DNA of 13,471 nt from a virus (lineage: Duplodnaviria; Heunggongvirae; Uroviricota; Caudoviricetes). Both the position numbers and the translations under genes were made by a program. The stretch is from IMG/VR virus record IMGVR_UViG_3300037313_001751, positions 64,001-77,471 of that record. One strand, given 5' to 3'. Shown one piece after another: positions 1 to 13,471 of this stretch. The notes beneath the pieces are model-generated. The model was not told the DNA's origin and did no database searches. It saw nothing but the letters and a program-made list of their open reading frames with translations. Each line of letters starts with the position of its first letter. Position 1 is the first letter of the stretch.

Positions 1-245
1 TGATAGATGTGTTGCATCTTGCCGATTTCGAGAGTTTGTGGCCTACTGAAATAGCACAGTTCCTCTAGTTTTTTTGGGTCTCCGTTGCAGTAAGTTTCTA
101 TCTCATCTACTGAGTAGACATCACTCAATTCGTTGAACTTTTCGCGGCTCTCATAATCGTAATTCGGCACGAGGAAGATTGCGTCAGGATCCACCTTTAT
201 CGGTTTTATTCGTCGCGCACGCACTTTGGTATTGTAGGCGACGCA
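1..245 (-). mobile_element. Intein N-terminal region inserted in the Walker A loop of the gp41-like helicase (truncated by the window edge)
   Basis: Walker A is interrupted after GGPG by CVAYNTKV (Cys1 codon 245-243), which fits intein block A (C-x4-T-x-V). The expected SGKS is absent in the remaining 81 codons. Confidence 0.8.
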
Positions 246-812
246 TCCTGGACCACCCACGAAAATAGTCACCTCGCCCCGGTTTAGCCCACCATATAAT
301 TTTCTATCAAGATCCTCCCAGCCAGTTGGCCGCATGCCAGTGCGGTCTTTCATTCGCTGTAACCTAGTTAGTGGATCGTTAAAATACTCAGTTCCAAGGT
401 CTTTCTGTAAAGAGATCAGGTTTGCCTCTTTTATGAGGCGTTCAATTTCCCCTCGGTTTCCCTGTTCAAGAAGGGGCACGCTGGCAAGTATCGCAAGCTC
501 AAGCGCTTTATGACGACAGAAAGCTTCTATTGTATCAAGGAACCAAGGCTCTTGGGCCTCGGCGTCCTCAACCAATGGCAAGCGGACATTGGCAAACGAA
601 CTAACGACATCGGGGCTTGGCAATTTGCTATATTTTTGCGCATAATTGAGGATGAACCTCGCAACAGTTTGTAAGTCTTGATGCCAATATTCTGCCTTCA
701 GAATATTTTGACACCTTGCAAATACATTCGGAGACGATAATAGGTATCTCAGTAGGAATTTTTCAGTTTCAAAGCTATACGTAACGGTATCATTTCGCTG
801 TGAATTCCTCAT
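1..812 (-). CDS. Replicative DnaB/T4 gp41-like helicase, N-terminal part, intein-containing; runs off the left edge
   Basis: Absent from the ORF track and translated by hand. ATG at 812 has AAGGA 6 nt upstream, and the frame is open to position 1: MRNSQRNDTVTYSFETEKFLLRYLL...FCRHKALELAI...LQKDLGTEYFNDP...PTGWEDLDRKLYGGLNRGEVTIFVGGPG|C. TGW..LD..L.GG...GE is the DnaB/gp41 pre-Walker A motif. The gene follows the primase with a 23-nt overlap. Confidence 0.92.
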   Translation of the reverse strand, partial: MRNSQRNDTVTYSFETEKFLLRYLLSSPNVFARCQNILKAEYWHQDLQTVARFILNYAQKYSKLPSPDVVSSFANVRLPLVEDAEAQEPWFLDTIEAFCRHKALELAILASVPLLEQGNRGEIERLIKEANLISLQKDLGTEYFNDPLTRLQRMKDRTGMRPTGWEDLDRKLYGGLNRGEVTIFVGGPGCVAYNTKVRARRIKPIKVDPDAIFLVPNYDYESREKFNELSDVYSVDEIETYCNGDPKKLEELCYFSRPQTLEIGKMQHIY

Positions 813-1917
813 CGTGTTCCTTTAAATTTGGTTCATGGCGCAAATGGATGCGCCTGCGCGCACTGATATATGCGGCACTGTTTGTCAACGACTCTGGCTG
901 TAGAACAGTCCATAACGGGTAGATAGCGCCGTAATATTTTACAGCGTCAGAAGCGTCCTTAATTGACGGATGCCAACGCGGAAAACTGACATACCAACCA
1001 TGTTTTATTGCGGCATCAACAAGGGCGCCACCACCCTTCTCAAAATCAGGCAAGACAACAATTGTTTTCTCCGTATTGTTGAGCCAGCTACATTGATCGG
1101 TCGATAAATGGTTGCCAAGCGTTGCGATGCCATTTATCGCCAATGCGTCAAAAGGCCCCTCGCAAATGATAATGTATTCCTGATCGGCACTAATTCCATC
1201 CACATTAAAGAGGTAATTTGGCTGTGAATTGGTGATATACCTACTAACTTTTTTGGCTTTTAGATACCCGGCATTGTTAATAGATCGTGCAGTCCAGCCA
1301 ACAATTCGTCCATACCATTTAAAGGGGATTATCACCCGGTCAGCAAAGCTTTGTTTCCGTCCATACCTATCGATTGTTGGATCAGGACTCCAATACCACT
1401 CATATTGAGTGATAACATCACGCCCGCGCCCTTGCAAATATTCTACCACGGCGAGAAAATCAGGGTTTACCTGGTCTTGTGAGAGCCAATAAACGAAGGA
1501 GCGGGACCCGGCAGGCAGAGCAACGTCTTTGAAATTAAACGAGATGTCAGGCGGATCATCTTTTTGCTGTTTTATCTGCTCGCGTAATTGGTAGGCTTTG
1601 AAATTGAACCGTTGAATCTCATAATCAGAGATTCCAAACCAACTGAGCAAGTTCCTAAACCGTTTGGAGAATTGTTGGCCCCGCCTCCATCCGGTTTTGT
1701 ATTGGCAGTTGAAGCAATTATATACGATCGAACCAGGATGAAGAGCAAAACCACCCCTCATCCTTGTATCACGCCCTTCGCGATTGTGCGTACAACACAC
1801 AGCATTAAATGACGTCCATGGTGTGCCAATCTTCCGTGAACCGGCACGAGCTAGACAAGCGGTATATATCTGCCTAGCGAGATCAACACCGCCGTCAAAC
1901 TCCGGCTGTAAAGCCAA
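790..1917 (-). CDS. DNA primase, T4 gp61-like (Zn-binding domain plus TOPRIM)
   Basis: Zn motif NAVCCTH...YNCFNC, RVIIPF, and TOPRIM motifs IICEGPFDA and VVLPDFE. The track starts at ATG 1950; TTG 1917 preceded by AAGGAGG is the more likely start. Confidence 0.9.
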   Translation of the reverse strand: MALQPEFDGGVDLARQIYTACLARAGSRKIGTPWTSFNAVCCTHNREGRDTRMRGGFALHPGSIVYNCFNCQYKTGWRRGQQFSKRFRNLLSWFGISDYEIQRFNFKAYQLREQIKQQKDDPPDISFNFKDVALPAGSRSFVYWLSQDQVNPDFLAVVEYLQGRGRDVITQYEWYWSPDPTIDRYGRKQSFADRVIIPFKWYGRIVGWTARSINNAGYLKAKKVSRYITNSQPNYLFNVDGISADQEYIIICEGPFDALAINGIATLGNHLSTDQCSWLNNTEKTIVVLPDFEKGGGALVDAAIKHGWYVSFPRWHPSIKDASDAVKYYGAIYPLWTVLQPESLTNSAAYISARRRIHLRHEPNLKEHDEEFTAK

Positions 1918-3439
1918 ACAAGCCTCCTTCTTCGTAAATCTGACTTTCATATTTTTTTGGCCGAGTAAACTCGCGAACCTTGGCCCTTGCCGCGGTTAAA
2001 TTCTGCATCAAAGGAACATCAAATTCGTCGAGCTTTTGGATGCCACGTTCAGCAGTCTCAGTCGCCAAATAGTTAAGGTCCTTCGCAAAACGCCTAATCA
2101 TCGCGTAAGGATCCTTAGCTGCAAAGATATCGGGGATCAAACTGCGAAAGCGCAAAAGCCCCAAAGGAACATGAAGCCTATCATCCCTGTCATACATGTC
2201 CTGACTAGCAAACACTCCTTCAAGATGCACCTGCACATTGTGGTTCATCATTAATGCGTATGAGACAACATCCCAAGTGCTCGTAAACTTGAGATCTTCA
2301 TTAACGCACACTTGATCCATTGTTAGGCGCTTGCCTATCTCGGTGTTTACGAATGTACCAAAGCCGCCCTGTTCTTGATCTTTTAGTCCCTTACGTTCCC
2401 ATTCTTCGCGAATTTTGTCGAGGAATGGCACCTTCGCACGTGGCGCGCCTGGCAAGAACTCACGCCCGTCAATTTTATCGCCATGGACGCTCCAGCCACT
2501 TTGGTCCAGTGTGTAACCAAAGTAGCATTTGCCATATGCCGCTAGTGTAAACGGTGAACTCACATCGTAAGATATGGTGAAATTTGGATTAATCAACTCT
2601 CTAATACAACGCTGCATTGTAGTATAAACTGCTCCGTGTTGCAGTTTGCCCACTCCAAGGAAATGCAGCCAGTTCTTCTTTTCAAGAAGACCATCCCGCC
2701 ACATATCAATTAGCCTTGTCATAGTCATTTCAAAGTTTTCTTTGTGTGGACCCGCCAGTGCCCAGGCCTCAAAGTCGTAGTGTTTTACCTTGTTATACCA
2801 CACCCGGCTTTCTTCAACTGTGCGTCCTTGCACAACATTGAGGAATTTCGTTGCCCCAGGTTTCCTATGCTCGATGAAGTAGTTGTTATTTTGGAGGGTT
2901 TGATATAGGCAGGCTGAGAAGCAGAATTTCTCATAATCTAAAGGATTGAAGCCGAGACCCCTGCAAAATTGGTCGAGGTCCACACCTTCCGCGCGAAGCC
3001 GCTCAACATGGGGATCGACACTTCCAAGATTGATCCCACCTGTTGGGAAGTCCAATATCATCGACCAGTCTGTCATGCCTTCTAGCCATCGCATCATAAT
3101 CTCGCGAGTCTTGTCGCCCTGCCAGCGGATCGCCCTCGTCTGAATTTGATAGCCACCTGAGTCGCCAATCACGGTGGTGCGTTCTTTGTCCCGCAACGCA
3201 AACATACAGTCGCGCTTCAGGGAAGCTGTTTCAGATTTTGCCGCTTGACCGGCAGAATAGAGAGCGTATGGGATAAAAAAGATGTTGGAGTTAGGATTGA
3301 GGAAATTCAAATCCTCGGCTGGAACTGGCAGGGGACGTTTTGGATTCTTATTGGCTAAACACCTCGAATACATTTCCGATACCGACGGAACAAAAACGGC
3401 GTAATCTCGATACCTTTTAGAGTAATCAATCCCTGTCAT
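1895..3439 (-). CDS. TGT-fold (tRNA/DNA-guanine transglycosylase, DpdA/Tgt-like) protein
   Basis: Ordered TGT motifs GDSGGYQI, MILDFP, NVVQG, ALAG, HFLGVG, SYDVSSP and a late HN. Likely start is ATG 3439 with GAAGGA upstream; the track starts at 3466. Confidence 0.8.
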   Translation of the reverse strand: MTGIDYSKRYRDYAVFVPSVSEMYSRCLANKNPKRPLPVPAEDLNFLNPNSNIFFIPYALYSAGQAAKSETASLKRDCMFALRDKERTTVIGDSGGYQIQTRAIRWQGDKTREIMMRWLEGMTDWSMILDFPTGGINLGSVDPHVERLRAEGVDLDQFCRGLGFNPLDYEKFCFSACLYQTLQNNNYFIEHRKPGATKFLNVVQGRTVEESRVWYNKVKHYDFEAWALAGPHKENFEMTMTRLIDMWRDGLLEKKNWLHFLGVGKLQHGAVYTTMQRCIRELINPNFTISYDVSSPFTLAAYGKCYFGYTLDQSGWSVHGDKIDGREFLPGAPRAKVPFLDKIREEWERKGLKDQEQGGFGTFVNTEIGKRLTMDQVCVNEDLKFTSTWDVVSYALMMNHNVQVHLEGVFASQDMYDRDDRLHVPLGLLRFRSLIPDIFAAKDPYAMIRRFAKDLNYLATETAERGIQKLDEFDVPLMQNLTAARAKVREFTRPKKYESQIYEEGGLFGFTAGV

Positions 3440-3479
3440 TGTTGACTTTCCTTCTAAAATTGCCACTTAAATGATCAAG

Positions 3480-3485
3480 TATTTA
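3480..3485 (-). promoter_or_regulatory. TAAATA late-promoter-like motif upstream of the tgt-like/primase/helicase operon
   Basis: TAAATA on the minus strand about 40 nt before ATG 3439; matches the core of the T4 gp55 late promoter TATAAATA. Confidence 0.5.
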
Positions 3486-3676
3486 GAAGGACACTGTAGC
3501 CTGTCTAGCTCTCGACAGTCAATTTGATTACCCGATGCGATTCTCAGACAAATAAATAGAACATGCTCCTCGCGAGTCCCACAATCCTCACCAACTCCAA
3601 ATGCAGCCTTTGAGCTTGCACTGGATCCTCTTCTCCTTTAACATCTAGCGGTTAGCAAACCACTAGGCAATATCCT

Positions 3677-3907
3677 ATGTTAAGATGGAAATTCTGGCGG
3701 CGCAACCGCGAAGCAGTTCAGTTAGAGGAACTTAAGAAACCGAGCTACGGACTCTCAGAGGCCGAAATCGAAAGCCTCGTCAAACAATACCAAACACTGG
3801 ATAAAGCACCAGTCTCCGCCACTGATCGTATTTGCCACCGATGCATGTTTATACACAAAAGGGCAGCCGCCCGTTGCCCTAAATGTGGCGCTGTCCAGGT
3901 AACTTAA
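3677..3907 (+). CDS. Small hypothetical protein with a C-terminal zinc ribbon
   Basis: 76 aa with CHRC-x10-CPKC at the C-terminus; fills an otherwise empty gap. Confidence 0.7.
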   Translation: MLRWKFWRRNREAVQLEELKKPSYGLSEAEIESLVKQYQTLDKAPVSATDRICHRCMFIHKRAAARCPKCGAVQVT

Positions 3908-3956
3908 GAACACAAGATTAAAATTCAATCATCTGCCATTAGTTTTTGGAAAGCCC

Positions 3957-3985
3957 TTGACGTCAAAAACTTGGACCAATATAGT
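3957..3985 (+). promoter_or_regulatory. Host sigma70-type early promoter
   Basis: TTGACG (3957-3962), 17-nt spacer, TATAGT (3980-3985): near consensus with optimal spacing. Confidence 0.8.
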
Positions 3986-4109
3986 GAACGAGCTAAGCAA
4001 ATGCTTAGTAACCTCGGTAATGAGGGTAAACTGTTAAAAACCAGAAGTGCCTTTGTTATCAACAAACGATACTTTCGACCGAATAAGCACAGAAGGACAA
4101 GGTAATATT

Positions 4110-5027
4110 ATGTCAGATCCGATACGTGAACACGAAGAGACCGTTCAGTTCAAGGTCCTAGAAGGTGAGGAACGTTCCGAGATTATAGACGTTGCTATCA
4201 AGGAGGTAAGTGAACGCATTACTGATCAAATAACTTCTGATGCACGCGAAACGCTTGCGAGAACACTGGCGCTTATCAATAGCGAGGCGCAAAGTGAGGT
4301 AAACAAGCTGGCAGACGATGTAAGGAGGCAGCTTACGCTACAACAAGAAGCGATCAACACCGAAATGTTGGGTTTTCTCGGTGATACGAGAAGGCAAATC
4401 AGCGATCAACAGCAGATGGTAGCTAGCGAAACTGCCAATTTTGTAGCCAGCGCTCGTCAGCAGATCGGAGAACAACAGGAGGCAACAAGTCGCGAGTTGA
4501 CAAATTTCCTCGTAAACACTCGGGAGCAGATTGGCTCAATAAGGAACGACATCAGCGAACAAGCTCGTGACCATCTTAGCAACCTGATGGATGAGATAAG
4601 GGAAATCGCAACTCAACGGGTTAACGAAGTAGTCGCCCTTATCCGGGAGGAGGAGCGCGCTGCTGCTGTGCAACGCAATGAAGCAGCGACAATAGCCGAG
4701 GAAGTCGCTAGGGAGCTACGTGATCGTGAATTCAAGGAAAAGGACACACAGCTGATTGAATCTCGCCAAAGCTCGTCGCCTATTACAGCCATTGTGCAAA
4801 ACAACGTGGCCGACGTTCTAAAGGAGCGTATCGACCATGCAAGAGAGGTGCAACAGGAAGTATTGAATATGGTCCAAAAGTGGACCCAGGATGCCATTAG
4901 TCGACAGGCGTCCTTGATGACGAACGGCCCCCTCAACGAGCTTATCAAGCACCAGCAAGACTTCATGCGGGAATACTATACTATGGGATCAAAGGTGCTC
5001 CTCAGCATGATGCCACATAGGAAGTAG
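4110..5027 (+). CDS. All-helical protein with 22-aa amphipathic repeats and a possible phasin-like C-terminus
   Basis: ATG 4110 with AAGGACAAGG upstream (the track starts at GTG 4047). Rich in Q/E/R/A with almost no Pro; ends TAG TAA, followed by a terminator. Confidence 0.8.
   Translation: MSDPIREHEETVQFKVLEGEERSEIIDVAIKEVSERITDQITSDARETLARTLALINSEAQSEVNKLADDVRRQLTLQQEAINTEMLGFLGDTRRQISDQQQMVASETANFVASARQQIGEQQEATSRELTNFLVNTREQIGSIRNDISEQARDHLSNLMDEIREIATQRVNEVVALIREEERAAAVQRNEAATIAEEVARELRDREFKEKDTQLIESRQSSSPITAIVQNNVADVLKERIDHAREVQQEVLNMVQKWTQDAISRQASLMTNGPLNELIKHQQDFMREYYTMGSKVLLSMMPHRK
4323..4586 (+). repeat. Four degenerate 66-bp (22-aa) tandem repeats
   Basis: RRQLTLQQEAINTEMLGFLGDT / RRQISDQQQMVASETANFVASA / RQQIGEQQEATSRELTNFLVNT / REQIGSIRNDISEQARDHLSNL. 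Confidence 0.8.
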
Positions 5028-5101
5028 TAAGTAGACAGAAGGTAACAGCAATCAAAACAAACATATGTGAGTAGTCACAACACTATTCACCGCTACTGAC
5101 T

Positions 5102-5140
5102 AAGCACCGTAGATCAGTTGGTCTACGGTGCTTCCTTTTC
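5102..5140 (+). terminator. Intrinsic terminator between convergent genes, probably bidirectional
   Basis: 12-bp perfect stem AAGCACCGTAGA (5102-5113) / TCTACGGTGCTT (5122-5133), followed by CCTTTTC. Confidence 0.8.
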
Positions 5141-5953
5141 TTATACACGGAATATGACTTTGTCAAACGTGCCCGCGTTCATACTATCTGCGAGGTATAA
5201 TGTGCGAAGCCAACGAAGGCTTGCTTCAACGGTTACCGGGTAAATGCCCGAAAAACGCTCAACATGAATTGAGTTCGAACCATTAGTGGCGATTGGAAAC
5301 CACAGTGTGTCATTAACTGGAGGTGATTCTTCAACACAACCCTGAACGAAGATGTCGCCAGTCCAATTTGTCATATACATCGCCAGTGTCATAACGCCAA
5401 AATCATGGTTGTTTACCTGTGCATTGGCAGGAAAGATATCACTGTAATAGTAATTCGTGTTTAGATTGCTTATTGCCCCAGGCGTGAAATTCGTGCAAAC
5501 GAGGGAATCAGCGGGTCCGATAACCGGTCCCTCAAGTAATTCGAAATAGCCATATCCCGACTGGTCCTGGTCAACATACAGGATCGACTGACTCAGGTCA
5601 CTAGCTTGATACACGATACTGTATCGATAAAAACCTAGCAGCCAATCATCCGTATCAAATCGATCGAGCACAAGAATGGCACTGCCTTGGAGTGGATCAA
5701 TGACGATAAGTGGTTTTTGCAGGACAACCTGGCCAGTTTCGGGATCTGCTATCGTTATCACTAAGGTGGCAGCACCCAGGTCGATAGGTTTTCGATCTGA
5801 ATTACGCACAACAACTTCAACCCGATTCTTAGAGCCTTTATAAATTTTGAATCTACTAGTGTTCATCGGCAAAGACCAGTGACGTACTCCAGGGATTTGA
5901 AGGGTGAGATCAATCTGCCTGCGGTAGTATATGGCAACAACTTTATCAGGCAT
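5141..5953 (-). CDS. Probable virion structural protein (Ig-like/BppU-like N-domain plus a beta-sandwich domain)
   Basis: Beta-rich. IYKGSKNRVEVVVRNSDRKPIDL...LQKPL...G.Y.YSI pattern is typical of BppU-like Ig domains (by eye). A perfect TATAAATA lies upstream. Likely start is ATG 5953 (track 5995). Confidence 0.6.
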   Translation of the reverse strand: MPDKVVAIYYRRQIDLTLQIPGVRHWSLPMNTSRFKIYKGSKNRVEVVVRNSDRKPIDLGAATLVITIADPETGQVVLQKPLIVIDPLQGSAILVLDRFDTDDWLLGFYRYSIVYQASDLSQSILYVDQDQSGYGYFELLEGPVIGPADSLVCTNFTPGAISNLNTNYYYSDIFPANAQVNNHDFGVMTLAMYMTNWTGDIFVQGCVEESPPVNDTLWFPIATNGSNSIHVERFSGIYPVTVEASLRWLRTLYLADSMNAGTFDKVIFRV

Positions 5954-5994
5954 GACAAGGATAAATCTCCAAAATCTCAGCAAAAACAAACACA

Positions 5995-6022
5995 TAAATA
6001 CTCTTATGTGTCATTATTTATA
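5995..6022. promoter_or_regulatory. Divergent pair of late-promoter-like motifs
   Basis: TAAATA on + at 5995-6000 points to gene 6040. A perfect TATAAATA on - at 6015-6022 points to gene 5953. Confidence 0.65.
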
Positions 6023-6039
6023 GTGTTGGCAGGAACGGG

Positions 6040-6399
6040 TTGAGAGAGATTTTGGAGAAATTCCCATTCTTATCACTGGGACGATATTTAGACCAGGAAT
6101 ATCTCGGGATTATATCAAATTCAGACCAACAAATCTTGAGTATGTATATTTACTCAATGTTGCCTAGCGATGATCTGAAAAAGCTTTATCTCGCACTTGG
6201 TGATGAATGGTGGTGGGAGACCAATCGACAAATTCCTATCAATGTAGCCATAAAAGATCGATGGTCAATCTTCCGGCCTTATCTAAAGACATTCATTTCG
6301 AAAGATTTCTTTGTTGTGACTGGTCCATGCGTCAGTCTTGAGAATGTGATGGTCAAACGGATCAAACGGCGCCAAATAACATTAGTCCGGAAATTGTAG
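6040..6399 (+). CDS. Hypothetical protein of a jumbo-phage-type family (WWWETNRQIPIN motif)
   Basis: 119 aa, TTG start with AGGA upstream, basic C-terminus KRIKRRQITLVRKL. Confidence 0.8.
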   Translation: MREILEKFPFLSLGRYLDQEYLGIISNSDQQILSMYIYSMLPSDDLKKLYLALGDEWWWETNRQIPINVAIKDRWSIFRPYLKTFISKDFFVVTGPCVSLENVMVKRIKRRQITLVRKL

Positions 6400-6966
6400 C
6401 GCTTCCTCGACGAGCAGATTCATATTAACGATGACGACTTGTGCATAAGCATACGCATGCGATTTTTTCATAACAAACTGTCCATCGACCGGCAGCCAAA
6501 TCTCCTTTTTTATCTGCTCCGGCGAACAATTGAGCAAATATCGCTTCGCTGGAAGTTTTATCGCAAGCACCACAGCTAAGTCGTCTATTGTCTGGGGTTG
6601 CAACTGCTGCACAATACGAAACTGATCCCGTAGATGGAATAGGTTTTTAACGATAGCTTCATCTTGAAGCATGCACCACAGTGGTTCTGTTGTGCAAAGC
6701 CTATTAAGGTGTGCCTCGTCGCGCACTCGCTCATACAAACTGACATGTAGTAAATCCAGCTTGAAATAGCCAAGCGCCTGGGCACGTTCATAATCGAGAC
6801 TGGCCAGCTCTGTAGCCGGATCAATAGGGATATCTTGGAAGTACACGCCACTTACGTGGCGTGCGAGGTCACCTTTTTGGATTATACTTGCTTTAATGTG
6901 CACGAGATGTTCGAGGAGGGCATCACGGTTGCCAAAGTCAATGTCAATATCTGCATCGATGGTCAC
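6382..6966 (-). CDS. Miniature DNA polymerase III alpha (DnaE, family C) catalytic-core homolog
   Basis: 194 aa with DnaE motifs in the correct order: DADIDIDF (PDFDVDF), HVSGVYF (HAGGVVI), YFKLDLLHV (VKFDFLGL), NLFHL (GVFQL), LAIKLPA (ALFRPG), KKSHAYAYA (NKSHSAAYA). GTGA overlap with the upstream gene. Confidence 0.85.
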   Translation of the reverse strand: MTIDADIDIDFGNRDALLEHLVHIKASIIQKGDLARHVSGVYFQDIPIDPATELASLDYERAQALGYFKLDLLHVSLYERVRDEAHLNRLCTTEPLWCMLQDEAIVKNLFHLRDQFRIVQQLQPQTIDDLAVVLAIKLPAKRYLLNCSPEQIKKEIWLPVDGQFVMKKSHAYAYAQVVIVNMNLLVEEALQFPD

Positions 6967-7442
6967 TGTTCTTCCTTGGTGTTATCGACGACAATTTTAA
7001 GGCCACTATCCAGTGGCTCCGAACCCTCCAGTTCTAATAACACTGTTGCATTATAGTCAAAACTAATCCTGTCAGGTGCTAGTCGGGTCAATTTTAAAAA
7101 TAACAGGCTAGTGTCGGCATGCTGGACCAGTGACTTTATCAATGCTGCTATGAGGAAGTACAAACTTTGGATTGCTGGATGCTTGGCATTTTGTTTTTCC
7201 TCCAAGGTCAACTCATCAAGGTGGCAGAAATTCCTCAGTATTAGAATCTTAAAATGGAGTGGTCTCAAGTCAGCCCATGTCGATCTGCCGCTAAACAATG
7301 CTGTTGTTGACGATAAACCGTCCAGCAGGACATCAGGCCGGTTCCAATTTTTTTCAACTTTCTCGGTTTCAGCGTCGCTAAGAGTGACATTATATCTCTG
7401 GTTGGTGACCAGATCATCGACCACAACCGCCGTTAGGAGCAT
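6963..7442 (-). CDS. Hypothetical protein ending in LKIVVDNTKEEQ
   Basis: 159 aa, tightly packed in the operon (3-nt gap upstream, GTGA overlap downstream). Confidence 0.75.
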   Translation of the reverse strand: MLLTAVVVDDLVTNQRYNVTLSDAETEKVEKNWNRPDVLLDGLSSTTALFSGRSTWADLRPLHFKILILRNFCHLDELTLEEKQNAKHPAIQSLYFLIAALIKSLVQHADTSLLFLKLTRLAPDRISFDYNATVLLELEGSEPLDSGLKIVVDNTKEEQ

Positions 7443-7445
7443 AGG

Positions 7446-7775
7446 CTACCTCATGATCACTTTTCCGGCTAGTTCCGAACGGAACGTTGCAAAAGTCCCC
7501 AACATCTTTTGTTGTGCATGTTCTAGCCTGATGAGCTTCGACTCAGCAGCTCGCAATTGGCTCCTTAATTCGCGAACTTGACCTTCCAACAATTGCATGT
7601 ATTCTATTTTTGGCACGTCTATGAGATCTTCTCCAATTTGGACGCGCTTAATATGGCTGTTATGGACTTTCATCCCTCCTAAGACTTTGACAGCCCGTTT
7701 CTCCTTGGTTTCCTGTGGCATTTGCCTGTGAATTGGATTGACGCCATACATAGCTCTAAAAATAGATTGTGACAT
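7446..7775 (-). CDS. Hypothetical protein with a C-terminal coiled coil
   Basis: 109 aa, TAATG coupling to the upstream gene, heptad stretch LEGQVRELRSQLRAAESKLIRLEHAQQK. Confidence 0.8.
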   Translation of the reverse strand: MSQSIFRAMYGVNPIHRQMPQETKEKRAVKVLGGMKVHNSHIKRVQIGEDLIDVPKIEYMQLLEGQVRELRSQLRAAESKLIRLEHAQQKMLGTFATFRSELAGKVIMR

Positions 7776-8488
7776 TAGATGCCATACTCCTTACATAAAT
7801 TTGCTATTTGTTTCACGTCATCAATAGCTGACTGCATTTTTGACTTCCAGAAGTCAGGTTCAACTATGTCCTGAATTGAGTCCATTTGATTGTCATCAAA
7901 TCGATTCAAGAGTTGCATTGCTGGCTCGGAATAAACTATCCAAGGTGAGATGTGTCCATGTTGTATGTAGGTGACGGCGCGGTGAGTGTTCACATTCCGA
8001 AAGAAATTATACCATTTGTCAGCATTTTCGTTTGCCCAGGTATTCATCGTAAGGACTGCCCGTTCAAACGCCCGTAACGGTGGCTCTTTTCTGGTCTGGT
8101 CGCGAATCCAAGCCTTATAGATACGTAAATCTGTCCACTCTCGTTGCTTGAGGTTATTTTTTATAAGGTATGTGATGAAGTCATCCTGGTCAACAGCGTT
8201 GATATCCCGCAAATATTTACCGAAACTTACAAAAGAGGAATAAAACGGTGATTCGATGAATTGTTCGAAGTTCTTACGATTACCCTCTTTCGCGCGAAAG
8301 TTCAGCTCGTAAAATCGCTGAAATACATAGAAGCCAACTTTAACCACCTTGTCATCACGTTGTTGCCACCGCCTCTTCCGTTCACAGCTATGCGCTACCA
8401 GCGTTGATTCACGTGCAAATACCTTTCTGCAAAACTCGCATGATCTATCACTCCCGTCCTTGCTTATATTTTTTAAATTCTTCGACAA
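7775..8488 (-). CDS. Hypothetical protein with an N-terminal C2H2-like zinc finger; start uncertain
   Basis: CEFC-RKV-F-ARESTL-VA-H-S-C at 8440-8384. In-frame candidate starts are only TTG 8488, TTG 8539, TTG 8569 or ATG 8587, all inside the upstream gene. Confidence 0.75.
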   Translation of the reverse strand: MSKNLKNISKDGSDRSCEFCRKVFARESTLVAHSCERKRRWQQRDDKVVKVGFYVFQRFYELNFRAKEGNRKNFEQFIESPFYSSFVSFGKYLRDINAVDQDDFITYLIKNNLKQREWTDLRIYKAWIRDQTRKEPPLRAFERAVLTMNTWANENADKWYNFFRNVNTHRAVTYIQHGHISPWIVYSEPAMQLLNRFDDNQMDSIQDIVEPDFWKSKMQSAIDDVKQIANLCKEYGI

Positions 8489-8951
8489 TTTTGTTGATTT
8501 CGCTGTCTTCCATTGCGAGCCCTCGGCATAGGTGAACAAGTTTGTCTCGCGTAAAATTGCGTTTGACAAGTTCCAACTCCATATCACTTAAGCTAGGATT
8601 CAGCCCCAAAATCAGCTGGTCGAGTTTGTTAGTTATTAGCTTTGACGGCCCTTTGATCCATACATGCCTCTGTTTTTTCCCTGCGCCACAACTGGCGATC
8701 AACCTCCACAACAAATCGGGGTATTTGGCAAGAGAAAACGTGTATTCATTTACAATTTGGTTTACGGCATCCATGTAGTACTCAGCATTTTTATTATCGT
8801 CTGGTACTCCACTCATCCATCTTGCTATAATTAGTGGTTGAAACTCCGGTCTTTCAACGTCGGTTAATTCGTCGTAATAGGTAAGGTTATTTTCATCGGC
8901 GTTTTGCAGTAACTTCCACAAATCGAGATTGTATTTTTTCTTCTCCGGCAT
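8448..8951 (-). CDS. Probable clamp-loader small subunit (T4 gp62-like) or other replication accessory protein
   Basis: 167 aa, helical, with AGGAAGGA RBS. FQPLIIARWMS...VNQIVN...LLWRL...KKQRHVWIK resembles the gp62 pattern (by eye), and the replication-operon context agrees. Confidence 0.55.
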   Translation of the reverse strand: MPEKKKYNLDLWKLLQNADENNLTYYDELTDVERPEFQPLIIARWMSGVPDDNKNAEYYMDAVNQIVNEYTFSLAKYPDLLWRLIASCGAGKKQRHVWIKGPSKLITNKLDQLILGLNPSLSDMELELVKRNFTRDKLVHLCRGLAMEDSEINKIVEEFKKYKQGRE

Positions 8952-8991
8952 GAGGTCCTTCCTGTTACAGGGATTTAGACGGTTAGTTGAC

Positions 8992-8997
8992 TAAATA
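8992..8997 (+). promoter_or_regulatory. TAAATA late-promoter-like motif upstream of gene 9097
   Basis: TAAATA in the divergent intergenic region, about 100 nt before GTG 9097. Confidence 0.55.
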
Positions 8998-9096
8998 GGG
9001 GACGTCAACAATGATTTCGGCGCTCTAAAAGGGTTCCGTTTTTGTAGCAATCAAATAATTTGGTTGCAAATCATTTATAAAAATAGGAGAATTCCA

Positions 9097-10431
9097 GTGG
9101 GACGTCCGCTTTCGAAAAAACTTTTCGGCGATCCAAATTCAGCAACGAGGACATATCCAGCGGTAACATTGAGTGCAGCGTGGTTGCCGGGACAAGGCAG
9201 CGCCGCTACTAATCCAGTATATATTCTAAAGCAGACTGGGGTCAGCCGCTATCTGGTGACAGATGGAACAAACACAGGTGTTGTCTCCCTTGTTGGACAT
9301 GAACCGGCCGCTGCTGGTCAGGCAGCTATGTATGTTACGCCCTACGTTGCCGGTGCTGAATCCGGCGCTACATTCCAAGCCACCTATAAAGTCCTTACGG
9401 CTGCGCCTCATGCAGGCGCTGCGGGCTCTGGATATGTAACAGGCGATACGTTGAACATGGGTAACGGCGTTACTTTAACCGTGACTGCTAGTGGTGGCGC
9501 AATAACATCACTTGCGGTGTCGGCAGCTGGTTCAAAGGGTACAGTGAACACAGCGGCGAGGACAGCAGTTGCCCCAGTCTCAACAAGTGGCTCCGGCACC
9601 GGCGCAACAGTCGATATGACATGGGGACTAAATGGCATCACGGCTACAGGTGGTACTGGCTATACACAAGGCGAACAATTAACGTTTGTCGGCATTGCTG
9701 CAACGACAGCACCAACTGCTAGTATTGCGTCAGTAAATGGCTCCGGTGCACCACAAACCTTTACTATCACAGCTGGAACAAACATCACAACATCAGCAAC
9801 ATCGATCGTAACCGCCAATTCACAAATTAAAACCTATGCGAGGGTTTTGAAAAATAAGACTGTTAAAACCTGGGATGGAAAAATTTATTCGTGGGACCCG
9901 TATAATGCTGCAAGCGTAGCCGGCCAAGCGAACGTACCTCGTAATACAGGGACCGGCACCGAAGCATCGACGTATAATAGCGGTAGTGAATATATGAGCA
10001 TATCGGGTAGTGCGCCATATATCCAACCAAACCAAGGTGTGACAGCGAAGGCAAGCCAGATCCTGGCGACGGCCGGTGTGCCAGGAGGCGCTGGTAGCCA
10101 GTCGCAAGCAACTCCAAATACAGGCACTTCTGATGGTGGAGTATATAACCCTTCAACCACGCAGCGTAAAGCACCGCCGAGACGCGTCGCCGAGGCAACT
10201 AAGCGCAAAGAAAAGATGGCAAAAGCAAAAGCTGCTTTGAAAGCGAAATCGGCTGAGTTCCAGGCTAGGCAGAGCAAGACGGACTCTGTAAAACCGGTTG
10301 CACCAACACAGGAACCAGGCAAGGTTGATCCAAATGCGGGTCCACCACCTGAACTTGTGCAGCCCGACCCAGAGCCGGCGGCTCCTCACCTCGATCCTGC
10401 CGACATGGAGCATGCAACGCATCGATCATAA
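9097..10431 (+). CDS. Probable virion structural/decoration protein (MGRPL N-terminus) with a long low-complexity C-terminal tail
   Basis: GTG 9097 with AGGAG at 9085-9089 gives MGRPLSKKLFG. The G/T/A/S-rich beta region has repeated GSGYVTGDTL / GTGYTQGEQL motifs. The track start at TTG 9064 lacks an RBS. Confidence 0.65.
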   Translation: MGRPLSKKLFGDPNSATRTYPAVTLSAAWLPGQGSAATNPVYILKQTGVSRYLVTDGTNTGVVSLVGHEPAAAGQAAMYVTPYVAGAESGATFQATYKVLTAAPHAGAAGSGYVTGDTLNMGNGVTLTVTASGGAITSLAVSAAGSKGTVNTAARTAVAPVSTSGSGTGATVDMTWGLNGITATGGTGYTQGEQLTFVGIAATTAPTASIASVNGSGAPQTFTITAGTNITTSATSIVTANSQIKTYARVLKNKTVKTWDGKIYSWDPYNAASVAGQANVPRNTGTGTEASTYNSGSEYMSISGSAPYIQPNQGVTAKASQILATAGVPGGAGSQSQATPNTGTSDGGVYNPSTTQRKAPPRRVAEATKRKEKMAKAKAALKAKSAEFQARQSKTDSVKPVAPTQEPGKVDPNAGPPPELVQPDPEPAAPHLDPADMEHATHRS

Positions 10432-10435
10432 ACTA

Positions 10436-10461
10436 GAAGGCGGTTCGATTGAACCGCCTTC
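10436..10461. terminator. Hairpin terminator between convergent genes
   Basis: 11-bp perfect stem GAAGGCGGTTC-GATT-GAACCGCCTTC lying between stops at 10431 and 10470. Confidence 0.8.
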
Positions 10462-10469
10462 GCCTTGAT

Positions 10470-10997
10470 CTATACTAGCTGTGTAATATCGAGAGTTTCT
10501 GGAATTTTTGAAACCTCTCTCACGAAGAAAACACAGGTTGGCTTGGGCCCAGTTGTCAATGGTACTGCTAAGAGGTGGCCAAACTTCAGTTTAGGAAAAA
10601 ACCACTTAACGTCCTGGAAAACATTGATGATTTCGATGTCCATGAAATCAGGCATATATCCAGAGATTGGGTTAATTCCGAACACCTGGAATGGCCTGTC
10701 GTTCAGTTTTTTTAATTCGATTACCTCTAATTCCCCACTATTTTTGTCTCCGATTATCACTGACCAGTCAATTGGCATCTGTATGGTTGAGTTACCGATG
10801 CGCAACTCTACCGCTATTGAATTAAACGATTCAAGGAACACGAGCGGAATAAAAATGTAATCTATATTTTTGATATCGCTGTAGTCCAGGACGCAATATC
10901 GTATATCCTTGAGCACATCGGACAATTGCTCGTCGTCAACGAAATCAGGAATGTTATTCATCGAATATGCTTCGTTTTCGACTGTCAAAATATTCAT
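10470..10997 (-). CDS. Hypothetical beta-rich protein, possibly a degenerate Hint/intein fold
   Basis: 175 aa with an ATGA overlap with the helicase C-half. The CDS itself is confident; the fold is inference only. Confidence 0.8.
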   Translation of the reverse strand: MNILTVENEAYSMNNIPDFVDDEQLSDVLKDIRYCVLDYSDIKNIDYIFIPLVFLESFNSIAVELRIGNSTIQMPIDWSVIIGDKNSGELEVIELKKLNDRPFQVFGINPISGYMPDFMDIEIINVFQDVKWFFPKLKFGHLLAVPLTTGPKPTCVFFVREVSKIPETLDITQLV

Positions 10998-11860
10998 TGC
11001 GAAATGCCTTGTGCCAATTGTTCGATGTAATTCACTTTTTGCAGGGTGTATGGGTATTCGGCTTTCCGATAGAACTTCTTCCTTGCGTTTAGGTGTTTCG
11101 CCGAGAATCTACACGTGCTTGCAATATCGAAGATTTGGACCCTATCTTTGTCACGTGCAATTCTGATACTACGTCCTATACTCTGGATGACGCGAATGAA
11201 ACTTTTGCCAGGTTCTACGATAATCAGGTTGAAAATCCGTGGAATGTTAATTCCAACACTCGCCACTCCATATGTTGCAATAATGATCTTATTGTCACTA
11301 TCGGACATGTCAAGGTAAGCGGTCTTCCGGACGTCAGTTTTTGTCGTGCCGCTGACGAAAACGCTGCCTTTTACCCGTTTCTGCAATTCACTGCCAGTCT
11401 CAATCCGATTGACAAGGACAAGTGTATTTCCTGTTGTTGCCGTCTGTCCGATCAGACTGCTTATCCAATCTAGTCGGGATTTATTGGTTACGAGATATTC
11501 ATATTCGGAATGAAAGTCTTCATATTCCACAGTATCAAGCATTTGAACAAGATTGACGTGGCATTTTGCCAACACACCTAGGTCCATCAAGGTTTTCGCA
11601 GCGAGTTGTTTTACAACTGGACCAATGCTGCATAAAATTGACATAGCATTGTAGTCTTCTGGTGGAATTGTCCCAGTTAGGCCCCACCTAATTGGCACGT
11701 GTGAAAAGGGGCCAGTAAGGACGTTTTTCAACACTTCGGCTTTGGCCTGGTGGCAATTTGCAACCATCAAACCGTTTGCAATATAATTGTGGTTCTTTTC
11801 GACATGGAGGTTGTACAATAGATCGGGCTTCTCGATAATCCGCATAGCCTTAATTTTCAT
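10994..11860 (-). CDS. uvsW: UvsW-like SF2 helicase, C-terminal half, fused to split-intein IntC
   Basis: After 35 intein residues the protein continues CHQAK (end of DECH), then WGLTGT (motif III), LVLVNR (IV), ATYGVASVGINIP (V) and IQSIGRSIR (VI). Confidence 0.93.
   Translation of the reverse strand: MKIKAMRIIEKPDLLYNLHVEKNHNYIANGLMVANCHQAKAEVLKNVLTGPFSHVPIRWGLTGTIPPEDYNAMSILCSIGPVVKQLAAKTLMDLGVLAKCHVNLVQMLDTVEYEDFHSEYEYLVTNKSRLDWISSLIGQTATTGNTLVLVNRIETGSELQKRVKGSVFVSGTTKTDVRKTAYLDMSDSDNKIIIATYGVASVGINIPRIFNLIIVEPGKSFIRVIQSIGRSIRIARDKDRVQIFDIASTCRFSAKHLNARKKFYRKAEYPYTLQKVNYIEQLAQGISQ
11756..11860 (-). mobile_element. Split intein C-fragment (IntC, 35 aa)
   Basis: MKIKAMRIIEKPDLLYNLHVEKNHNYIANGLMVAN|C carries blocks F and G, a terminal Asn and a +1 Cys. 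It begins with Met at the canonical split position, as in Npu DnaE and gp41-1 IntC. Confidence 0.92.
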
Positions 11861-11930
11861 CGACTCAACCGAATCCTTTCAAAAATGTCTGTTCGAAGAT
11901 TACTGTTAACTATGAAACTTCGGCTAGCCT

Positions 11931-12008
11931 TTAGATACGCCTTGCCAAAAATCCTAGGACAATCGTTAAATTCAACGCTCTAATAACCCTTTCGTTTCTT
12001 TTGCTCAT
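11931..12008 (-). pseudogene. 25-codon ORF with an RBS at the intein split point; possible remnant of an inserted (homing endonuclease) gene
   Basis: AAGGA-TATTA-ATG at 12008 gives MSKRNERVIRALNLTIVLGFLARRI, stop at 11933-11931; it overlaps the IntN tail in another frame. Confidence 0.35.
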
Positions 12009-13050
12009 TAATATCCTTTATTTCGATATCCACTATCTCATCGTTTGTTGAAAGGTCCTGGACTTGTTTCCAACCCGATGTCGTTTTGACCTTATGGTTG
12101 CCGGTAACGTGCAAAAAGGTACCGTCTTCCATTTCTAGCTCATACATTTCAGCTGCAATTGACGGCGTGAGATTGGTGTGAACGCGTACGACAGAATCCT
12201 CAACAATCTCTCCAGTATCTTCATCTACAGAATATACTGCGTCACCCGGCTTAAAGTCTTCAATGGCTCTGTGGCCTTCGGGAGTTGCAACAAGAGTTCC
12301 AGCTGCAAAACATTCGTCAACTATAACACAGGCAACGTCCCTAACGAATTCAGCCAGTGCGATTTGCGCTGACCCGTCTAGATTTGTTTTGATTAGTCGG
12401 TCGAGGCTCTGCCATGTACAAATGACATGTTTGTGCTTGTAATCCTTCTTTTCACCAAAGTAGACCCCGACATCTAATCCGATGTTTTCGTAATCGGAAA
12501 GGGTTTGTTTAACGAGATCTTTATTAGGCACAATGATGATTGTGCGCCCGTGCTGTTCACATAGATGTGATAACGCCGCACAGATGATAGTTTTACCGCT
12601 GCCTGTCGAGATTTCTTGTACGCTTTGTTTATTGGCAAGCGCTGTTTTTATAACCTCTACCTGGTAATCTCGGAGGATTATTGGCTGGCCAGCGGCTGGA
12701 TGATGCTTTGGCCACGTTAACCCAGGAAACGCGTCTGAAAAATATTCGGTGTCGATTTCGGGAAATTCATAGTTATGGTCAGGCCGATGATCTTCTAGTT
12801 CAAATGTGTAGCCAGCATCGATTATGATCTGCCATACTTTTTCAAGGACGTTAACAAACGTATTGCCGTTAATAGCGAAAAAGCTTACACAGCCATCCCA
12901 CCTGCCCAGCCGATAAGCTGGAGTGTGCCGCGCTGCGTGGATAAAGAACTTAAGTGCCTTGTTACACGCACGGCGAGTCGTTGGGTCTAATCCTACAAAA
13001 GAGGCGTTGCATTGATCATGGATCACTATTTTACAATGTTTGGTAGGCAT
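11980..13050 (-). CDS. uvsW: UvsW-like SF2 helicase, N-terminal half, fused to split-intein IntN
   Basis: PAYRLGRWDG, LRDYQ (Q motif), STGSGKT (Walker A), IIVPNKDLVKQ, then VIVDE|CFAAGT. Ends at TAG 11982-11980. ATG at 13050 is preceded by TTG 13053. Confidence 0.93.
   Translation of the reverse strand: MPTKHCKIVIHDQCNASFVGLDPTTRRACNKALKFFIHAARHTPAYRLGRWDGCVSFFAINGNTFVNVLEKVWQIIIDAGYTFELEDHRPDHNYEFPEIDTEYFSDAFPGLTWPKHHPAAGQPIILRDYQVEVIKTALANKQSVQEISTGSGKTIICAALSHLCEQHGRTIIIVPNKDLVKQTLSDYENIGLDVGVYFGEKKDYKHKHVICTWQSLDRLIKTNLDGSAQIALAEFVRDVACVIVDECFAAGTLVATPEGHRAIEDFKPGDAVYSVDEDTGEIVEDSVVRVHTNLTPSIAAEMYELEMEDGTFLHVTGNHKVKTTSGWKQVQDLSTNDEIVDIEIKDINEQKKRKGY
11983..12312 (-). mobile_element. Split intein N-fragment (IntN, 110 aa)
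   Basis: Block A CFAAGTLVATPEG...IEDFKPGD and block B LHVTGNHKV...GWKQVQDL; no endonuclease domain. Confidence 0.92.
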
Positions 13051-13121
13051 CAAAATCCGGTTTGTTGTTGTTATTCAGGATTTTGCTGAAGCAGCAGCTT
13101 AGACGTCTATATTGAGCCCCG

Positions 13122-13127
13122 TATTTA
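13122..13127 (-). promoter_or_regulatory. TAAATA motif upstream of the helicase N-half
   Basis: TAAATA on the minus strand about 70 nt before ATG 13050. Confidence 0.45.
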
Positions 13128-13224
13128 AGCTGCCAGCAGCGCTAGCGTTGAGCTAACCCGCTGCACTGCGCGTAAAAAAGCCCCTAAGCGGGTCCTGTAG
13201 CGTGGTCCAGCCGTTGCAGTTGTG

Positions 13225-13471
13225 CTAGCTGTTGCTAGCAGGCAAACCCGCTAGTGCGGATGCAAAAGCTGCGCTACCTATCGGCTTGGCATTACTAGCA
13301 AGGCGATACAGCGTTGCGTCAGATGCATCGCACACCAGCACATATAAGTAAACCGTCCAGTCAGTAATTGGTCTATCGACAACATTTCGCATAAACCAGT
13401 ACCATTCACCTTTGATATTGTCGGCAAGCATAGCTAACTCGGCGAGCTGTACACCGTCGTTAGGCTGGTGG
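13225..13471 (-). CDS. Small hypothetical protein, probably 5'-truncated by the window edge
   Basis: The frame is open from the right edge (HQPNDGVQLAELAMLADNIKGEWYW...). YVLVCDASDATLYRLA resembles the common phage small-protein motif F-x4-DA-x2-F-x-L. ATG 13431 may be internal. Confidence 0.6.
   Translation of the reverse strand, partial: HQPNDGVQLAELAMLADNIKGEWYWFMRNVVDRPITDWTVYLYVLVCDASDATLYRLASNAKPIGSAAFASALAGLPASNS

Follow-up and report, generated by a model that had tools for sequence, protein, structure and literature searches.

A helicase gene probably divided by an endonuclease-free split intein in an uncultured jumbo phage

The helicase described here is very probably encoded by two co-oriented genes, with a class-1 mini-intein breaking its DECH box, the protein rejoined by trans-splicing, and the endonuclease gene of the intein lost. 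The two genes are adjacent in the window, which is the whole 13,471-nucleotide stretch of phage DNA that was analyzed (Table 1). An earlier sequence-only reading had described a helicase in two genes broken at DE/CH (a slash marks the junction), and the translations bear this out. The N-half ends in DE/C followed by a 110-residue IntN and a TAG stop, and the C-half opens with a 35-residue IntC ending in AN/CHQ. In full the junctions read VIVDE/CFAAGTLV and LMVAN/CHQAK. Both ORFs are uninterrupted, the N-half over 356 codons and the C-half over 288. They are 119 nt apart and in different frames, as had been stated, and the several stops that had been noticed in the IntC frame of the spacer number seven. 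Splicing at these junctions would give a product reading DECH, as had been predicted, which is the native motif II of T4 UvsW.

Table 1. Positions of the helicase and intein segments in the window
Feature	Position	Strand	Description
N-half ORF	13053 (TTG) or 13050 (ATG)..11980	-	N-extein and IntN
N-extein	12313..13050	-	UvsW_N-like region and motif I (STGSGKT), ending with VIVDE of motif II; about 246-247 residues (1-246 counted from the ATG); from translation
IntN and TAG stop	11980..12312	-	110 aa; Cys1 at 12312..12310; block B TGNH; TAG at 11982..11980
Spacer	11861..11979	-	119 nt between the N-half and C-half genes
C-half ORF	11860..10994	-	IntC and C-extein; begins MKIKAMRII
IntC	11756..11860	-	35 aa, blocks F and G: LLYNLHVEKNHNYIANGLMVAN; own ATG start
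C-extein	10994..11755	-	Cys+1 at 11755..11753, then HQAK; motifs III-VI (LTGT, QSIGRSIR); stop

Host gene and intein halves

The host gene is a predicted UvsW-like SF2 recombination and repair helicase of an uncultured jumbo phage. The N-extein matches the Pfam families ResIII (4.4e-15) and DEAD (5.2e-12), and the C-extein matches Helicase_C (1.9e-9). T4 UvsW is the top match among solved structures for both the N-extein (1rif/2oca, E 1.6e-5) and the C-extein (2oca residues 234-473, E 7.8e-15). The SF2 motifs GSGKT, DE/CH, LTGT, and QSIGRSIR occur in order across the two halves. Both exteins are collinear with uninterrupted homologues, one of which aligns collinearly with residues 27-476 of 2oca (E 4e-22). 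In Sinorhizobium phage Phosso the helicase is uninterrupted, and it is 58% identical to the N-extein and 61% identical to the C-extein. At the insertion site motif II is DEAH in Phosso and DECH in T4 UvsW. The Pfam family UvsW_N (PF21241) scores 15.0 bits against a cut-off of 25.3, and it is carried by several homologues. When the entire window was compared with deposited phages by megablast, there were no matches, so no near-identical cultured phage is at hand. Pfam found nothing in ten neighboring proteins of the window, and PHROGs gave names to some of them.

Motifs and profile matches support a class-1 intein that interrupts helicase motif II and is split in the canonical way. The identification of the two segments as intein halves holds up, well beyond chance, in Hint profile searches. 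NCBIfam TIGR01445 (intein_Nterm) reached 25.1 bits against a cut-off of 24.5 and TIGR01443 (intein_Cterm) 33.2 against 15.6, and in Pfam, Hint reached 35.5 against 29.7 and Hint_2 33.4 against 28.4. The Intein_splicing profile was under its cut-off for either half searched singly. The block A nucleophile is a Cys directly after the N-extein (C248), and it is invariant among 28 N-half homologues. Block B TxxH is present as TGNH; in the same homologues H320 never varies and T317 is kept in 90% or more. The terminal N35 and Cys+1 (C36) of block G are invariant in 18 C-half homologues, as are M1, H24, N25, and Y26 of IntC, the last three being block-F HNY. The IntC start codon falls in one and the same column for each of the 18 split loci in the alignment, and the split lies between blocks B and F, at the canonical point of endonuclease insertion.

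The charges and unusual residues of the two halves are also as first described. IntN is acidic (22 D/E versus 11 K/R), while the head of IntC is basic (K2, K4, and R7), with 5 K/R versus 3 D/E in the whole IntC. The IntN of the window has a basic tail of 12-15 residues (KDINEQKKRKGY) that is absent from most relatives. The penultimate residue of IntC is Ala rather than His, and block F4 has Asn (YNLH) rather than Asp. Both departures from consensus are family-wide, as the penultimate residue may be S, A, H, or E, and F4 is N or T (T in two relatives). Asp at F4 and a penultimate His are the more common residues in well-studied inteins, and substitutions can slow splicing. The consensus residues are frequent in class-1 inteins and not obligatory. 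Among solved structures the intein has weak matches only, to 2lwy (1e-4) and to RecA and DnaB mini-inteins (about 1e-3 to 1e-2), and DnaE intein chains are marginal (E 0.15-0.5). With Asn at F4, no penultimate His, and marginal similarity to solved or engineered split inteins, the halves could form an orthogonal trans-splicing pair; we infer both the splicing in trans and the value as a tool.

A model of the IntN-IntC complex supports docking of the halves. The ipSAE was 0.64, while the best of three controls reached 0.00. Among solved complexes, 58 of 80 reached this ipSAE mark, as did 2 of 110 mismatched pairs, counts that are only a rough guide for this pair because the analysis used its own alignments. 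Between model runs, 92% or more of the contacts agree, the pLDDT of the partner does not fall below 67, and residues 3-9 of IntC pair with EMYELEME of IntN at the modeled interface. Since solved split-intein complexes exist, the result may reflect resemblance to those.

Relatives, spacer, and history of the locus

Sequence databases already hold this split arrangement, and the allele is abundant in metagenomes and present in cultured phages. The uvsW loci of related phages agree with the initial reading, as the gene is split at the same site in S16, PM2, and many IMG/VR loci. Salmonella phage S16 (gp114/gp114.1/gp115; NC_020416), STP4-a, Proteus phage PM2, and 38 scorable IMG/VR loci carry this intein at the identical site, and two PHROG families capture the allele (phrog_16259 and phrog_9690). 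An endonuclease gene of about 300 aa lies between the halves in 27 of the 38 loci, four have a short spacer, and seven are contiguous, spanning the split point with a linker of about 12 residues. An endonuclease ORF of this size is also found between the halves in L046 and in S16 and PM2, where it is 291 aa and endonuclease-like; the window does not retain it. The endonuclease of the relatives is of the NUMOD3 plus TnsA-like PD-(D/E)xK type. The IntN of S16 gp114 is 54.6% identical to that of the window, and the S16-type IntC has 35 aa, starts in the same column, and ends in HN/CH. However, S16 and PM2 are T4-like phages with genomes of about 160 kb, and identity between their exteins and those of the window is only about 25-30%. 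The S16-group records label the pieces "DNA helicase" and "hypothetical protein." In a literature search of papers open without subscription, no description of a UvsW split intein was found, nor any paper naming the pieces in S16, STP4-a, or PM2 a split intein.

In L045, which is the closest relative and is also present in GCA_015689235.1, the spacer measures 77 nt and the endonuclease is missing. Identity to the window is 69% for the helicase parts and 45% for IntN, and the ORFs and catalytic residues of L045 are intact, which indicates long purifying selection after loss of the endonuclease. In a tree of C-exteins the short-spacer forms are scattered; six changes are needed, and starred branches force at least three. 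Public relatives hold one allele in four states, with the intein contiguous, fractured by the endonuclease gene, left with an endonuclease remnant, or free of the endonuclease.

Alignments identify the spacer as the decayed 3' end of a free-standing homing-endonuclease gene. It is open for 40 codons in the IntN frame, and its closing TGA overlaps the IntC ATG (ATGA). The encoded peptide, which ends in VNSNLRTDIFERIRLSR before the stop, aligns with the endonuclease C-terminus in L046 and with remnants in L045 and L048. Shuffled sequences reached the observed alignment score in 3 of 2000 cases for L046, 0 of 2000 for L045, and 38 of 2000 for L048. About 50 nt of the spacer can be aligned with L045 and L048. 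No complete endonuclease gene is present between the halves in the window, only this 3' remnant.

Other roles for the spacer and the stop found no favor. As an RNA element or intron the spacer had no Rfam match at E of 1 or less and a fold z-score of -0.8. The conserved spacer word AACAGTAAT, considered as a phage promoter motif, occurs once in the contig versus about 0.8 expected, and a scan of the spacer for sigma-70 promoters and terminators found none that was convincing. Recoding of TAG, with read-through of IntN, was also rejected: TAG is the stop of 24 among 91 long ORFs in the 77-kb contig, and frames lengthen about equally whichever stop is recoded. The gene would remain split even with TAG read-through. 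The sole Shine-Dalgarno-like motif before the IntC ATG is AAAGGA, which is 13 nt upstream and farther than optimal.

Comparison of the relatives shows a history from contiguous to endonuclease-fractured to endonuclease lost. A contiguous mini-intein at DE/CH was invaded by a free-standing NUMOD3/PD-(D/E)xK endonuclease gene, giving a "fractured gene," and many relatives still carry this state. In the lineage of the window the endonuclease gene was later lost, with its last 40 or so codons persisting as the spacer. In the proposed mechanism, both helicase halves would be translated from one transcript, and the acidic IntN and basic-headed IntC would dock into a single Hint fold. Cys1 would undergo an N-S acyl shift, Cys+1 would make the attack, and cyclization of the terminal Asn would yield a helicase of about 500 aa with DECH restored. 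The intein of the window is a genuine and probably active split intein that lacks an endonuclease.

Alternative explanations

The split is a real feature of the genome and not an assembly error. That the true gene is a contiguous mini-intein or an intact helicase, with the stop, spacer, and frame change all errors of sequencing or assembly, is extremely unlikely, even though contiguous mini-inteins of the same allele exist (L005, L023, L025, L026, L041, L042, and L044) and contiguous proteins of about 620 aa are known (P0034, P0039, and P0054). The N-half protein with the identical stop was called in three further assemblies. Logan SRR35147159 has the same 119-nt gap and then a 288-aa C-half gene, Logan SRR35147322 has the same gap and a C-half gene truncated where the contig ends, and JGI contig 3300038443 is 100% identical across the whole junction. 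These recurrences join the seven stops and the differing frames in upholding the original argument against a sequencing error. The nearest relative is split likewise, and the spacer has homology of its own, to the end of an endonuclease gene.

A decayed locus would have halves that no longer splice, leaving the helicase as a two-piece pseudogene whose function is covered by another helicase. The off-consensus F4 and penultimate residues, the suboptimal spacing of the ribosome binding site, and a mobile element visibly decaying, with its endonuclease gone, fit such an account. However, it is quite unlikely, as the long ORFs are intact and every helicase motif and every intein catalytic residue is retained. 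The intact, endonuclease-free locus of L045, at 45-69% identity, is also unlike neutral decay, and Asn at F4 is common to contiguous forms, whose helicase function demands splicing. Alternatively, IntN and IntC could be a tight dimerization module that joins the helicase halves without peptide ligation. Fragmented phage enzymes are able to work without splicing; the NrdA of phage Aeh1, split by an HNH endonuclease gene, is cited in a passage of Dassa et al. (PMC2677866). The docking model favors association and is silent on chemistry. Yet if binding alone mattered, no constraint would keep Cys1, TxxH, the terminal Asn, and Cys+1 in place, and all of these are invariant or almost so. A Hint domain left unspliced would also interrupt motif II between the Glu and His of the ATPase site, and assembly of this kind is very unlikely. 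A wider reading, which combines an uncharacterized UvsW DE/CH split-intein family, an orthogonal pair, and a spacer remnant kept for initiating translation of the C-half, is doubtful. A helicase broken at DECH by a split mini-intein and rejoined by trans-splicing remains the best explanation.

Known systems and significance

The locus adds an example to the known fractured genes. Dassa, London, Stoddard, Schueler-Furman, and Pietrokovski (2009; PMC2677866) described a model in which a contiguous intein is invaded by a free-standing endonuclease, giving fractured loci, and the hosts listed are gp41, IMPDH, DnaE, NrdA, NrdJ, ligase, and terminase. Their fractured genes are like the window in having a phage DNA-metabolism enzyme, a canonically split class-1 mini-intein, and adjacent co-oriented halves, and like its relatives in that a free-standing endonuclease gene separates the halves. 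The gp41-7 locus (PMC2677866) has no endonuclease there, a state that the window matches. In contrast to the 2009 examples, the host in the window is UvsW-like, and the endonuclease is of the NUMOD3 plus TnsA-like type in the relatives and a remnant in the window.

The Ssp and Npu DnaE inteins share with the window the canonical split site, a long acidic IntN, an IntC of about 35 aa, and Cys1 with Cys+1. Ssp DnaE is also without the penultimate His. However, the DnaE halves are in separate loci (PMC2677866), while those of the window are near neighbors, and the host genes differ. T4 UvsW (2oca, 1rif) has a native DECH like that of the predicted spliced product; it is a distant relative, and T4 uvsW has no intein.

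Knowledge of the intein mechanism is unchanged by this locus. It is a clean natural case of a split intein free of its endonuclease, in which the scar of the lost gene is still readable. The pair is small (110 plus 35 aa), uses Cys1 and Cys+1, and is distant from characterized split inteins, so it could be tried as orthogonal ligation parts, natural variants included. In S16-like and jumbo phages, the two pieces annotated as "DNA helicase" would best be treated as a single uvsW, joined by protein trans-splicing.

Anatomy and host gene of the split intein

The helicase gene is genuinely split. Three further assemblies call an identical N-half protein ending at the same stop. In Logan SRR35147159 the window's 119-nt gap and a 288-aa C-half gene come after it; in Logan SRR35147322 the same gap leads into a C-half gene that the contig end truncates; and a 185-base comparison spanning the junction found JGI 3300038443 to be 100% identical to the window. 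The closest different relative, locus L045 (also in GCA_015689235.1), likewise has two genes, 77 nt apart and with no endonuclease gene between them; its identity to the window is 69% in the helicase parts, 69% in IntC and 45% in IntN. The sequence-only reading had argued against a single sequencing error as the cause of the split, and these records bear it out. Recounting also gave the same 119-nt spacer between ORFs in different frames, seven stops of the IntC frame within it (said to be "several"), 22 D/E against 11 K/R in IntN, and a basic IntC head. Both intein ends, for which a profile search had been proposed, score above the cut-offs of TIGR01445, TIGR01443, Pfam Hint and Hint_2.

The host gene was called UvsW-like, and T4 UvsW is indeed the top match among all solved structures for both the N-extein (1rif/2oca, E 1.6e-5) and the C-extein (2oca residues 234-473, E 7.8e-15). 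The nearest named homologue comes from Sinorhizobium phage Phosso, whose uninterrupted helicase of 508 aa has VIIDEAHQAKADVLKN at the site and aligns to T4 UvsW residues 27-476. Since T4 UvsW has DECH at the site and the uninterrupted homologue is collinear, the predicted splicing would yield a helicase some 500 aa long with a rebuilt native motif II.

The window is the final 13.5 kb of a viral contig in IMG/VR that is 77.5 kb long (GC 46.7%, standard genetic code) and, at a CheckV completeness of 17%, a fragment of a jumbo phage. Its replication module includes a small protein spanning the whole 197-position PHROG named 'DNA polymerase' (2.8e-58); Pfam gave no match in any of ten neighbouring window proteins tested. 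In Phosso, L045 and L048 the corresponding position holds a gene similar in size to the 175-aa one (166, 167 and 166 aa respectively); the 175-aa protein could be a conserved partner of the helicase or belong to the same operon. Ahead of the N-half gene lies a non-coding stretch that may hold the helicase-gene promoter or the upstream gene's terminator; L049 has a comparable gap, of about 174 nt, at the same place.

Features of the window (a slash marks the intein-extein junction)
Feature	Positions	Strand	Description
N-half ORF	13050..11980	-	356 aa from ATG; ...VIVDE/CFAAGTLV...; TAG 110 residues past Cys
C-half ORF	11860..10994	-	288 aa; MKIKAMRII...NHNYIANGLMVAN/CHQAK...
175-aa protein	10470-10997	-	phrog_11279, 2.5e-51; ATGA overlap with C-half gene stop
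Non-coding stretch	13054-13224		171 nt; appears G+C-richer than surroundings; several GCTAGC-like words
Replication module	3-3466 and 6382-6966	-	DnaB-like helicase phrog_19, primase phrog_47, 194-aa protein phrog_11778

The same intein in other phages

The catalytic residues and the split are conserved among relatives. The window's N-half matches the 'N-half + IntN' family phrog_16259 (3.8e-51, residues 18-342), and its C-half matches the 'IntC + C-half' family phrog_9690 from residue 1 (2.7e-59). Salmonella phage S16 carries the same intein at the same site: gp114 ends MMNDE/CFDGDTL...VEWK, a 291-aa gp114.1 follows, and gp115 contains ...NHNYFANGALAHN/CHLATGK. Its IntN is 54.6% identical to the window's, and Proteus phage PM2 and phage STP4-a are arranged alike. 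A protein search returned hundreds of 'helicase N-half + Hint' proteins of about 338 aa, a few contiguous forms of about 620 aa, and intein-free forms of about 497 aa.

Forty IMG/VR loci were fetched, 38 of them scorable. A gap of about 900 nt with an ORF of about 300 aa (shortened or disrupted in L024 and L027) separates the halves in 27, four are split by a short spacer (80, 15, 9 or -4 nt), and seven have a contiguous mini-intein. The intervening ORF has a NUMOD3 motif and a TnsA-like PD-(D/E)xK endonuclease region, both by weak Pfam matches, and matches phrog_22417 and 'endonuclease' phrog_15427 (down to 1.9e-25). The longest open frame between the halves is 165 aa in L027 (5036-5945) and 279 aa in L024, against about 310 aa elsewhere; these two look like intermediate stages of endonuclease decay. 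Cys1 and the block-B His are invariant in IntN, and the block-B Thr there is conserved to at least 90%. Invariant on the IntC side are the block-F HNY, terminal Asn and Cys+1, and the IntC Met occupies one shared column in all split loci. The helicase motifs are invariant in the same alignments.

Some loci (L038:2054-6327; also L034, L035, L037, L039 and L041) have the same helicase in three pieces, with a second, atypically split intein in motif I. The first piece reads ...ATGAGK/CLAGDTEL... and stops about 45 residues on, leaving a short IntN; next comes a 335-aa ORF, weakly matched as restriction-endonuclease-like. The second piece begins with an IntC of about 140 aa ending ...LIHHN/TIMTAALS, and splicing there would restore GAGKT. 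This helicase would need two different split inteins, with unlike split points, acting on one protein.

Spacer and loss of the endonuclease

The window spacer is a scar left by the loss of an endonuclease gene. Past the TAG, its 119 nt form an open stretch of 40 codons in the IntN frame, and the terminal TGA overlaps the IntC ATG (ATGA). Locus L046, in the window's five-row clade of the C-extein tree, keeps an endonuclease ending ...DSDLSQDIKIRLPR with the same overlap; in L048 a stop-ridden remnant, the final third of the gene, survives and ends ...IMNSNLPDIVKKRVNRL; and L045 retains IINSNLPEIVIKRINL. The window's spacer peptide, ending ...FIVNSNLRTDIFERIRLSR, aligns with all three, and the observed score was reached by 3/2000 shuffles for L046, 38/2000 for L048 and 0/2000 for L045; this alignment and these scores are the basis for the scar. 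In the C-extein tree the window and L045 form a pair (support 99), and the clade that holds this pair also includes Phosso, which lacks the intein, L046, which has the endonuclease, and L048, which has the remnant. Forms with a short spacer are spread over the tree, which requires six changes, of which starred branches force at least three. This points to repeated endonuclease loss in the family, as far as an extein tree, which need not follow the mobile intein's history, can indicate.

Proposed working and standing

The two genes would be co-transcribed, with separate initiation of the C-half gene, whose sole SD-like word is AAAGGA 13 nt upstream of the start. IntN and IntC would then dock, and class-1 trans-splicing would join the helicase halves. 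A complex model of N-half residues 244-357 with C-half residues 1-45 supports binding: ipSAE was 0.64, against 0.00 for the best of three controls. That mark was reached by 58/80 solved complexes and 2/110 mismatched pairs, counts that are rough because own alignments were used. Three runs had at least 92% of contacts in common, with partner pLDDT of at least 67. In the model, IntC residues 3-9, which form its basic head, pair with the acidic strand EMYELEME of IntN, in keeping with the charge complementarity proposed earlier. Split-intein complexes have already been solved, so the model's pass may partly reflect likeness to them. The best case for activity comes from evolution: window and L045 share the lack of an endonuclease, and their divergence since then, to 45-69% identity, has left both ORFs and every catalytic residue intact in each, suggesting that the intein probably still works.

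By sequence the intein lies far from every solved intein (best match 2lwy, 1e-4; DnaE inteins, 0.15-0.5). The layout of the locus is one that Dassa et al. 2009 (PMC2677866) described as 'fractured genes'; they modeled a contiguous intein later invaded by a free-standing endonuclease gene. One of their gp41 loci, gp41-7, is without endonuclease, and UvsW is absent from their listed hosts. A search of the literature available without subscription found no publication on a UvsW split intein; the same sequences have been publicly available at least from the S16 genome record (NC_020416) onward. The interpretation as a split intein in a UvsW-like helicase is supported, with splicing itself predicted. 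The locus is a further case of the known fractured-gene/split-intein arrangement, with no new principle; its modest weight lies in an orderly set of evolutionary stages and in a pair that might prove to be a new orthogonal one.
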